Below, in pieces: positions 1-64,000 of a DNA stretch of 64,000 nt. The stretch lies in the NCBI GenBank assembly GCA_964291285.2, contig OZ219787.1, forward strand, positions 480,001 through 544,000, in the 5' to 3' direction. The number at the start of each line of letters is the position of its first letter. Position 1 is the first letter of the stretch. The notes beneath the pieces are model-generated. The model made no database searches, was not told the origin of the DNA, and worked only from the letters and a program-made list of their open reading frames with translations. Source of the DNA: Alphaproteobacteria bacterium. Lineage in GTDB: Bacteria; Pseudomonadota; Alphaproteobacteria; Bin95. A program made the position numbers and the translations under genes.

Positions 1-196
1 AGGGTTCAATGTCCTAGCCGCTCTGATTCGGCTTGCATGTTCGATCCGTTCTCAACGCGGGTTACTCGCCCGCATTGCTTATCCCGTTCCAAGCCGCAAC
101 GAAAGACAGTTGCATCTCCGAACCCGTAGCTCGCGACCGGCCGAACCGGTAGAGTCAGCCGCCGAATGGATCGCGAATACATACAGTAAGCTCTTC

Positions 197-1414
197 ATGG
201 CCCACATCACGATGCTCATCCAGAAGCTCAAGGGCGGCGGGGCGGAACGGAGCGTGTTCAGGACCGCCGGCGGGCTGGCGGAACGGGGGCACGACGTGGA
301 TATCGTGCTCTTCTCGCCGACGTTCGTTTACCCCGGGGAACTGCCCCGGTCGGCGCGGCCGGTCGTGCTGTGCGGCCGTTTCGGCTGGATGCGGCGCGCC
401 CGGAACGATGTCCCGCAGGGAACGCTGTGGCGGCCCGGGCTGGCGTCGCCTTTCCGCCTGGCAGGCTTCGCGGCCGGCCTGGTGCGCGAATTCGGCACCG
501 CCGCCCGGGTGCTGGTGCGCCCGGCTTCGCTCGGCCATGCGCTGCGCCTTGCCCGCTATTTCGAGCGCGAACGGCCGGACATCGTCTTCGCCAATCTGGC
601 GGCGGCGGAATATGCGGCATTCTTCGCCGCGCGCCTCGTGTCCTCCCCCCCGCCGATCGTCCCGATCCTGCGCGGCGCCGACAAGCCGGGCGCGAAATCG
701 ACCCGGCGCCGGCGGTTGCTGTTCCCGAGGGCCGCCCGCCTCGTGGCGGTGTCCCGCGGCGTGTCGGAGAACATCGCCGCCATTGTCGGGACACCGGAGG
801 CGGGAATCGCGACGATCCACAACCCGGCGTTCGCGCCGGAGATCGCCCGCCATGCCGAGGCCGCGCCGGACCATCCCTGGTTCCGGGACGGCGGCCCGCC
901 CGTCGTGCTGGGCGTCGGGCGCCTCACGCCGCAAAAGGACTTCCCGACCCTGGTGGAGGCGTTCCGGCTCGTGACCGCCGAGCATCCCTGCCGGCTGCTC
1001 ATCCTGGGCGAGGGTTTCGACCGCGCGGAACTGGAAAGCCGGGTCCGGGCGCTCGGCCTCGAGGACCGCGTGTCGCTGCCGGGATGGGCCGACAACCCCT
1101 GGGCTTTCATGGCCCGGGCGGCGCTGTTCGTGGTGTCGTCGCGGTACGAAGGCCTGAGCAATGCGCTGGTCGAAGCGCTGACCTGCGGCTGCCCCGCGGT
1201 CTCGACGGACTGCGCCGGGTCGCTGGAAATCCTGGGGGACCCCGGTCTGATCGCGCCGATGGGCGACCCGGAGAGGCTGGCGGAAGCGATGCTGCGGGCG
1301 CTCGCCCGCCCGGCCGACAAGGCCGCCCTGCGCGCCCGCGCCGCCCGGTTCTCCCTGGAAAGCGCGGTGGACGGATACGACAGGCTGATTGCCGAGGTGC
1401 TGGCCGAGGGGTAG
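197..1414 (+). CDS. Glycosyltransferase family 4 (GT-B) protein
   Basis: N-terminal GGGAER motif, GRLTPQKDF, and SSRYEGLSNALVEA (E-x7-E). Start moved to ATG 197 (MAHITMLIQKL). Confidence 0.9.
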   Translation: MAHITMLIQKLKGGGAERSVFRTAGGLAERGHDVDIVLFSPTFVYPGELPRSARPVVLCGRFGWMRRARNDVPQGTLWRPGLASPFRLAGFAAGLVREFGTAARVLVRPASLGHALRLARYFERERPDIVFANLAAAEYAAFFAARLVSSPPPIVPILRGADKPGAKSTRRRRLLFPRAARLVAVSRGVSENIAAIVGTPEAGIATIHNPAFAPEIARHAEAAPDHPWFRDGGPPVVLGVGRLTPQKDFPTLVEAFRLVTAEHPCRLLILGEGFDRAELESRVRALGLEDRVSLPGWADNPWAFMARAALFVVSSRYEGLSNALVEALTCGCPAVSTDCAGSLEILGDPGLIAPMGDPERLAEAMLRALARPADKAALRARAARFSLESAVDGYDRLIAEVLAEG

Positions 1415-1476
1415 GCGTATCCGATTCCTTCACACGCTCCTTCGCGGCGGTGTTGCGGCGGGAGCCGTTCCGCCGG

Positions 1477-1812
1477 TCATGCGGCGCGCCGGCCGGCGAC
1501 TGCCTCCCTTAGCCCGTCGAGGAGGCCTTCCAGATGCGCCATGCGCTCGCGCAACTGCCCGATCTGGGCGTTCGTTTCCTCGAACTGCGCGCGCACATCC
1601 TCGAACTGCTTCGCCGTCTGCGCGCGCACGTCCTCGAACTGCTTCGCCGTCTGCGCGCGCGCTTCCTCGAACTTCGCCGCCGTCTGCGTGCGGAACTCTC
1701 CAAGCTCGCCGCGCACCTCGCGGATGTCGGCGCGCAACCAGGCGAAGAGGCCGATATTTATGGCCGCCAGCGCGATTGCGGCCCCGGCGACGGTCCAGAT
1801 GCCGGCGGCCAT
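1477..1812 (-). CDS. Small membrane-anchored coiled-coil protein with 11-residue repeats (DUF1640/CCDC90-like architecture)
   Basis: N-terminal hydrophobic helix, three (A/T)QTA(K/A)(Q/K)FE(D/E)(V/A)R repeats, C-terminal LRERMAHLEG, and a GGAGGG RBS upstream. Confidence 0.75.
   Translation of the reverse strand: MAAGIWTVAGAAIALAAINIGLFAWLRADIREVRGELGEFRTQTAAKFEEARAQTAKQFEDVRAQTAKQFEDVRAQFEETNAQIGQLRERMAHLEGLLDGLREAVAGRRAA
1585..1692. repeat. 33-bp tandem repeat, about 3.3 copies, in frame within the coiled-coil gene
   Basis: Units start at 1585, 1618 and 1651 (CTGCGCGCGCAC(A/G)TCCTCGAACTGCTTCGCCGT; third unit diverged), with a partial unit at 1684. Confidence 0.9.
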
Positions 1813-1866
1813 GGAATGCCCTCCCTCCGGCGCGGCCCCTACGATGGCCCCGAAGGACGCGCCCGG

Positions 1867-3012
1867 TCAAGGCCCGCCGCCCCGCTCCGTCAGCAATTCC
1901 GCATAAACCGCAAGCGTCTTCGCGCACATCAGGTCCCGCGTGAAACGGGCGAGGACATGCGCGCGCGCGCCGGCTGCGAGGGCGGGGCCGGCGGCGGCGA
2001 GCGCGCTGCGGATACCTTCGGCGAGCGCGGCCGGGTCGCCCGGCGGGACCAGCCATCCGGTCTCCCCGTGGCGGACGATTTCGCGCGCGGCGCCGTGGTC
2101 GCCGGAGACGACCGGCAGGCCCATGGCGCCCGCCTCCGCCAGCACCCGCCCGAACGACTCCGGGCGGACGGACGCGGAAACGACGACATCGCTTGCCGCA
2201 TAGGCGGCCGCCACACCGTCGGTATGGCCGGCGAAGCGCACCTGAAGGCCGCGCGCCTCAGCTTCCAGTTCCCGCCGGTAGGCGTCCCGGTCCCGGTCGG
2301 AGCCGACGAACACGGCGACCAGCTTCGGGTCCGCGAGCAGCCGCATCGCCTCGATCAGCACGGCATGGCCCTTGAGCCGGGTGAGCCGCCCCGGCAGCAG
2401 CACGACCCGCGCCTCTTCCGGGACGGCCCACTCCGCGCGCAACACGGTCCTCTCGCGCGGCGGGACGGCGGCGGGATCGAACGCCGCCGGATCGATGCCC
2501 TGATGCACCACGCGCAGGCAGCCCGGCGGGCAGCCATAGCGTTCCTTCACATGCGCCGCGACAAAGTCGGAGACGGCGATCACGCGGTCGCCGCGGACCA
2601 TGATGCGGTTCCAGGCGCGCTTGGCGGCGCTGCGGGCGCCGTAGGCGCCGTGGACGGTCGTGACGAACGGCACGCCCGCGCGCCGGGCCGCCGCGCGGGC
2701 GCTCCACGCCGGCGCGCGCGAGTGGGCATGGACGAGACTCACGCCTTCCCGGGCGATCAGGGCTTCGAGCCGGCCCGCATTCCGCCAGAGCCCGACGGGG
2801 TTCTTGGTGTTGACGGGCAGGCACACATGGTCCGCGCCGAGGCCCGCGGCCAGCCGCCCGCCCGACGAGGCCACCAGCACCCGCGCGCCGGCGCCGCGCA
2901 AGGCGGCGGAAATGTCCAGCGTACCGAGTTCGGCGCCGCCCGCTTCGAGCGCCGGCAGCACCTGGAGCACGGTCCTGCCCTGCAACCCGGCCCCGGCCCG
3001 GGGCGATGTCAT
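1867..3012 (-). CDS. Glycosyltransferase family 4 protein
   Basis: VLQVLPALEAGGAE, HAHSRAPAW, GRLTRLKGH and PESFGRVLAEA motifs. Start ATG 3012 overlaps the upstream stop. Confidence 0.9.
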   Translation of the reverse strand: MTSPRAGAGLQGRTVLQVLPALEAGGAELGTLDISAALRGAGARVLVASSGGRLAAGLGADHVCLPVNTKNPVGLWRNAGRLEALIAREGVSLVHAHSRAPAWSARAAARRAGVPFVTTVHGAYGARSAAKRAWNRIMVRGDRVIAVSDFVAAHVKERYGCPPGCLRVVHQGIDPAAFDPAAVPPRERTVLRAEWAVPEEARVVLLPGRLTRLKGHAVLIEAMRLLADPKLVAVFVGSDRDRDAYRRELEAEARGLQVRFAGHTDGVAAAYAASDVVVSASVRPESFGRVLAEAGAMGLPVVSGDHGAAREIVRHGETGWLVPPGDPAALAEGIRSALAAAGPALAAGARAHVLARFTRDLMCAKTLAVYAELLTERGGGP

Positions 3013-3623
3013 GCTTCCACCATGCGCGAAAGCCGCCGGTCGAACTTGCGCAGCTGGCGGACGATCAGCCGGTCCTTGACGAAAGGATGCAGCGGCGCCA
3101 GCCACCGGTATTTGCGGTTCTCCCAGCCCTCGATGATCATCAGCGTCCAGCCGCCGCCCGAACGCACGGCCACGACATTGTAGGGAGCCGTGTCCGTGGT
3201 AAGCAGGCGCTCCTTCCGCAGCCACCGCTTCATCCCGTCGATCGCCCGGACCAGGGAAGGCGTCAGGCCGTGTTCCCGGATAACCTGGGACAGGTTGCGG
3301 GATATGCGGCCGTCGCGGTCCCGGTACAACTGCATGACGATGCCCCGGCCGAGATCGGTGTCGACGACGCCTGTGATCGTCGGGACGCGGTCGAACACCG
3401 AGTCCGTCCCGCGCGCCCTCAGCCGCTCGTAACCCTCAAGATCCCGCCTTTGCTGGCGAAGGCACTCTGCATCGGCGTGGGCCGGCACCTTGACGCACAG
3501 ATCGGGATCGTCGGGGTGGACGTAGCAATGCCGCTTGCTGCCCCTCGCGAACGGTTCGCACCCTGCCAGCGCGAGCGGGCGTGCGAGAAGCTTCGAAGGT
3601 CCGGAAATCTTGGACGGCGGCAT
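3009..3623 (-). CDS. YrbL-family (PhoP regulon, kinase-like) protein
   Basis: FARGSKRHCYVHPDDPDLCVKV, VDTDLGRGIV and IIEGWEN resemble the YrbL family. Start uncertain. Confidence 0.7.
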   Translation of the reverse strand: MPPSKISGPSKLLARPLALAGCEPFARGSKRHCYVHPDDPDLCVKVPAHADAECLRQQRRDLEGYERLRARGTDSVFDRVPTITGVVDTDLGRGIVMQLYRDRDGRISRNLSQVIREHGLTPSLVRAIDGMKRWLRKERLLTTDTAPYNVVAVRSGGGWTLMIIEGWENRKYRWLAPLHPFVKDRLIVRQLRKFDRRLSRMVEA

Positions 3624-4032
3624 GACCGGTCCCGGCTGGCTTATCCTTCGGAGTGTTAGCATTCCGCCCGCGTTCCCGGCAAACCCGGCGGCGCATCCGG
3701 GCGCCCGGCGGTCACGCCCAGGGTCTGGCTCGGCCTGCCGGTCTTCTTCCTCCGGAACTACCTGCTGCGCCGCCAGTGGCGGGAAGGCCGCTCCGGTTTC
3801 CTCTTCGCGCTGACCACCGCATGCAATCACTGGCTGCGCTACGCGATTCTGTATGTGCGCCAGCGCGCGACGCGAGGAGCGCGGCGATGAGTAATTGTCG
3901 ATTCTATTTCCTTGACGGCCGCGCCGTATGGACGCAGGCTTTCGCCTTCACGGTGCCAGAGCCTGTATCTACCGCGTTGTTAATGCGGTCGTTGAAGGCC
4001 CGCGCCGAAGCGAGGAGTGAGGAGGACTTTCG

Positions 4033-5139
4033 ATGACAGGGTTGAAACGAATTACGGTCTGGTGCCTGGCGCTGTTCGCTGGCGCGCTGATCGCAATGGC
4101 GCCGGCAAGGGATGCTTCGGCGCAGGAAATCAAGCTGCAATTCCAGACGGCGTTCCCGTCTTCGTTCTACACCCACAACAGCTTCCTGTATTTCGCAGAA
4201 CGCGTGAACGCGTTGTCGAACGGACGCGTCGAGATCATCGTCCAGCCGGGCGGCGCGATCGTGCCCTCGTTCGAGCTTCTGGACGCGACGGCCCGCAAGG
4301 TCCTGGACGGCGGATTCTCGGCATCGGCCTACTATGTCGGCAAGAACCGCGCCGCGGCGCTGTTCGGCCCGGCGCCGGGCGGCCCGTGGGGCTTCGACTG
4401 GATCGACTATTGGGGCTGGGTCTATGACGGCGGCGGCCTCGAACTGCACAACCGGCTCTTCACGGAAATCCTCGACCGCGATGTCGTCGTGTTCCCGATC
4501 TCGCCGGTGGGCAACCAGCCGCTCGGCTGGTTCAACCGCGAGGTAAAGAGCTGGGAGGACCTCGCCACGATCAAGTGCCGAGCCACGGGCATTACCGGCG
4601 AGGTGATGTCGAAGTCGGGCATGAAGACCGTCAACATGTCCGGCGGCGAAATCCTGCCCGCCGTCGAGCGCGGCATCATCGACTGCGCCGAGTGGGCGGG
4701 TCCGGCCGCCGACATCGACATGGGCTTCTACCAGATCCTGAAGCACTATTACCTGCCGTCCGCGCATGAGCCGGCGACGCTGATCGAACTCATCATCAAC
4801 GGTGAGGTGTGGCGCTCGCTGCCGAAGGACATCCAGGAGATCATGAAGTCGGTGAGCTGGGAGGCGACGCTCTGGCAGGTGATCCAGACGCACAGGCTCA
4901 ACGCCATTGCGATCAAGAAGCTGAAGGAAGCGGGCGTCCAGTTCCACAAGACCCCGGACAGCATCCTCGACGGCCAGATGAGGGCCTGGGAGGAGATCCG
5001 CGATCAGGCGATCAAGGAAAACCCCTTCTTCGCCGAGGTGATCGAATCCCAGCGCGTCTATGCCGAGGAGATCGTGCCTGCACGGCAGTTCTCGCAGGTC
5101 GATTACGACTGGCTGGCGGATTACTACTGGAAGAAGTAG
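4033..5139 (+). CDS. dctP: TRAP transporter substrate-binding protein (DctP, TakP-like)
   Basis: Signal peptide, GRVEIIVQPGGAIVP, PLGWFNREVKSWEDL and ERGIIDCAEW; GAGGAGG RBS. Confidence 0.9.
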   Translation: MTGLKRITVWCLALFAGALIAMAPARDASAQEIKLQFQTAFPSSFYTHNSFLYFAERVNALSNGRVEIIVQPGGAIVPSFELLDATARKVLDGGFSASAYYVGKNRAAALFGPAPGGPWGFDWIDYWGWVYDGGGLELHNRLFTEILDRDVVVFPISPVGNQPLGWFNREVKSWEDLATIKCRATGITGEVMSKSGMKTVNMSGGEILPAVERGIIDCAEWAGPAADIDMGFYQILKHYYLPSAHEPATLIELIINGEVWRSLPKDIQEIMKSVSWEATLWQVIQTHRLNAIAIKKLKEAGVQFHKTPDSILDGQMRAWEEIRDQAIKENPFFAEVIESQRVYAEEIVPARQFSQVDYDWLADYYWKK

Positions 5140-5157
5140 CGGCGACAGCCTGACGGG

Positions 5158-5196
5158 CCGCCTGCCTCCCGCTCCGTGCGGGAGGCAGGCGGTTTC
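5158..5196 (+). terminator. 15-bp perfect hairpin after dctP (terminator or mRNA stabiliser)
   Basis: CCGCCTGCCTCCCGC-TCCGT-GCGGGAGGCAGGCGG followed by TTTC. Confidence 0.6.
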
Positions 5197-5244
5197 GTCC
5201 GGTCCGGCCCGGACACGCAGGCGATCCCGTATGGAGGCAGGCGC

Positions 5245-6288
5245 ATGAAGGCCGTGGTGTTTCTCGGCGACCGCCAACTCGAACTCGCGGAGTTTCCCGA
5301 TCCCGTTCCCGGCCCCGGCGAGGCGGTGATCGAGATCAAGGCTTCGGGCATGTGCGGGAGCGACCTCAAGATGTACCGGGCCAAGGGCGGGGCCGCGGCG
5401 CTCGGCCTGGGCGGCCCGGGCGGGCCGGTGATCGCCGGGCACGAGCCCTGCGGTGTGGTGGCGGCAGTCGGCGAAGGCGTGCCGGAAGCGCTCGCCAGGG
5501 TGGGCGACCGCGTCATGGACCACCATTATGACGGCTGCGGCGTGTGCAAGCATTGCCGGCAGGGCTGGTCGCAGATGTGCCTCGAAGGCACAACCGTGTT
5601 CGGCGCAACGGGACACGGCGCGCATGCGGCCTACATGAAGGTGCCGGCGCACACGCTGGTGAAGCTGCCGGACGAGCTTTCCTACAAGACGGGCGCCGCG
5701 ATTTCCTGCGGCACCGGAACCGCCTACGGCGCGCTGAAGCGCCTCGCGCTGGCGGGCGATGATACCATCGCGATCTTCGGCCAGGGCCCGGTGGGCCTGA
5801 GCGCCACGCAACTCGCCAAGGCGATGGGCGCCCGCGTGATCGCGCTCGACATCGGCGAGGAGCGGCGCGACCTCGCGCGCGCTTTCGGCGCCGACGAGGT
5901 CGTCGATCCGCGCTCCAACGATGTCGTCCAGGCGATCCGCGACCTGACCGACGGCGAGGGCGCGCAGAAGTCGCTGGATTGCAGTTCCAGTTCGGAAGCG
6001 CGCCGCGATGCCGTGCGCTGCGTACGGAGCTGGGGCACGGCCTGCTTCGTCGGCGAAGGCGGCGATGTCACCATCGACGTATCGAACGACATGCTGCGCC
6101 GTCAGGTGACGGTTGTCGGCTCATGGACCTTCTCCAAGAACGGCCAGGCGGAATGCGCGCGCTTCGTCGCCGAGCGCGGGATCGATGTGGACGCGCTGTT
6201 CACGCATGAGTTCGCGCTCGACCAGGCCGTGGACGCCTACAAGCTTTTCGACACCCAGACGACCGGCAAGGGCGTATTCCTGATGTGA
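5245..6288 (+). CDS. Zinc-dependent alcohol dehydrogenase (MDR family)
   Basis: GMCGSD, GHE, structural Zn CxxCxxCx7C and GQGPVG motifs. Confidence 0.92.
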   Translation: MKAVVFLGDRQLELAEFPDPVPGPGEAVIEIKASGMCGSDLKMYRAKGGAAALGLGGPGGPVIAGHEPCGVVAAVGEGVPEALARVGDRVMDHHYDGCGVCKHCRQGWSQMCLEGTTVFGATGHGAHAAYMKVPAHTLVKLPDELSYKTGAAISCGTGTAYGALKRLALAGDDTIAIFGQGPVGLSATQLAKAMGARVIALDIGEERRDLARAFGADEVVDPRSNDVVQAIRDLTDGEGAQKSLDCSSSSEARRDAVRCVRSWGTACFVGEGGDVTIDVSNDMLRRQVTVVGSWTFSKNGQAECARFVAERGIDVDALFTHEFALDQAVDAYKLFDTQTTGKGVFLM

Positions 6289-6347
6289 CGGCCGGCGCCG
6301 GAGCAGACGGCGCGGGTTCCGCCAATTCGAGAGGGAACGAGGCTGCG

Positions 6348-6914
6348 ATGAACGAAACGATTGAAATGTGGATACGCCGCATCGTCGCATTCATCGACGG
6401 CGTGTCCGACTGGATCGGGGCCTGGATCCTCGCGTTCCTGGCGCTGCCGCTGCTGTATGTCGTCTGCCACGAGGTGATCGCGCGCTATGTGTTCAATGCG
6501 CCGACCAATTGGGCGTTCGAACTCACCTTCATGACCTACGGCGCCTTCTTCATGCTGGGCGCCGGCTATACCCTGCTCAAGGGCGGCCATGTCCGCACCG
6601 ACATCTTCTACAACAACTGGTCGTTCCGCACCCGCGGCATCATCGACACGACGCTCTACATCGTCGCCTTCTTCCCCGGCATGATCTTCTTCTTCATCGT
6701 CGGCTGGGAAGAAATGCTCCACGCCTACAACACCGCCGAACGGTCGGACATGACACCGTGGGGGCCGTCTATCGTGCCGTTCAAGGCGACGATACCGGCG
6801 TCGGCGGCGCTGCTGTTGTTCCAGGGCGTCTCGGAACTCTGCAAGAGCTTCTACGCCATGGTGGAAAACAAGCCGCTCCTTGAGGATGCTGAGCTGATAG
6901 GGAGCGAAGTATGA
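6348..6914 (+). CDS. dctQ: TRAP transporter small permease
   Basis: Four TM helices, EVIARYVFNAPT and GGHVRTD; overlaps dctM start. Confidence 0.9.
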   Translation: MNETIEMWIRRIVAFIDGVSDWIGAWILAFLALPLLYVVCHEVIARYVFNAPTNWAFELTFMTYGAFFMLGAGYTLLKGGHVRTDIFYNNWSFRTRGIIDTTLYIVAFFPGMIFFFIVGWEEMLHAYNTAERSDMTPWGPSIVPFKATIPASAALLLFQGVSELCKSFYAMVENKPLLEDAELIGSEV

Positions 6915-8230
6915 GCACTGACATTCTCGGCCTGGTCCTGCTCTGCTCGCTCATCGCAGGCATCTTCGTCGGCTTCCCTATCGCCTTCACGCTGATCATC
7001 CTGGCGACCGGTTTCGGCTATGCCGTCTTCGGCGATTCGGTCTTCTACCAGATGTACTTCCAGACCCTGGGCATCATGAAGGCAAGCGAACTCGCCGCGG
7101 CTCCGCTGTTCATCTTCATGGGCCACATTCTGGAACGCGCCGGGTTGATGGCGCGGCTCTTCCGATCGTTCCAATTCATATTGGCCCCGGTGCGGGGCTC
7201 GCTCTATCTGGGCGTGCTCGGCACCGCGACGCTCTTCGCCACGGCGACCGGCATCATCGGCGCGTCGATCACCGTGATGGGCATGATGGCGGCGCCGGCC
7301 ATGACCCGCGCCGGCTACGATCCGCGCATGTCTGCAGGCGTCATCGCCGCCGGCGGCTGCCTCGGCATTCTCATCCCGCCAAGCGTCATGCTGCTGGTCA
7401 TGGGCCCCATCATCGGCGTCTCGGTCATCGACCTGTTCGCCGCCGCGCTCATTCCGGGCCTGATCCTGGCCGGCCTCTATATCGGCTACGCGATGATCCG
7501 CTCCTTCCTGAACCCGGAGCTCGGGCCGCCGCTGCCGCCGGAAGACCGCGCGACTTCGATCGGCCAGATCTTCCGGGAATTCTTCTCGGGCATCGTGCCG
7601 CTGGCCGTCATCATGTTCTCGGCCCTGGGCAGCATCATCGTCGGCATCGCGACGCCGACAGAGGCCGCCGGCATGGGAGCGCTCGGCGCGACCCTGCTGA
7701 CGGTGGCCTATCGCCGGCTGACCTGGCGCATCCTGCTCGACGCCTGCCGCCACACGCTCACCACTACGAGCCTGGTGCTGTTCCTGGCCGTCGCCTCGAA
7801 CATCTACGGCGCGGTGTTCACCCGGCTCGGCACCGGCAACCTGCTGACCAACTTCATGCTCGGGCTGCCCGTGGACCCGCTGTTCCTGCTCGCCATCCTG
7901 ATGGTGGTCATCTTCATTCTCGGATGGCCGCTGGAATGGCCGGCGGTGGTGTTCATCTTCCTCCCGGTCTTCGTGCCGGTGGTGCAGAAGCTCAACTTCG
8001 ACCTGGTCTGGTTCAGCACGCTCGTGGCCGTCAACCTGCAGACGGCGTTCCTGTCGCCGCCCGTTGCGATGGCTGCATATTATTTGCGCGCCGTGGCGCC
8101 ACACTGGTCGCTGGGCGACATCTACCGCGGCATGGCGGCCTTCATGTGTCTGCAGGTGATCGGCCTGGCGATCGTGTTCTTCTTCCCGGGAACCGCGACC
8201 TGGCTGCCGAGCATCCTGTTCGACCGTTGA
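6911..8230 (+). CDS. dctM: TRAP transporter large permease
   Basis: GFPIAF, LGILIPPS, ATPTEAA and FLSPP motifs; about 12 TM helices. Confidence 0.93.
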   Translation: MSTDILGLVLLCSLIAGIFVGFPIAFTLIILATGFGYAVFGDSVFYQMYFQTLGIMKASELAAAPLFIFMGHILERAGLMARLFRSFQFILAPVRGSLYLGVLGTATLFATATGIIGASITVMGMMAAPAMTRAGYDPRMSAGVIAAGGCLGILIPPSVMLLVMGPIIGVSVIDLFAAALIPGLILAGLYIGYAMIRSFLNPELGPPLPPEDRATSIGQIFREFFSGIVPLAVIMFSALGSIIVGIATPTEAAGMGALGATLLTVAYRRLTWRILLDACRHTLTTTSLVLFLAVASNIYGAVFTRLGTGNLLTNFMLGLPVDPLFLLAILMVVIFILGWPLEWPAVVFIFLPVFVPVVQKLNFDLVWFSTLVAVNLQTAFLSPPVAMAAYYLRAVAPHWSLGDIYRGMAAFMCLQVIGLAIVFFFPGTATWLPSILFDR

Positions 8231-8335
8231 TCCGCTGACCTGACGACGCTTCGCCTCCGCCCTGCCCGGCTTGCGCCGGGGCGGGGCGGCGGCAATACTC
8301 GGCCGCGGACGATGAAGGAAGCGGGAAGAGCCCAT

Positions 8336-9610
8336 ATGAAACACCTGTGGTTCCACCTCATGCCCTATACCGAGTTGCCGGACGATTTCCGGGAGCATAA
8401 CCCCTCGGTCTGGGTCGATATCCATTCGCGCCTCTTCGACCCCGAGCGCGCGCACTACATGTACAACGACTTCATGGACGAGATGGAGTTCGCGGCGGAG
8501 GTGGGCTTCGACGCCGTGTGCTGCAACGAGCACCACTCCAACGGCTACGGGCTCATGCCCTCGCCCAACCTGATCGCGTCGGCGCTCGCGCGCCGCGCCA
8601 ACCCCGACACCGCGCTCTGCGTCATGGGCAACAGCCTCGCGCTCTACAACCCGCCGACCCGCGTCGCGGAAGAGTTCGCGATGATCGACTGCATATCGGG
8701 CGGGCGGCTGATCGCCGGCTTCCCGGTCGGCTCGCCGATGGACACCTGCTACGCCTACGGCCAGAACCCGAGCCTGCTGCGCGAGCGCTATCTTGAGGCC
8801 CACGATCTCGTGATGCGCGCCTGGACCGAGCCCGACACCTTCGCTTTCAACGGCCGCTTCAACCAGCAGCGCTATGTCAATATCTGGCCGCGGCCGGTGC
8901 AGAAGCCGCACCCGCCGGTCTGGATCCCGGGCGGCGGTTCGGTCGAGACCTGGCGATGGTGCGCCGAGATGGACTATGTGTACTGCTACCTCTCCTATTT
9001 CGGCTACAAGGCCGGCCTCCAGACCATGCAGGGCTTCTGGGAGGAGATGGAGCGGCTCGGCAAGGAGCCGAACCCCTACCGCGCCGGCTTCCTGCAATTC
9101 GTCGGCGTCGCCGAGACCGAGGCGGAAGCCTATGAGCTCTACCGGGAGCCGGCGGAATACTTCTACGGGCGCTGCCTGCATATCGACCCGCGCTTCGCCG
9201 CCCCGCCGGGCTACACTACCGAGGCGACGCAGCGCGCCGGCATCCAGAGCCAGGTCGCCAATGCCGCGCTGCAGAACCGCAAGGCGCTCCAGGTCTCCAA
9301 GTCCGCGCGCGAGTTCGACGCCATTCTGGACAATGGCTATGTCATCATCGGCACACCGGACCAGGTGGCCGAGAAGCTGCGCCAGGTGATCCACGATCTG
9401 CGCTTCGGGCAGCTCATGCTGCTGCTGCAATTCGGCAACATGGACAAGCAGCTGGCGAAGTACAACTCCCGCCTCTATGCCGAGCAGGTAATGCCGCAGT
9501 TACAGGATGTCTGGAGCGAATGGGAGAACCACTGGTGGCCGACGCCGATGGCCGCCGCGGACCGGGCCGCGCCCGACCCCATCGCCTATTCTTCGCTCGC
9601 CGCGGAATAG
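8336..9610 (+). CDS. LLM-class flavin-dependent oxidoreductase (luciferase-like monooxygenase)
   Basis: GFDAVCCNEHH, RVAEEFAMIDCISGGRL and PRPVQKPHPPVW. Confidence 0.92.
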   Translation: MKHLWFHLMPYTELPDDFREHNPSVWVDIHSRLFDPERAHYMYNDFMDEMEFAAEVGFDAVCCNEHHSNGYGLMPSPNLIASALARRANPDTALCVMGNSLALYNPPTRVAEEFAMIDCISGGRLIAGFPVGSPMDTCYAYGQNPSLLRERYLEAHDLVMRAWTEPDTFAFNGRFNQQRYVNIWPRPVQKPHPPVWIPGGGSVETWRWCAEMDYVYCYLSYFGYKAGLQTMQGFWEEMERLGKEPNPYRAGFLQFVGVAETEAEAYELYREPAEYFYGRCLHIDPRFAAPPGYTTEATQRAGIQSQVANAALQNRKALQVSKSAREFDAILDNGYVIIGTPDQVAEKLRQVIHDLRFGQLMLLLQFGNMDKQLAKYNSRLYAEQVMPQLQDVWSEWENHWWPTPMAAADRAAPDPIAYSSLAAE

Positions 9611-9624
9611 GGGCTGCTGAGGCA

Positions 9625-10422
9625 ATGGACTCCATTTCCGTCCCGCCCGCCATCGACCATGTGGATGTCAATGGCGCCCCCTGCCGTGTCTGGCGCAAGG
9701 GGTCCGGCCGGCCGCTCGCCTTCCTGGCCGGCCATGGCGGCCTGCCGAAATGGCCGGCCTTCCTCGACCGGCTGGCGGAGACGCATGAGGTCGTCGTGCC
9801 CTCGATCCCCGGCTATCCGGGAGGCCTCGGGCACACGAAGCTCGACAGCCAACTGGACTGGATACTGGCCGTTCGCGACCTGCTGAACGGCTGCGGGCTC
9901 GAAGCGGGCGACACCCTTCTTGCCGGCTCGGGCCCCGGCGCATCCTTTGCGCTGGAGGTCGCCGCGCTCTGGCCGCACAAGGTCGGCCGGCTTGCACTCA
10001 TCGCGCCATGGGGCCTGTTCGACGAAGCCGAGCCGATGACCGACCCCTGGGCCCAGCGACTGCCGGAACTGCCGGGCATGCTCTGCGCCGACCCGGAGAA
10101 CTGGAACACGCTCAAAGCGGCCCCGGAGGGCGCGAATTCCATCGAGTGGCCGATCGAGCAGACGCGCGCGCTGGAGGCATCCGCGCGGGCTTTCTGGCCG
10201 CTCGGCAACAGCGGGCTGGAGAGACGCCTCGGCCGGGTACGGGCGCCTGCCCTGCTGCTCTGGGGCGCGGAGGACCGTATCCTGCCGCGCTCATATGCAG
10301 AGCGGATGGCGGCAGGGCTCGGCGGCCCGGCGCAGCTGGAAGTCATCGAGGGCGCCGGCCACCTCGCCGAGCTCGACAAACCGGCGGCAGTGGCGCGAAG
10401 CATCGAAGCATTCTTCGCCTGA
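9625..10422 (+). CDS. Alpha/beta-fold hydrolase (nucleophile elbow atypical)
   Basis: PALLLWGAEDRIL and AGHLAELDKP; elbow reads GSGPG. Confidence 0.85.
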   Translation: MDSISVPPAIDHVDVNGAPCRVWRKGSGRPLAFLAGHGGLPKWPAFLDRLAETHEVVVPSIPGYPGGLGHTKLDSQLDWILAVRDLLNGCGLEAGDTLLAGSGPGASFALEVAALWPHKVGRLALIAPWGLFDEAEPMTDPWAQRLPELPGMLCADPENWNTLKAAPEGANSIEWPIEQTRALEASARAFWPLGNSGLERRLGRVRAPALLLWGAEDRILPRSYAERMAAGLGGPAQLEVIEGAGHLAELDKPAAVARSIEAFFA

Positions 10423-10455
10423 ATTGCGGCATCCGGCGACAGGGAGGGCGCCCGG

Positions 10456-11049
10456 TTGGTCTTCCCCGAACTCCCGAAGCGGGTCTTCGAGATCGTCTAT
10501 GCCGATCCGCCCTGGGACTATAAGGGCCAGTTGCAGCATGCCGGGGCCGGGTCCGGCGATTCCGGCGGCGCGGTCCGGCACTATCCGACCGTCACGCTGG
10601 AGGACCTGAAGACCTTGCCGGTCGCACGCATTGCGGCGCAGGATTCGCTGCTGTTCCTCTGGGCTACCAATCCGCATCTGGACCAGGCCATCGAACTCGG
10701 GAAGGCTTGGGGCTTCAGCTGGGCGACGGTCGCCTTCGTATGGGACAAACGAAAGACCAATCCAGGCTTCTACACGCTCAGCCAGTGCGAACTCTGCCTC
10801 GTCTTCAAGCGGGGCAGGATTCCGCAGCCCAGGGGTGCGAGGAACATCCGCCAGCTTGTGAGCGCCGAGCGCGGTCCGCACTCCGAGAAGCCGACGGAAG
10901 TCCGGCAGCGCATCGAGGCGATGTTCCCCGGCCAGTCGAAAATCGAGCTGTTCTCCCGCGACCGGGCTCCGGGCTGGACGGCCTGGGGGCTGGAGACCGA
11001 GGACGCCGGACCGGACGGCGTGGGCCTGGGAAGAGCGGGCGATGAGTAA
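10456..11049 (+). CDS. MT-A70 family SAM-dependent N6-adenine methyltransferase
   Basis: IVYADPPW catalytic motif, LFLWAT, FVWDK, ELCLVFKRG, HSEKP and KIELFSR...GWTAWG. Confidence 0.9.
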   Translation: MVFPELPKRVFEIVYADPPWDYKGQLQHAGAGSGDSGGAVRHYPTVTLEDLKTLPVARIAAQDSLLFLWATNPHLDQAIELGKAWGFSWATVAFVWDKRKTNPGFYTLSQCELCLVFKRGRIPQPRGARNIRQLVSAERGPHSEKPTEVRQRIEAMFPGQSKIELFSRDRAPGWTAWGLETEDAGPDGVGLGRAGDE

Positions 11050-11461
11050 CATGAGCATCCCGGTTCGCGCGCTCGGCGAGGTCGTGCTGCGGACGAGCCG
11101 GCTGGACGAGATGCGGGCCTTCTACCGGGACATCATCGGACTTGAGGTCATGCGGGTCTTCGAGGACGGCATGACCTTCTTCCGCCTGGCGCCCGGCTTC
11201 GAGGGCCACACGGCCGTGCTCGCCCTCTTCCCTGCCGACCGCGGCGAGGGCTGGCAGGGGCATGACCAGCCGCGTTCCACGCTCCACCATTTCGCGCTCA
11301 GCATTCCCCATGCCGAACGCCCCGCCGTGCTGGCCGCGCTCACCGCACGGGGCCTCGAACCCTGGACTGCCTTTCACGAGTGGGTCGGCTGGCACTCCAT
11401 CTATATCCATGACCCCGACGGCAACACGGTCGAACTCGTCAGCGCCCCGGACCCGGCATGA
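11042..11461 (+). CDS. VOC/glyoxalase family protein
   Basis: FYRDIIGLEV, LHHFAL and IYIHDPDGNTVEL. Confidence 0.85.
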   Translation: MSNMSIPVRALGEVVLRTSRLDEMRAFYRDIIGLEVMRVFEDGMTFFRLAPGFEGHTAVLALFPADRGEGWQGHDQPRSTLHHFALSIPHAERPAVLAALTARGLEPWTAFHEWVGWHSIYIHDPDGNTVELVSAPDPA

Positions 11462-11874
11462 CGGACCGCACCCCCGCCGCTCATCTCCATCATGTGCATC
11501 TCTTTGCGGCCGATATCGATGCAACCGTGGCGTGGTGGCGGGAGAAGCTTGGGGGCGTTGTCGCGTTTGACGGCGAGTTCGGCGGGGCGCGCAATGTGTT
11601 CATGGAGGTCGGGCGCGGCCGCCTCCACCTTTACGACCAGCCGCCGCGCGGGGTGCCCGGCGGTTCTGTGCATCATGTCGGCATCCAGACCGACGACCTT
11701 CCCGCGCTTCACCGCCGGCTGACCGCGCTCGGCGTGCCGTTCCGCTCCGGCATCCGCGAGTTCGGGTCGTGGCGCTACATCATGTGCGAGGCGCCCGACG
11801 GCGTGCTGCTGGAGTTGTTTCAGATCGATACGGAGGACATGCCCCCTGCCCTCGCCCGCTATTTCTCCCTTTAG
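11458..11874 (+). CDS. VOC/glyoxalase family protein
   Basis: LHHVHL, VHHVGIQTDDL and APDGVLLELF. Confidence 0.85.
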   Translation: MTDRTPAAHLHHVHLFAADIDATVAWWREKLGGVVAFDGEFGGARNVFMEVGRGRLHLYDQPPRGVPGGSVHHVGIQTDDLPALHRRLTALGVPFRSGIREFGSWRYIMCEAPDGVLLELFQIDTEDMPPALARYFSL

Positions 11875-11917
11875 GTCAGCCTCCGTCGCGGACGGCGATA
11901 TCAGGCCCAGGAGCACC

Positions 11918-12796
11918 TTACTCGAAGGCCTGGTCCCAGCTCTCCGGCAGCAGCCGGTAGCCGCCATTGTCGCGGACCAGATGCGAGAAGCCGGGAAAGT
12001 GCAGATGCATCCCGGCGATCAGCAGCCGGTCGCTGGCGGCCATGTCGAAAAGCCGCAGGCGCGAGGCGGCGGCGCGCTCGGGATCGGTATCGAAGGCGAT
12101 GGTCACTTCGGGATGCGCCACCTGGATATCGGGCACATGCACCGTGTCGCCCCAGATCAGCAGGCTACGGTCTCCGGACGCGACCAGATAGGCCGTGTGG
12201 CCGGGCGTGTGCCCGTGGGCGGGCAGCGCGGTCACGCCGGGGAACACCTCTCCGGACCCGAAGAGCCGCATGGCGCTCTTGTAAGGCGCGATCTGATCCC
12301 GGCCGGCCTGGAAGTAGAGCAGCTGCTCGCGTTCGGTCGCCCGGCTCATGGCGGCATCGTCCGCCCAGTGCACCGGCTCGTTCTCGTGCATGACGAGTTC
12401 GGCATCGGGGAAGAGGCGCGCGCCCGTCTCGCGGTCCGAGAGGCCGGCGGAATGGTCGGGATGCATATGCGTGAGCAGGATCGTGTCGATGTCGGAGGGG
12501 TCGATTCCCGCCGCCTTCAGGTTGCTGCCGAGCCATCCCGCGGTCGGGCCGAGATAGGTGCCGGAGCCGGTGTCTATCAGCGCGATGCGGCCGGCCGAAT
12601 GGACGATGAAGGTGTTGACCGCAGTGCGCCGCGCCGGCTGGAACACGGCGGCCATCTCGGCCTCGCCGACGGCGGGGTCGATGCCCTGAAGGACGGTAAG
12701 GTCGCCGTCCAGATAGCCGTCGCTGAGGGCGGTGACGGTGATGTCGCCGATGCGTCGGTGGTAAACGCCGGGAATCTGGCTGGTCGGTACGGGCAT
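11918..12796 (-). CDS. MBL-fold metallo-hydrolase (methyl-parathion hydrolase/AHL-lactonase-like)
   Basis: THMHPDHSAG (HxHxDH), GHTPGH, GDTVH and GMHLHFPG. Start at MPVPTSQIPG. Confidence 0.88.
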   Translation of the reverse strand: MPVPTSQIPGVYHRRIGDITVTALSDGYLDGDLTVLQGIDPAVGEAEMAAVFQPARRTAVNTFIVHSAGRIALIDTGSGTYLGPTAGWLGSNLKAAGIDPSDIDTILLTHMHPDHSAGLSDRETGARLFPDAELVMHENEPVHWADDAAMSRATEREQLLYFQAGRDQIAPYKSAMRLFGSGEVFPGVTALPAHGHTPGHTAYLVASGDRSLLIWGDTVHVPDIQVAHPEVTIAFDTDPERAAASRLRLFDMAASDRLLIAGMHLHFPGFSHLVRDNGGYRLLPESWDQAFE

Positions 12797-12871
12797 GGGA
12801 TGGCGGCTCTTTCTCGCTGCGGGCGCTCGGATACAATCATACCGGATGTGCGCATGAAGAGGGGATGCCCG

Positions 12872-13201
12872 ATGGCCACGCAGACACCGCCCGACCGGGA
12901 CGCGGTCCGCAGTTTCGTTCCGAAGATGATCGAGATGACCGAGAAGGTCGTCTACGGCGACGTCTGGGAGCGCGAAGAACTGTCGAAGCGCGACCGCAGC
13001 CTGATTACCGTGGCGACGCTGGTGGCGCTCGGCCGCGAGCGGCAGTTGAAGGGCCATGTCGGCCGCGCGCTCGACAATGGCGTGACGCCGGAGGAACTCT
13101 CCGAGCTCATCACCCATCTGGCGCTCTATGCCGGCTGGCCGGCGGCGATGACGGCGGCGCTGGTCGCCAAAGACGTGGTCGCCGAGCGCGGGGCCGAATG
13201 A
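12872..13201 (+). CDS. Carboxymuconolactone decarboxylase family protein
   Basis: VYGDVWEREELSKRDRSLITVA and ELITHLALYAGWP. Confidence 0.9.
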   Translation: MATQTPPDRDAVRSFVPKMIEMTEKVVYGDVWEREELSKRDRSLITVATLVALGRERQLKGHVGRALDNGVTPEELSELITHLALYAGWPAAMTAALVAKDVVAERGAE

Positions 13202-14148
13202 AGCCGGCAGAAGGCCCGCATGTCTGGCGGGCCGCAGACCTCGCCGCCGACCGGTCCTGGGCCTTCGATCTTGAGCCGGCGGATATAGCGTCGCTGGAGG
13301 CAGGCCGCTTCGACCTGCCGCGCCTCGACGGGGTGCGCGCCGGGCTGGATCGCGGCCGCGGCCTCGCCCTGGTCCGGGGCCTGCCGGTCGCGCGCTACGG
13401 CGAGGAGACGGCGGCGGCGATCTTCACCGGCATCGGCGATGCGCTCGGGATCGCCGTATCGCAGAGCTACAGGGGCGACCGGATCGGCCATGTCCGCGAT
13501 ATCGGGGAAGCCGGGCGCTACTACACGGTCGGCGGCGCGCTCGAAATGCACATGGACCCGGTCGATGTCGTCGGGCTGCTCTGCCTGAAGAAGGCCGTCC
13601 GCGGCGGGGAAAGCCGTGTCGCCAGTTCGGCGGCGATCCACAACGCCGTGCTGGCGGAACGGCCCGACCTCGTTCCGGTGCTGCGCAGAGGCTTCCGTTA
13701 CACCAGCCGGCAGGAGGACAAGGCTGCCGGCGCGCCCCCGGTCACCCCGCACCGGGTGCCGGTGTTCGGCGAAATCGACGGCCGGTTCGCGGCCTTCCTG
13801 CTGCCGATCGCCATCCGCAATGCCGAGAAGGCGGGGGCGCCGCTCTCGCCGCTGGAGCGCGAGGCGCTGGACGCGGTCACCGGGACAGCCGCGCGGCCCG
13901 ACCTCGCCTATGAGATGGACCTTGAACCGGGCGACATGCAGTTCCTCAACAACCGGCTCATTCTTCACGGCCGCACCGATTACCGCGATGCGCCGGAGCC
14001 GGAGCGCAAGCGCCACATGCTGCGCCTCTGGCTGATGATGCCGGACTGGCCGCCGCGCCCGGAAACCATGACCATGCACGCGAGGCATGACCGCGCCGGC
14101 GGCGGCATCGCGCCGAAGACATCCGTTGCCACCGGGGGCCGTCCATGA
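13198..14148 (+). CDS. TauD/TfdA family Fe(II)/2-oxoglutarate dioxygenase
   Basis: HxD (HMD), VVGLLCL, GGES, FLNNRLILHGRT and RHMLRLWL. Confidence 0.88.
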   Translation: MKPAEGPHVWRAADLAADRSWAFDLEPADIASLEAGRFDLPRLDGVRAGLDRGRGLALVRGLPVARYGEETAAAIFTGIGDALGIAVSQSYRGDRIGHVRDIGEAGRYYTVGGALEMHMDPVDVVGLLCLKKAVRGGESRVASSAAIHNAVLAERPDLVPVLRRGFRYTSRQEDKAAGAPPVTPHRVPVFGEIDGRFAAFLLPIAIRNAEKAGAPLSPLEREALDAVTGTAARPDLAYEMDLEPGDMQFLNNRLILHGRTDYRDAPEPERKRHMLRLWLMMPDWPPRPETMTMHARHDRAGGGIAPKTSVATGGRP

Positions 14149-15323
14149 CCGGACACCGAATTGCGCCGCTTTCCGTCGAGGAGGCCGTCGCGCGCGGCGG
14201 CGAGGTGCGCATCCATCCCGACCTTGCGCGTCTCGAAGTCATGCGGGCGCTGCTGCACCATCCGCCGCTCGCCAAGGCCATCCAGACCTTGCTCATCATG
14301 CTGCTCTACAAGGGCCGGATACTGGACGAGCGGCTGCGCGAACTCCTCATCATGCGCATCGCCTGGCGGACGGCGTCCCTCTACGAGTGGACGCAGCACT
14401 GGCGCGTCGCCCGCGACCTCGGCATGGAGGAAGCCGACATTCTGGGCGTGCGCGACTGGCGCCGTTTCGCCGGCTACGGCCGGCCGGAGCACGCCGTGCT
14501 CGCCGCCGTCGACGAGACGCTCGACACCGGCGCCGTATCGCCCGCAACGATGGCGGAATGCCTCGAGGTCCTCGGCGGCCCCGCGCAGGGGATCGAGCTT
14601 CTGGCGGCAATCGGCAATTGGCGCATGTTCTCGCAATTGCTCCGGACCCTGCGCATCCCGCTGGAGGAAGGCGTGGTGCCCTGGCCGCCCGACGGCGGGA
14701 CGCCGCCCGAGCCCGCGATCGGCGTCTCGGGCGGCCTGGCGGGACGGGAAGGGGTGGACGGCGGCCCCGTTCTGCCGCTGCTCCCGCCCGACGAATCCGC
14801 AGCCCGAGGGAGGGAACTCGGCCTCGACGACGGACAGGCGCGGCGCGCGCCCTACCGGCTGCTGCTGCAGCATCCGCCGCTTGCAAGGGCGTTGAACGGC
14901 CTGCTCTCGCGCCTTCTCTATAACGGCGTGCTGGATGCCCGCGTGCGCGAGCTGGTCATCATGCGGACCGCCTGGCGCACCGGTTCGGCGGTCGAATGGG
15001 CGCGCCATGTGCCGTTCTGCCGGCGGATCGGCGTCAGCGACGCGGACCTGCTCGCGGTCAGGGGGCCTCTGGAGGACGCGGATTTCACCGCAGCCGAGCG
15101 CGCTGCGCTCATGGCGACCGACGACACGCTGGAGACCGGCGCTGTCGGGGACCAGGCCTGGGCGGCCTGCGAGGCGGCGTTCGAGACCGTGCCCGAACTG
15201 CTGGAACTGGTGGCGGCGATTTCCCACTGGCGCATGTACTCGCAAATCCTGCGCAGCAGCGGCGCGCCGCATGAGGAAGGCGACACGGTCTGGGCGCCGG
15301 ACGGCCGGTTCCCGGCAGGCTGA
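14145..15323 (+). CDS. Tandem-duplicated CMD/AhpD-like protein
   Basis: Two similar halves, each with HPPLA...LD.R.REL.IMR.AWRT.S..EW..H and WRM.SQ.LR...WxPDG. Confidence 0.85.
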   Translation: MTGHRIAPLSVEEAVARGGEVRIHPDLARLEVMRALLHHPPLAKAIQTLLIMLLYKGRILDERLRELLIMRIAWRTASLYEWTQHWRVARDLGMEEADILGVRDWRRFAGYGRPEHAVLAAVDETLDTGAVSPATMAECLEVLGGPAQGIELLAAIGNWRMFSQLLRTLRIPLEEGVVPWPPDGGTPPEPAIGVSGGLAGREGVDGGPVLPLLPPDESAARGRELGLDDGQARRAPYRLLLQHPPLARALNGLLSRLLYNGVLDARVRELVIMRTAWRTGSAVEWARHVPFCRRIGVSDADLLAVRGPLEDADFTAAERAALMATDDTLETGAVGDQAWAACEAAFETVPELLELVAAISHWRMYSQILRSSGAPHEEGDTVWAPDGRFPAG

Positions 15324-15339
15324 GGCGGAAGGCAGGCGC

Positions 15340-15978
15340 ATGCACCCGTCGCCGCTGTTCCGGCAGGCTTCCCGGGAGGCCAACCTGGCCTTTGCGGGAG
15401 AGCGCGGCTTCGGCGTTCTCGCCGTCGGCGCGGGCGATACCGGCGGGCCCCTGCTCAGCCACATCCCGTTCCTGCTGGCGGAGGACGGCAGCGCGGTCCA
15501 CGCCCATCTCGCCCGGCCCAACCCGATCCTGCGGTGCCTGGAGGACGGGGAGCGGCCGGCCGTGCTGGCGGTCGGCGGCCCGGACGGCTACATCTCGCCG
15601 GACTGGTACGAGGCCGGCCCCGGGCTGGTGCCGACATGGAACTATGTGGCGGTGCATCTGCGCGGCGTGCTGAGGCTCCGACCGGAAGAAACCCTGCGCT
15701 CCCATCTGGATGAACTGGCGGCGCAATTCGAGGGCCGGCTGCATCCCAAGCCGCCCTGGCGGACTTCCAAAGTGCCGGAGCGTCAACTGGAGGCGCTGAT
15801 GCGGACGATCCTGCCGGTCGAGCTTGTCGTGGAAAGCGTGGACGGCACTTGGAAGCTCAACCAGAACCGGCCCGATGCGGCGCGGCTGACCGCCGCCGGC
15901 CATGTCGAGGCAGCGGGCTTCGGGATGGAGACTGCGCTGCTTGCGGGCCTGATGCGCAACCCGCCGGAGACGGACTGA
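15340..15978 (+). CDS. paiB: PaiB family FMN/heme-binding split-barrel protein
   Basis: SHIPFLL, HLARPNP, GPDGYISPDWY, VPTWNYVAVH and KLNQNR. Confidence 0.88.
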   Translation: MHPSPLFRQASREANLAFAGERGFGVLAVGAGDTGGPLLSHIPFLLAEDGSAVHAHLARPNPILRCLEDGERPAVLAVGGPDGYISPDWYEAGPGLVPTWNYVAVHLRGVLRLRPEETLRSHLDELAAQFEGRLHPKPPWRTSKVPERQLEALMRTILPVELVVESVDGTWKLNQNRPDAARLTAAGHVEAAGFGMETALLAGLMRNPPETD

Positions 15979-15981
15979 CCC

Positions 15982-16704
15982 ATGCTGCGATTCGACGGCT
16001 ACAGGATATTGGTGACCGGCGGGTCGAGCGGCATAGGCAACGCCATGGCGACGGCATTCCGCGACGCTGGTGCGGAAGTGGCGGCGACGGGGACGAGGCC
16101 GCGCGACGCCTACGAAACCGACCTCGACGGGATCGAGTTCTACACCGTCGACGTCGGCGGCGAGGAACAGCGGCGCGCGCTGGCGGCGCGGTTCGACCGG
16201 CTGGACGTGCTGGTCAACAATGCCGGCATGGTCGCCTACCGGCGGGCGGAATACGAGCCGGAGACCTTCCGCCGGGTGCTGGAGGTCAATCTCGGCGCCG
16301 GCCTGCATCTGGCGACCCTGCTGCATGACCGGCTCGCGGCGCGCCCCGGTTCGGTCATCAACCTCTCCTCGATGACGGCCTTTTTCGGCAGCCAGGGCAA
16401 TCCGGGCTACGGGGCGAGCAAGGCCGGCATCGTGCAGATGACGAAGACGCTGGCCGTGGCCTGGGGCGGCGACGGCATTCGCGTCAACGCCGTCGCGCCG
16501 GGCTATGTCCACACGCAGATGACCGACCGCTTCAAGCAGAACGAAGAGGCGGACCGCGGGATCGTCGCGCGCACGCCGCTCGGCCGCTGGGGCCTGCCGG
16601 ACGACATGGCGAAGGTCGCGCTCTTCCTCGCCTCCGACCTCGCCGGCTTCGTCACCGGCCAGACGATCTCCGTGGACGGAGGCTTCGGCTGCGCCATCGG
16701 GTGA
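15982..16704 (+). CDS. SDR family oxidoreductase
   Basis: TGGSSGIG, NNAG, YGASK and IRVNAVAPG. Confidence 0.92.
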   Translation: MLRFDGYRILVTGGSSGIGNAMATAFRDAGAEVAATGTRPRDAYETDLDGIEFYTVDVGGEEQRRALAARFDRLDVLVNNAGMVAYRRAEYEPETFRRVLEVNLGAGLHLATLLHDRLAARPGSVINLSSMTAFFGSQGNPGYGASKAGIVQMTKTLAVAWGGDGIRVNAVAPGYVHTQMTDRFKQNEEADRGIVARTPLGRWGLPDDMAKVALFLASDLAGFVTGQTISVDGGFGCAIG

Positions 16705-16710
16705 AATGAG

Positions 16711-17100
16711 CCGGAGCAGCATTTTGTTCCTAATTAGAGAAATATTTCGTGATTTGATATTGATTTTCTGAAAATCAGTCGCCAGATTAGGGCGGAGGAA
16801 TGAAGCGCCATCCGCGCGGGGCCCTTGCATTTCCCGTGTCGCGCCGGCGCGAAAAGGCCCCCGAGAAACGGACGGGAGGCGTGCGTCCTGCGCGCGCGGA
16901 CGCCCGCAGGCGCAATCAGGCGCGCGAACCGCGCCGGCGCAAACACGCGCCCGCGCCCGCACGCAGGCGCGCATTACACGCGAAACAGTGTCCCGCTGCC
17001 GGGAGGCGGGGAACGGAAAGGAGGAATGATGCAGGAGAGACCGGGCATGGAAAGGCAGGCGGGCCCCGGAACATGACAAAACATGACACTCCACATGACA
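16711..17100 (+). repeat. Dispersed intergenic element, copy 1 (candidate structured ncRNA or non-autonomous element)
   Basis: Collinear with 43503-44001: CCGGAGCA start, AT-rich promoter-like head, identical 33-bp core at 16910-16942, CATGACA x3 at the end. Confidence 0.75.
16760..16788 (+). promoter_or_regulatory. Sigma70-like promoter overlapped by a palindromic operator-like site
   Basis: TTGATT-N17-CAGATT; perfect inverted repeat TGATTTTC-T-GAAAATCA at 16761-16777. Confidence 0.4.
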
Positions 17101-17198
17101 CCCTGCGGGAGGCCCGGCAGCCCTGCCGCATTGCCTCCGCTGAAGTCCGGCGACAGGCAACCCTGCCCCGGATCCGGAAGACCGTCGATTCATCCGGA

Positions 17199-19523
17199 TC
17201 AAACCGCGCTCCGGCTGCTGCTGCACTGCGCGTCCCGGATGGCACGCCACACCCGCTCGGGCGTCAGCGGCATCTCGATGTGGCGGACGCCCAGCTCCCT
17301 CAGCGCGTGGCAGACGGCGTTGACGAGGAGGCCGAGCGCGGGCGTGGTGCCGCCTTCGCCGCCGGGGCGGATGCCGAAGGGATGCGAGCTTGCCGGCACC
17401 TCGGTTATCAGCGTGGCTATCGGCGGCACCGTGTCGGCGCGCGGCATGGCGTAGTCCATGAAGGAGCCGGTGAGCAGCTGGCCGTTCTCCGGCGTGTAGC
17501 AGACCGCCTCCATCAGCGCCTGGCCGAGGCCCTGCGCCACCGCGCCCTGCGCCTGTCCGTGCAGGATCAGCGGATTGACCGCAAGGCCCACATCGTCGAG
17601 AGCGGTCCAGGCGGCGACATGCACATGGCCCGTCTCGGGATCGACCTCGACCTCGCAGACATGCGCGCCGTAGGGATAGCCGCCGGACCGGTCGGTGATG
17701 TCGCCGATGCCTTCCAGCGGCCCGTCGGCGAGGGACGCGGCCTCCGCAAGGCCGAGGCTGGCGCCGCCCGCCGCATGGAAGGCGCCTCCGCGCCAGACGA
17801 TGTCCTCGGGTGCAGCCTGCAGCGCACGGGCGGCAACGGCCCTGCCCCGCTCCAGCAATGCGGCGACCGCCCTGTCGATGGCGATGCTGGCGAGCCGCAT
17901 GGAGCGGCCCGAATGCGAGCCGCCGCCGACCGACACCCGCTCCGTGTCGTTGCAGATGTAGCGGATGCGCTCGAAAGGCACGCCCAGCCAGTCCGCGGCC
18001 AGCTGCGGAAAGCTGGTCTCGTGGCCCTGCCCGCTGCTCATCGTGCCGACGACGAGTTCAATCGTGCCGTCCGCCAGCGCCCGGAGCTCCGCCCGCTCGC
18101 GGGGAATGCCGCTCGTCACTTCGATATAGCTGGCGACCGCGATGCCCCGGCGGAGCCCCCGCCGGCGGGACGCCGCGCGGCGCGCCTCGAAGCCCGCCCA
18201 GTCGGCCGCCTCGAGCGCCCCGTCCATGCCGGCGGCATAGTCGCCGCTGTCATAGGTGACGCCGACGGCGTTGGTGAACGGCATGGCGTCGGGCGCGATC
18301 AGGTTCCGCCGGCGCAGTTCGACCCGGTCGAAGCCGTGCTCCTCGGCCGCGCGGTCGATCAGCCGCTCGATCGTGTAGATGGCCTCGGGCCGGCCGGCGC
18401 TGCGATAGACGGCGGTCGGCGCCGTATTGGTCAGCACCGCATGGCCCCGGAAATGGACGGCGGGAATGCGGTAGGTCCCCTGCATCATCGAGAGGCCCTT
18501 GCGCAGCGGCCAGAAATAGACCGTGTAGGCGCCGAGATTGAGCGTGTTCACGCCCCGGAGCGCGAGGAAATTGCCGTTACCGTCGAGCGCCAGCGCCGCC
18601 TCGGAACGGAGGTCGCGGGCCTGATAGTCGGTCAGGAAACATTCGCGCCGGTCGGCCGTCCACTTCACCGGCCGCCCCGTTCGCCGCGCCGCCCAGGGCA
18701 TGAGCGCGAATTCCGGCGAAAAGGCGTTCCTGGTGCCGAAATTGCCGCCCATGTCGCCGAACACGGCCCGGCAGTTCTCCAGCGGCGCGCCGAGCACCGC
18801 CGCAAGCCGCTCGCGCGTCTGCACGGCGCCGCGCCCGGAGGCCGCCCGCAGGGTGTAGCGGTCCGCCGAGGGATCGTACTCGCCGACAACGGCGCGCGGC
18901 TCCATGGGCACGCCGTTGACGCGGTGGATATGGCTTTCGAGCGTCACGACATGGGTGGCTTCCGCAAAGGCCGCGTCCGCCGCCTCGCGGTCGCCGACCT
19001 CGCAGGTGAGCGCCAGGTTGTTCGCGCAGCCGGGCCAGAGTTGCGGCGCCCCGCCGCCCATGGCGGCCCGCGCATCCGTCACGGCCGGCAGGGGCTCGTA
19101 GTCCACCGCAACCAGCTCTGCCGCGTCGGCCGCGAGCGCCGCGGTTTCGGCCACGACCAGCGCCACGGCCTCGCCGCAATAGCGCACGGTATCGACCGGC
19201 AGGGGCAGGTTCGGCACAAGCGCAACCTCGAAGCCGTCCGGCAGGCTGAGTTCGACATCGGGTCCGCCCTGCCAGTCCGGATTGTGCGGGATCGGCCCCA
19301 TCCCGTCGGCGGCCGCATCGGCGCCCGTCAGCACGGCGAGCACGCCCGGCAGGGCCGCGGCGCGCGAGGTGTCGATCCCGCGCAGGCGGGCATGGGCATG
19401 GGGGCTGCGCAGGACGAAGGCATATGCCGCCCCTTCGGGCGTGAAGTCGTCGGCATAGCGGCCCTGGCCCGTCACCAGCCGGCTGTCCTCCACCCGTCTT
19501 CTCGGCTTGCCGATTTCGCTCAA
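17199..19523 (-). CDS. Xanthine dehydrogenase family molybdopterin-binding large subunit (form II CoxL-like)
   Basis: RRVED..LVTGQGRYADD, RSPHAHA, GGNFG, YRSAGRPE, GQGHET and GSFMDYAMPRA. Start (TTG) approximate. Confidence 0.9.
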   Translation of the reverse strand: MSEIGKPRRRVEDSRLVTGQGRYADDFTPEGAAYAFVLRSPHAHARLRGIDTSRAAALPGVLAVLTGADAAADGMGPIPHNPDWQGGPDVELSLPDGFEVALVPNLPLPVDTVRYCGEAVALVVAETAALAADAAELVAVDYEPLPAVTDARAAMGGGAPQLWPGCANNLALTCEVGDREAADAAFAEATHVVTLESHIHRVNGVPMEPRAVVGEYDPSADRYTLRAASGRGAVQTRERLAAVLGAPLENCRAVFGDMGGNFGTRNAFSPEFALMPWAARRTGRPVKWTADRRECFLTDYQARDLRSEAALALDGNGNFLALRGVNTLNLGAYTVYFWPLRKGLSMMQGTYRIPAVHFRGHAVLTNTAPTAVYRSAGRPEAIYTIERLIDRAAEEHGFDRVELRRRNLIAPDAMPFTNAVGVTYDSGDYAAGMDGALEAADWAGFEARRAASRRRGLRRGIAVASYIEVTSGIPRERAELRALADGTIELVVGTMSSGQGHETSFPQLAADWLGVPFERIRYICNDTERVSVGGGSHSGRSMRLASIAIDRAVAALLERGRAVAARALQAAPEDIVWRGGAFHAAGGASLGLAEAASLADGPLEGIGDITDRSGGYPYGAHVCEVEVDPETGHVHVAAWTALDDVGLAVNPLILHGQAQGAVAQGLGQALMEAVCYTPENGQLLTGSFMDYAMPRADTVPPIATLITEVPASSHPFGIRPGGEGGTTPALGLLVNAVCHALRELGVRHIEMPLTPERVWRAIRDAQCSSSRSAV

Positions 19524-19617
19524 CACCCCGACTCCCCCGCGCATCGGGTCATTCTTGGCAATGCCGGACGCTCCGGCAATGATGCGCTTCGTCCCGATTC
19601 ACGAACGGAGTGCCCCG

Positions 19618-20598
19618 GTGAAGGTCATCGACTCGCATGCCCATTACGTTCCCCAGACGGTGTTCGACACGCTTGCCAGGGGAGCGGCCCGCTTCGACGG
19701 GGTCGAATGCCTGCATGAGGACGGGCGCTTCCGCCTCGCCTTCGGGGGACGGGAGCCGACGCGGCCCGTCAATCCGAAGCTGCGCGAAGCCGATCAACGC
19801 TTGGCCTGGATGGACGGGCAGGGGCTGGACCGGCAGGTGGTCGCGCCCTGGACCGACAGCTTCGGCTACGAGCTGGAAGGCGGGACCGGGGCGGACTGGA
19901 ACCGCTTCTGCAACGAGGCGCTCTGGCGTGCCTGCGAGGGCGAGGAACGCCTGATCCCGCTGGCCGGCGTGCCGCTGCAGGACGGCGAGCGCGCCGCCGA
20001 GGCGCTCTGCGAAGCGCTCGACCACGGCTTCCGCGGCTTCATGATCGGCACGCAGCCTCATGGCGATTCCGGCATGCTCGACGACCCGTCGCTGGAGCCC
20101 TTCTGGGCGGCGGCGCATGAGCGCGGGGCCGTGCTCTATATCCACCCGATGTATGTGACGAGCGACCCGCGCGTCGTGGATTACGACATGGTCAATGCGG
20201 TCGGCAGGCTGGCGGACACGACGGTGGCCGTGGCGCGGATCCTGTTTTCGGGCCACGTGCTGAAATATTCGGGCGCGAAGCTGATCCTGAGCCATGGCGG
20301 CGCGGCGCTGCCCTTCGCGCTCGGCCGGCTGGCCAGGAACGTCGAGGCCCATCCGGGCCAGTACGCCGACCCGGCGGAAGGCCTCTCGCGGCTCTTTGTG
20401 GACAGCTGCGTGTTCCGGCCGGACGCGCTGCGCTTCCTGGTGGACCTGATGGGGGCGGAGCGCGTGATGCTGGGCTCCGACTATCCCTTCCCGATCGGCG
20501 ACCCGGAGCCCCGGAAGGTCGTGGACGACACGCCGCTCACGGAAGCCGAACGGGCCGAAATCCTGTCCGGTTCGACAGCGCGTTTGCTCGGGTTGTGA
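19618..20598 (+). CDS. Amidohydrolase_2 family protein (ACMSD-like decarboxylase/hydratase)
   Basis: IDSHAH, YIHP, SHGGAALP and VMLGSDYPF. Confidence 0.88.
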   Translation: MKVIDSHAHYVPQTVFDTLARGAARFDGVECLHEDGRFRLAFGGREPTRPVNPKLREADQRLAWMDGQGLDRQVVAPWTDSFGYELEGGTGADWNRFCNEALWRACEGEERLIPLAGVPLQDGERAAEALCEALDHGFRGFMIGTQPHGDSGMLDDPSLEPFWAAAHERGAVLYIHPMYVTSDPRVVDYDMVNAVGRLADTTVAVARILFSGHVLKYSGAKLILSHGGAALPFALGRLARNVEAHPGQYADPAEGLSRLFVDSCVFRPDALRFLVDLMGAERVMLGSDYPFPIGDPEPRKVVDDTPLTEAERAEILSGSTARLLGL

Positions 20599-20656
20599 GG
20601 TGACATCCCGGCAAACCGCACTAGATTCCGGGAGATGGCTACCGGGAGGCCCGACG

Positions 20657-22240
20657 ATGCACCAGGGCTGGATCAGGGCCGTCAGCGTCGAGGAGCTTCG
20701 CCGCAAGGGCCGGACGGTCTTCCGGCTGGACGGCCGCCAGATCGCTCTCTTCGACACCGTGAAGGGCATCCGCGCCTGCAACAACCGCTGCCCGCATGAG
20801 GGCTATCCGCTGCGCGAAGGCACGCTCGACGCCGACTGCCTGCTCACCTGCAACTGGCACAACTGGAAGTTCGACCTGGAAACGGGAGAGAACCAGCGCG
20901 ACGGCGACAGGCTGCGCGTCTATCCGGTCGAGGTCCGCGACGGCGATGTGTGGGTCGAGATCGTCGATCCGCCCGTCGAGGAGCGCCTGTCGAAATCGCT
21001 TGAGGACCTGAAGCAGGGCTTCCGCGACCACGACTACGAACGGCTGGCGCGCGAGATCGCCCGGATCGCGCAGCTTGGCGTCGATCCCGCACGCGCCGTA
21101 AAGGAAGCGATCCGCTGGTCGCATGACAGGCTGGAATTCGGCTGGACGCATGCCTATGCCGGTGCGGCGGACTGGCTGACGCTTTACGACGAGCATGAGG
21201 ACGGGTCCGAAGACCGCCTCATCTGCCTGCTGGAGTCTGTCGGCCACATGGCCGAGGACACGCTGCGGGAGCGGCGCTACCCCTATGCCGAAGGCGTCGA
21301 GGCATGGGACGAGGAGGCTTTCTGCCGGGCGGTCGAGGAGGAAGACGAGGCGCGCGCCATCTGCCTGACCCGCGGCGCGGTCGCGACCGGCGATGCCTGG
21401 GGCGCCATGGAGCGCGGGCTGGCCCGGGCCGCGCTCGCCCACTATGCCGATTTCGGCCACTCCGCCATCTATGCGACCAAGGCCGGCGCACTGATCCGCC
21501 GGCTGGGCAAGGACATCGCCGAGCCGGTCCTGCTTTCGCTGGTAAGGGGGCTGGTGTCGGCCTTCCGCGAGGACCTGATCCCCGAATTCCGCGGCTACGG
21601 CGCGGCGCTGGAAAAATTCGGATCGGAACCGAACGGGGCGGCGCCCGCCGCGGCCGACTATGACGGCCTGAACGCCGACAGGGCGATGGCGTTCACCGCC
21701 CGGCACGGCAGCGCGCCGGCGCTCGACCTTTTCCGCAGCCTGCTCGGGGCCAATGCACTCAACATGGTGCGCTTCAACATCAGGCACCTGGACGACCTCG
21801 ACCAGCCCTATGGAAGCGATTTCGGCTGGCTCGACCTGACCCACGGGCTGACCTTTGCCGAAGCGGTGTTGGGTCTCTGTTCCAGATTTCCGGAGCTGTG
21901 GCCGTCGGGACTACTGCAGATGGCCTGTTTCGCCGGCCGCAATATCGGGCATCAGGACGAGCAGGTGGACCCGGACGACTGGACGATTGCCGACCCGGAC
22001 GCCTTTTTCGCCGAGACCGGGCGCACGCTCCTCGACCACGGCCAGGACCGGTACATCGTCTCCGTCCATCTGGTGAAAACGGCGTCATCGGTGCGCCGCC
22101 TGCTGGCTTCGGGCGAGGCGGGACGGTCCGGCGAACTGGCGCTCGCCGCCCTCAACCGCCTGCTGCATTCGCCGGTGCGCCGCAAGATGGTGCGCCGCAC
22201 GGCGCGCCAGGCCATGCGCTTCGTCGAGACCGACATTTAG
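20657..22240 (+). CDS. Rieske [2Fe-2S] domain fused to a long uncharacterised helical domain
   Basis: N-terminal CPH...CNWH Rieske motif; C-terminal region with FGWTHA, DFGHSAIY and WLDLTHGLTFA. Confidence 0.8.
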   Translation: MHQGWIRAVSVEELRRKGRTVFRLDGRQIALFDTVKGIRACNNRCPHEGYPLREGTLDADCLLTCNWHNWKFDLETGENQRDGDRLRVYPVEVRDGDVWVEIVDPPVEERLSKSLEDLKQGFRDHDYERLAREIARIAQLGVDPARAVKEAIRWSHDRLEFGWTHAYAGAADWLTLYDEHEDGSEDRLICLLESVGHMAEDTLRERRYPYAEGVEAWDEEAFCRAVEEEDEARAICLTRGAVATGDAWGAMERGLARAALAHYADFGHSAIYATKAGALIRRLGKDIAEPVLLSLVRGLVSAFREDLIPEFRGYGAALEKFGSEPNGAAPAAADYDGLNADRAMAFTARHGSAPALDLFRSLLGANALNMVRFNIRHLDDLDQPYGSDFGWLDLTHGLTFAEAVLGLCSRFPELWPSGLLQMACFAGRNIGHQDEQVDPDDWTIADPDAFFAETGRTLLDHGQDRYIVSVHLVKTASSVRRLLASGEAGRSGELALAALNRLLHSPVRRKMVRRTARQAMRFVETDI

Positions 22241-22394
22241 GTGCTTTGAACCGCTCCCGTCGCGCAATCGGCTCGGGTGGATTGCGGACGCCCGGGTTCC
22301 GGCGTGTAATGCCTCCGGGAGGATATCGCAGCAGCAGCGGCGGTCGGCCGGTAGTGCGGCGGAATCCAAGCATAACCCGGAAGGAGACAGGACC

Positions 22395-23990
22395 ATGCCG
22401 AACCCACCTCGCAACTGGTTGGCCCGAAGGGCGCGGGGCGTCGTGCCGGCGGCTGCGCTCAGCCTCGCTCTCGCCTTCCCGGCAGCGGGACAGACCGAGC
22501 TCAATGTGGCCATCCACGCCGACCTGAAGAACATCGACCCGATCTGGACCACCGCGCTCATCACCAGCAATCACGGCTACGCGGTCTACGACACGCTGTT
22601 CGCCACGGACGCGGATTTCAACGTCCAGCCGCAGATGGCGGAAGGCTACACGGTGAGCGATGACGGACTCGTTTACACCATCACGCTTCGCGAGGGCCTC
22701 AACTGGCATGACGGCACCCCGGTGACCGCGAAGGACTGCGTGGCGTCCATCAGGCGGTGGGGCCAGCGCGACGTGTTCGGACAGCTCCTCATGGAGCGGG
22801 TCGACACGATGGTGGCGGCGGACGACCGCACCATCGTGATGACGCTCAAGAACCCCTGGGCTCTGGCCATCGCCGCCCTCGGCAAGAAGAACGCGAATGT
22901 GCCTTTCATGATGCCGGAGCGGGTCGCGATGACCGATCCGCATGAGCAGATCAAGGAGATGGTCGGCTCGGGGCCCTTCAGGATTCTGGAGGATGAATGG
23001 GTGCCCGGCAGCAAGGTCGTTTACGAGAAGAACGCGGACTATGTGCCGCGAGACGAACCTGCAAGCGAGACGGCGGGTGGCAAGGTCGTCCATTTTGACC
23101 GCCTTGTCTGGCAGTACATTCCCGACTCGCAGACCACGGCGAACGCGCTCGTCGCGGGCGAGATCGACCTCATCGAGAACGTCCCGGCAGACCTCGTGCC
23201 ACAGCTCAACGCCGCCGAAGGCGTCACCGTGGAGCCGACGGACGGGCTCGGCTGGCAGCCCTGGCTGGTCATCAACCACCTGCACCCGCCCTTCGACAAT
23301 GTGAAGGCCCGCCAGGCCCTCCAGCTCATGGCGGACCAGGCCACCTACCAGCTGGCGAACAGCTCGCTGGAAGGCTCGTGGCGCACTTGTCCAGCGATGT
23401 TCATCTGCGACACGCCGCATGCCAGCGACCTCGGGTCCGAACGCCTCATGCAGCAGAATCTCGAGGAAGCGAAGAAGCTGCTCGCCGAGTCCGGCTACAA
23501 CGGGGAGCCCGTCGTTCTGCTGCACCCGACGGACATCCCGCAGCTCCACTCCGCAAGCCTGGTGAGCGCCGCCCTCCTCAGGGAAATCGGCGTCAATGTG
23601 GACGACCAGGCGATGGACTGGTCCACCCTCACCTCGCGCCGGGCCGAGAAGAAGGCCCCGGCCGACGGCGGCTGGAACCTGTTCCACACGGCCTGGCCGG
23701 CGAACATGCTGCTTAACCCGATGATGCACAACGGCGTCTCGGGCGCCTGCGACGCCGCCTGGTTCGGTTGGCCCTGCGACGAGGAACTCCAGGAACTCAG
23801 GGCGAAATTCTCCAATGAAGCCGACCCGGAGACGCTGGTCACGCTTTCCCGGCGGATGCAGGAGCGCGCGATGGAATATGTCACCTACATTCCTCTGGGG
23901 CAGTATTTCTTCTACCGCGCCTACCGGAACGAGGTGAGCGGAGTCATCCCCTCCACCGACGCCTTCTTCTGGAACATCCGGAAGAATTAG
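22395..23990 (+). CDS. ABC transporter substrate-binding protein, family 5 (no permease or ATPase adjacent)
   Basis: IDPIWTTA, YDTLF, LREGL.WHDG, GSGPF and PPFDNVKARQA. Confidence 0.92.
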   Translation: MPNPPRNWLARRARGVVPAAALSLALAFPAAGQTELNVAIHADLKNIDPIWTTALITSNHGYAVYDTLFATDADFNVQPQMAEGYTVSDDGLVYTITLREGLNWHDGTPVTAKDCVASIRRWGQRDVFGQLLMERVDTMVAADDRTIVMTLKNPWALAIAALGKKNANVPFMMPERVAMTDPHEQIKEMVGSGPFRILEDEWVPGSKVVYEKNADYVPRDEPASETAGGKVVHFDRLVWQYIPDSQTTANALVAGEIDLIENVPADLVPQLNAAEGVTVEPTDGLGWQPWLVINHLHPPFDNVKARQALQLMADQATYQLANSSLEGSWRTCPAMFICDTPHASDLGSERLMQQNLEEAKKLLAESGYNGEPVVLLHPTDIPQLHSASLVSAALLREIGVNVDDQAMDWSTLTSRRAEKKAPADGGWNLFHTAWPANMLLNPMMHNGVSGACDAAWFGWPCDEELQELRAKFSNEADPETLVTLSRRMQERAMEYVTYIPLGQYFFYRAYRNEVSGVIPSTDAFFWNIRKN

Positions 23991-24073
23991 GCCGCCTTTG
24001 TTGCCGCCCGTCCGCCGCCGCCGAAACCGCGGGCGGCGGGCGGGTCCGGCAAGTGAAATTGGAGAACGACGCC

Positions 24074-25486
24074 ATGCAGGACGAGGACCTCTGTTTTCGC
24101 TCCGCGGTCGATCTCGCCGCCGACATCCGCGCCCGCCGCCTCTCGCCGGTGGAGCTTGCACAAGCGGTGATCGCCCGGATCGAAGCGCTCAATCCGGCCC
24201 TCAACTGCTTCTGCACGCCGACGCCGGAAATCGCGCTGGAGCAGGCGAAGGCGGCGGAAGAGGCAGTCATGCGCGGCCGGCCCCTCGGCCTGCTGCACGG
24301 CATTCCCTATTCGATCAAGGACATGCAGCCGACACGAGGCGTGCGCACCATGCGCGGTTCGAAGATTCTCGAGAACAACGTCCCGGAAGACGACACGCCG
24401 CTTGAGCGGCGCCTCGGGGAGGCCGGGGGTGTCTTCCTCGGCAAGACGACGACGCCGGAGTTCGGCTGGAAGGGGGCGACCGACAGTCCCGTCACCGGCA
24501 TCACCCGGAACCCATGGAACCTGGAGCGCACGCCCGGCGGGTCGAGCGGCGGCGCCTCGGCCCAGATTGCGGCGGGCCTGGGGCCGCTCGCGCAGGGCGG
24601 CGACGGCGGCGGCTCGATCCGCATACCGTCCTCCTTCGCAGGCATTTTCGGCATCAAGCCGACCATCGGCCTCGTGCCCTATGTGCCTATGCCGCATAAC
24701 GGCCTCCTGTCCCATCTCGGGCCGATGACCCGCACCGTGTCCGACGCCGCTCTCATGCTGAGCGCCATCGCCGGCTACGACCCGGCCGACAGGTTCAGCC
24801 AGCCGGGGCCGCAGCAGGACTTCCTTGCCGGCCTGCATGACGGGGTCGCCGGCCTCAGGGTGTTCTGGAGCCCGACCCTGGGCTATGCGGAAGTGGACCC
24901 GGAAGTCGCGGAAGCGACGGCGCGGGCGGCCGCCCGTTTCGTGGAACTCGGCGCCGAGGTGGAGGAAGGCGACCCCGGCATCGGCAATGCGACCGATTTC
25001 TTCGTCGTGCTGTACCAGAGCGCCGTCGCCGGTGGCCTGGTGCAGTATCTCGACGAGTGGGAGTCCGAGATGGACCCCGGCCTCGTGCATATGGTGCGCC
25101 GGGGGATGGAATACAGCGCGGTCGACTATGTGCAGGCGCGGATCGAGCGGCTCGCCTTTTGCGACCGGCTGGCCCGGTTCTTCGAAAGCTACGACCTGCT
25201 TCTCACGCCTGCGACCGCCGTTCCGGCATTCCCGGTGAGCCAGGTGGCGCCCGAGCCCGGCCGGTTCGAGGCCGAAGACCTGTTTGCGTGGACTCCGTTC
25301 AGCTTCCCGTTCAACGCCTCAGGCAATCCGGCAGCGAGCGTGCCCTGCGGCTTCACCCGGGACGGGCTGCCCATCGGCCTCCAGATCGTGGGCCGGCTCC
25401 ATGAGGACCAGCGGGTGCTGCAGGCCGCCGCCGCTTTCGAACGTATCGCGCCCTGGGCCGACCGCCGTCCCGAAATTCCGGCCTAG
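24074..25486 (+). CDS. Amidase signature family protein
   Basis: SIKD, TPGGSSGGAS and DGGGSIRIP (Lys-cisSer-Ser triad). Confidence 0.92.
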   Translation: MQDEDLCFRSAVDLAADIRARRLSPVELAQAVIARIEALNPALNCFCTPTPEIALEQAKAAEEAVMRGRPLGLLHGIPYSIKDMQPTRGVRTMRGSKILENNVPEDDTPLERRLGEAGGVFLGKTTTPEFGWKGATDSPVTGITRNPWNLERTPGGSSGGASAQIAAGLGPLAQGGDGGGSIRIPSSFAGIFGIKPTIGLVPYVPMPHNGLLSHLGPMTRTVSDAALMLSAIAGYDPADRFSQPGPQQDFLAGLHDGVAGLRVFWSPTLGYAEVDPEVAEATARAAARFVELGAEVEEGDPGIGNATDFFVVLYQSAVAGGLVQYLDEWESEMDPGLVHMVRRGMEYSAVDYVQARIERLAFCDRLARFFESYDLLLTPATAVPAFPVSQVAPEPGRFEAEDLFAWTPFSFPFNASGNPAASVPCGFTRDGLPIGLQIVGRLHEDQRVLQAAAAFERIAPWADRRPEIPA

Positions 25487-26109
25487 TAGATCGTCTTCTC
25501 CAGCTCGGCCGAATAGGCGCGATCCCAGGATTTCGCCTCGAACTCGCCCTCGGTGTCGAGCGCTTCCATGATCTCGCCGAGAGTCGGCAGGGAGTCGCGG
25601 GGCACGCGCGTTTCCGGGCGCCAGAGGCGGGAGCGGACGAGCGCCTTCGGACACTGGATATAGACCCGGTCCACGGCGACCGAGAGCACGCTGCGCGGCA
25701 ACTGCCCCCTCATCTCGAAACGCGCCAGCAACTCCGGGTCCGTGCCGATGCGCCCGCGTCCGTTGATGCGCAGCGTCTCGCCGACGCCCGGAATGAGGAA
25801 GAGCAGCGAGACGCGCGGGTCACGGACGATATTGCGCAGGCTGTCGAGCCGGTTGTTGCCGCGCCGGTCGGGCAGCAGCACGGTCTTCGAATCCTGCACC
25901 TGCACGAACCCGGCCGGGTCGCCGCGCGGGCTGCAGTCGAGCCCTTCCGGCCCGACCGTCGCCAGCACGACGAAGGGCGCTGCGTCGATGAAGGCGCGGT
26001 AGTGGTCAGAGATATGGTCGATCTCCTTGAGGATCGCGCGCCGCCTGGGAGGCATCTCGTAGAGCGCCTCCAGTTCGGCCTCGCTCCTGATCCATCCGTT
26101 CGACTGCAT
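25483..26109 (-). CDS. Pyridoxamine 5'-phosphate oxidase-related FMN-binding protein
   Basis: DCSPRGD, LPDRRGNNRLDSLRN and CPKALVRSRLW. Confidence 0.88.
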   Translation of the reverse strand: MQSNGWIRSEAELEALYEMPPRRRAILKEIDHISDHYRAFIDAAPFVVLATVGPEGLDCSPRGDPAGFVQVQDSKTVLLPDRRGNNRLDSLRNIVRDPRVSLLFLIPGVGETLRINGRGRIGTDPELLARFEMRGQLPRSVLSVAVDRVYIQCPKALVRSRLWRPETRVPRDSLPTLGEIMEALDTEGEFEAKSWDRAYSAELEKTIY

Positions 26110-26141
26110 GGCGTTTCCTCCTCCCTGGGGCGCGCCGCGGC

Positions 26142-27062
26142 TCAAGCCATCGGCATTCCCGCATGGACGCTGCGGGAGTTCGCGATTTCGTAGAATTGGC
26201 CCGAAAGCGACGGCATGGCGACCTCGGCAATGCTCTCCGGCGTCCAGTTGCCGTTGCGGTGGACCGTGCGCACGGGGCGGGAATGGCCGTAAAGCGTGAG
26301 TTCGCCCGCGCGCTGGTGGAACACCTGGCCGTTGACATAGCCCGCCTCTTCCGAGGCGAGGAAGGTGCAGAGCGGGGCGATGGCGTCCGCGCGGCTGAGC
26401 CTCAGGCGCTCGTCCCGGATCGCTGCCGCCGCGGGGTCCTTCGGCGTTGGCACGCTGCGGGTCATGCGGGTGTCGGCCGAGGGCGCGATGACATTCGCGG
26501 TCACGTTCTTCGATGCGTTCTCCATCGCCACGATGCGCGCGAGCGCCACGATGCCGAGCTTCGCCGCGCCGTAGTTCGCCTGGCCGATATTGCCGAGCAG
26601 GCCGGAGGTCGAGGAGACCATGATGATGCGCCCGTATTCCTGCTCGCGGAACAGGTTGATCGCCGCCCGGTTGACATTGAAGTGGCCGGTCAGGTGGACG
26701 TCGATGACCGCCTGCCAGTCTTCCGGCGACATCTTGTGGAACATGCGGTCGCGCAGGATGCCGGCGGGATTGAAGACGATATGCAGCCCGCCGAACTCGT
26801 CGCGGGCCTGCTGCACCATGTCGAGGCAGTCCTCGAATTTGGCCACCGAGCCGAAATTGGCGGCCGCCTGGCCGCCCGCCGCCCTGATCTCATCGGCGAT
26901 CTCCTGGGCCGGTGTCCGGTCGCCGCCCTCGCCGCCGCCGCCGACGCCGGGATCGTTGACAATGACGCTCGCGCCGTTCGCGGCCATCATCTTCGCCACT
27001 TCGGCGCCGACGCCGCGCCCCGAACCGGTGCAGATCGCAACCCGCCCTTCCAGCATTCCCAT
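26142..27062 (-). CDS. SDR family 3-hydroxyacyl-CoA dehydrogenase-like oxidoreductase
   Basis: TGSGRGVG, AGILRDRMF and GQANYGAAK. Confidence 0.9.
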   Translation of the reverse strand: MGMLEGRVAICTGSGRGVGAEVAKMMAANGASVIVNDPGVGGGGEGGDRTPAQEIADEIRAAGGQAAANFGSVAKFEDCLDMVQQARDEFGGLHIVFNPAGILRDRMFHKMSPEDWQAVIDVHLTGHFNVNRAAINLFREQEYGRIIMVSSTSGLLGNIGQANYGAAKLGIVALARIVAMENASKNVTANVIAPSADTRMTRSVPTPKDPAAAAIRDERLRLSRADAIAPLCTFLASEEAGYVNGQVFHQRAGELTLYGHSRPVRTVHRNGNWTPESIAEVAMPSLSGQFYEIANSRSVHAGMPMA

Positions 27063-27151
27063 CGAACCGTCTCCCCTCCATATTTCCGGCAGCCCAATGC
27101 CCCGCCGCGAATGTGCGGGCTATTGCACCGCCTGTCAAAACCCGCTGCGCC

Positions 27152-28318
27152 CTACCGCAGCGAACTTCCGAACAGGTCGCGGGCGACGATGTGGCGCTGG
27201 ACTTCGTTCGGGCCTTCGCCGATGCGGCGGATGCGCATTTCGCGGTACCAGCGCTCGAACGGCAGGTCCTTGGTGACGCCGTAGCCGCCATGGATCTGCA
27301 TCGCCCGGTCCACCACCCGGCCCGACGCCTCGGTCGCCACGATCTTGGCGAGCGCGGAGTCGGTGCGGAAGGGCTCGCCGCGCCGCGCCTTGTCGGCAGC
27401 GGCAAGCGTGATCCAGAGCGACTGGCGGATGTCGATCTCGTTCTCCACCACCATCCACTGGATTCCCTGGCGATGCGCCAGCTTGTCGCCGAAGGTCTCC
27501 CTTATCCCGGCATATTCGACCGCCAGTTCCTGCGCCTTGACGGCGACGCCGATGCAGGTGGCCGCATAGGGGATGCGCTGGCGCGACACGCGGTCATTGG
27601 CGATGGCGAAGCCGCCATTCACCTCTCCCAGCACATTGGCGTGCGGCACCCGCATGTCCTCGAATTGCAGCTCTGTCGCATAGCGCGCCGCGCGCAGCGT
27701 GTGGACGATGCGCCGCACATGGAAGCCCGGCGTGTCCGTCTCGACGATGAAGCAGGTGACGCCGGCCCGCCCCTTGCCCGGGTCGGTGCGGGCGAAGACG
27801 AGGCCGAAATCCGCCCGGTCGGCACCGGAGATGAACATCTTGGCACCGTTGATGACCCACTCGTCGCCGTCGCGCACCGCGCGGGTCTGGATGGCGCGGG
27901 CCGGGTCCGAGCCGCCGGAAGGCTCCGTCAGGCCGAAGAAGGTCTTCTTCTCGCCCCTCAGCATCGGAAAGAGGAAGCGCCGCTTCTGGTCGTCATTGGC
28001 CTCGAACATCTGCGCCAGGCCCGCGCCGCCGAACACGTTGTAGCAGGGCGCGTAGAGGCCCGCGCGGTGCTGCGACATCTCGATGGCGAGCAGGGTGCGG
28101 GTCATAATATCCACGTCCGGCCCCCCGAATTCAGGCGGAATGTCGAGTCCGTAGAGACCCATCTCCGCTACCCGGCCGGCAAGGCGCTCATGGTCCTCCG
28201 GCGGCAGGCTGTCGGCGTCGGGGTCCAGGTCATCCTCCAGCGGCACGATCTCCTCGCGCACGAAGCGGCGCACCTGGTCCACGATCAGTTTCTGCTCGTC
28301 GGTAAGAGACAGGTCCAT
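27152..28318 (-). CDS. Acyl-CoA dehydrogenase
   Basis: FGLTEPSGGSD, INGAKMFIS, QIHGGYG and RIGEGPNEV. Confidence 0.93.
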   Translation of the reverse strand: MDLSLTDEQKLIVDQVRRFVREEIVPLEDDLDPDADSLPPEDHERLAGRVAEMGLYGLDIPPEFGGPDVDIMTRTLLAIEMSQHRAGLYAPCYNVFGGAGLAQMFEANDDQKRRFLFPMLRGEKKTFFGLTEPSGGSDPARAIQTRAVRDGDEWVINGAKMFISGADRADFGLVFARTDPGKGRAGVTCFIVETDTPGFHVRRIVHTLRAARYATELQFEDMRVPHANVLGEVNGGFAIANDRVSRQRIPYAATCIGVAVKAQELAVEYAGIRETFGDKLAHRQGIQWMVVENEIDIRQSLWITLAAADKARRGEPFRTDSALAKIVATEASGRVVDRAMQIHGGYGVTKDLPFERWYREMRIRRIGEGPNEVQRHIVARDLFGSSLR

Positions 28319-28361
28319 AAGTCTTGCGCTTTCCTGATTCCGAAAATTCTGTCGGGGCCCG

Positions 28362-28697
28362 TCAGGCCGGACTGAGCCGCCCGAGGCCCTCGCCGTCCTC
28401 CCGCGGGTTCCACGCCGGCAGCCCGCCATGGTCGGCGCGGTAGGCCATCATCAGCTCGAGCCAACGGGTGCGCGGCTGGTGGTTGACCTCCAGGCGGAAG
28501 AACAGCCCCTCGCCGCGCTCCTCCAGTTCGCGCCCGAGCTCGCCGCGCAGGCCGAACAGCGAGCGGGCATCGACCCTGTGGATGGCCCGCACCGTCGCGC
28601 CGTCGTCGGAGAGCTGATAGATGCCGAGCTGGCCGCTGAGCCCGGCCACGGCCTCCGCGTCGAGCCGCCGCCAGGGCTTGTCGAGTCGCACGGCCAT
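28362..28697 (-). CDS. Small hypothetical protein with a degenerate GIY-YIG-like N-terminus
   Basis: LGIYQL motif and LP.WN near the C-terminus; abuts the enoyl-CoA hydratase stop. Confidence 0.65.
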   Translation of the reverse strand: MAVRLDKPWRRLDAEAVAGLSGQLGIYQLSDDGATVRAIHRVDARSLFGLRGELGRELEERGEGLFFRLEVNHQPRTRWLELMMAYRADHGGLPAWNPREDGEGLGRLSPA

Positions 28698-29453
28698 CTA
28701 TTCCCCGGTGAAGTTGGCCGGGCGCTTCTCCAGCCGCGCCGCGATGCCTTCCTTCGCGTCTGCGGAAAGGCGGACGGTGCGCAGCACGGGCAGCAGATCC
28801 TCATGCGGCGTCGCGTCGCGGAAGGCCATTTGCCGGAGCATGACGGCCTTCATCGCCTTCATCGCGAGCGGCGCATTGGCGGCAAGGCGCCGGGTGACGG
28901 CCTCGACCGCCGCTTCCAGCCCGGCGTCGGGCACCGCCTTGTAGATCATGCCAAGCGCATGCATCCGCGCGGCCGGCAGCGGGTCGCCGAGCAGCAGCAT
29001 TTCGCGCGCCGCAACGGGACCGCCGGTCTCGACGATCTTCTTGGCGAGGAACCAGGTCGGCACCAGCCCGATCTGGGCAAGCGACATGCCGAAGCGCGCG
29101 CTCTCCGCCGCCACCACAAGGTCGCAATGCAGCGCCAGCTCGTTGCCGCCCGCGATCGCATCGCCGTGCACGACCCCGACCACGGGCAGGGGATAGTGCT
29201 GCACGGCGTCCAGAACCGCCTCGATCGGGCTTTCGGTGTCGAGCGTGCCGGCCCGCTCCCGCAGGTCCATCCCGGCGCAGAAGACCGGCCCCTCGGCGCG
29301 GATCACGGTCAGCCGCTCGGCGCTCTCCGGCTCGCTCCGGAAGGCGGCGAGGAGCGCGTCGAGCATCTCGCGGTTGAGCGCGTTGCGCTTTTCCGGGCGG
29401 TTCAGGCGCACGGTACGCACCGGACCCTCGCGTTCGACCAGGACAATCGGCAT
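28698..29453 (-). CDS. Enoyl-CoA hydratase/isomerase family protein
   Basis: LNRPEKRNAL, FCAGMDL, AIAGGNELAL and EKRPANFTG. Confidence 0.9.
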   Translation of the reverse strand: MPIVLVEREGPVRTVRLNRPEKRNALNREMLDALLAAFRSEPESAERLTVIRAEGPVFCAGMDLRERAGTLDTESPIEAVLDAVQHYPLPVVGVVHGDAIAGGNELALHCDLVVAAESARFGMSLAQIGLVPTWFLAKKIVETGGPVAAREMLLLGDPLPAARMHALGMIYKAVPDAGLEAAVEAVTRRLAANAPLAMKAMKAVMLRQMAFRDATPHEDLLPVLRTVRLSADAKEGIAARLEKRPANFTGE

Positions 29454-29551
29454 CGATTCCTCGAATTGTCATTTTTTCGGCTGGAAAGTCTTGCACGGGC
29501 GCGCGCACTATCCAACCATGCCCCGCTTTGGGGAGAAGCAGGGGACATGGC

Positions 29552-29968
29552 ATGAAACCATCGCTGGCGCCCGACCTGAAAAGCGTCCGCCGGTTCGATG
29601 TCACGGCGGACCAGACCATCGATTTCATGGGCGAGGACCTGCGGGTGCTGGCGACGCCGTTCATGCTGGCGCGGGTGGAGCAGACCTGCCGCGACCTGGT
29701 GGTGTCCCATCTCGACGACGGCGAGGACACGGTCGGCATGCGGGTGGAGATCGACCATCTGGGGCCGACGCTCGCCGGCATGTGGATCGAGGTCTCGGCC
29801 CGCGTCCTGACGCTCGACGGCCAGCGTATCGAGCTCGCCGTAGACATTTGCGATGCGCTCGGCCAGGTCGGCCGCGCCCGCCATACCCGGTTCGTCATCG
29901 ACAAGGGCCGCCAGCGCGAGCGCCTTGCCGCCCGCCGGGCCAAGGCGGAGGCCGCCGGCGCGCTCTAG
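29552..29968 (+). CDS. FlK-like hotdog-fold thioesterase
   Basis: VLATP, E (VEQTC) and H (IDHLGPT) triad. Confidence 0.85.
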   Translation: MKPSLAPDLKSVRRFDVTADQTIDFMGEDLRVLATPFMLARVEQTCRDLVVSHLDDGEDTVGMRVEIDHLGPTLAGMWIEVSARVLTLDGQRIELAVDICDALGQVGRARHTRFVIDKGRQRERLAARRAKAEAAGAL

Positions 29969-30273
29969 CGGTCGAGAACCGACTCGAACCCTTCGAATTG
30001 CGGATGGCCGAGATAGAGGTCGCGCCGGCCGCCGGCGCCCGCATGGGCCTTCCGGAACGCTTCCGACCGCGTCCAGTCGGTGAAGGCGTCCCGGTCGCGC
30101 CAGATCGAGTGCGAGGCGTAGAGCGTGTGGTCTTCCTCCTCCGGTCCCCTGAGGAGGCGGAATTCGACGAACCCCGGCACCCCGTCGAGATGGGAGTTGC
30201 GCTCCGACCAGAGCTGCTCGAAATCCGCCTCGCGCCCGCGCACGATGCGAAAGCGGTTCATTGCAATGAACAT
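29965..30273 (-). CDS. ABM-domain monooxygenase (IsdG/HmuQ-like heme-degrading family)
   Basis: MFIAMNRF, W...SEAFRKAH and GHPQFEGF. Confidence 0.88.
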   Translation of the reverse strand: MFIAMNRFRIVRGREADFEQLWSERNSHLDGVPGFVEFRLLRGPEEEDHTLYASHSIWRDRDAFTDWTRSEAFRKAHAGAGGRRDLYLGHPQFEGFESVLDR

Positions 30274-30405
30274 CGCCTTCCCGTCCTTCCCCGCCGCCAC
30301 CGACGTCGGGGCAAGAATACCCGGCTGCACCGGCAGGGGAAGCCGCGTTGCAGGCCTATCGGCGGCTGCCTATGATGCGCGGCTTCCTGCTAACGGCCCG
30401 TTCCC

Positions 30406-32265
30406 ATGCTGACCTCGCTCCGAAAAGGCGCCGCTTCCTGGCTCGCCAAAATCCTCTTTGCCCTGCTCATCCTGAGCTTCGCCGCGTGGGGCGTCGGGGA
30501 CTACCTGTCGCCGGAAGTGGACGACGCCGTGGCGACGGTCGGCGAGTCCGAGATCGGCGCCGAGGAGTTCAGGCGCGAATACTCCCGCCAGTTCAATGAA
30601 TGGCGCCGGCGCCTCGGCGGCAACATCACCCCGGAAATCGCCGCACAGCTCGGCCTGCCCCAGGAGGTGCTCCAGGCGACGGTCCGCCGCCGGCTGGTGG
30701 AGCTCGAGGCCGGCCGGCTGGGCCTTGCGGTCGGGGACGGCCAGGTCCGCCGCACTATCGAGGAGGATCCGAATTTCGGCGGCCGTCTCGGCGGCTTCGA
30801 CCGTGCGCTCTTCGAGCGGGTCCTGCTGACCAACGGGCTGAGCGAGGGCGAGTTCGTCGCCATGCTGCGCCGCGACATATCGAGGCGCCAGGTTGACCGT
30901 TCGGTCGAACGCAATGTCCGCGCGTCGCGGAGCATGGCAGAGGCGGTGCACCGCTACCGGAACGAGAGCCGCAGGGCGGTGCTGATCCGGGTGCCGGAGG
31001 CCACCGCCCTCCCGGAAGACCCGGGCGAGGGAGAGTTGCGCGCCTGGCACGAGGCGAACCGGGACAACTTCATGGCGCCCGCCTACCGGGCCGTCACGGC
31101 GATCGTGCTCGACCCCGACCGGTGGCTGGACCGGGTGGACGCCGACCCCGTCCTGGCGCGGGAGGCCTATGAGGCGCGCATCGCGGACTTCACCGTGCCG
31201 GCGACCCGGCGCGTCCGACAGGTGCTCTTCGACGGCGAGTCGAAGGCGCAGGAGTTCATGACGGCGCTGGCCACCGGTGCCGAACTGGAACGGGCGGCCG
31301 GGAATATCGGAGCCGCAGTCAGCGACCTCGGCCCCGTTTCCCGCAATCAGCTGCCTCAGCCGGCCCTGGCCGAGGCGGTGTTCTCCCTCGGGGAAGCGGG
31401 CATAGCGGGCCCGGTGGAGACGCCGCTCGGCTGGCATGTGCTGGCCGTGGACCAGATCGCAGAGGAAAATGTGATCCCGTTCGAGGACGTGAAGGAAGGC
31501 CTGGAACGGGAGGTCGCGCGCGAGATCGCGATCGAGCGGCTGGCGGACCTGGCGAACGACCTGGACGACCAATTGGGCGGCGGCGCGACCTTCGAGGACG
31601 CGGCGCGCGCGCTTGACCTGCCCCTGCTGACGATCGCGGCCGTGGACGCTTCCGGCCGCGACCGCGCCGGCCAGCAGCCGGAGGGCCTGCCGGCCGAAGC
31701 GAACTTCCTGCGGACAGCCTTTTCCACGCCCGTGGGCGAAGACAGCCTTCTCGGCGAACTCGGGGATGGCGGCTATTTCGTGCTCCGGGTGGAAAGCGAG
31801 ACGCCGCCGGCCGTGCGCGGCTTCGAGGAAGCGAAGCCGCTGGTGCTTTCGGCCTGGCGCAGGGAGCGGCTCGACGAAGCGGCGAAGGCAAGGGCCGATG
31901 CCCTGGCGGAGAAGCTGCGCGAGGGCCGCACGCCCGCCTCGGTCGCCGGCGGGCTCGCGGTGACCGAAACCGGGCCGTTCACCCGCACGGAGGCCGAGCC
32001 GGATTCGGGCCGGTCCCGCGAGGTCGTCGAGGCGGTATTCGCGGCGGAGCAGAGCGAGGTTGTCGTGGCGCGCGCCGGCGACGGCTATGCGGTCGCGGTC
32101 GTCGGCAGCATCGAGCCTCCGCCTTATTCCGAGCAGGAGGTCGAGGCGATAAGGGAGCAGCTTTCGGCCGAAATGGTCGAGGATGTCCGGCAGCAGTTTC
32201 ACGCTGCGCTGCAGGACCGGTTCGGGGTCGTGGTCAACCGCGATCTGCTCGCCCAGTTCAACTGA
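30406..32265 (+). CDS. ppiD: PpiD-like periplasmic folding chaperone (SurA N-terminal plus rotamase domains)
   Basis: N-terminal TM anchor LILSFAAWGVGD and GPVETPLGWHV; directly upstream of trpE as is usual in alphaproteobacteria. Confidence 0.85.
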   Translation: MLTSLRKGAASWLAKILFALLILSFAAWGVGDYLSPEVDDAVATVGESEIGAEEFRREYSRQFNEWRRRLGGNITPEIAAQLGLPQEVLQATVRRRLVELEAGRLGLAVGDGQVRRTIEEDPNFGGRLGGFDRALFERVLLTNGLSEGEFVAMLRRDISRRQVDRSVERNVRASRSMAEAVHRYRNESRRAVLIRVPEATALPEDPGEGELRAWHEANRDNFMAPAYRAVTAIVLDPDRWLDRVDADPVLAREAYEARIADFTVPATRRVRQVLFDGESKAQEFMTALATGAELERAAGNIGAAVSDLGPVSRNQLPQPALAEAVFSLGEAGIAGPVETPLGWHVLAVDQIAEENVIPFEDVKEGLEREVAREIAIERLADLANDLDDQLGGGATFEDAARALDLPLLTIAAVDASGRDRAGQQPEGLPAEANFLRTAFSTPVGEDSLLGELGDGGYFVLRVESETPPAVRGFEEAKPLVLSAWRRERLDEAAKARADALAEKLREGRTPASVAGGLAVTETGPFTRTEAEPDSGRSREVVEAVFAAEQSEVVVARAGDGYAVAVVGSIEPPPYSEQEVEAIREQLSAEMVEDVRQQFHAALQDRFGVVVNRDLLAQFN

Positions 32266-32289
32266 CCGGACGACCGGATAGCGCCAGCC

Positions 32290-33843
32290 ATGCTCGAGCC
32301 TGCCGACTTTCCCTCCTTCGAGGCCCGCTACCGGTCCGGCCGCGCGCAACTGGTCTGGACCACCCTGGTCGCGGACCTCGAAACGCCGGTCTCGGCGATG
32401 CTCAAGCTGTCCGCCGGGCGGGCCAATTGCTTCCTGCTCGAATCGGTCGAGGGCGGCGCGATCCGCGGGCGCTACTCCTTCATCGGCCGGGATCCGGACA
32501 TCGTCTGGCGCTGCCGGGGCGACAGGGCCGAAATCAACCGTGACGCGCTCGCCGACCCGGACCGGTTCGAGCCCTGCGGCAAGGGCGCCCTCGAGTCCCT
32601 TCGCGACCTGGTCGAGGAGTGCCGCATCGACGACCTGCCGGAAGACCTGCCGCCGATGGCGGCCGCGCTCGTCGGATATATGGGATACGACATGGTGCGG
32701 CTCATGGAGCATCTGCCGGACGAGCCGCCCGACCCCGTGGGCATTCCGGACGGGCTGTTCCTCCGCCCGACCATCATGGCGGTGTTCGACCTGATCGAGG
32801 ACCGCATCTCGCTGGTGACGCCGGTCTGGGCAGAGAACGGCATGACGGCCGAGACCGCGTGGCTGCGCGCCGAAGAACGCCTGGCGGCGGCCCTGGCCGA
32901 CCTCGAGGGGGCGGCCGTGGACCGGCGCGAGAGCGCACCCGCCGCACTACCCGATGCAGCGCCGCGCTCCAACATGACGCGGGAACGGTTCCACGAGGTC
33001 GTGGCGACGGCACGGGACTACATCCACGCGGGAGACGCCTTCCAGATCGTGCCGGCGCAGCGCTTCTCCATGGACTTCACGCTCCCGCCCTTCGCGCTCT
33101 ACCGCGCGCTGCGCCGCCTCAACCCCTCGCCCTTCCTGTTCCATCTCGATTTCGGCGCGTTCTCCATCGTCGGCTCCAGCCCGGAAATCCTGGTGCGGGT
33201 GCGCGACGGGCGCGTCACCATCCGGCCGCTGGCCGGAACCCGCCCCCGGGGCCGGGACCCCGCCGAAGACCGCCTCCTTGCGACCGAGTTGCTGAGCGAC
33301 CCGAAGGAGGTCGCCGAGCACCTGATGCTGCTGGACCTCGCCCGCAACGATGTCGGGCGGGTGAGCCGCATCGGCAGCGTCGAGGTCACGGAGCAGTTCG
33401 AGATCGAATACTACTCCCACGTCATGCATATCGGCTCCGAGGTGCAGGGCGACCTGGACCCGCGCTACGACGCCATCGGCGCGCTGGTCGCGGGCTTCCC
33501 GGCGGGCACCGTCTCCGGCGCGCCGAAGGTGCGCGCCATGGAAATCATCGACGAGCTCGAGCCCGAGAAGCGCGGCATCTATGCCGGCTGCATCGGCTAT
33601 TTCGCCGCGGACGGCTCGATGGACACCTGCATCGCGCTGCGCACGGCGCTGGTGAAGGACGATGTGCTCTATGTGCAGGCGGGCGTGGGCGTCGTCGCCG
33701 ACAGCGACCCGGAGACGGAGTACCGGGAAAGCTGGGACAAGGCCCGCGCGCTGATGCGCGCGGCGGAGGAGGCGGTGCGATTCGCGTCCCATGCGCGGCC
33801 TTCGGGAGCCAATCTTCCGGATTCGGCGTTGAACCCGGGCTAG
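32290..33843 (+). CDS. trpE: Anthranilate synthase component I
   Basis: DLETPVS, LLESVEGG, NPSPF, PLAGTRPRG, EHLMLLDLARND and GTVSGAPKVRAM. Confidence 0.96.
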   Translation: MLEPADFPSFEARYRSGRAQLVWTTLVADLETPVSAMLKLSAGRANCFLLESVEGGAIRGRYSFIGRDPDIVWRCRGDRAEINRDALADPDRFEPCGKGALESLRDLVEECRIDDLPEDLPPMAAALVGYMGYDMVRLMEHLPDEPPDPVGIPDGLFLRPTIMAVFDLIEDRISLVTPVWAENGMTAETAWLRAEERLAAALADLEGAAVDRRESAPAALPDAAPRSNMTRERFHEVVATARDYIHAGDAFQIVPAQRFSMDFTLPPFALYRALRRLNPSPFLFHLDFGAFSIVGSSPEILVRVRDGRVTIRPLAGTRPRGRDPAEDRLLATELLSDPKEVAEHLMLLDLARNDVGRVSRIGSVEVTEQFEIEYYSHVMHIGSEVQGDLDPRYDAIGALVAGFPAGTVSGAPKVRAMEIIDELEPEKRGIYAGCIGYFAADGSMDTCIALRTALVKDDVLYVQAGVGVVADSDPETEYRESWDKARALMRAAEEAVRFASHARPSGANLPDSALNPG

Positions 33844-33891
33844 AATCGGGAGTAACCGGAGGCGGAACCGTTTCGACCCGAACGCAGGCGC

Positions 33892-35850
33892 ATGGCCAAT
33901 CTCTTCCAGCAAGCCGCAGTCGAAAGCGACTATACCGCCGAGCATGTGGAGGTACTCGAGGGCCTTGAGCCCGTCCGGCGGCGGCCCGGCATGTATATCG
34001 GCTCGACGGACGAAACCGGGCTCCATCACCTCGCCGCCGAGCTGCTCGACAACGCCATGGACGAGGCGATCGCCGGGCATGCGGACCGCATCGAGTTCTC
34101 GCTGGACGGCGAGGGCTGGGTCGAGGTCCGCGACAACGGGCGCGGCATCCCGGTGGACCCGCACCCCAAGTTCAAGGGCCGCTCGGCGCTGGAAGTCATC
34201 CTCACGACCTTGCACTCCGGCGCCAAGTTCGACGACCGGGCCTACCGGGCGGCGGGCGGCCTGCACGGCGTCGGCGTATCGGTCGTCAACGCGCTCGCCG
34301 CCGAGCTCGTGGTGGAAGTGGCGCGGGACCGCATATTGTGGCGGCAGAGCTATGCCAGGGGCGAGCCGGTCTCCAAGCTGGAGAAGGTGGGGATTTCCCG
34401 CAACCGGCGCGGCACCACGGTGCGCTTCCGGCCCGACCCCGGGATTTTCGGCAAGGCCGCCCGGTTCCGGCCCGAGCGGCTGTTCCGCATGGCGCGTTCC
34501 AAGGCCTGCCTGTTCGGCGGCGTGCGCATTCTCTGGCGCTGCGACGCCGGCCGGCTGCCTGCGCACTCCGAGGTGCCGGCGGAGGCGGAGCTGCATTTCC
34601 CGGGCGGGCTCGCGGACTTCCTCGACCTTTCGACCGGGGAGCGGCGGCGTATCGCCGACAGGGCCTTTACCGGCGCGGTGGAATTCCCGGGAGACGCCGG
34701 CAGGGTCGAATGGGCGATTGCCTGGCTCGCCGACAATGAGGGGTTTTCCCACACCTACTGCAACACCATCCCGACGCCGCTCGGCGGCAGCCATGAAGCA
34801 GGCCTGCGCCAGGCGTTGATGCGCGGCCTGCGCGCCCACGGGGAGCGCGCCGGCAACCGCAAGGCCGTCAAGGTCAATGCCGACGATGCAATGGGCGGGG
34901 CGGGCGTCATGCTGTCCGTCTTCATCCGCAACCCGCAATTCCAGGGCCAGACCAAGGAAAGGCTGGAAAGCCCGGAGACGCAGCGCCTGGTCGAGCTGAC
35001 GATCAAGGACCGCTTCGACCACTGGCTCGCCGCCGACACGGGCGCCGCCGATGCGATCGCCGCCTTCGCCGTCGAGCGCGCCGAAGACCGGCAGCGCCGG
35101 CGCGAGGAGCGCGACCGCAAGCGCAAGGCCAATGGCAGCGGGCGGGTGCGCCTGCCCGGCAAGCTCACCGATTGCTCCCGGCGCGAGCGCGACGGCACGG
35201 AGATTTTCCTGGTCGAGGGCGATTCCGCCGGCGGCTCGGCGAAGCAGGCCCGGCAGCGGGAGACGCAGGCGATCCTGCCGCTGCGCGGCAAGATCCTGAA
35301 TGTGGCGAGCGCCACGGACGACAAGCTGCGCGGCAACCGCGAGATCGCGGACCTGAAGCTCGCGCTCGGATGCGGCACCGGCGAGGACTATCTCGACGAC
35401 GAGCTGCGCTACGAGCGCGTCATCATCATGACGGACGCGGATGTGGACGGCGCGCATATCGCGTCGCTGCTGATGACCTATTTCCTGCGCGAGATGCCGG
35501 CGCTGATCGAGAAGGGCCGCCTCTACCTGGCGCGGCCGCCGCTCTACCGGCTGGGCGCGGGCGGAACGACCGCCTATGCCCGCGACGACGCCCACCGCAT
35601 CGAACTGCTGGAGTCGGTCTTCAAGGGCAAGCGCAAGGTCGAGGTCTCGCGCTTCAAGGGCCTCGGCGAAATGCCGCCGGGACAGTTGCGTGAAACCACC
35701 ATGGACCCCGACCGCCGCAGCCTGCTGCGGGTGGAGTTCGAGCCGGAGGAGTCGCTGGAAACCGTCGAGCGCCTGATGGGCCGCAACCCCCGCCACCGCC
35801 TCGCCTTCATCCAGGAAAACGCCGAATTCGCGGGCGAGCTGGACGTCTGA
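33892..35850 (+). CDS. parE: DNA topoisomerase IV subunit B
   Basis: EGLEPVRRRPGMYIG, EGDSAGG, PLRGK, MTDADVDG and RFKGLGEM; 652 aa, without the proteobacterial GyrB insertion. Confidence 0.93.
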   Translation: MANLFQQAAVESDYTAEHVEVLEGLEPVRRRPGMYIGSTDETGLHHLAAELLDNAMDEAIAGHADRIEFSLDGEGWVEVRDNGRGIPVDPHPKFKGRSALEVILTTLHSGAKFDDRAYRAAGGLHGVGVSVVNALAAELVVEVARDRILWRQSYARGEPVSKLEKVGISRNRRGTTVRFRPDPGIFGKAARFRPERLFRMARSKACLFGGVRILWRCDAGRLPAHSEVPAEAELHFPGGLADFLDLSTGERRRIADRAFTGAVEFPGDAGRVEWAIAWLADNEGFSHTYCNTIPTPLGGSHEAGLRQALMRGLRAHGERAGNRKAVKVNADDAMGGAGVMLSVFIRNPQFQGQTKERLESPETQRLVELTIKDRFDHWLAADTGAADAIAAFAVERAEDRQRRREERDRKRKANGSGRVRLPGKLTDCSRRERDGTEIFLVEGDSAGGSAKQARQRETQAILPLRGKILNVASATDDKLRGNREIADLKLALGCGTGEDYLDDELRYERVIIMTDADVDGAHIASLLMTYFLREMPALIEKGRLYLARPPLYRLGAGGTTAYARDDAHRIELLESVFKGKRKVEVSRFKGLGEMPPGQLRETTMDPDRRSLLRVEFEPEESLETVERLMGRNPRHRLAFIQENAEFAGELDV

Positions 35851-35927
35851 GCGGTCTTCTGTCCTCAAAAGTTGCTTGGGAAACCCGTTTTCGCCCGTGT
35901 ATCAGAACAAACAGGAAATTGGTTCCG

Positions 35928-36497
35928 TCACTCTTGGGTTGTGTATTGACGTTTGATTCTTATTCGCCGAAGAATTTCCCTCTTTATTGCGTCTAAAGCA
36001 TAGTAAACACTCCCACCTCTAATGGTTGCAATAATCTTCTGCCCATCAATTTGAGAACGATAATTTCCATCGGGAGGGCATCGCTCACAAATGAAGTAGA
36101 TCTCACCCAACCCGTTCACAGTAACTAACTGCGCATCGCAAATCGGACAAAATGCGCAGAGGTTCGATATCTCGTTCCTGTTCCATGTCCAACGCCATCT
36201 TGCTCCATCTATCATGTCTTCCTTATATTCCAGAAATTCCGGCCCTGAATCGACACGACAAGCATTGCGTATCACAAAGAATAGCAACACAAGACCGGAT
36301 ATAGAGAAAATTACCATGATAGCAATTACGATTCCTGGAATACTGTGATCTGCCACTGCTTGCACATAAATCCAAATCATAATTCTCCAAATAAAAAATA
36401 AAAATTCTGCGAACAATTCATAAATCATGGTAAAGTATTTCAAAATTAATCCCGCAATAACTGCCCCCGATACCGCAATAATAATTCCTTTTCTCAT
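35928..36497 (-). CDS. Low-GC hypothetical membrane protein with C-terminal Zn-ribbon-like motif
   Basis: Two to three N-terminal hydrophobic segments and CPIC...CERC. Markedly AT-rich. Starts 8 bp after the RM gene stop. Confidence 0.75.
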   Translation of the reverse strand: MRKGIIIAVSGAVIAGLILKYFTMIYELFAEFLFFIWRIMIWIYVQAVADHSIPGIVIAIMVIFSISGLVLLFFVIRNACRVDSGPEFLEYKEDMIDGARWRWTWNRNEISNLCAFCPICDAQLVTVNGLGEIYFICERCPPDGNYRSQIDGQKIIATIRGGSVYYALDAIKREILRRIRIKRQYTTQE

Positions 36498-36505
36498 GGT
36501 TGAAT

Positions 36506-38526
36506 TTATCCTCTGCGTTTCTGCTTTCTTTCCCCCCGCATTCCCGCTTCCAGCGGCGTGTGCATCTTTTCGTATAGAGCGAAGAGGTGCTCCACGCGCT
36601 CGCGTTCGGAGGCGAAGGGGGCCTTGCGGTACAGGCGGTCCACGGCGCGGTCGAGGCGGGTGTGGGCGCGGCGGAGGTTAGGGGGCATGAGGTCGGGATC
36701 GTAGAGGTCTGCGAGGGTTGCGTCCGGGTGGGCGGCGCGGGCGTCGAGGACTGCTTGGGCCAGCGGCTCCAGCTTCGACAGGTCCGCCTTGCCGGAGGCG
36801 AAGCCGGGCGGGGTCGGGAAGGTGTTGTAAACAAGGCCGATAGTATATCGGTAATCGCTCTTCAAACGTCCACCTATATGACGGACCCAAGCCATGTGCA
36901 TGGCCGAGGTAAGCAAACCGAATTGCCCAAGCGAGGTGTTTTCTTGAACACGAACGAGATTGCTGGGAATCGTCGGCGGCTTCAACCAGCCTATCGGCAC
37001 ATATTCGCGGCGTTCCGAGCTGGCTTCGGGGACAACAAGAAACGGGGTTTCGGGAATCGTCGTGAACGCGAATTCTGTCGGGAACGAGGCAAGGTCGCGA
37101 GTAGCTGGACGTTCGCTCTTCAATCGATAAGCTCGAACAGCGGCAATATGTTCCCGAACGCGGGGCAGACGAGCCAGCCGATCCGGCTTCACGTCGCGTA
37201 ACGAAAGAATCCAGCGATCACCGCCTTGGAGATATTCTCTTGCGCCGACAAAAGGCCGAAGGAAAATTCCGGCTTCCGGCTCCACAGCCAGAAGACTTTC
37301 ACGCTCTGCGGCATCGAATATTAGATTTCCGCCATCAATTGGCTGAGAGCCATAACGCAGAGGCGTGAACCCGTTTATCGGCCGACTCTCCTTCCGCACC
37401 GTAAGCTGCGGGTCGCCGAGGCCGCCGGCGTCGAACAGGTAGGGCGACAGCGCCCCGTGCCCACTTTCCTCCGGTTCGCCGTTCAGGTCGGGATAGGCGA
37501 ACAGGCGCTTTTCGGCCGGCGCGTCCTCCCGCCGGTCGAGGCCGAGGATGACGACATGCACATGCGCCTTGCCGCGCGCGTCCGAGCCCCAGGCGAAGGT
37601 GCGGTGGGCGAAGGCGATTTCCAGCTTGCAGCGGTCGAACAGGAGCGGCCATAGCTGGGCCACCTGCTCGCCCTGCGTGATCGAATTGGTGGCGACGAAG
37701 CCGATCCGCGCCCGGCCCGCGCGGGCATAATCCCCCGCCTTGAGGAACCATGCGGCGACATAATCCAGTGTGCCGCCGGACTTGCCCAAAGCCGCGATAC
37801 GGCGCACCTGCGCGCGCTGCTCCGGCGTCTGGAACTTCGCGCCGCCGAAGGGCGGATTGCCGAGCACGAACGAGCATTCGCCGGGCGGCAGCAACGCAGC
37901 CCAGTCCGTTTCCAACGCGTCGCCGTGGACGATATGCGGCGACTTCTCAAGCGGGATGCGAACGAAGGTCTGGCCGAATTCGAGACTCAGCCGGTTGTTC
38001 ATGATGTGGTCCATCATCCACAACGCGGTCTCCGCTATCCGGGCCGGGAACTCGCCAAGCTCGATGCCGTGGAACCGGTCCACATTCACCAGCGAAAGCG
38101 TGTCCGCCAGAACGTCGAACTGGCCGGTGGAATAGACCTCCTTCAGCACCTCGGTTTCGAGCTCGCGCAACTCCCGGTAGGCGATAATCAGGAAGTTGCC
38201 GCAGCCGCAGGCCGGGTCGAAAAAGCGCAGCTTTCCGAGCCGCTCCTGGAAGCGCAGCAGGCTCGGCCGACGCTGGCTGTCGCGCCGCGCCTTCAGGCGC
38301 TCGAACTCGGCCCGCAGCCCGTCCATGAACAACGGCTCGATCACCTTGAGGATGTTCTTCTCGGTGGTGTAATGCGCGCCCTGCACCCGGCGCTCCGCCG
38401 GGTCCATCACCGACTGGAAGAGCGCGCCGAAAATCGCCGGCGAGATGTTGGACCAGTCGAAGCGGCAGGCGTCCAGCAGGGCCTGGCGCATCGGCGCGTC
38501 GAAAGAGGGAATCCGGAGCGGCCCGT
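36506..38526 (-). pseudogene. MmeI-like type IIL restriction-modification enzyme, C-terminal fragment (methyltransferase plus target recognition domain)
   Basis: GAHYT, DPACGCGNFL (motif I), VLGNPPF (motif IV) and TLADLYDP. Truncated at its 5' end by the IS. Confidence 0.9.
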
Positions 38527-38907
38527 TGTAGGTGACGGTCGTAAAAGGCGCTTATTTGCTGGCGTTGCGCGTTTTTGCGGGGCGTGATGATCGCAGTGAT
38601 TGTGGTGCGGCGGTGTTTGTGACGGGGGCCTGGGACGGAAGGAGGGCGTAGCCCGACTGGAGTCGCCGGCCCCCGTCGCGTTGATATTTTCGCCTGCCGA
38701 GGGGAGGGTGTCCTGGCGCTGTCGGCGGGGGTCGCCGGGCTGCGCGAGGGGGTAGACTGGGGCTGCTGAGAACGATGCGGCGCCGGCCCCGTTTGCTAGG
38801 TGGCAACGACCGGCGCCGCACCCCCCGAGCCATGCAAGGCACGGCCCGTATGCGCAGTATCGTAGGCGTTCGGGCGTGGGTCCACCCCGTTCTCATCGGT
38901 CTTTGCG

Positions 38908-39342
38908 ATGAGGAACGCCGCCCGCCTGTTCACCTGCGCTTCGTGCCATCGCCAGGTTGTGCTGTGCCGGCGGTGCGACCACGGCAACATCTACTGCTCG
39001 CGTCCGTGCAGCGGCCGGGCGCGGCGGCGCTCGCTGCGCCTTGCCGGGCGTCGCTACCAGAACAGCCGGCGGGGCCGTCACAAGCATGCCGAACGCCAGC
39101 GGCGCTACCGCGAGCGCCGTCGCGTCCGTGCGCCTGAGGAGGGGCGCCGTGCGCAGAAAGTGACGCATCACCCTTTGACCCGTTCACCGCGCCGTCCTGT
39201 TGTGGCGGGCATGCCGGCGGGGCGCTCGGGAAGGAGGCCCTTCGGACCCGACCGTCCCGCCGGAGTGTTCCGCTGCGATCACTGCGGGCGGTTCTGCGCC
39301 CGGGCGGTCTATCCGGGCCTGCGCCCGGCGCGAAGGGAGTGA
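38908..39342 (+). CDS. Basic Cys-rich (Zn-finger-like) hypothetical protein upstream of istA
   Basis: CASC...CRRC...YCSRPC, Arg-rich helix and C-terminal CDHC; ends 1 bp before the istA ATG. Confidence 0.7.
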   Translation: MRNAARLFTCASCHRQVVLCRRCDHGNIYCSRPCSGRARRRSLRLAGRRYQNSRRGRHKHAERQRRYRERRRVRAPEEGRRAQKVTHHPLTRSPRRPVVAGMPAGRSGRRPFGPDRPAGVFRCDHCGRFCARAVYPGLRPARRE

Positions 39343-39343
39343 G

Positions 39344-40849
39344 ATGGCGATCGACCAGCAGACCCGGGCCGAGATCCTGCGGCTGTATTTTGCCGAGAAG
39401 TGGCGGATCGGCACGATCGCGCGCCAGCTCGGCGTCCACCACGGCACGGTCGAGCGCGCGGTGGCGGCCGCCGGGGCGCCCACGCCTGAGAAGCGGCGCA
39501 GATCTTCGATGATCGATCCGTTCCTGCCCTTCGTCCGCCAGACCCTGGCGGTCTGGCCGAAGTTGCCCTCCAGCCGGCTCTACCGGATGGCGGTCGAGCG
39601 CGGTTACCGGGGGTGCGAGAGCCACTTCCGGCGCATGATCGCGCCCGAGCGTCCGCGGCCGGTGGCCGAGGCCTATCTGCGCCTCAAGGCCCTGCCCGGC
39701 GAGCAGGCCCAGGTCGACTGGGCCCACTTCGGCAAGGTGAGGATCGGGCGTGCGGAGCGCCCGCTGATGGCCTTCGTGATGGTGCTCGGCCACTCGCGCC
39801 GCCTCTTCCTGCGCTTCTACCTCAACGCCGGGATGGACAACTTCCTGCGCGGCCATGTCGAGGCCTTCGAGGCTTGGCAGGGCGTGCCCCGCGAGCTCTG
39901 GTACGACAATCTGAAGAGCGTCGTGCTGGAGCGGCGCGGCGACGCCATCCGCTTCAATCCCCGGCTTCTCGACTTCGCAGGCGCCTACCGCTTCCTGCCG
40001 AAGCCGGTCGCGGTCGCCCGAGGCAACGAGAAGGGCCGCGTCGAGCGGGCCATACGCTATGTGCGCGACAGCTTCTTCGCCGCCCGCGCCTGGCGTGACC
40101 TCGACGATCTCAACGCCCAGGCCCGGGAGTGGTGCGAGGGCGTCGCCGCCGACCGCCCCTGGCCGGACGACCGCTCCCTCACCGTGAGCGAGGCCTTCGA
40201 GCGCGAGCGCGGCTCCCTGATGGCGCTGCCCGACGACCGTCCCCCCGTCGACGAGAGGGTCGAGGTCAGGATCGCCAAGACCCCCTATGCCAGGTTCGAC
40301 CTCAATGACTACAGCGTCCCGCATACCCATGTCCGGCGCACCCTCACCGTGGCCGCGACGCTGGAAGAGGTGCGCATCCTCGACGGCATGGAGGTCATCG
40401 CCCGCCATCCGCGCAGCTTCGACAAGGCGGCCCGCATCGAGAACCCCGAACACATTGAGGAGCTGGTCAGGCGCAAGCGTCACGCCCGCAGCCTGCGCGG
40501 GCAGAGCCGGCTGCTCCAGGCCGCGCCCAACAGCGAGCGCCTGATCGCCGAGGCCGCCCCCCGCGGCGCTTATATCGGCGCCACCGTCGCCGCCCTGCTG
40601 CGCCTGCTCGACCAATACGGCGCCGCCGAGCTCGAAGCCGCCATCGACGAGGCCCTCGAACGCGGCGTCCCCCATCCCAATGCCGTGCGCCTCAGCCTCA
40701 CACGGCGGCGCGAACTGCAGGACAGGCCGCCGCCGATCCCCATCGACCTGCCCAGGGACCCGCGCGTGCGCGACATCGCCGTGCGCGATCACGATCTCGG
40801 CGGATACGACGGGCTGGCCGGCTACCATGAAAAGGACAGCGAAGAATGA
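39344..40849 (+). CDS. istA: IS21 family DDE transposase
   Basis: N-terminal HTH, PGEQAQVDW, YDNLKS and EKGRVERAIRY. Confidence 0.95.
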   Translation: MAIDQQTRAEILRLYFAEKWRIGTIARQLGVHHGTVERAVAAAGAPTPEKRRRSSMIDPFLPFVRQTLAVWPKLPSSRLYRMAVERGYRGCESHFRRMIAPERPRPVAEAYLRLKALPGEQAQVDWAHFGKVRIGRAERPLMAFVMVLGHSRRLFLRFYLNAGMDNFLRGHVEAFEAWQGVPRELWYDNLKSVVLERRGDAIRFNPRLLDFAGAYRFLPKPVAVARGNEKGRVERAIRYVRDSFFAARAWRDLDDLNAQAREWCEGVAADRPWPDDRSLTVSEAFERERGSLMALPDDRPPVDERVEVRIAKTPYARFDLNDYSVPHTHVRRTLTVAATLEEVRILDGMEVIARHPRSFDKAARIENPEHIEELVRRKRHARSLRGQSRLLQAAPNSERLIAEAAPRGAYIGATVAALLRLLDQYGAAELEAAIDEALERGVPHPNAVRLSLTRRRELQDRPPPIPIDLPRDPRVRDIAVRDHDLGGYDGLAGYHEKDSEE

Positions 40850-41640
40850 CCGACACCCTCATGAACCGCGCCCGCGCGCTGGGCCTGCACGGCCTCCTCG
40901 CCCATTGGGGCGAAGTCGCGGAGCGCGACTGGCTCGCCTCCCTGATCGCGTGGGAAGAAGATGAGAAGCGCGCCCGAAGCCTCAAACGCCGCCTCGCCGA
41001 CGCCCGCCTCGGACAGTTCAAGCCGCTCGCAGACTTCGACTGGGACTGGCCAAGGCGCTGCGACCGCATGGCCGTCGAGGACCTCATGACCCTCGACTTC
41101 CTCAAGGAGGCCGCAAACCTCGTACTGGTCGGACCCAACGGCGTCGGAAAGTCCACCATCGCCGCCAATATCGCCCACCGCGCCGTCCTCGAAGGCCACA
41201 TCGTGCGCTTCGCAACCGCCGCCAGCCTGCTCGGCGAACTCGCCGCCATCGACTCCGACACCCTGCTCCAGCGCAGGCTGCGCTTCTACGCCCGACAGCA
41301 CCTGCTGGTCATCGACGAAGTCGGATATCTCTCCTACTCCAACCGCCACGCCGACCTGCTGTTCAACATCGTCTCAAGCCGCAGCCAGCAGAACTCAACC
41401 ATAATCACCACGAACCGCCCCTTCGCCGAGTGGAGCGAGGCCTTCCCAAACGCCGCCTGCCTGGTCGCCCTCGTCGACCGGCTCGTCCACAACGCCGAGA
41501 TCGTCGCCATCGACGGCGACTCCTGGCGCCGCAAGGAAGCCGAGGAACGTCAGAAGCAGCGCAGCGCCGAACGCCGCCGCCGGCGCGGACCGAAAGCCGG
41601 GCAAAGCACTGGAAAGGCGAACCCGGTCCCGTCGCCATAG
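40846..41640 (+). CDS. istB: IS21 helper AAA+ ATPase
   Basis: Walker A GPNGVGKS, Walker B LLVIDEVGY, TTNRPF.EW and DRLVH; 4-bp overlap with istA. Confidence 0.95.
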   Translation: MTDTLMNRARALGLHGLLAHWGEVAERDWLASLIAWEEDEKRARSLKRRLADARLGQFKPLADFDWDWPRRCDRMAVEDLMTLDFLKEAANLVLVGPNGVGKSTIAANIAHRAVLEGHIVRFATAASLLGELAAIDSDTLLQRRLRFYARQHLLVIDEVGYLSYSNRHADLLFNIVSSRSQQNSTIITTNRPFAEWSEAFPNAACLVALVDRLVHNAEIVAIDGDSWRRKEAEERQKQRSAERRRRRGPKAGQSTGKANPVPSP

Positions 41641-41642
41641 CC

Positions 41643-42515
41643 ATGCATCCCTCCCGCCCCCGCGAGCGGCGGGTGCGGGCCGAGAGCCTGCGGGGCTATC
41701 CCCTCGAACCCGTCGCCCGAGCCCTCGGCTACCGCAGCGATCCCGACAATGCCGTGCGCTGGAGACGGCCAGGATCGGTCCTCTCCATCAACCGCTTCAT
41801 GTTCTACGACCATCTGCGCGCAGAGGAGGGAGCCGGGGCTATCGAACTGGCGGTCCATGCGCTCGGATGCACCCCGCCGGACGCCATCGACTTCCTCGCC
41901 GAACTGTCCGACCTCTCAATGCCCCCAGGCGGCCGCCGGCAGGCGCCGGCCAAGGACCCCCGCTGGCCCAACCTCCGGCGATACCTCGTCGAGCGGCGCG
42001 GCCTCGCGGACGCGCTCGTCACCCTGTGCCGCGACCTCGGCCTGGTCCATGCCGACCCTCACGGCAACCCCGTGTTCGTCCGCCGAAACGCCGCCGGCGA
42101 GGCTACCGGCATCGAAACCGTCACCGCTGACCGCAAAACGACCGCGGGCGGCGGCTTCTGGATGTCCTGGGAGACCGAATGGCCACACGCCGTCATCCTG
42201 GCCGGCAACGCCCTCGACGCACTCTCCATCCTCTCCCTCCACCTCGGCCCGGTAAAACGCACCGAATGCGCCACCGTCTCCACCGGCGCCGTCGCCACCA
42301 AAGTCCCCAAATGGATCGAGGCATGGAACCCGCGCCTCATCTTCTGTGCATACGACGCCACCACAAACGGCGATCACGCCGCAAGGCGCCTCGCCCGCAA
42401 CGACACCAGAATCGTCCGGCTGCGACCCGCACTCGACAACCGGGACTGGAACGACATGCTCATCCGCGACCGAGCCGGCGAACCAATCGAAACCGATGAC
42501 CAACAGATCAACTGA
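41643..42515 (+). CDS. DUF3991/Toprim (primase-like) protein with degenerate catalytic motifs
   Basis: GAGAIEL..H, YLVERRGL, NPVF, NALDALS, CAYDATTNG and KDWND-like RDWND; starts 2 bp after the istB stop. Confidence 0.75.
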   Translation: MHPSRPRERRVRAESLRGYPLEPVARALGYRSDPDNAVRWRRPGSVLSINRFMFYDHLRAEEGAGAIELAVHALGCTPPDAIDFLAELSDLSMPPGGRRQAPAKDPRWPNLRRYLVERRGLADALVTLCRDLGLVHADPHGNPVFVRRNAAGEATGIETVTADRKTTAGGGFWMSWETEWPHAVILAGNALDALSILSLHLGPVKRTECATVSTGAVATKVPKWIEAWNPRLIFCAYDATTNGDHAARRLARNDTRIVRLRPALDNRDWNDMLIRDRAGEPIETDDQQIN

Positions 42516-42575
42516 AAAACCGCAACCGGCCGAAAAATGTCAGCGAATAGGCGCGCTCTGTAACCGTCGCTAACA

Positions 42576-43355
42576 CCCGTCGAACAGCGCGCCGTTGACA
42601 TGGGGAAAGCGCGCAAGGTCCTCGTCCAGCGCGGCGGAGCGCCCGTCTTCCGGCGTGTCGAGCACCTGGAACAGTTGCGAAAGCCAGGGGCCGAGATCGG
42701 CGCCGTCCTCGCCCGTGCGCGCCTCGATGAAGTCGAAGAAAATGTCGCGCGGCTCGAAAATGCCAGTGTCGTCCGCGAACAGGCAGAAGACGATGCGCAC
42801 GAGGAACCGCTCCAGGTCGCGGCCCCGGTAGCCGGTTTCCGCCAGCTTGTCGTGCAGCCGCCCGACCAGTTCGGCCGCCTCGATATTGGCCGGGTCCTGG
42901 TCGCGGAATGTCCGGCGCTGCACCCCCAGGATGAAGCCGAACTTCTCGACATGCGCGGGCAGGTCGGCAAGCGGAAAGGCCGCAACCTCCCGCTCGTCCA
43001 GATCGTGCAGCTCGAAGGTCTGGAAATCGCTCACCAGGATGTAGCGCGGACGCTCGCGTTCCGGCAGCGCGTCGAAATACTCCCCCGCCTGTTCGTATGC
43101 CGCTTTCAGGTCCCGCCCGGCGCTCTTCTGCTCGACGATCAGTACGCCCGGCCAGAACAGGTCGATGAAGCCGGAGCGATTGTCGAGCTTGGAGACGTGT
43201 TGCTCGTAGCGCGCAACGGTCCGCCGCCGCACTCCGAACACCCGGAAGAATGCGTTGTAGAAGCTCTGCGTCTCGCCCTTCTCGTAGGCCGCGTCCTTCC
43301 AGTCTTCGGCGAAGGCGGCGGCGCGGATGCGGACCTCGTTCCACGAAAGGCGCAT
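42576..43355 (-). pseudogene. MmeI-like type IIL RM enzyme, N-terminal fragment (PD-(D/E)xK nuclease plus helical spacer)
   Basis: MRLSWNEVR, IDLFWPGVLIVEQKS, RIVFCLFADDTGIF and FPHVNGALF. The frame runs into the IS end. Confidence 0.9.
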
Positions 43356-43502
43356 CAGCCCGCGCTATCCGGTTCGTTCGGGTGCCGCCGGTTCGGCATC
43401 GGCCCCGCGCGGTCGTTCGCCATGTCGTTCACCATCGGCGCTCCTTGTCCATCAATGGTAGCCGATCGGGTTCGCGTCCACAGCCTGCCGTCCCGGTGCT
43501 GT

Positions 43503-44001
43503 CCGGAGCAATGCCATGTTCTGATTTTTTGAAATAATTCTATGATAGATGCTTGCATTTGGAAAAATTGTGATATGATGGGTGTGAGGTAAGCGAAGTC
43601 CGCGCGGACCGCTTCCCGCCCGTGCCGGTCCGGCGCGGAACGACCCTGATTCAGCCGACAGGCGAGGTGTGCCCTGCACCTGCCTCGCGCGCGCAATCAG
43701 GCGCGCGAACCGCGCCGGCGCAATGGCGCGCCCGCCCGCGCAGGCACGGGCGGGCGCAGGATACGCGCGGATCAGGGTCCCGCCGCCGGCAGACCGGGGT
43801 CGGGGAGGACGGAACGAAACAGGAGCGAAAGGAAGGACCCATGGCCAAAACGAAGAACTACCGGAAGCGGAGGAAATACCCGCACCCCATGCCCGAACAG
43901 GCCACAGGATATGCACGGCGCGCATGCAGAACATGACATCTCATGACATATCGCAGGGGGTTCCGCCGGCCCCGCATGACAAAACATGACATTCCATGAC
44001 A
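43503..44001 (+). repeat. Dispersed intergenic element, copy 2
   Basis: CCGGAGCA start, TTGCAT...TGaTATGAT promoter-like head, identical 33-bp core at 43691-43723, CATGACA x5. Confidence 0.75.
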
Positions 44002-44030
44002 GTCCCGTGGCCGTAGGTATAACGCCGCTA

Positions 44031-44678
44031 TTACCGCGCGAGCCGCGCCATGAACGCGAGCCCGGCCTGCATGCCGGCCGGGTCGATGCCGTGGCCGAGG
44101 CCGGGGCGCCCGTGGGTCTCAACCGCGAAACCGGCGCCCTCCAGCACCGCCGCCGCCTCGGCCATGGAGGCATAGGGGACCAGTTCGTCCATTTCGCCGT
44201 GGATGAGCGCCACCGGCGGCCGGCTCTGCGCTTCCCGCTCCAGCAGTTCCGGCGCCAGCAGCCGGCCGGAATAGCCGAGAATGCCCGCCAGCGGCTCCGC
44301 GCGGCGGGGCCCCGTGTGCAGGGCCAGCATGGTCCCCTGGCTGAAGCCGGCGAGGGTGAGCGCGGCCGGCGCGAGGCCGGTTTCCTCCAGCAGGTCGTCG
44401 ATGAAGCCATCGACCATCGCCGAGGCCGCGCGCAGGCCCGCCAGGCGCAATTCGTCGCCGCGCCCGTGGATGCCGAACCACTGGCGGCCGAAGGGCGCGC
44501 CCTCGCAGGGAAAGGGCGCATGCGGCGACACGAACAGCGCGTCGGGCATGGCCGGCGCCCAGGCGGGCGCGAGGCCGATCAGGTCGTCGCCGTCCGCCCC
44601 GTAGCCGTGCAGCAGCAGCACGATGCGGGCCGGGGCTGCGCCGCTGGCGGGCGGATGCCGGGGGCCGTCGAGTCGCAT
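44031..44678 (-). CDS. Phospholipase/carboxylesterase family protein
   Basis: LHGYGADG, GFSQG, HGEMD and GLGHGID. Confidence 0.92.
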   Translation of the reverse strand: MRLDGPRHPPASGAAPARIVLLLHGYGADGDDLIGLAPAWAPAMPDALFVSPHAPFPCEGAPFGRQWFGIHGRGDELRLAGLRAASAMVDGFIDDLLEETGLAPAALTLAGFSQGTMLALHTGPRRAEPLAGILGYSGRLLAPELLEREAQSRPPVALIHGEMDELVPYASMAEAAAVLEGAGFAVETHGRPGLGHGIDPAGMQAGLAFMARLAR

Positions 44679-44720
44679 GGCGTTGACGGCTAGCCCAAAG
44701 CCGGGGTCTTGTCACCCTCC

Positions 44721-45479
44721 ATGGCTACCGTCACCCGCTTCGCCCCGAGCCCGACGGGCCGGCTGCATCTGGGCCACGCCTATGCGGCGCTGTTTGCCGC
44801 CGACCGGGCGGCGCGCGCCGGCGGGCGCTTCCTCGTCCGGATCGAGGATATCGACCGGAGCCGCTGCCGCCCGGAATTCGAGGCGGGCATACTGGAGGAC
44901 CTCGCCTGGCTCGGCCTCGAATGGGAAGAGCCGGTGCGCCGGCAGTCCGACCACATGGCCGACTACGCCCGTGCCCTTGCATTCCTAGACAGGCGCGGGT
45001 TGATCTACCCCTGCTTCTGCACCCGCCGGGAGATCGAGGCGGCGGCGACCGCGCCCCACGGCCCCGAGGGTCCGCCCTATCCCGGCACCTGCCGGGCGCT
45101 GACCGAAGCCGAGCGCGAGGGGCGCATGGCGCGGGGCGACGCCTATGCGCTCCGGCTGACGGAGGGCGACACGGTGGTCGCCCGCAAGGACATCCGCACG
45201 AGCTACCATCTCGCCGTGGTCGTGGACGACGCGCTCCAGGGCGTGACGCTGGTGACACGCGGCGAGGACCTGGCCTTCGCGGTGCCGGTCCAGAACCGCC
45301 TGCAACGGCTGCTCGGCCTGCCCGTGCCTGCCTATGAGCACCACCCGGTCCTGACCGACGGCGAGGGCCGCCGCCTCGCCAAGCGCGACCGGGCGCTGAC
45401 CTTGCAGAGCCTGCGCGAGTCGGGCGTCTCCCCCGCCGAGGTGCGGGCGCGCATCGAGCGGATGGACGGGACCTTCTGA
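44721..45479 (+). CDS. gluQ: Glutamyl-Q tRNA(Asp) synthetase
   Basis: RFAPSPTGRLHLGH, RIEDID, CFCTR, YPGTC, YHLAVVVDD and LAKR; no anticodon-binding domain. Confidence 0.9.
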   Translation: MATVTRFAPSPTGRLHLGHAYAALFAADRAARAGGRFLVRIEDIDRSRCRPEFEAGILEDLAWLGLEWEEPVRRQSDHMADYARALAFLDRRGLIYPCFCTRREIEAAATAPHGPEGPPYPGTCRALTEAEREGRMARGDAYALRLTEGDTVVARKDIRTSYHLAVVVDDALQGVTLVTRGEDLAFAVPVQNRLQRLLGLPVPAYEHHPVLTDGEGRRLAKRDRALTLQSLRESGVSPAEVRARIERMDGTF

Positions 45480-45491
45480 GCGGTGTCCCGG

Positions 45492-46337
45492 CTACATCTT
45501 CGCCGCGAAGGCCTCGAAGGACCTGCCGCCTGCGCTCACGGCGTCGAAGAGCATCGAGAAGTGGTTGGCACCCGGCACGGTCACGCGCTCGACCGCGCAG
45601 CCGGCGGCCTCGGCGATGTCGGCATAGCCCGCGCTCTGCGCCCGCCAGCCGGCCGGCTCCCCGCCGCCGACGGACACGACCATCGGCACGGGCTTCGCCG
45701 GCGGATTGGCGAAGACGTCGTTGCGCGCCGCCATGGCCTCGTCGAGCCGTACCTCCTCGTTCACCGAGATGCGGCGCACGACCGGCGTTTCGTAGATGCC
45801 GCTCATGCAGTGTGCGCCGGCCATCAGCGCCGCCGAGGCCGGGTCCGCGAGCAGCATGGCGGTGAGGTGCGCGCCGGCCGAATGCCCGCCGACGAACAGT
45901 CGCGCCGGGTCGCAGCCCCACTCTTTGGCATGGACATGGACGAAGGCGAGGCAGGCGCGCATCTCGGCCACGATCTCGTCCAGGGTCACATCCGGGCAGA
46001 GCGCGTAATCGACATTGGCGACGGTCGCGCCGCGCTCGACGAAGCCGCCGACGGCGAAGCTGTGGTCCGCCTTCGAGAAGCGCCGCCAGTAGCCGCCATG
46101 GATGAACATGAACAGCGCGCCGTTCGCGCCCGAAGCCGGCCGGTGCAGGTCCAGCGCCTCGCGCGGGCCGGGGCCGTAGGCGATATCGTAGCTGCCGGGC
46201 CAGGCTTCGCGCGCCGCTTCGGCCGCCGCCAGATACTCGCCCAAGTGGGCTTCCACCGCCTCGTCGCCGACCGCAGCGCGCGGATTGAAATGCGCTTCCA
46301 GCACCGCATCGTCCGCCGAACGCCAGTCGAATGTCAC
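45492..46337 (-). CDS. Alpha/beta hydrolase, arylformamidase-like
   Basis: FIHGGYW, GHSAGAHL and ANHF. Confidence 0.85.
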   Translation of the reverse strand: MTFDWRSADDAVLEAHFNPRAAVGDEAVEAHLGEYLAAAEAAREAWPGSYDIAYGPGPREALDLHRPASGANGALFMFIHGGYWRRFSKADHSFAVGGFVERGATVANVDYALCPDVTLDEIVAEMRACLAFVHVHAKEWGCDPARLFVGGHSAGAHLTAMLLADPASAALMAGAHCMSGIYETPVVRRISVNEEVRLDEAMAARNDVFANPPAKPVPMVVSVGGGEPAGWRAQSAGYADIAEAAGCAVERVTVPGANHFSMLFDAVSAGGRSFEAFAAKM

Positions 46338-46418
46338 TTTGCCCCTCCCGTTCCGCGCCTGTTGGCTTTACCCTTCGCCATTGTACCATGACCGCTCCCG
46401 GATACAGGGAGGCCCGCC

Positions 46419-47459
46419 ATGCCGCTCACCTGCGCTCATCTCGTCGGCAGCCTGCCCTACTCCGATGCCGACACGGTCTTCACGGAAATCGGCAGCCGGC
46501 TCGGGCGCCATCTCAGGCGGATTCCGGACGGCGAGACCGGCGAGCGGGCGCGCTGGATCTTCTGGCAGCGGGCCAAAGTTGCGACGCATCCGGCGATGGA
46601 GGTCGCGGCCGACGAGGACAAGGCGCGCATCCACCAGTGGGACGGCAAGCTGATCCGCGAATGGGAACTGTTCCGTTTCCGCGCCGGCGTCGATCCCGCG
46701 GCGGTCGAATTCGACCCCGGCTATGCGCCCGAGGCCGTCCGCTCCTACGCCCGCTTCACCGCCATGCGCGAGGCCGGGACCCTGCCGGCCGGCGTCCGCT
46801 TCCAGGTCTGCCTGCCGACGCCGATGGCGGTCGGCTACTGGTTCGTTTCGCCCTCATGCCGTCCGGAGTTCTTCGCGGCCTATGAGCGCGCCTTCAAGAC
46901 CGACCTCGCGAAGATCTGCGCCGCGATCCCGCCGGACGACCTTGCGATCCAGTGGGACGTCTGCCAGGAGGTGCTCGCCTGGGAGGGGTATTTCCCGAAC
47001 CGGCCGGCGAGCTACAAGCAGGACATCACCGGCATGCTGGCGCGCCTCGGCAACGCCGTGCCCGAGCCGGCGGAGCTCGGCTACCACCTCTGCTACGGCA
47101 CGCCGAACGACGAGCATGTGGTGATGCCGACCGACCTCGCCAACACGGTGGAGATCACCCACGGCATCCTCGCCGGGCTGGAGCGCTCCCTGCAATTCGT
47201 CCATGTCCCCGCGCCGAAACACCGTGACGACGTGGCCCATTATGCGCCGCTTGCTGTCCTCACCCTGCCGGAGGGCTGCGAGCTCTATCTCGGTCTCATC
47301 CACCACGACGACCATGACGGCGACCGGCGCCGCATCGCCGCAGCGGCCCGAGCCGTGAGCACGTTCGGCATCGCCACCGAATGCGGCTGGGGCCGCAGCG
47401 ACCCCGCTCGCGCGCCCGGCCTGCTGGACAGTCACCGCATCGCGCTGGAAGCGGAGTGA
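46419..47459 (+). CDS. Cobalamin-independent methionine synthase II (MetE C-terminal)-like protein
   Basis: HLVGSLP, DGETGER, YHLCYG and IATECGWGR (HxC...C Zn ligands). Confidence 0.75.
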   Translation: MPLTCAHLVGSLPYSDADTVFTEIGSRLGRHLRRIPDGETGERARWIFWQRAKVATHPAMEVAADEDKARIHQWDGKLIREWELFRFRAGVDPAAVEFDPGYAPEAVRSYARFTAMREAGTLPAGVRFQVCLPTPMAVGYWFVSPSCRPEFFAAYERAFKTDLAKICAAIPPDDLAIQWDVCQEVLAWEGYFPNRPASYKQDITGMLARLGNAVPEPAELGYHLCYGTPNDEHVVMPTDLANTVEITHGILAGLERSLQFVHVPAPKHRDDVAHYAPLAVLTLPEGCELYLGLIHHDDHDGDRRRIAAAARAVSTFGIATECGWGRSDPARAPGLLDSHRIALEAE

Positions 47460-47506
47460 AGCCGGTCGGAAACGAGGCTCGCAGCGCCTATCCGGACGGG
47501 AAGTTG

Positions 47507-48340
47507 CTATGAACCGTCGTTGCCGCTTCCCCGCCCGATTTCCTCCTTGAGCGCGCGGATTTCGCTGCGCAGGCCCTCCAGCTCGGTTGCGAGGAAGGAG
47601 GCTTCGGCTTCCGTCACCTGGCGGAGTGCCGCTGTCGTCTCCTCCCGGTCGGCCGTGTGCAGGGTCTGCATGGCATCGACGATGACGGCGATGAAGAGGT
47701 TCAGGACCGCGAAGCTGGTCAGCAGGATGAAGGGCACGAAGAAGGCCCAGGCCCAGTCGAAGGTCTCCATCACCGGGCGCACGATGCCCATCGACCAACT
47801 CTCCAGGGTCATGATCTGGAAGAGCGAATACATGGACGCGCCGACGCTGCCGAACCATTCCGGGAATGCCTCCCCGAACATGCGCGTCGCCATCACCGCG
47901 CCGACATAGAAGACGAGCAGCAGCAGGCTGGAGATCGAGCCGAGGCCCGGTATGGCGTGCAGCAGCGCCTCCACCACCTTGCGCATCTGCGGCACGACGG
48001 ACACCAGCCGCAGCACCCGCAGGATGCGCAGCGCCCGGAGCACCGAGAGATTGCCGGTCGCCGGGAGGAGCGTGACGGCGATGACGGCGAAGTCGAACAG
48101 GTTCCAGCCGCGCTTGAAGAAGGCCGGCCCCTGGGCCACCAGCCGGGCGGCGATCTCGACGACGAAGACCGCGACGATGGCCTGGTCGAGCCAGCCGAGC
48201 CAGGGCGAGAGCGCCTCGTTTATCGTCGCCGATGTCTCGAGGCCGAGCGTCACCGCGTTCACGACGATCAGCACCGTGACCAGGCGTTCCGTCTTCGGCG
48301 AGCACACCAGACCGTTCAACCGCTCGCGCCAGGCCGCCAT
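47507..48340 (-). CDS. Bacterial voltage-gated sodium channel (NaChBac/BacNav family)
   Basis: S4 LRALRILRVLRL, WNLFDF, selectivity filter TLESWSM and C-terminal coiled coil. Confidence 0.93.
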   Translation of the reverse strand: MAAWRERLNGLVCSPKTERLVTVLIVVNAVTLGLETSATINEALSPWLGWLDQAIVAVFVVEIAARLVAQGPAFFKRGWNLFDFAVIAVTLLPATGNLSVLRALRILRVLRLVSVVPQMRKVVEALLHAIPGLGSISSLLLLVFYVGAVMATRMFGEAFPEWFGSVGASMYSLFQIMTLESWSMGIVRPVMETFDWAWAFFVPFILLTSFAVLNLFIAVIVDAMQTLHTADREETTAALRQVTEAEASFLATELEGLRSEIRALKEEIGRGSGNDGS

Positions 48341-48438
48341 TTCCGCCTCCCTCACCTGAATGGCGGCCAGATAGTCAAGGCCCGCAGTCGGGCGCAAGCG
48401 GTTGCGGCGGCGGCTCCTTGCGGCTATCCGGCGCGCTC

Positions 48439-49614
48439 ATGGCCGCCGTCCTGCCCGCCCTGGTCGCAACGCTCGCGATGCAGGCCATCGTCGTCATCGC
48501 CTCGCTCATCGTGCCGATCACGGTGCAGGAGAGCGCGGGCGCGGTCGGCATCGATCCGGTTATGGTCGGCTACTACACGATGGTGATGTGGCTCGGCGGC
48601 ATGGCCTCCACACTGTTCTCGGGAGGGCTGATCCGCCGCTTCGGCGCGCTGCGCGTTTGCCAGGCGAGCCTGGCATTTGCCGCGGCCGGCGCGCTGCTCA
48701 CCAGCGTGCCCAGCATCCCGGCCTTCGCAGTTGCCGGCTTCCTGATCGGCATGGCCTACGGGCCGGCCAACCCCGCCGGCTCGCACCTGCTTGCGCGGCT
48801 ATCTCCGCCCCATCTGCGCGGGCGGGTCTTTTCCGTCAAGCAAACCAGCGTGCCGGTGGGCAGCACGATCGCCGGGTTGCTGGTGTCCACCGTCGCGCTT
48901 GCCTGGGGCTGGCAGGCTGCCGGCCCCGCAGTCGCGCTGCTCTGCGTGGCGGCAATGGCCGCTGTCCAGCCCTGGCGTACGCGCCTCGACGGCGACCGGG
49001 ACCCGTCGGCGCCTGCGCTCGCGGCCCGTCCCCTGGCGGCCATCCGGCAGGTCTGGGCGCTGCCCGCGCTGCGCCGCACGATACTGGCTTCAGCAGTCTT
49101 CTCGATGGGGCAATTCTGCTTCACGGCTTTCTTCGTCGCCTTTGCGATGCGGCGCGCCGGATTCGATCTCGCCGAGGCGGGCTCGCTGTTCTCCGTCGGC
49201 TTCGTCGCCGGCATTGCGGCCCGTGTGGGCTGGGGATGGGTGGCCGACGCCACTTCCGGCCGCGCCGCGCTCGCTGCGCTCGGCGTCGCGATGGCCGCCA
49301 CGGCGCTGGCCGCAACCGCGCTCGGCCCCGACTGGCCCTGGCTCGCCGTCGCCGCGCTGTCGGCGGCATTCGGCGCAACGGCCGTCGGCTGGAACGGTGT
49401 CTATCTGGCGGAGGTCGCGCGGCTTGCTCCCGGCGGCGATGTCGGGGCGGCCACAGGCGGGGCGATGTTCTTCACGCTCGCCGGCTCCGCCTTCGGCCCG
49501 GCGCTGTTCGGGGCCGTCGCAGGGTCCCTTGGCTACGACGCCGCATTCGTGCTGATGGCGGCTGTGACAGGTGCGGCAGGGCTATGGGTGGCACTCGGAA
49601 AGGACTCCGTGTGA
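48439..49614 (+). CDS. MFS transporter
   Basis: About 12 hydrophobic helices, RGRVFSVKQT.VP.G and GWNGVYLAEVAR. Start approximate. Confidence 0.85.
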   Translation: MAAVLPALVATLAMQAIVVIASLIVPITVQESAGAVGIDPVMVGYYTMVMWLGGMASTLFSGGLIRRFGALRVCQASLAFAAAGALLTSVPSIPAFAVAGFLIGMAYGPANPAGSHLLARLSPPHLRGRVFSVKQTSVPVGSTIAGLLVSTVALAWGWQAAGPAVALLCVAAMAAVQPWRTRLDGDRDPSAPALAARPLAAIRQVWALPALRRTILASAVFSMGQFCFTAFFVAFAMRRAGFDLAEAGSLFSVGFVAGIAARVGWGWVADATSGRAALAALGVAMAATALAATALGPDWPWLAVAALSAAFGATAVGWNGVYLAEVARLAPGGDVGAATGGAMFFTLAGSAFGPALFGAVAGSLGYDAAFVLMAAVTGAAGLWVALGKDSV

Positions 49615-49704
49615 TTCTCCTTGCGCACGCGGTGAACCGGCGTATTTTGTCGCGCCTCGCCGCGCGCCGCGCTGCGATCCACCTCAAGCTTCGGGGGTAC
49701 GCCT

Positions 49705-50148
49705 TTGGCCCAGACGTCTGCCGCCATTCCGGACGAGGCGGTGACCGCCCGCCTGTTTCCGCGCGAACAGCCCGCGGTCAAGGACTACTATGTCGAGCGG
49801 GACGGCCTGCGCTACGCCGGCACGCATCTGCTGGTGGACCTGTGGGGCGCGCGCGACCTCGACGACCCGGCCGCCATCGAACGCGCATTGCGCGCCTGCG
49901 CCGAAGCCTCGGGCGCGACGGTGCTCGGTTGCGACCTGCACCGCTTCCAGCCGAACGGCGTCTCCGGCGTGCTGCTGCTCGCCGAATCCCATATCTCGAT
50001 CCACACATGGCCCGAGCGCGGGTTCGCGGCGCTCGACCTGTTCATGTGCGGCGAGTGCGACCCCTATGCCGGCATCGAGGTGCTGAAGCGGGCCTTCGAG
50101 CCGGAGCAGATAACCCTGACGGAACACAAGCGGGGCATGATTCCGTGA
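49705..50148 (+). CDS. speD: S-adenosylmethionine decarboxylase proenzyme
   Basis: GTHLLVDL, GVSGVLLLAESHISIHTWPE (E-S cleavage site) and DLFMCG. Confidence 0.93.
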   Translation: MAQTSAAIPDEAVTARLFPREQPAVKDYYVERDGLRYAGTHLLVDLWGARDLDDPAAIERALRACAEASGATVLGCDLHRFQPNGVSGVLLLAESHISIHTWPERGFAALDLFMCGECDPYAGIEVLKRAFEPEQITLTEHKRGMIP

Positions 50149-50996
50149 CCGCAGGGGGCTGGTTCGAGGAAGCCATCCACGCCCACGCGACCCAGAAGCT
50201 CGAAATCACGCAGGTCCTCTACAGTTCCGATACGGACCTGCAGAAGATCGTCATCTTCGAGAACCCGACGTTCGGGCGGGTGATGACGCTCGACGACGTG
50301 GTGCAGGTCACCGAGGGCGACGAGTTCATCTATCACGAGATGATGGCGCATGTGCCGATCCTCGCGCACGGCTCGGTCCGTGATGTGCTGGTCGTCGGCG
50401 GCGGCGACGGCGGGCTCCTGGAGGAGGTGCTGAAACACCCGGTCAAGCGCGCCACCATGGTGGAGATCGACCGGAGTGTGGTGGACCTCGCCCGGCAGTA
50501 TCTGCCGTCAATCTGCAAGGGCGCGTTCGACGACCCGCGCGCGGAACTCGTCATCGCCGACGGCGCGCGTTTCGTCACCGAGACGGACAGCCGCTACGAC
50601 GTGATCCTGATCGATTCGACCGACCCCATCGGTCCCGGCGAGATCCTGTTCCAGCGCGAGTTCTATGCCGGCTGCAAGCGTTGCCTGAAGCCGGGCGGCA
50701 TACTGGTGACGCAGAACGGCGTGGCCTTCGTGCAGGGCGAGGAGCTGACCTCCTCCTGGCGTCATTTCAACGCGCTGTTCGCCGACCCCGCCGCTTATGC
50801 CGTCGCGGTGCCGACCTACATCTGGGGCTTCATGGCGCTCGGCTGGGCCAGCGACGACCCGGACCATCGCCGGAGGCCGCTGGAGGCGATCCGGGAGCGT
50901 TATGCTGCGGCCGGCCTGGACACGCGCTATTACAATCCGGAAATCCATCTCGGCGCCTTTGCGCTGCCGACCTACATGAAGGAGTTGATGCAGTGA
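50145..50996 (+). CDS. speE: Spermidine synthase
   Basis: DEFIYHEMMAH, VVGGGDGG, VEID and DSTDPIGPG; GTG overlaps the speD stop. Confidence 0.95.
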   Translation: MTAGGWFEEAIHAHATQKLEITQVLYSSDTDLQKIVIFENPTFGRVMTLDDVVQVTEGDEFIYHEMMAHVPILAHGSVRDVLVVGGGDGGLLEEVLKHPVKRATMVEIDRSVVDLARQYLPSICKGAFDDPRAELVIADGARFVTETDSRYDVILIDSTDPIGPGEILFQREFYAGCKRCLKPGGILVTQNGVAFVQGEELTSSWRHFNALFADPAAYAVAVPTYIWGFMALGWASDDPDHRRRPLEAIRERYAAAGLDTRYYNPEIHLGAFALPTYMKELMQ

Positions 50997-51868
50997 CCGC
51001 CGATGCCGGGACAATGCCGATGGAAGTCGTCCCGACGGGCTTTGCGCTCGGCGCTGAGATACGCGGCATCGATGTCCGCAAGCCGGTACCGCCGGAGGCG
51101 GGCGAAGCGCTGCGCGAGGCCTGGAAACAGCATCTCGTGCTGCTGTTCCGCGGCCAGACGGGTCTGAGCGACGAGGAGCTGATCGCCTTCACCCGCGTCT
51201 TCGGGCCGCTGCAGGAGGCGCCCAACAGCGAGGTGACGGCCGGTTTCGGCTCGTTCAGCGACGTGCCCCCGGAAGTGACGATCATCTCCAATATCGAGGT
51301 GGACGGCCGTCAGATCGGCGCGCTCGGTGCGGGCGAAGCGGACTGGCACACCGACATGTCGTTCATCGAAGAGCCGCCCGCCGGCTCCTGCCTCTACGCC
51401 ATCGAGATACCGCCCGCAGGGGGCAACACCTGCTTCACCAACATGCACCGCGCACTGGACAGCGAAACGGCGAACGCGGTGAAAGACGCCCGGTGCGTCC
51501 ACGACGAGTCGCTGACCTCGACCGGCGCGCAACGACAGGGCGTGCCTGCGGTCACCGATGTACGCGCGACGCCGGGAGCGCGCCATCCCGTACTGCGAAC
51601 CCACCCCGACACAGGACGCAAGGCGCTCTTTCTCGGACGGCGGCGCAATGCCTGGCTCGTCGGCTTCGAGGTCGGGGAAAGCGAACGCCTGCTCGACCGC
51701 CTCTGGTCCCATGCAGCGGATGAAGCCCACGTCTGGGAGCACCGCTGGCGCGCGGGCGATATCGTGCTTTGGGACAACCGCGCCGTCATGCACCGGCGAG
51801 ACCCCTTCGACCCGGCGACTCGCCGCCTGATGCACCGAACACAGGTCAAGGGCGGCAGGCCTTACTGA
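50993..51868 (+). CDS. TauD/TfdA family dioxygenase
   Basis: LGAEIRGID, WHTD, HPVLRTHP.TGRKAL and WDNRAVMHRR. Confidence 0.9.
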   Translation: MTADAGTMPMEVVPTGFALGAEIRGIDVRKPVPPEAGEALREAWKQHLVLLFRGQTGLSDEELIAFTRVFGPLQEAPNSEVTAGFGSFSDVPPEVTIISNIEVDGRQIGALGAGEADWHTDMSFIEEPPAGSCLYAIEIPPAGGNTCFTNMHRALDSETANAVKDARCVHDESLTSTGAQRQGVPAVTDVRATPGARHPVLRTHPDTGRKALFLGRRRNAWLVGFEVGESERLLDRLWSHAADEAHVWEHRWRAGDIVLWDNRAVMHRRDPFDPATRRLMHRTQVKGGRPY

Positions 51869-51980
51869 CCGGGTTCACGCCCGTCAAAGCCGGGGCTGAA
51901 GCGGCCATAGCGACACCGGTCCGGGAAACCGGCGCAACTCGTCTTGCGCATGGGCGGCGGCGGGCCTAAGAGGGGCCGCC

Positions 51981-52898
51981 ATGCAGATATATCTGCCGGT
52001 TGCCGAACTTTCGGTCGATGTCTTTCTGTTGCTGGGGATGGGCGCCGGAGTCGGCGTGTTGTCCGGCCTGTTCGGGGTCGGCGGCGGTTTCCTGATGACG
52101 CCGCTCCTGATCTTCATCGGCATTCCGCCGCCGGTCGCGGTGGCGAGCGAGGCGAACCAGCTCGTCGCCACCTCGGTTTCCGGCGTGCTGGCCCATTGGC
52201 GGCGCGGCGCGGTCGATTTCAAGATGGGCCTCGTTCTGCTGTCGGGCGGCGTGCTGGGCTCGGCGCTTGGCGTCTGGCTGTTCAAGCTGCTGCGCGGCAT
52301 CGGCCAGATCGATCTGGCGATCTCGCTCTGCTACGTGGTGTTCCTCGGCATCGTCGGCGCACTGATGATGGCGGAGAGCCTGCGCGCGCTGCTGCGCAAG
52401 CAGAGGGGCGTGGCGCGGCGCGGCAAGCTGCACCGCCACACCTGGATCCACGGCCTGCCGCTCAAGATGCGGTTCCAGAAGTCGCGCCTCTATATCAGTG
52501 CCGTGATGCCGTTCCTGATCGGGCTGCTGGTCGGCCTGCTGGCGGCGATCATGGGCGTGGGCGGCGGCTTCATCATGGTGCCGGCGATGATCTACCTGCT
52601 CGGCATGCCGACCGCCATGGTGGCCGGCACCTCGCTGTTCCAGATCCTGTTTGTTGTCTCGACCGTCACCCTGCTCCAGTCGGCCGCCAACCAGACTGTG
52701 GATGTGATCCTGGCGCTGCTGCTGCTGGCGGGCTCGGTGGTGGGCGTCCAGGTGGGCACCCGTCTCGGTGCAAGGCTGCCGAGCGAGCAGTTCCGCGTGC
52801 TCCTGGCTGCGCTCGTGCTGGCTGTCTGCCTCAAGCTGCTTTTCGACCTTGTGACCGCGCCGGACGACCTGTTCTCGCTTCAGCCGGGCCTGCTCTGA
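51981..52898 (+). CDS. TauE/SafE (TSUP) family membrane protein
   Basis: MQIYLPVAE and duplicated GVGGGF motifs. Confidence 0.9.
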   Translation: MQIYLPVAELSVDVFLLLGMGAGVGVLSGLFGVGGGFLMTPLLIFIGIPPPVAVASEANQLVATSVSGVLAHWRRGAVDFKMGLVLLSGGVLGSALGVWLFKLLRGIGQIDLAISLCYVVFLGIVGALMMAESLRALLRKQRGVARRGKLHRHTWIHGLPLKMRFQKSRLYISAVMPFLIGLLVGLLAAIMGVGGGFIMVPAMIYLLGMPTAMVAGTSLFQILFVVSTVTLLQSAANQTVDVILALLLLAGSVVGVQVGTRLGARLPSEQFRVLLAALVLAVCLKLLFDLVTAPDDLFSLQPGLL

Positions 52899-53644
52899 TG
52901 CGCTTGCTGGCTACGATGGTCCTTCTCGCTGCAGCGGTGCCCGCATCGGCAGCTCAGTTCGTGGTCGATGTTTCCGAACGGACCGTTGCCATCACGGCCG
53001 GATTCACCGGGGCCGAGCTCGTTGTTTTCGGGACCGCGGCGGAAGCGCAGGGATCGGTCGGGGAAGAACGCGGCGTCATCGTGGTGATTCGAGGGCCCGA
53101 ACAGCCGACGGTGGTCCGCCGCAAGGAGCGCCATTTCGGGGTCTGGGCCAATCACGCCGGGGTGGCCTTTCCGGAAGCGCCGGCTTTCGTCTGGGTCGCT
53201 GCGAGCGAAGCCTTCGCCGACCGGCCGCTCACCGAGGTTCTGGCGAGCTACAGGATCGGACAGGACTTCCTCGCCCCCTCGCCCGCGGGCGAGGACATTG
53301 AGGCGCTGGAAGTGTTCCAGGCCGCTCTCCTGCGGCGCAAACAGGTGAACGGCCTCTACTCGGCCAAGTTCGGGCGCGTCGAATTCCTGGGGGAACATCT
53401 GTTCCGCACACGCGTCGCCTTTCCCGCCAATGTTCCCGTCGGCAGCTACCGGATCGAGGTGTTCGAGCTGCGCGGCCCCAATGTGGTGAATGTCACGGCA
53501 AGCGCGCTCCATGTCCGGAAAGCCGGCCTCGAAGCGGCCGTGTTCCGCTTCGCGCACGATTTCCCCATCCTGCACGGTCTCGTTGCCATCCTTCTGGCCT
53601 TGATGGCAGGATGGCTCGCAGGCGCCGTCGCGCGGAGAACCTGA
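52898..53644 (+). CDS. TIGR02186-like conserved membrane protein
   Basis: ITAGFTGAELVVFG, VRRKER..G.W.N, LFRT...FPANVP.G.Y and C-terminal TM; usual partner of the TSUP gene. Confidence 0.85.
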   Translation: MRLLATMVLLAAAVPASAAQFVVDVSERTVAITAGFTGAELVVFGTAAEAQGSVGEERGVIVVIRGPEQPTVVRRKERHFGVWANHAGVAFPEAPAFVWVAASEAFADRPLTEVLASYRIGQDFLAPSPAGEDIEALEVFQAALLRRKQVNGLYSAKFGRVEFLGEHLFRTRVAFPANVPVGSYRIEVFELRGPNVVNVTASALHVRKAGLEAAVFRFAHDFPILHGLVAILLALMAGWLAGAVARRT

Positions 53645-53648
53645 CTCC

Positions 53649-54134
53649 TTGACCGAGCTTCCTTCCCCCTCGACGCGGACTTTGCTCTGCGTCGTCGACG
53701 AGAGCGACGAACTGCCGGTGGCGCTGACCTTCGCCGCGCTCAGGTCCCGGCGCACGGGCAGCCATGTCGGCCTGCTGTACGTCATCGACACGCCGGCGGA
53801 TTTCCAGCACTGGTCGGCCGTCGGCGACCTCATGCGGGAGGAAGCGCGCGAGCATGCCGAGACGGTCATCCTGCAGGCGGCGGCGCGGGTCCAGCGCCTG
53901 TCGGGCCGGGTACCCTCGCTGGCGATCCGCGAAGGCGACAAGGTGGACGAGACGATACAGGCCTGCGAGGAGGACCCGTCGGTCGCCTTCCTGATCCTGG
54001 CGTCCGACACGGGCCCCAAGGGACCGGGTCCCCTGATATCCTCGCTCACGGGCAAATCGGTCGGCCGGCTTCAGGTGCCAGTGGTCATCCTGCCGGGCAA
54101 CCTCTCCGAAGACGAAATAACCCGTTTCGCCTGA
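53649..54134 (+). CDS. Universal stress protein
   Basis: LCVVDES.E, GPGPLIS and VPVVILPG. Confidence 0.85.
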   Translation: MTELPSPSTRTLLCVVDESDELPVALTFAALRSRRTGSHVGLLYVIDTPADFQHWSAVGDLMREEAREHAETVILQAAARVQRLSGRVPSLAIREGDKVDETIQACEEDPSVAFLILASDTGPKGPGPLISSLTGKSVGRLQVPVVILPGNLSEDEITRFA

Positions 54135-54261
54135 CGGAGCCGGGAGCGCGCCGCGCCATCCTTGACAACCCGTCGCGACAATAGTTTGTATCGTTCCCGG
54201 GGGCGGATCGATATTGTCGCTCAGGGCGTTTAACGGAACAGGCTGAAATCGGGGCAATCGC

Positions 54262-55047
54262 GTGTTCACCAGTAATCCCTTCGCCGCGCTTTCGGGGTCG
54301 ATCGACCCCGGTGTCATGCAGACCTATGTGGTCGTCATGATCGCCCTGGTCGTGGGCGGCACCCTGTTCGACATCTGGCACAAGGGCAGCGCCGCCTATT
54401 TCTTCCGCAGCTGGCGGAAAACGCAGGACAGGGGAACGCGCCGCGTCGGCGGCGGGGAAATGTCGGCGCTTGCCGTCCGGACCGCCCTGGCGGAGGGCCT
54501 GACGTCCGCCGAATTCGGCCCGGGGCGCCGCCGGACAGCGCACCTGCTGACGATGTACGGTTTCCTGGCCTACATCGTCACCACCGTCATCATGGTGTTC
54601 TGGTTCCCGACGCCCGCCACACCGACGCCCGCCATACTGCCGCAGCTGTGGGTCATCGGGGCCCTGCTGGTCTGCGTCGGCGGCTACTGGTTCTGGTTCT
54701 TCATCCGGGTCGATGTGGCGGCCGAGGGCCACACGCCCTTCCGGGTGGTGCGCGCCGACCTGTTCATCCTCTCGCTCCTGGCCAGCACGACGCTGGGGCT
54801 GATCTGGGCCGGCCTGCAGGCGATGGAGAGTTCGTGGACGACCGTGTTCCTGGGCCTCTACCTCATCGCCACGACAGTGCTGTTCGGGTCCGTTCCATGG
54901 TCCAAGTTCTCGCACATGTTCTACAAGCCCGCAGCGGCTCTGGAGAAACGGGTGTCGGAGGCGACCGGTTCGAGGCGCAACCTCCCGGCTCCCGCGGACA
55001 AGCCGGAAATGTTCGGCAGTGCGCGCGAAAGGCCCCGCCACTACTGA
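54262..55047 (+). CDS. aprM: Adenylylsulfate reductase membrane anchor
   Basis: About five TM helices, H..KGSA.YFF, AHLLTMYG and WSKFSHMFYK; immediately upstream of aprBA. Confidence 0.9.
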   Translation: MFTSNPFAALSGSIDPGVMQTYVVVMIALVVGGTLFDIWHKGSAAYFFRSWRKTQDRGTRRVGGGEMSALAVRTALAEGLTSAEFGPGRRRTAHLLTMYGFLAYIVTTVIMVFWFPTPATPTPAILPQLWVIGALLVCVGGYWFWFFIRVDVAAEGHTPFRVVRADLFILSLLASTTLGLIWAGLQAMESSWTTVFLGLYLIATTVLFGSVPWSKFSHMFYKPAAALEKRVSEATGSRRNLPAPADKPEMFGSARERPRHY

Positions 55048-55089
55048 TCGGCCCGTATCGGTCGTTAATGGAGGAGATAACGGAACCCG

Positions 55090-55551
55090 ATGCCGACATT
55101 CGTTTATATGACCAGTTGCGACGGCTGCGGATATTGCGTGGATATCTGCCCGTCCGACATCATGCACATCGATAAGACCACCCGGCGCGCCTACAACATC
55201 GAGCCCAACATGTGCTGGGAGTGCTACTCCTGCGTGAAGGCCTGCCCGCAGCACGCCATCGACTGCCGCGGCTACGCCGACTTCGCGCCCCTGGGCCACA
55301 GCGTCCGGGTGCTGAGGGAGGAAGAGAAGGGCGCCATTTCCTGGAAGATCAAGTTCCGGGACGGCCAGGAAAAGGATTTCGTTTCCCCGATCCGGACCGA
55401 GCCCTGGGGATCGATCAAGCCGCCGGCCGACTACGAGGCGCCCACCGCCGAAGCGATGAAATCCCAGCAACTCGCGCACGAGCCGGATGCGCTCCACATC
55501 GAGGCCCTGCCCACGCTGCAGCCGGACCGAACCAGTGAGGGAGGCCACTAG
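55090..55551 (+). CDS. aprB: Adenylylsulfate reductase beta subunit
   Basis: MPTFVYMT.CDGCG.CVDICPSD and CWECYSCVKACP (two 4Fe-4S clusters). Confidence 0.97.
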   Translation: MPTFVYMTSCDGCGYCVDICPSDIMHIDKTTRRAYNIEPNMCWECYSCVKACPQHAIDCRGYADFAPLGHSVRVLREEEKGAISWKIKFRDGQEKDFVSPIRTEPWGSIKPPADYEAPTAEAMKSQQLAHEPDALHIEALPTLQPDRTSEGGH

Positions 55552-57395
55552 TGAGTTTGTTCGCTCGCCGGAAAACGGTTTTCGTGGACGCGGATATCCT
55601 GGTCGTCGGCGGCGGCATGGCCGGCTGCGGGGCTACCTACGAAGCCGGCTATTGGGGGCGCGACCTGAAGGTGGTCTGCGTCGAGAAGGCGAACATCGAG
55701 CGCAGCGGCGCCGTCGCCCAGGGCCTGTATGCGATCAACTGCTACATGGGCATGCAGTGGAACGAGAACCAGCCCGAGGACCATGTCCGCTACGCCCGGA
55801 ACGACCTCATGGGCCTGGTGCGCGAGGATCTGGGCTTCGACATCGCCCGGCATGTCGACTCCACGGTGCACAAGTTCGAGGAGTGGGGCCTTCCCATCAT
55901 GAAGGACCCGGAAACCGGGCGTTATCTGCGCGAAGGCAAGTGGCAGATCATGATCCACGGCGAGAGCTACAAGCCCATCGTCGCGGAGGCCGCCCGCAAG
56001 GCCGCCACCGAAGTCTACAACCGGATCATGGTGACCCACCTGCTGACGGACTCCAAAAATCCGAACCGCGTCGCCGGCGCCGTCGGGTTCAATGTCCGCA
56101 CGGGGGATTTCTACGTCTTCCGCGCGAAGGCGGTCATCGTGTCCGCCGGCGGCGCCTCGCACATCTTCAAGCCCCGGGCGGTGGGCGAAGGCATGGGGCG
56201 CACCTGGTACGCCCCCTGGAGCAGCGCCTCGGCCTATGCGCTGCCGATCCTTGTCGGCGCCAAGATGACCCAGATGGAGAACCGGGTCGTCCTCACCCGC
56301 TTCAAGGACGGCTACGGTCCGGTCGGCGCCTATTTCCTCCACCTCAAGACGTACACCGAGAACGCCTACGGGGAGGAATACGAGTCGAAATGGTACGACC
56401 ACACCAAGGAGCTGGTCGGGGACTATATCGACCGGCATCCGGTGCCTACCTGCCTGCGCAACCACGCCTTCCTGGAGGAGGTCAAGGCCGGCGGAGGCCC
56501 GATCCGGATGGTGACGAAGGAAGCCTTCGCCGATCCTCATCTGGAGCAGGTCGGCTGGGAGAACTTCCTCGGCATGACCATCGGACAGGCGGTCGTCTGG
56601 GCGTCCCAGAACATCGACCCCAAGCACACCAATCCTGAACTGACCACGTCCGAGCCCTACGTCATGGGATCGCACGCCACCTGCTCGGGCGCCTGGGCGA
56701 GCGGACCGGAAGACTGCGCGCCGGCGGATTACCAGTGGGGATACAACCGGATGATGTCCGTCGAGGGGCTGTTCGGCGCCGGCGACACCATCGGCGGCAC
56801 CGCCCACAAGTTCTCGTCGGGGTCCTTCACGGAGGGCCGGATCGCCGGCAAGGCGGCGGTCAACTACGTCAACGACATGAAGGGCGACCGGCCCCAGGTG
56901 AGCGAGCGGGAATACGAAGACCTCAAGAGGACCGTCTTCCAGCCGCTGGAGACCTACCGGGTCGGCCGCAACGAGATCGTCGCGGGCACGGTCTCGCCGA
57001 GCTACATCCTGCCGATCCACGGCCTTCAGCGCCTCGAAAAGATCATGGACGACTATGTCGGCGGCATCAGCTCGAATTACGTCACGAACGAACCCATGCT
57101 CACCCGCGGGCTGGAACTGCTGACCATGCTGAAGGAAGACCTCGGCAGCCTCGGGGCCGAAGACCTCCACCAGCTCCAGCGGGCGTGGGAGCTTCACCAC
57201 CGGGTCCTGGCCTCGGAGTCCGTGACGCACCACACGATGTTCAGGACGGAAACCCGGTGGCCGGGATATTACTACCGGGCCGACCATCCGAAGCTGGACG
57301 ACGCCGACTGGCACTGCTTCACCCTGTCCCGCTACGACCGGGAAACCGGGGAATGGACCATGGAGAAGGCCCCCGTCCACCACATCATCGACTAG
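55551..57395 (+). CDS. aprA: Adenylylsulfate reductase alpha subunit
   Basis: GGGMAGCG, RSGAVAQGL.AIN, WQIMIHGESYK, HKFSSGSFTEGR and ETRWPGYYYR. Confidence 0.97.
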   Translation: MSLFARRKTVFVDADILVVGGGMAGCGATYEAGYWGRDLKVVCVEKANIERSGAVAQGLYAINCYMGMQWNENQPEDHVRYARNDLMGLVREDLGFDIARHVDSTVHKFEEWGLPIMKDPETGRYLREGKWQIMIHGESYKPIVAEAARKAATEVYNRIMVTHLLTDSKNPNRVAGAVGFNVRTGDFYVFRAKAVIVSAGGASHIFKPRAVGEGMGRTWYAPWSSASAYALPILVGAKMTQMENRVVLTRFKDGYGPVGAYFLHLKTYTENAYGEEYESKWYDHTKELVGDYIDRHPVPTCLRNHAFLEEVKAGGGPIRMVTKEAFADPHLEQVGWENFLGMTIGQAVVWASQNIDPKHTNPELTTSEPYVMGSHATCSGAWASGPEDCAPADYQWGYNRMMSVEGLFGAGDTIGGTAHKFSSGSFTEGRIAGKAAVNYVNDMKGDRPQVSEREYEDLKRTVFQPLETYRVGRNEIVAGTVSPSYILPIHGLQRLEKIMDDYVGGISSNYVTNEPMLTRGLELLTMLKEDLGSLGAEDLHQLQRAWELHHRVLASESVTHHTMFRTETRWPGYYYRADHPKLDDADWHCFTLSRYDRETGEWTMEKAPVHHIID

Positions 57396-57423
57396 CCCCC
57401 GTCTCCTGCCCCGGTAACGTCCC

Positions 57424-58683
57424 TTGTCGACGCTGATCGCCCCGCACGGCAATGCCGCCCTGAAGCCCCTGCTGCTGCCCCCGGAGGAGCGGGGCGAGGG
57501 TCTGCAGAGGGCGCGCACCCTGAAGAAGCTGCCGCTCTCGAGCCGCGAGGTCTCGGACCTCTTCATGCTCGCCATGGGCGCCTACACGCCGCTTGACGGG
57601 TTCATGGGCGCGGCCGACTGGCGCGGCGCGTGCCTCGACATGCGGCTGGAGAACGGGCTCTTCTGGCCGCTGCCGATCACGCTTTCCTGCGGCGAAGACT
57701 TCGCCGTCGCCGTGGGCGAAGACGTGGCGCTGACGGACGAGGGAGGGGAAATCCTCGGCGTTCTCACGGTCACCGAGAAATACGCCATCGACAAGACCCT
57801 CGAGTGCCAGGAGGTCTATCGCACTGCCGATGAGGCCCATCCGGGCGTCGCCAAGGTGATGGCGCAGGGCGCCGTCAACCTGGCGGGCCCGATGTCGGTG
57901 TTTTCCGAGGGCCACTTTCCCGAGACCTATCGCGGGCTTTACCTGCGCCCGGCCGAAACCCGGGCGCTGTTCGCCGAAAAGGGCTGGTCCACGGTCGCCG
58001 CCTTCCAGACCCGCAACCCCATGCACCGCAGCCACGAGTTTCTCGCCAAGGTCGCCATCGAGGTGTGCGACGGGCTGCTCATCCACCAGGTCCTGGGCGC
58101 GCTCAAGGAAGGCGACATTCCGGCCGAGGTCCGGGTCCGCGCCATCGACTGGCTGGTCGCCAACCACTTTGCGCAAGGCAAGGTGGTCCAGGCCGGCTAT
58201 CCGATAGAGATGCGCTATGCCGGCCCCCGGGAGGCGCTGCTGCACGCGCTGTTCCGCCAGAATTTCGGCTGCTCGCACCTGGTGGTGGGGCGCGACCATG
58301 CCGGGCTCGGCGGCTATTACGGGCCCTACGACGCACACCGCATATTCGATGGGATCGGCGCCGACAGCCTTGCCATCCGGCCGCTGAAGATCGACGACAC
58401 GTTCCATTGCTTCGACTGCGGGGGCATGGCGACCGGCAATGTGTGCTTCGCTGCCGACGATGGGACGGAACCGCCGGGCGAGGAGGAGCGCTATCGCATG
58501 GTGGCGGCGGTGGCGACGGGCAATGCCGCGGGCCGGCCCTGCGCGCAAGGGGACGGCGGCAAGCTCCGCATCTCGGGCACCCGGCTGCGCGAGATGTTCG
58601 CCGGCGGTGAGACGATCCCGCCCGAATACAGCCGCGGCGGGGTGGCCGCCATCCTCCAGGCCTATTACGACGGCGCCGCTTGA
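57424..58683 (+). CDS. sat: Sulfate adenylyltransferase
   Basis: FQTRNPMHRSHE, MRYAGPREA, VGRDHAG and ISGT.LR. Confidence 0.95.
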   Translation: MSTLIAPHGNAALKPLLLPPEERGEGLQRARTLKKLPLSSREVSDLFMLAMGAYTPLDGFMGAADWRGACLDMRLENGLFWPLPITLSCGEDFAVAVGEDVALTDEGGEILGVLTVTEKYAIDKTLECQEVYRTADEAHPGVAKVMAQGAVNLAGPMSVFSEGHFPETYRGLYLRPAETRALFAEKGWSTVAAFQTRNPMHRSHEFLAKVAIEVCDGLLIHQVLGALKEGDIPAEVRVRAIDWLVANHFAQGKVVQAGYPIEMRYAGPREALLHALFRQNFGCSHLVVGRDHAGLGGYYGPYDAHRIFDGIGADSLAIRPLKIDDTFHCFDCGGMATGNVCFAADDGTEPPGEEERYRMVAAVATGNAAGRPCAQGDGGKLRISGTRLREMFAGGETIPPEYSRGGVAAILQAYYDGAA

Positions 58684-58740
58684 TTTCGCGGCGGTTCCGG
58701 TCCATCTAGGACCGCATATTGTGCCGGGAGGACGCAGCCG

Positions 58741-59292
58741 ATGTTCATTCAGACCGAACAGACCCCCAACCCCGCAACGCTGAAATTCATTCCCGGCGTG
58801 CAGGTGATGGCGCGCGGCACGGCCGATTTCCCGTCTCCGGAGGGCGCGGAACGCTCGCCGCTGGCCCAGGCGCTGTTCGACGTGCCGGGGGTCCGGGCGG
58901 TGTTTTTCGGCAGCGACTTCGTGACCGTCAGCAAGGACGATGCGCGCGACTGGCAGACGCTGAAGCCGATGATCCTCGGCGCGGTCATGGACCATTTCAT
59001 GGCCGGCCGTCCCGTCATTCTGGCCGGTGACGAGAGCGAGGCCGACGACGGCGCCGAGGACAGCGAGGTCGTCTCGCAGATCAAGGAACTGCTGGAGACG
59101 CGGGTCCGCCCGGCGGTGGCGCAGGACGGCGGCGACATCGTCTTCCGCGCGTTCGAGGACGGCGTCGTCTATCTCAGCATGCAGGGCGCCTGCGCCGGCT
59201 GCCCGAGCTCGACGGCGACGCTCAAGATGGGCGTCGAGAACATGCTGCGCCACTACATCCCGGAAGTCGAAGCGGTTTATCCCGTCCCCTGA
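58741..59292 (+). CDS. NifU/Nfu family Fe-S cluster carrier
   Basis: MFIQTE.TPNP.TLKF, RPAVAQDGGDI and GACAGCPSS. Confidence 0.93.
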   Translation: MFIQTEQTPNPATLKFIPGVQVMARGTADFPSPEGAERSPLAQALFDVPGVRAVFFGSDFVTVSKDDARDWQTLKPMILGAVMDHFMAGRPVILAGDESEADDGAEDSEVVSQIKELLETRVRPAVAQDGGDIVFRAFEDGVVYLSMQGACAGCPSSTATLKMGVENMLRHYIPEVEAVYPVP

Positions 59293-59335
59293 GGACGCTC
59301 GGGGCGGGGACCCGCCGGACGACCCCGCGCATCCC

Positions 59336-59941
59336 ATGGTCGAAATCGCGCTCGATTGCGCGGCCAACGCCTGTTCCGTCGCCGTCGCACGGGGCGGAAA
59401 GCCGCTCGCAAGCCATTGGAGGAGGATGGAGCGCGGCCACGCGGAGGCGGCGCCGGTCATGCTGGAACGCGCCATGGCGGACGCCGGCGCGGCCTTTCCC
59501 GAGATTTCGCGAATTGTCGTCACGCGCGGCCCCGGCTCCTTCACCGGCATCCGCATAGCGCTGGCGGCGGCGCGCGGCCTGGCGCTCGTCACCGGAGCCG
59601 GGATTGCGGCCGTGCCGACCTTCGAGGCGCTGCGCCCGGCGGAGCCGCCGGAGGGCCGCCTCTTCGCCGTGCTGGATACCAAACGCGGCAGCCTTTACGC
59701 CGCCGACCTTTCCGGCGCCGCCGAGCCGTTCGTCACGACGGCGGAGGCCCTGCTCGCCGAGGCGCCTTTCACCGTTACCGGCGATGCAGCGGCCGCGCTT
59801 GCGGCGCTTGCGCCGGGCGCGGTCCGGGCGCTCGCGCCGGCAATGCCGGACGCCGCCCGGCTTCTGGGCAGAGTGTTGCCGACCGGCCCTGCCTCGCCGC
59901 TCTACCTCACCGCGCCGCATACGGGGCCCGTCCGGCGGTGA
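59336..59941 (+). CDS. tsaB: tRNA t6A biosynthesis protein TsaB
   Basis: RGHAE, GPGSFTGIR and PLYL; follows nfu. Confidence 0.9.
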   Translation: MVEIALDCAANACSVAVARGGKPLASHWRRMERGHAEAAPVMLERAMADAGAAFPEISRIVVTRGPGSFTGIRIALAAARGLALVTGAGIAAVPTFEALRPAEPPEGRLFAVLDTKRGSLYAADLSGAAEPFVTTAEALLAEAPFTVTGDAAAALAALAPGAVRALAPAMPDAARLLGRVLPTGPASPLYLTAPHTGPVRR

Positions 59942-60396
59942 TCGCGGCCGACCCTTCCCACGCCGAAATCATCGCAGCCATCCACCGCGCGGCCATGCCG
60001 GAGGCTGCGTGGTCGGTGGACGCCTGGCGCAGCCTGCTCTCCGCACCCGGCGCGCGCACCCGCATCGCCATGGACGGAAGAACGGTGCCCATCGGCTTCC
60101 TGCATCTGCGCACCGCCGGCGACGAAGCGGAAGTGGTGATGATCGCGACCCACCCCTCCGCGCAGCGTCGGGGCATTGCGACAGCGCTGATCGAAGATGC
60201 CGCCGCATCTCTTGACGGTCGAACGCTGTTTCTGGAAGTAGCGGTAAGCAATGACGCCGCGCGCGCGCTCTATGCCCGCTTCGGGTTCGAGCCGGTCGGA
60301 CGCCGGCCCGGCTACTACCGCACCGCCTCGGGCCGGGAGGATGCCCTTGTCCTCCGCCTCGTCCAGGACACTGCCGGCCCCGGTCAGCGCCGGTAG
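59938..60396 (+). CDS. rimI: RimI-like GNAT acetyltransferase
   Basis: QRRGIA, FLEVA..N..AR.LY...GF..VGRR..YY; follows tsaB. Confidence 0.85.
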   Translation: MIAADPSHAEIIAAIHRAAMPEAAWSVDAWRSLLSAPGARTRIAMDGRTVPIGFLHLRTAGDEAEVVMIATHPSAQRRGIATALIEDAAASLDGRTLFLEVAVSNDAARALYARFGFEPVGRRPGYYRTASGREDALVLRLVQDTAGPGQRR

Positions 60397-61160
60397 TCGT
60401 CCATGCCCGCCCGCTCGAGCTGGCGCAGCAGGGCCGGCCATTCCTTGCCGACCTCGATGAAGCCGCCGCGGCCATACATCGACTTGCCCGTCGCGATCGT
60501 CTTTTCCTGGGTTGCCGGCGTGATTTCGCGGAGCGCCGCGCCGCCGGACTGGGCGTCGATCTGGTGGCGGCAGGCGGTCTCGATCCGGTACATCCACACG
60601 AACGCCTCGCCCATCGTCTCGCCGACCGTCAGCAGGCCGTGGTTGCGCAGCATCAGGATCCGCCGGTCCCCGAGGTCGCGCACGATCCGCGGCCGCTCGT
60701 CCGCGTCGGTCGCCGTGCCCTCGAAGTCGTGGTAGCCGAGCCAGCCCATGACGGTCAGCGCCTTCTGGCTGGCCGGCAACAGCCCATGGTCCTGCATCGC
60801 GACGGCGACGCCGTATCGCGAGTGCGTGTGCATGATGAAATGCAGGTGCGGCATGGCCGTGTGGATCGCGCCGTGGATGACGAAGCCGGCGAGATTGGCG
60901 CCGTGGCCGGTCTCGCTCTGCACATTGCCCTGCCGGTCCACCACGATCAGCGAGGACGCCGTGATCTCCTCGAAGAACATGCCGAACGGGTTCAGCAGGA
61001 AGGAATCCTCCGTCCCCGGCAGGCGGGCCGAAATGTGGGTGTTGTTGAGGTCCGTCCAGCCGTAGAGCGCGCACAGCCTGTAGGCCGCGGCAAGGTCGCA
61101 CCGCGCCTCCCATTCCTCGTCGCTCATGCCGACGGGCCTTCCGTCCGCGAACGTATCCAT
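60384..61160 (-). CDS. Class II aldolase/adducin family protein
   Basis: THISAR, GFVIHGAIH, HTH and LRNHG. Confidence 0.9.
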   Translation of the reverse strand: MDTFADGRPVGMSDEEWEARCDLAAAYRLCALYGWTDLNNTHISARLPGTEDSFLLNPFGMFFEEITASSLIVVDRQGNVQSETGHGANLAGFVIHGAIHTAMPHLHFIMHTHSRYGVAVAMQDHGLLPASQKALTVMGWLGYHDFEGTATDADERPRIVRDLGDRRILMLRNHGLLTVGETMGEAFVWMYRIETACRHQIDAQSGGAALREITPATQEKTIATGKSMYGRGGFIEVGKEWPALLRQLERAGMDDYRR

Positions 61161-61235
61161 ATCCGCCGCCTCCTCGTCAGGGTCGGCGGAGCATACCCCC
61201 TGCCTCGCCTCTTCGGCAAAGTTGTCGCGAAACCG

Positions 61236-62327
61236 CTACAGGCAGCGAAGCCGGCTGTCGATGTCGGTGCGGTCGATATAGAAACCCCGCAGCCAGCGTT
61301 CCCCGGTGGACGGATCGAAGGCGTCGCGCCCGTGCAGCACCCGGCGGTTGTCGAAGGCGATCATGGTGCCCGGCTCCATCAGCGTGTGCAGCGTGAGTTC
61401 GGGCCGGCGGGTAATCGTCATCAGCCGCCGATAGGCTGCATAGTAGCGTCTCGTTGCCGCAGGATCGGCGTCGAGCCGTATCTCGTCCGCCAGGGCCGGG
61501 TTAAGGGCGATTTCGGCGAGTTCACCGTCATCGTCCAGGGCCAGGACCGGGCGGCGATGGCGCATGTCGGACACGTCGTCGATGAACCGGTAGGGCATTC
61601 TCTGCCGGCTCAGCAGGTCGAAATCCTCGGGCGCCTCGTCCCGCAAGACCCGGCCGGCGCGAAACCCGTCCACGAACAGGCTGGCGCCTCCGACAGCCCC
61701 GTTGCGCACACAATGCAGGAACTGCACGCCCGGCGGCGTTTCGAAATAGGGAAGATCGGTGTGCGGCGCGAGCGCGTGAGCTGTGTAGGCGAGGCCGTTC
61801 GGCTTGGGATGGGTATAGACCTCGAAGATGCGGCCGAAATAGGTCTCGCGGATATACGCGATGCGCTGGCCGAAGGCGACGCCGGCTTCGGGATCGTCCC
61901 CCAGTCCTTCGACCAGTGCGAGGCCGAAGCGTTTCAGGTCGATGAGGAACACCTTGAGGTCGCCGCCGGCAGCGTGGCGGGGAAGGCTTTCGGCAAGCGA
62001 GGCATCCCAGAGTTCCGGAACGATCGCCGCGGGGTCGGCCGGCTGCGGCGCGTCCGGCCTGCGGGCCTCCAGCCAGGCCATCGGCACCTGGCTGACGCCC
62101 TCGCCCTCCGGCCAGCGGAGGACCAGCATATCGTCGCTGAGTTCGACATCGTCAGGACGAATGTCAGGCGCGACGCCGGCAAGGTCGAATCGCCGCTCGC
62201 GGGTGACGGGGTCGAATGCGCCGGGTTCGTTGACGCGCATCCATATCCACGGGAAGCGCGTCGACTCACCGCCGGGCCAGCGGACCTCCAGGTCCAGTTC
62301 GTCATGCGTGATCGCGTAGGCGTTCAT
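61236..62327 (-). CDS. Gamma-butyrobetaine dioxygenase-like TauD family enzyme
   Basis: N-terminal GBBH-like domain (W..G...F..IW.R.N), LAYT...L.PHTDLPY and FDNRRVLHGR. Confidence 0.85.
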   Translation of the reverse strand: MNAYAITHDELDLEVRWPGGESTRFPWIWMRVNEPGAFDPVTRERRFDLAGVAPDIRPDDVELSDDMLVLRWPEGEGVSQVPMAWLEARRPDAPQPADPAAIVPELWDASLAESLPRHAAGGDLKVFLIDLKRFGLALVEGLGDDPEAGVAFGQRIAYIRETYFGRIFEVYTHPKPNGLAYTAHALAPHTDLPYFETPPGVQFLHCVRNGAVGGASLFVDGFRAGRVLRDEAPEDFDLLSRQRMPYRFIDDVSDMRHRRPVLALDDDGELAEIALNPALADEIRLDADPAATRRYYAAYRRLMTITRRPELTLHTLMEPGTMIAFDNRRVLHGRDAFDPSTGERWLRGFYIDRTDIDSRLRCL

Positions 62328-62673
62328 CGTTGGACCTCCGTTCGCGCGGGCATCTTGTGGCCGGGATTTGCGATTGGCGCAGGCGGGGCGGGACAGGCTG
62401 GAGGGCGACGGGAACCGACGAGCAGCGACATGACGATCCCACCTCCCGCAACGGCCCGGCCGCCTGCTTGCGGCGCCGGTTGTCGGTGCTGGAGAAAGAA
62501 TCGTTCAGGACGGAGGGCCTTCACTTGTCGTGATGCGACCGTGCAGAAGCCCGGATGCGACTTCCGGACGGAAAAAATGCCGGAGCAGCCGGTAACGCCC
62601 TTCTTGCCGGGCCGAAACCCCGTTCTAATTCGGACTATAGTTGTCGAACCGACAAAGGTGAGGAGCGCGCGAA

Positions 62674-63087
62674 ATGAGCGAAGAGACGCCAAGCCGCCGC
62701 GACCTTCTGGAACAGACTTCGAGAATCGTGTCGGCGCACGTCTCCAACAATACGGTCGCGGTCGGCGATCTTCCCGATCTCATCCGGCAGGTTTACGGCA
62801 CCATTGCAAGCCTCGGCGAACGCCCGCAGGGACCCTCCGAACGCCCGATTCCGGCAGTTCCCATTCGCCGGTCGGTAATGCCGGACCACATTGTGTGCCT
62901 TGAAGACGGCAAGAAGCTCAAGATGCTCCGGCGCCATCTCAAGACGGCCTACAACATGACACCGGAGGAATACCGCGAACGCTGGAATCTGCCGGCCGAT
63001 TACCCGATGGTTGCGCCCAACTATGCGGCCCAACGGAGCGAACTCGCGAGGAAGATCGGCCTCGGCCGCCGCACGCCCCGCACTTGA
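62674..63087 (+). CDS. mucR: MucR/Ros family transcriptional regulator
   Basis: IVSAHVSNN, IVCLEDGKKLKMLRRHL and YPMVAPNYA..RS.LA..IGLG. Confidence 0.95.
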   Translation: MSEETPSRRDLLEQTSRIVSAHVSNNTVAVGDLPDLIRQVYGTIASLGERPQGPSERPIPAVPIRRSVMPDHIVCLEDGKKLKMLRRHLKTAYNMTPEEYRERWNLPADYPMVAPNYAAQRSELARKIGLGRRTPRT

Positions 63088-63182
63088 TGCCGAGGCGGCG
63101 GCAGGGCCGAAGAACGCACGGCCGCACTAGGCGCGCCGCTCCGGGCGGAGTAGACTGGACCCGCTCATGGAAAGGCGCTGCT

Positions 63183-64000
63183 GTGGCTCTCAAGGTAAGG
63201 AAAGCGGTAAGCCGGGTGGTTCCGCGCCGGCGGGTGTCGCCGCCCGGCAAGCGCGGGCTTATCGTGCCGTTTTTCGGCCCGGCCGCACGCCGCCGGCGCG
63301 CAGCCCCCCTCGCCCAGCGCAGCCCGTTTATCGTCGAGTCCGGCGACCTCGTCGTCCGCCTGGCTCAAACGGATGCCGACATCGACGCCGCCCAGGCCCT
63401 GCGCTTCAAGGTCTTCTACGAAGAGATGACGGCGCAGCCGAGCCCGGCGATTGCGGCGGCGGCGCGCGATTTCGACCGGTTCGACCCCTATTGCGACCAT
63501 CTCATCGTTCTGGACCGCCGCCTCGGCAGCGGCTCGTCCGCCATCGTCGGCACCTACCGGCTGATGCGGCGCGATGCGGCGGCCCGCATCGGGCGCTTCT
63601 ACACCCAGGACGAGTACAATATCCGCAAGCTGCTGCGCGGTGGGCGGCAAATCCTGGAACTCGGACGTTCCTGCGTCCATCCGGACTACCGCCGCCACCA
63701 CACCATGCAGATGCTCTGGCGCGGTATCGCGCGCTATGTGATGCATTACAATGTCAAGCTGCTGTTCGGCTGCGGCAGCTTTCCCGGCGCCGATCCGGAG
63801 GCGCATGCCCTGCCGCTCTCCTACCTGCATTACGAACATCTTGCTCCCCTTGCGGTTCGCCCGAAGGCGCTTCGTTCGCGCCATGTCGAGATGCGGCGCC
63901 TTGCCCGCGAGGATATCGACGAGAGGCAGGCGCTCGCCGCCCTGCCACCGCTCATCAAGGGCTATTTGCGCCTCGGGGGCGGCGTCGGCGACGGCGCGGT
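63183..64000 (+). CDS. olsB: OlsB-like GNAT N-acyltransferase (ornithine lipid synthesis), runs off the window end
   Basis: Translated by eye: VRLA...DIDAAQALRFKVFYEE, DRFDPYCDHL, VGTYRL, LELGRSCVHPDYR, LFGCGSF, LPPLIKGYLRLG. Start uncertain (63183 or 63264). Confidence 0.8.
   Translation, partial: MALKVRKAVSRVVPRRRVSPPGKRGLIVPFFGPAARRRRAAPLAQRSPFIVESGDLVVRLAQTDADIDAAQALRFKVFYEEMTAQPSPAIAAAARDFDRFDPYCDHLIVLDRRLGSGSSAIVGTYRLMRRDAAARIGRFYTQDEYNIRKLLRGGRQILELGRSCVHPDYRRHHTMQMLWRGIARYVMHYNVKLLFGCGSFPGADPEAHALPLSYLHYEHLAPLAVRPKALRSRHVEMRRLAREDIDERQALAALPPLIKGYLRLGGGVGDGA

Follow-up and report, generated by a model that had tools for sequence, protein, structure and literature searches.

A four-gene IS21-family element in a split MmeI-type gene

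The window, the 64,000-nucleotide stretch of DNA that was analysed, holds a complete IS21-family element of 4,049 bp at positions 38527-42575 (read to the base), in which the genes follow the order ORF1-istA-istB-ORF4, all within the termini and the target duplication. The element and its insertion site comprise the following features:

36506..38526, minus strand, C-terminal part of a split MmeI-family restriction-modification gene (PF20473 2.5e-83, PF20466 2.8e-64, PF20467 7.8e-28)
38522..38526, no strand, left copy of the target-site duplication, CCCGT (X2/X3 empty-site contig, in which 38521 is joined to 42576 and the five letters fit either side)
38527..38564, plus strand, left terminal inverted repeat, beginning TGTAGGTGACGG (terminus common to 22/22 genome copies, with related termini in other genomes)
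38619..38680, plus strand, strong hairpin followed by a U-rich tail, within the 381-bp left untranslated region (from sequence)
38908..39342, plus strand, ORF1, 144 aa, Cys-rich (ORF call, homologue alignment, structure model)
39344..40849, plus strand, istA, IS21-family DDE transposase, 501 aa from ATG (NF033546 244.4 bits, cut-off 160; Mu-transpos_C_2 2.2e-24)
40846..41640, plus strand, istB, AAA+ helper ATPase, 264 aa (PF01695 9e-55, 186.2 bits; NF038214 208.1 bits, cut-off 200)
41643..42515, plus strand, ORF4, primase-fold protein, 290 aa from ATG (Pfam, model, alignments)
42538..42575, minus strand, right terminal inverted repeat, ending CCGTCGCTAACA (end comparison of genome copies and relatives)
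42576..42580, no strand, right copy of the target-site duplication, CCCGT (genome copies and X2/X3 empty site)
42576..43355, minus strand, N-terminal part of the split MmeI-family gene, MmeI_N and MmeI_hel (PF20464 3.7e-46, PF20465 1.3e-25)

The genes are tightly packed: 1 bp separates the ORF1 stop from the istA ATG, istA and istB overlap by 4 bp (ATGA), and ORF4 starts 2 bp after istB. The original prediction, which had placed both extra ORFs inside the inverted repeats and duplication of a 4,049-bp element with these same junctions, was exact on these points.

The termini read TGT...ACA, with about 25 of the outer 38 bases complementary as read by eye. The element has the imperfect terminal inverted repeats, 5'-TG...CA-3' ends and short target duplication (5 bp here) of the IS21 family, in which duplications range from 4 to 8 bp; its transposase is an IstA-type DDE enzyme, as assigned by profile match, and a gene for an IstB-type AAA+ ATPase lies directly downstream. 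The typical IS21 make-up of two ORFs in about 2-2.7 kb, which is descriptive rather than defining, is not found here, as four conserved ORFs occupy 4,049 bp. With IS21, IS5376, ISPve1 and ISPkr1 the element shares overlapping genes for IstA DDE and IstB AAA+ proteins, TG...CA ends, imperfect repeats and a short duplication, but it adds a Cys-rich gene, a primase-fold gene and the left leader. In published accounts, the family is described as two ORFs between terminal repeats (PMC10122671), captured Paracoccus members measure 2,469-2,503 bp (PMC3281130), and IS21 serves as a structural model for AAA+ ATPase control of a transposase in a two-gene system (PMC10122671, PMC11208146).

The genome contains 18 intact copies of the 4,049-bp unit at ≥99.7% identity and four interrupted ones. 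Only seven positions in total vary across the 22 copies, and a 5-bp duplication was found at 15 of them. X2 and X3, two related sequencing runs, carry the empty site, their contigs skipping exactly 4,054 bases. Together, the near-identical copies, the duplications and the empty site indicate that the four-gene unit moves as one piece, and the window element is a single copy of an IS21-family insertion sequence whose activity has been both recent and high. Complete genomes in the host genus hold 15-22 copies each, and this IS family is a prolific genome-shaping element there.

The insertion target, which lies outside the element, is the MmeI-type gene. Its part at 36506..38526 encodes the methyltransferase, target-recognition and C-terminal domains, and the two halves are frame-consistent after removal of 4,054 bases (arithmetic on ORF coordinates). 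No target-sequence consensus was seen at 35 insertion sites. Genes disrupted by the IS family are restriction-modification and other mobile-island genes.

ORF1 belongs to a far larger IS21 clade

The conserved cysteines of ORF1 form a group of six (Cx2Cx6Cx2Cx6Cx3C) and, after a basic helical hairpin, a group of three (Cx2Cx3C). The protein had no family match in Pfam, NCBIfam, PADLOC or PHROG, and its structure model had no significant structural match. Its own family is large, with 3,799 cluster representatives at E ≤ 0.001 and 2,539 at E ≤ 1e-10, and homologues lie nearly always directly upstream of istA. IstA begins ≤700 bp after ORF1 in 67 of 80 ORF1-seeded metagenome loci; the remaining 13 comprise eight with <600 bp of sequence left, four in which a ParB-like gene intervenes before IstA and IstB, both of them far off, and one (L140) without IstA. 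The link between ORF1 and istA is kept in 71/72 of these loci with enough sequence. ORF1 is a member of a far larger IS21 clade, which carries this conserved, unnamed Cys-rich gene directly before istA, and is not special to the four-gene subgroup.

Two plasmids, pALIDE02 of Alicycliphilus denitrificans (NC_014911.1) and plasmid 1 of Aromatoleum aromaticum EbN1 (NC_006823.1), whose IstA and IstB are 61% and 62-63% identical to those of the window element, have an ORF1 homologue upstream of istA that their records leave unannotated. The homologue has 143 aa and the matching cysteine pattern, and ends inside the istA start. In place of ORF4, these plasmid elements have an unrelated ORF of 70 aa that overlaps istB at its end. 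Genome annotation often misses ORF1.

ORF4 has a primase fold and a degenerate active site

ORF4 consists of an N-terminus resembling a zinc-binding domain without the zinc ligands, a DUF3991 domain and a Toprim domain whose active site is degenerate. It scored 28.0 bits against PF13154 DUF3991 (cut-off 24.5) and 19.3 bits against Toprim_2, below the cut-off of 22.1; the Toprim fold is supported by the structure model (pLDDT 84.8), and relatives score above the cut-off. The best Foldseek matches of the model were primases. Residues 103-290 matched the T7 primase fragment 1nui (Z 11.5) and the DnaG polymerase domains 2au3 and 5guj (Z 10.8), and residues 5-91 the DnaG zinc-binding domain 1d0q (Z 6.2). 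At the level of fold, ORF4 has the DnaG/T7 gp4 architecture of a zinc-binding domain followed by a Toprim-fold polymerase domain, and the domain order and fold are also those of plasmid DUF3991-Toprim modules. Outside its family, ORF4 is closest, at 25-30% identity, to segments of MobV relaxases and to free-standing genes of conjugative plasmids.

For metal binding and activity, DnaG and T7 primase depend on both the Toprim Glu and the second Asp of DxD, as their mutants show. Across 43 ORF4 family members, the Glu position holds K in 18, G in 8, A in 8, E in 4, D in 2, N in 2 and T in 1, the window copy having Gly, and the second Asp of DxD is replaced by Thr in 38/43. By contrast, the Glu is kept in 9/9 aligned non-IS21 relatives and DxD in 8/9. 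The family alignment contained no conserved Cys/His zinc-ligand pairs in the ORF4 strands at residues 28-64. ORF4 differs from the plasmid modules and primases in having lost the Glu and the second Asp, in having no zinc ligands, and in standing alone after an AAA+ gene in an insertion sequence. Lacking the catalytic Glu and the DxD metal-binding motif of a primase, ORF4 is probably not a working one, and the loss of these residues argues against it as an enzymatic primer-maker. Acidic residues of the Toprim region (D192, D238, D268 and D271) are still conserved, leaving room for residual catalysis. Non-catalytic precedents exist in animal Twinkle, whose primase domain is inactive, and in RecR with its Toprim domain; both proteins were among the structural matches to the ORF4 fold.

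The four-gene order is conserved and ORF4 may have been gained once

The full order ORF1-istA-istB-ORF4 is present in 64/79 related loci (~21 other assemblies); the other 15 were truncated, deleted or interrupted. In 79/79, istB or an istB fragment directly precedes ORF4. Relatives in other genomes measure 4,086-4,284 bp and have TGT...ACA ends and their own 5-bp duplications. Median dN/dS over 120 pairs was 0.41 for ORF1, 0.34 for IstA, 0.26 for IstB and 0.56 for ORF4, all below 1, with ORF4 under the weakest constraint. The gene order, the istB-ORF4 pairing, these ratios and the relatives' own ends bear out the idea that the extra genes are conserved, coupled parts and not local cargo. Nor do close istAB relatives usually lack the ORFs, since both are present in 16/16 lineages at IstA identities of ≥75%, these lineages having been sampled through ORF4, with one nested exception (L211) that came from an IstA search. 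The predicted undescribed IS21 subgroup with extra ORFs holds in that the subgroup is distinct and a literature search found no description of a four-gene IS21 subgroup; ORF1 is shared with the larger clade.

In the IstA tree, 16 four-gene rows fall on one side of a branch (SH-aLRT 100) and 43 ORF1-only rows on the other, consistent with a single gain of ORF4. Sixteen ORF1-seeded loci extend ≥900 bp past a full IstB, and of these only one (L093) has ORF4. The exception L211 is nested in the four-gene clade (98 SH-aLRT) and has precisely lost ORF4 with its ends and 5-bp duplication intact; its persistence indicates that ORF4 is dispensable at least for persistence. The L211 element is single-copy, and the loss may postdate insertion.

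A Toprim gene also occurs in a second transposon type, in a single example (L191). In this TniA-like/TniB-like transposon, the AAA_22 ATPase gene and the Toprim gene after it share 4 bp; the latter is related to ORF4 and has intact catalytic motifs.

Possible roles of ORF1 and ORF4

We favour, with a probability of roughly 0.7, a reading in which the element is an active four-gene IS21 unit, ORF1 is a regulator or DNA-binding subunit, and ORF4 is a non-catalytic accessory that was captured once. IstA and IstB presumably carry out canonical IS21 transposition, given their family membership. ORF1, zinc-finger-type and arginine-rich, would bind nucleic acid and, in the manner of InsA of IS1, serve transposition as a regulator or as an extra DNA-binding subunit. 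Translation of ORF1 and IstA is probably coupled; a Shine-Dalgarno-like AAGGGAG lies inside the last ORF1 codons, just before the istA ATG. InsA of IS1 and OrfA of IS3 are small upstream regulators of transposase. Like them, ORF1 is a small protein encoded just before the transposase gene, with zinc-finger-type cysteines and a basic helical region, but it has no sequence or significant structural similarity to either, and a frameshift fusion with the transposase is not evident.

ORF4 would descend from DUF3991-Toprim primase-like modules of plasmids and other mobile elements. After a single capture downstream of istB, it would have retained the fold, along with a highly conserved N-terminal domain like the zinc-binding domain of primases, but not the Toprim Glu or the second Asp of DxD. 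Such a protein would no longer make primers and would more likely be a non-catalytic DNA- or partner-binding accessory of an IstB-controlled step, which might be the choice of a target, the handling of the gapped product left by strand transfer, or regulation. A role of the accessory proteins in targeting or replication, as the original prediction proposed, is a hypothesis. ORF4 would aid the element without being strictly required for its persistence.

An unlikely alternative is that ORF4, and possibly ORF1, are passenger cargo with no role in transposition, serving horizontal spread via conjugative or mobilisation machinery or performing a service for the host. The outside relatives of ORF4 in MobV relaxases and conjugative plasmids, its relaxed constraint and the persistence of L211 all fit cargo; its place 2 bp after istB, held in every lineage, and its retention after one gain as IstA diverged to 75% identity do not. 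ORF4 has also lost the catalytic residues that a mobilisation primase needs, a related gene occupies the equivalent place after the ATPase gene in L191, and ORF1 stays linked to istA wherever there is room to see it (71/72). Searched against the PADLOC anti-phage models, ORF1 and ORF4 matched no family at E ≤ 0.01.

Less probable still is that ORF4 remains an enzyme, either a primase acting at the strand-transfer intermediate in replicative transposition or a TnsA-like Toprim nuclease cutting 5' strands, with lysine or other residues substituting for those lost. A position that varies among K, G, A, E, D, N and T is a poor fit to a catalytic residue, even though lysine occupies it in 18/43 members, and against the primase fold, the four retained acidic residues and the DWND motif must be set the Thr in DxD, the retention of both lost residues by non-IS21 relatives and the absence of zinc ligands from the template-reading domain. 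High element copy numbers and the motif-intact relative in L191 would also suit an enzyme. That the extra ORFs are chance frames in 68% G+C DNA, where long spurious ORFs are common (51 ORFs of ≥50 aa overlap the region), or that the unit is a one-off composite of one genome, is refuted by hundreds of homologues for each of ORF1 and ORF4, dN/dS below 1, confident folds, and an order and position kept in ~21 other assemblies.

The favoured reading, an accessory ORF4 beside a regulatory or DNA-binding ORF1, has parallels in Tn7 (TnsD/TnsE/TnsA), Tn5053 (TniQ) and Mu, each of which combines a DDE transposase and an AAA+ regulator with an extra protein encoded beside the ATPase gene; the TniA-like, TniB-like, Toprim order of L191 parallels the extra subunits of the Tn7/Tn5053 type. 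No homologues of TniQ, TnsD, TnsE or TnsA were found in the element. A Tn7/Tn5053-type identity was rejected, as the proteins match IstA and IstB models and have no TniQ domain.

Tentatively, and with considerable doubt, a broader reading may be entertained in which IS21-type transposition has unrecognised extra subunits, ORF1 and ORF4, in many elements. Across thousands of IS21 lineages, ORF1 could then serve IstA as a zinc-finger regulator or as its partner in DNA binding. ORF4, on the same tentative footing, might be a former primase, now a pseudo-enzyme, that ties the IstB target complex, itself DnaC-like, to single-stranded DNA, forked DNA or the host replisome; as an independently evolved target selector or repair adaptor, it might have been taken up on two or more occasions by AAA+-regulated DDE transposons, of the IS21 and TniA/TniB types. 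Should ORF1 and ORF4 have a part in transposition, this model system gains further layers of regulation or targeting, and there would be one more example of a transposon recruiting a replication protein. The well-studied IS21 family has unrecognised additional components, one subclade having gained a primase-derived protein minus its catalytic residues, and both the ORF1 and ORF4 families merit names in annotation libraries.

The hairpin in the left leader (38619..38680) is terminator-like and may shield the element from transcription that starts outside it. The RNA library matched the element in one 243-nt contig over 41994-42236, for which a DNA origin is possible. At seven or more places in the genome, another IS21-type element has an IstB-like gene (34% identity) and, ~1.8 kb upstream of this gene, a 53-bp stretch about 85% like the hairpin region.

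Structure of the four-gene element and its insertion site

The element carries ORF1, encoding a 144-aa Cys-rich protein, the IS21 genes istA (DDE transposase) and istB (AAA+ ATPase), and ORF4, encoding a 290-aa protein with a primase fold. It is inserted between the two parts of a restriction-modification gene.

Features of the element and of the interrupted gene (window coordinates; element genes from ORF calls)
36506-38526, minus strand: MmeI-family (type IIL) restriction-modification gene, C-terminal part, with methyltransferase, target-recognition and C-terminal domains
38619-38680: in the 381-bp leader of the element, a strong hairpin and its U-rich tail
38908-39342, same strand as the other three element genes: ORF1
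39344-40849, same strand: istA
40846-41640, same strand: istB
41643-42515, same strand: ORF4
42576-43355, minus strand: N-terminal part of the same MmeI-family gene, with N-terminal and helicase-spacer domains

The original prediction described the four ORFs as tightly packed, and the junction sequences agree: ORF1 and istA are 1 bp apart, istA and istB share 4 bp (ATGA), and 2 bp separate istB from ORF4. A Shine-Dalgarno-like AAGGGAG lies within the 3' end of ORF1, immediately 5' of the istA ATG, and a scan of the element for sigma-70 promoters returned 0 sites. The left end at 38527 reads TGTAGGTGACGG and the right end at 42575 reads CCGTCGCTAACA; about 25 of the outer 38 bases of the two ends are complementary when read by eye, and CCCGT stands on either side of the element. 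Subtracting 4,054 bases leaves the halves of the MmeI-family gene frame-consistent; the insertion inactivates the gene. A different multi-copy IS21-type element of this genome has, in its left part, a 53-bp stretch about 85% like the leader hairpin region (for example, at G000:C1:140315, C3:1385213, C4:271757 and C5:3994).

IstA and IstB scored above the NCBIfam curated cut-offs for IS21 transposase and helper ATPase, and ORF4 scored above the Pfam cut-off for DUF3991 and slightly under that for Toprim_2. ORF1 had no match among Pfam, NCBIfam, PADLOC and PHROG models. The element has the defining features of the IS21 family, and its core machinery is ordinary IS21, but it departs from the family in gene content and size: IS21 members are described with two ORFs (PMC10122671) and listed at 2.47-2.50 kb (PMC3281130). 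PMC7371123 held nothing relevant, and full-text literature searches returned no paper in which IS21 is linked to DUF3991, to Toprim or to a Cys-rich ORF upstream. Neither the subgroup nor either accessory family appears to have been described, though a named ISfinder entry may exist.

Recent mobility in the source genome

The element is a real, recently active mobile unit. The source genome (6.1 Mb in five contigs) holds 18 intact 4,049-bp copies with 7 variable sites in total across them; two of the 18 carry a 9-bp leader insertion. A 5-bp duplication flanks 15 of 22 copies and is missing from the other seven, and the flanks of at least one pair of copies match reciprocally, which points to inversion between copies.

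Public sequencing runs differ at this site. Contigs from two related runs (X2 and X3) join 38521 straight to 42576, so that the element and one copy of the duplication are missing, and run X1 has the filled junctions. The insertion is therefore polymorphic with exact borders, and since X2 and X3 have the uninterrupted form of the MmeI-family gene, its disruption is polymorphic in the population as well.

Four more copies in this genome are interrupted (G000:C1:646398-652147, C3:466531-472491, C4:400813-406562 and C1:1162814-1166997), and older remnants are present. The inserts measure about 1.7-1.9 kb, with duplications of 7-8 bp, except for one of 132 bp; in two of the copies they strike ORF1 no more than 7 bp apart (element positions 641-655).

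The four-gene set recurs in related genomes

An ORF4 profile scan, with one genome per species, yielded 79 loci in about 21 assemblies, mostly labelled Alphaproteobacteria. IstB sequence lies immediately 5' of ORF4 in all 79. A full colinear ORF1-IstA-IstB-ORF4 set stands at 64 loci; the remaining 15 are broken by contig ends, internal deletions, frameshifts or insertions. Identity to the window proteins is 54-78% for ORF4, 63-90% for ORF1, 75-89% for IstA and 86-97% for IstB, and comparing copies within five of these genomes gave related elements of 4,086-4,284 bp with 5-bp duplications and ends reading TGT...ACA. The four genes are mobile and evolve together as a single unit, and purifying selection acts on each, with median pairwise dN/dS of 0.41 (ORF1), 0.34 (IstA), 0.26 (IstB) and 0.56 (ORF4) over 16 lineages (120 pairs).

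In a sample of relatives, ORF4 turned up in 9 of 16 further genomes of the genus, in none of 20 from two other genera of the family, and in none of 24 from other families. Each complete genome of the genus carries 15-22 element copies. Small shares of the element's words were also recovered from several sponge, coral and marine runs. Three loci of genome G410 (L028, L029 and L030) and protein P0077 are internal-deletion derivatives that retain ORF1 and ORF4 with most of istA and istB deleted. A breakpoint joining IstA residue 78 to IstB residue 165 recurs at two or more loci, suggesting that these are non-autonomous copies mobilised in trans.

A quick maximum-likelihood tree of IstA with a midpoint root (16 four-gene rows and 43 ORF1-only rows) places the 16 four-gene lineages on one side of a branch with SH-aLRT 100, and on these sequences a single gain of ORF4 would suffice to explain the tree. 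An IstA-seeded search of the genus returned one exception, L211 (G412:C5, 3211-6385), a 3,175-bp element with ORF1, istA and istB and precisely without ORF4. Its right terminal repeat lies 14 bp past the istB stop, its ends are intact and it has a 5-bp duplication, CCGCA; it is the sole copy of that element in its genome. Because its IstA is nested in a supported clade (98) of four-gene elements, ORF4 was lost there secondarily.

ORF1 is older and more widespread than the four-gene subgroup

The ORF1 alignment has invariant cysteines (Cx2Cx6Cx2Cx6Cx3C), a conserved Arg-rich stretch (RYQ...HAERQRRYR), a variable linker and a C-terminal Cx2Cx3C. In the predicted structure (pLDDT 75), beta-hairpins at the N-terminus are followed by a helical hairpin (residues 32-77) and then by a disordered linker, with a small beta unit at the C-terminus. 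A fold search found nothing at E<=0.001; its top match, the YacG zinc finger at E 2.7, was treated as noise. In the protein Atlas, ORF1 fell in unnamed clusters only.

Among 1.84 billion cluster representatives, a profile search found 3,799 ORF1 relatives at E<=0.001, of which 2,539 reach E<=1e-10. Run against metagenomes, the ORF1 profile gave more than 516 relatives, from which 80 loci were kept. IstA (at least 45% identity) begins no more than 700 bp downstream of ORF1 in 67 of them, and eight of the other 13 have less than 600 bp of contig left. In four loci (L121 at 625-4404, L118, L120 and L164) a ParB-HTH gene separates ORF1 from a distant pair of IstA and IstB; the L121-type layout is an ORF1 homologue, a 341-aa ParB-HTH/KorB-like gene, an IstA of about 30% identity, and IstB. 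The last locus, L140, has no IstA in 3,974 bp.

The IstA next to ORF1 in the metagenome loci is 53-66% identical to that of the window. Where IstB is complete and the contig runs on for 900 bp or more, as in 16 of these loci, ORF4 is present only in L093 (IstA 76%). Two public plasmids also carry ORF1-istA-istB, with the ORF1 homologue at 1855-2286 of NC_014911.1 (L090) and at 1807-2001 of NC_006823.1 (L091), unannotated in both RefSeq records. Both plasmids have a conserved, unrelated 70-aa hypothetical ORF that overlaps the istB end. ORF1 is older and far more widely spread than the four-gene subgroup. The original prediction of an undescribed IS21 subgroup with its own accessory genes stands as regards the four-gene set, which recurs and appears unreported, but ORF1 extends far beyond that subgroup.

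ORF4 resembles a primase that has lost catalytic residues

The ORF4 model (pLDDT 84.8, pTM 0.84) has primases and Twinkle as top Foldseek matches. Residues 103-290 superpose on a T7 primase fragment over 165 residues at 3.3 A (Z 11.5) and, at Z 10.8, on DnaG polymerase domains; residues 5-91 superpose on the DnaG zinc-binding domain (Z 6.2); the family alignment contains no zinc ligands in this N-terminal domain. Outside the family, the closest sequences are stand-alone genes of conjugative plasmids and the DUF3991-Toprim portions of MobV relaxases, which align along the full length at 25-30% identity.

Primase activity requires the Toprim Glu and the DxD residues. Across 43 family members the Glu position is K in 18, G in 8, A in 8, E in 4, D in 2, N in 2 and T in 1, with G in the window copy, and DxD is DxT in 38. 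Nine aligned non-IS21 relatives (three metagenome, three same-genus and three plasmid proteins) keep the Glu in all nine and DxD in eight, so the loss is derived and specific to the IS21-borne clade. The picture is of a primase-like protein that was captured and has probably been disabled.

The genus also has more distant relatives of ORF4 (40-49% identity) in other contexts. Motif-intact relatives at L189 (152-3401) and L190 (3-2188) directly follow an AAA_25 helicase-like gene, an arrangement resembling a primase-helicase replication module in split form; ORF4 may have been captured from a source of this kind. An ORF4-related query of 401 phylum-wide genomes for distant motif-intact relatives found the source genome only, plus two weak matches. 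On a single minus-strand contig region (L191, G402:C305, 296-3260), without convincing bounding inverted repeats, a DUF3991-Toprim gene with Glu and DxD intact lies 3' of an AAA_22 ATPase gene, overlapping it by 4 bp. The first gene of this tightly packed set has rve, HTH_32 and Mu-transposase C-terminal domains and is TniA-like, giving a TniA/TniB-type pair; this one contig represents a second kind of AAA+-regulated transposon with an ORF4-type accessory gene.

When proteins were screened for ORF4 naturally fused to a longer partner, one match emerged, a reverse-transcriptase chimera; three candidates (P0030, P0075 and P0077) were instead frameshifted or deleted copies. Predicted IstB-ORF4 complexes scored 0.00 and 0.00 against a mark of 0.32, which in a run with no controls weighs neither towards binding nor away from it.

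IstA and IstB would have the roles they play elsewhere in IS21. ORF1 is a basic protein of the zinc-finger type, and across a huge clade its gene is coupled to istA; it could be a regulator or DNA-binding partner, for which InsA of IS1 offers an analogy. ORF4 retains its fold and a strongly conserved domain at the N-terminus but has lost two catalytic residues, and would work by binding rather than catalysis. What it binds could be IstB, proteins of the host replication machinery, or DNA of single-stranded character. Since IstB is a DnaC-type ATPase, a DnaG-like partner would be suggestive.

Insertion sites

Across five element lineages, the target sequences at 35 duplication-bearing sites had no clear motif and a G+C near that of the genome; 29 further sites had no 5-bp duplication, some of them perhaps through the choice of terminal words, and are not counted. 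Compared with local and cumulative GC skew for signs of fork-directed insertion, the orientation of 22 copies gave no pattern, in a rearranged genome whose skew is weak and irregular. Of ten copies in the source genome (L001-L010), several lie in or near genes of the sort common in mobile or defence islands: L004 splits a Strawberry-notch-like helicase gene exactly at the insertion point, L002 lies in or next to an integrase gene of the P4 type, and there are sites near an IS66 TnpC gene (L007) and an AbiEii-like ATPase gene (L006). The MmeI-type enzyme gene hit by the window copy is another island-type target. Such sites may reflect tolerance rather than targeting.
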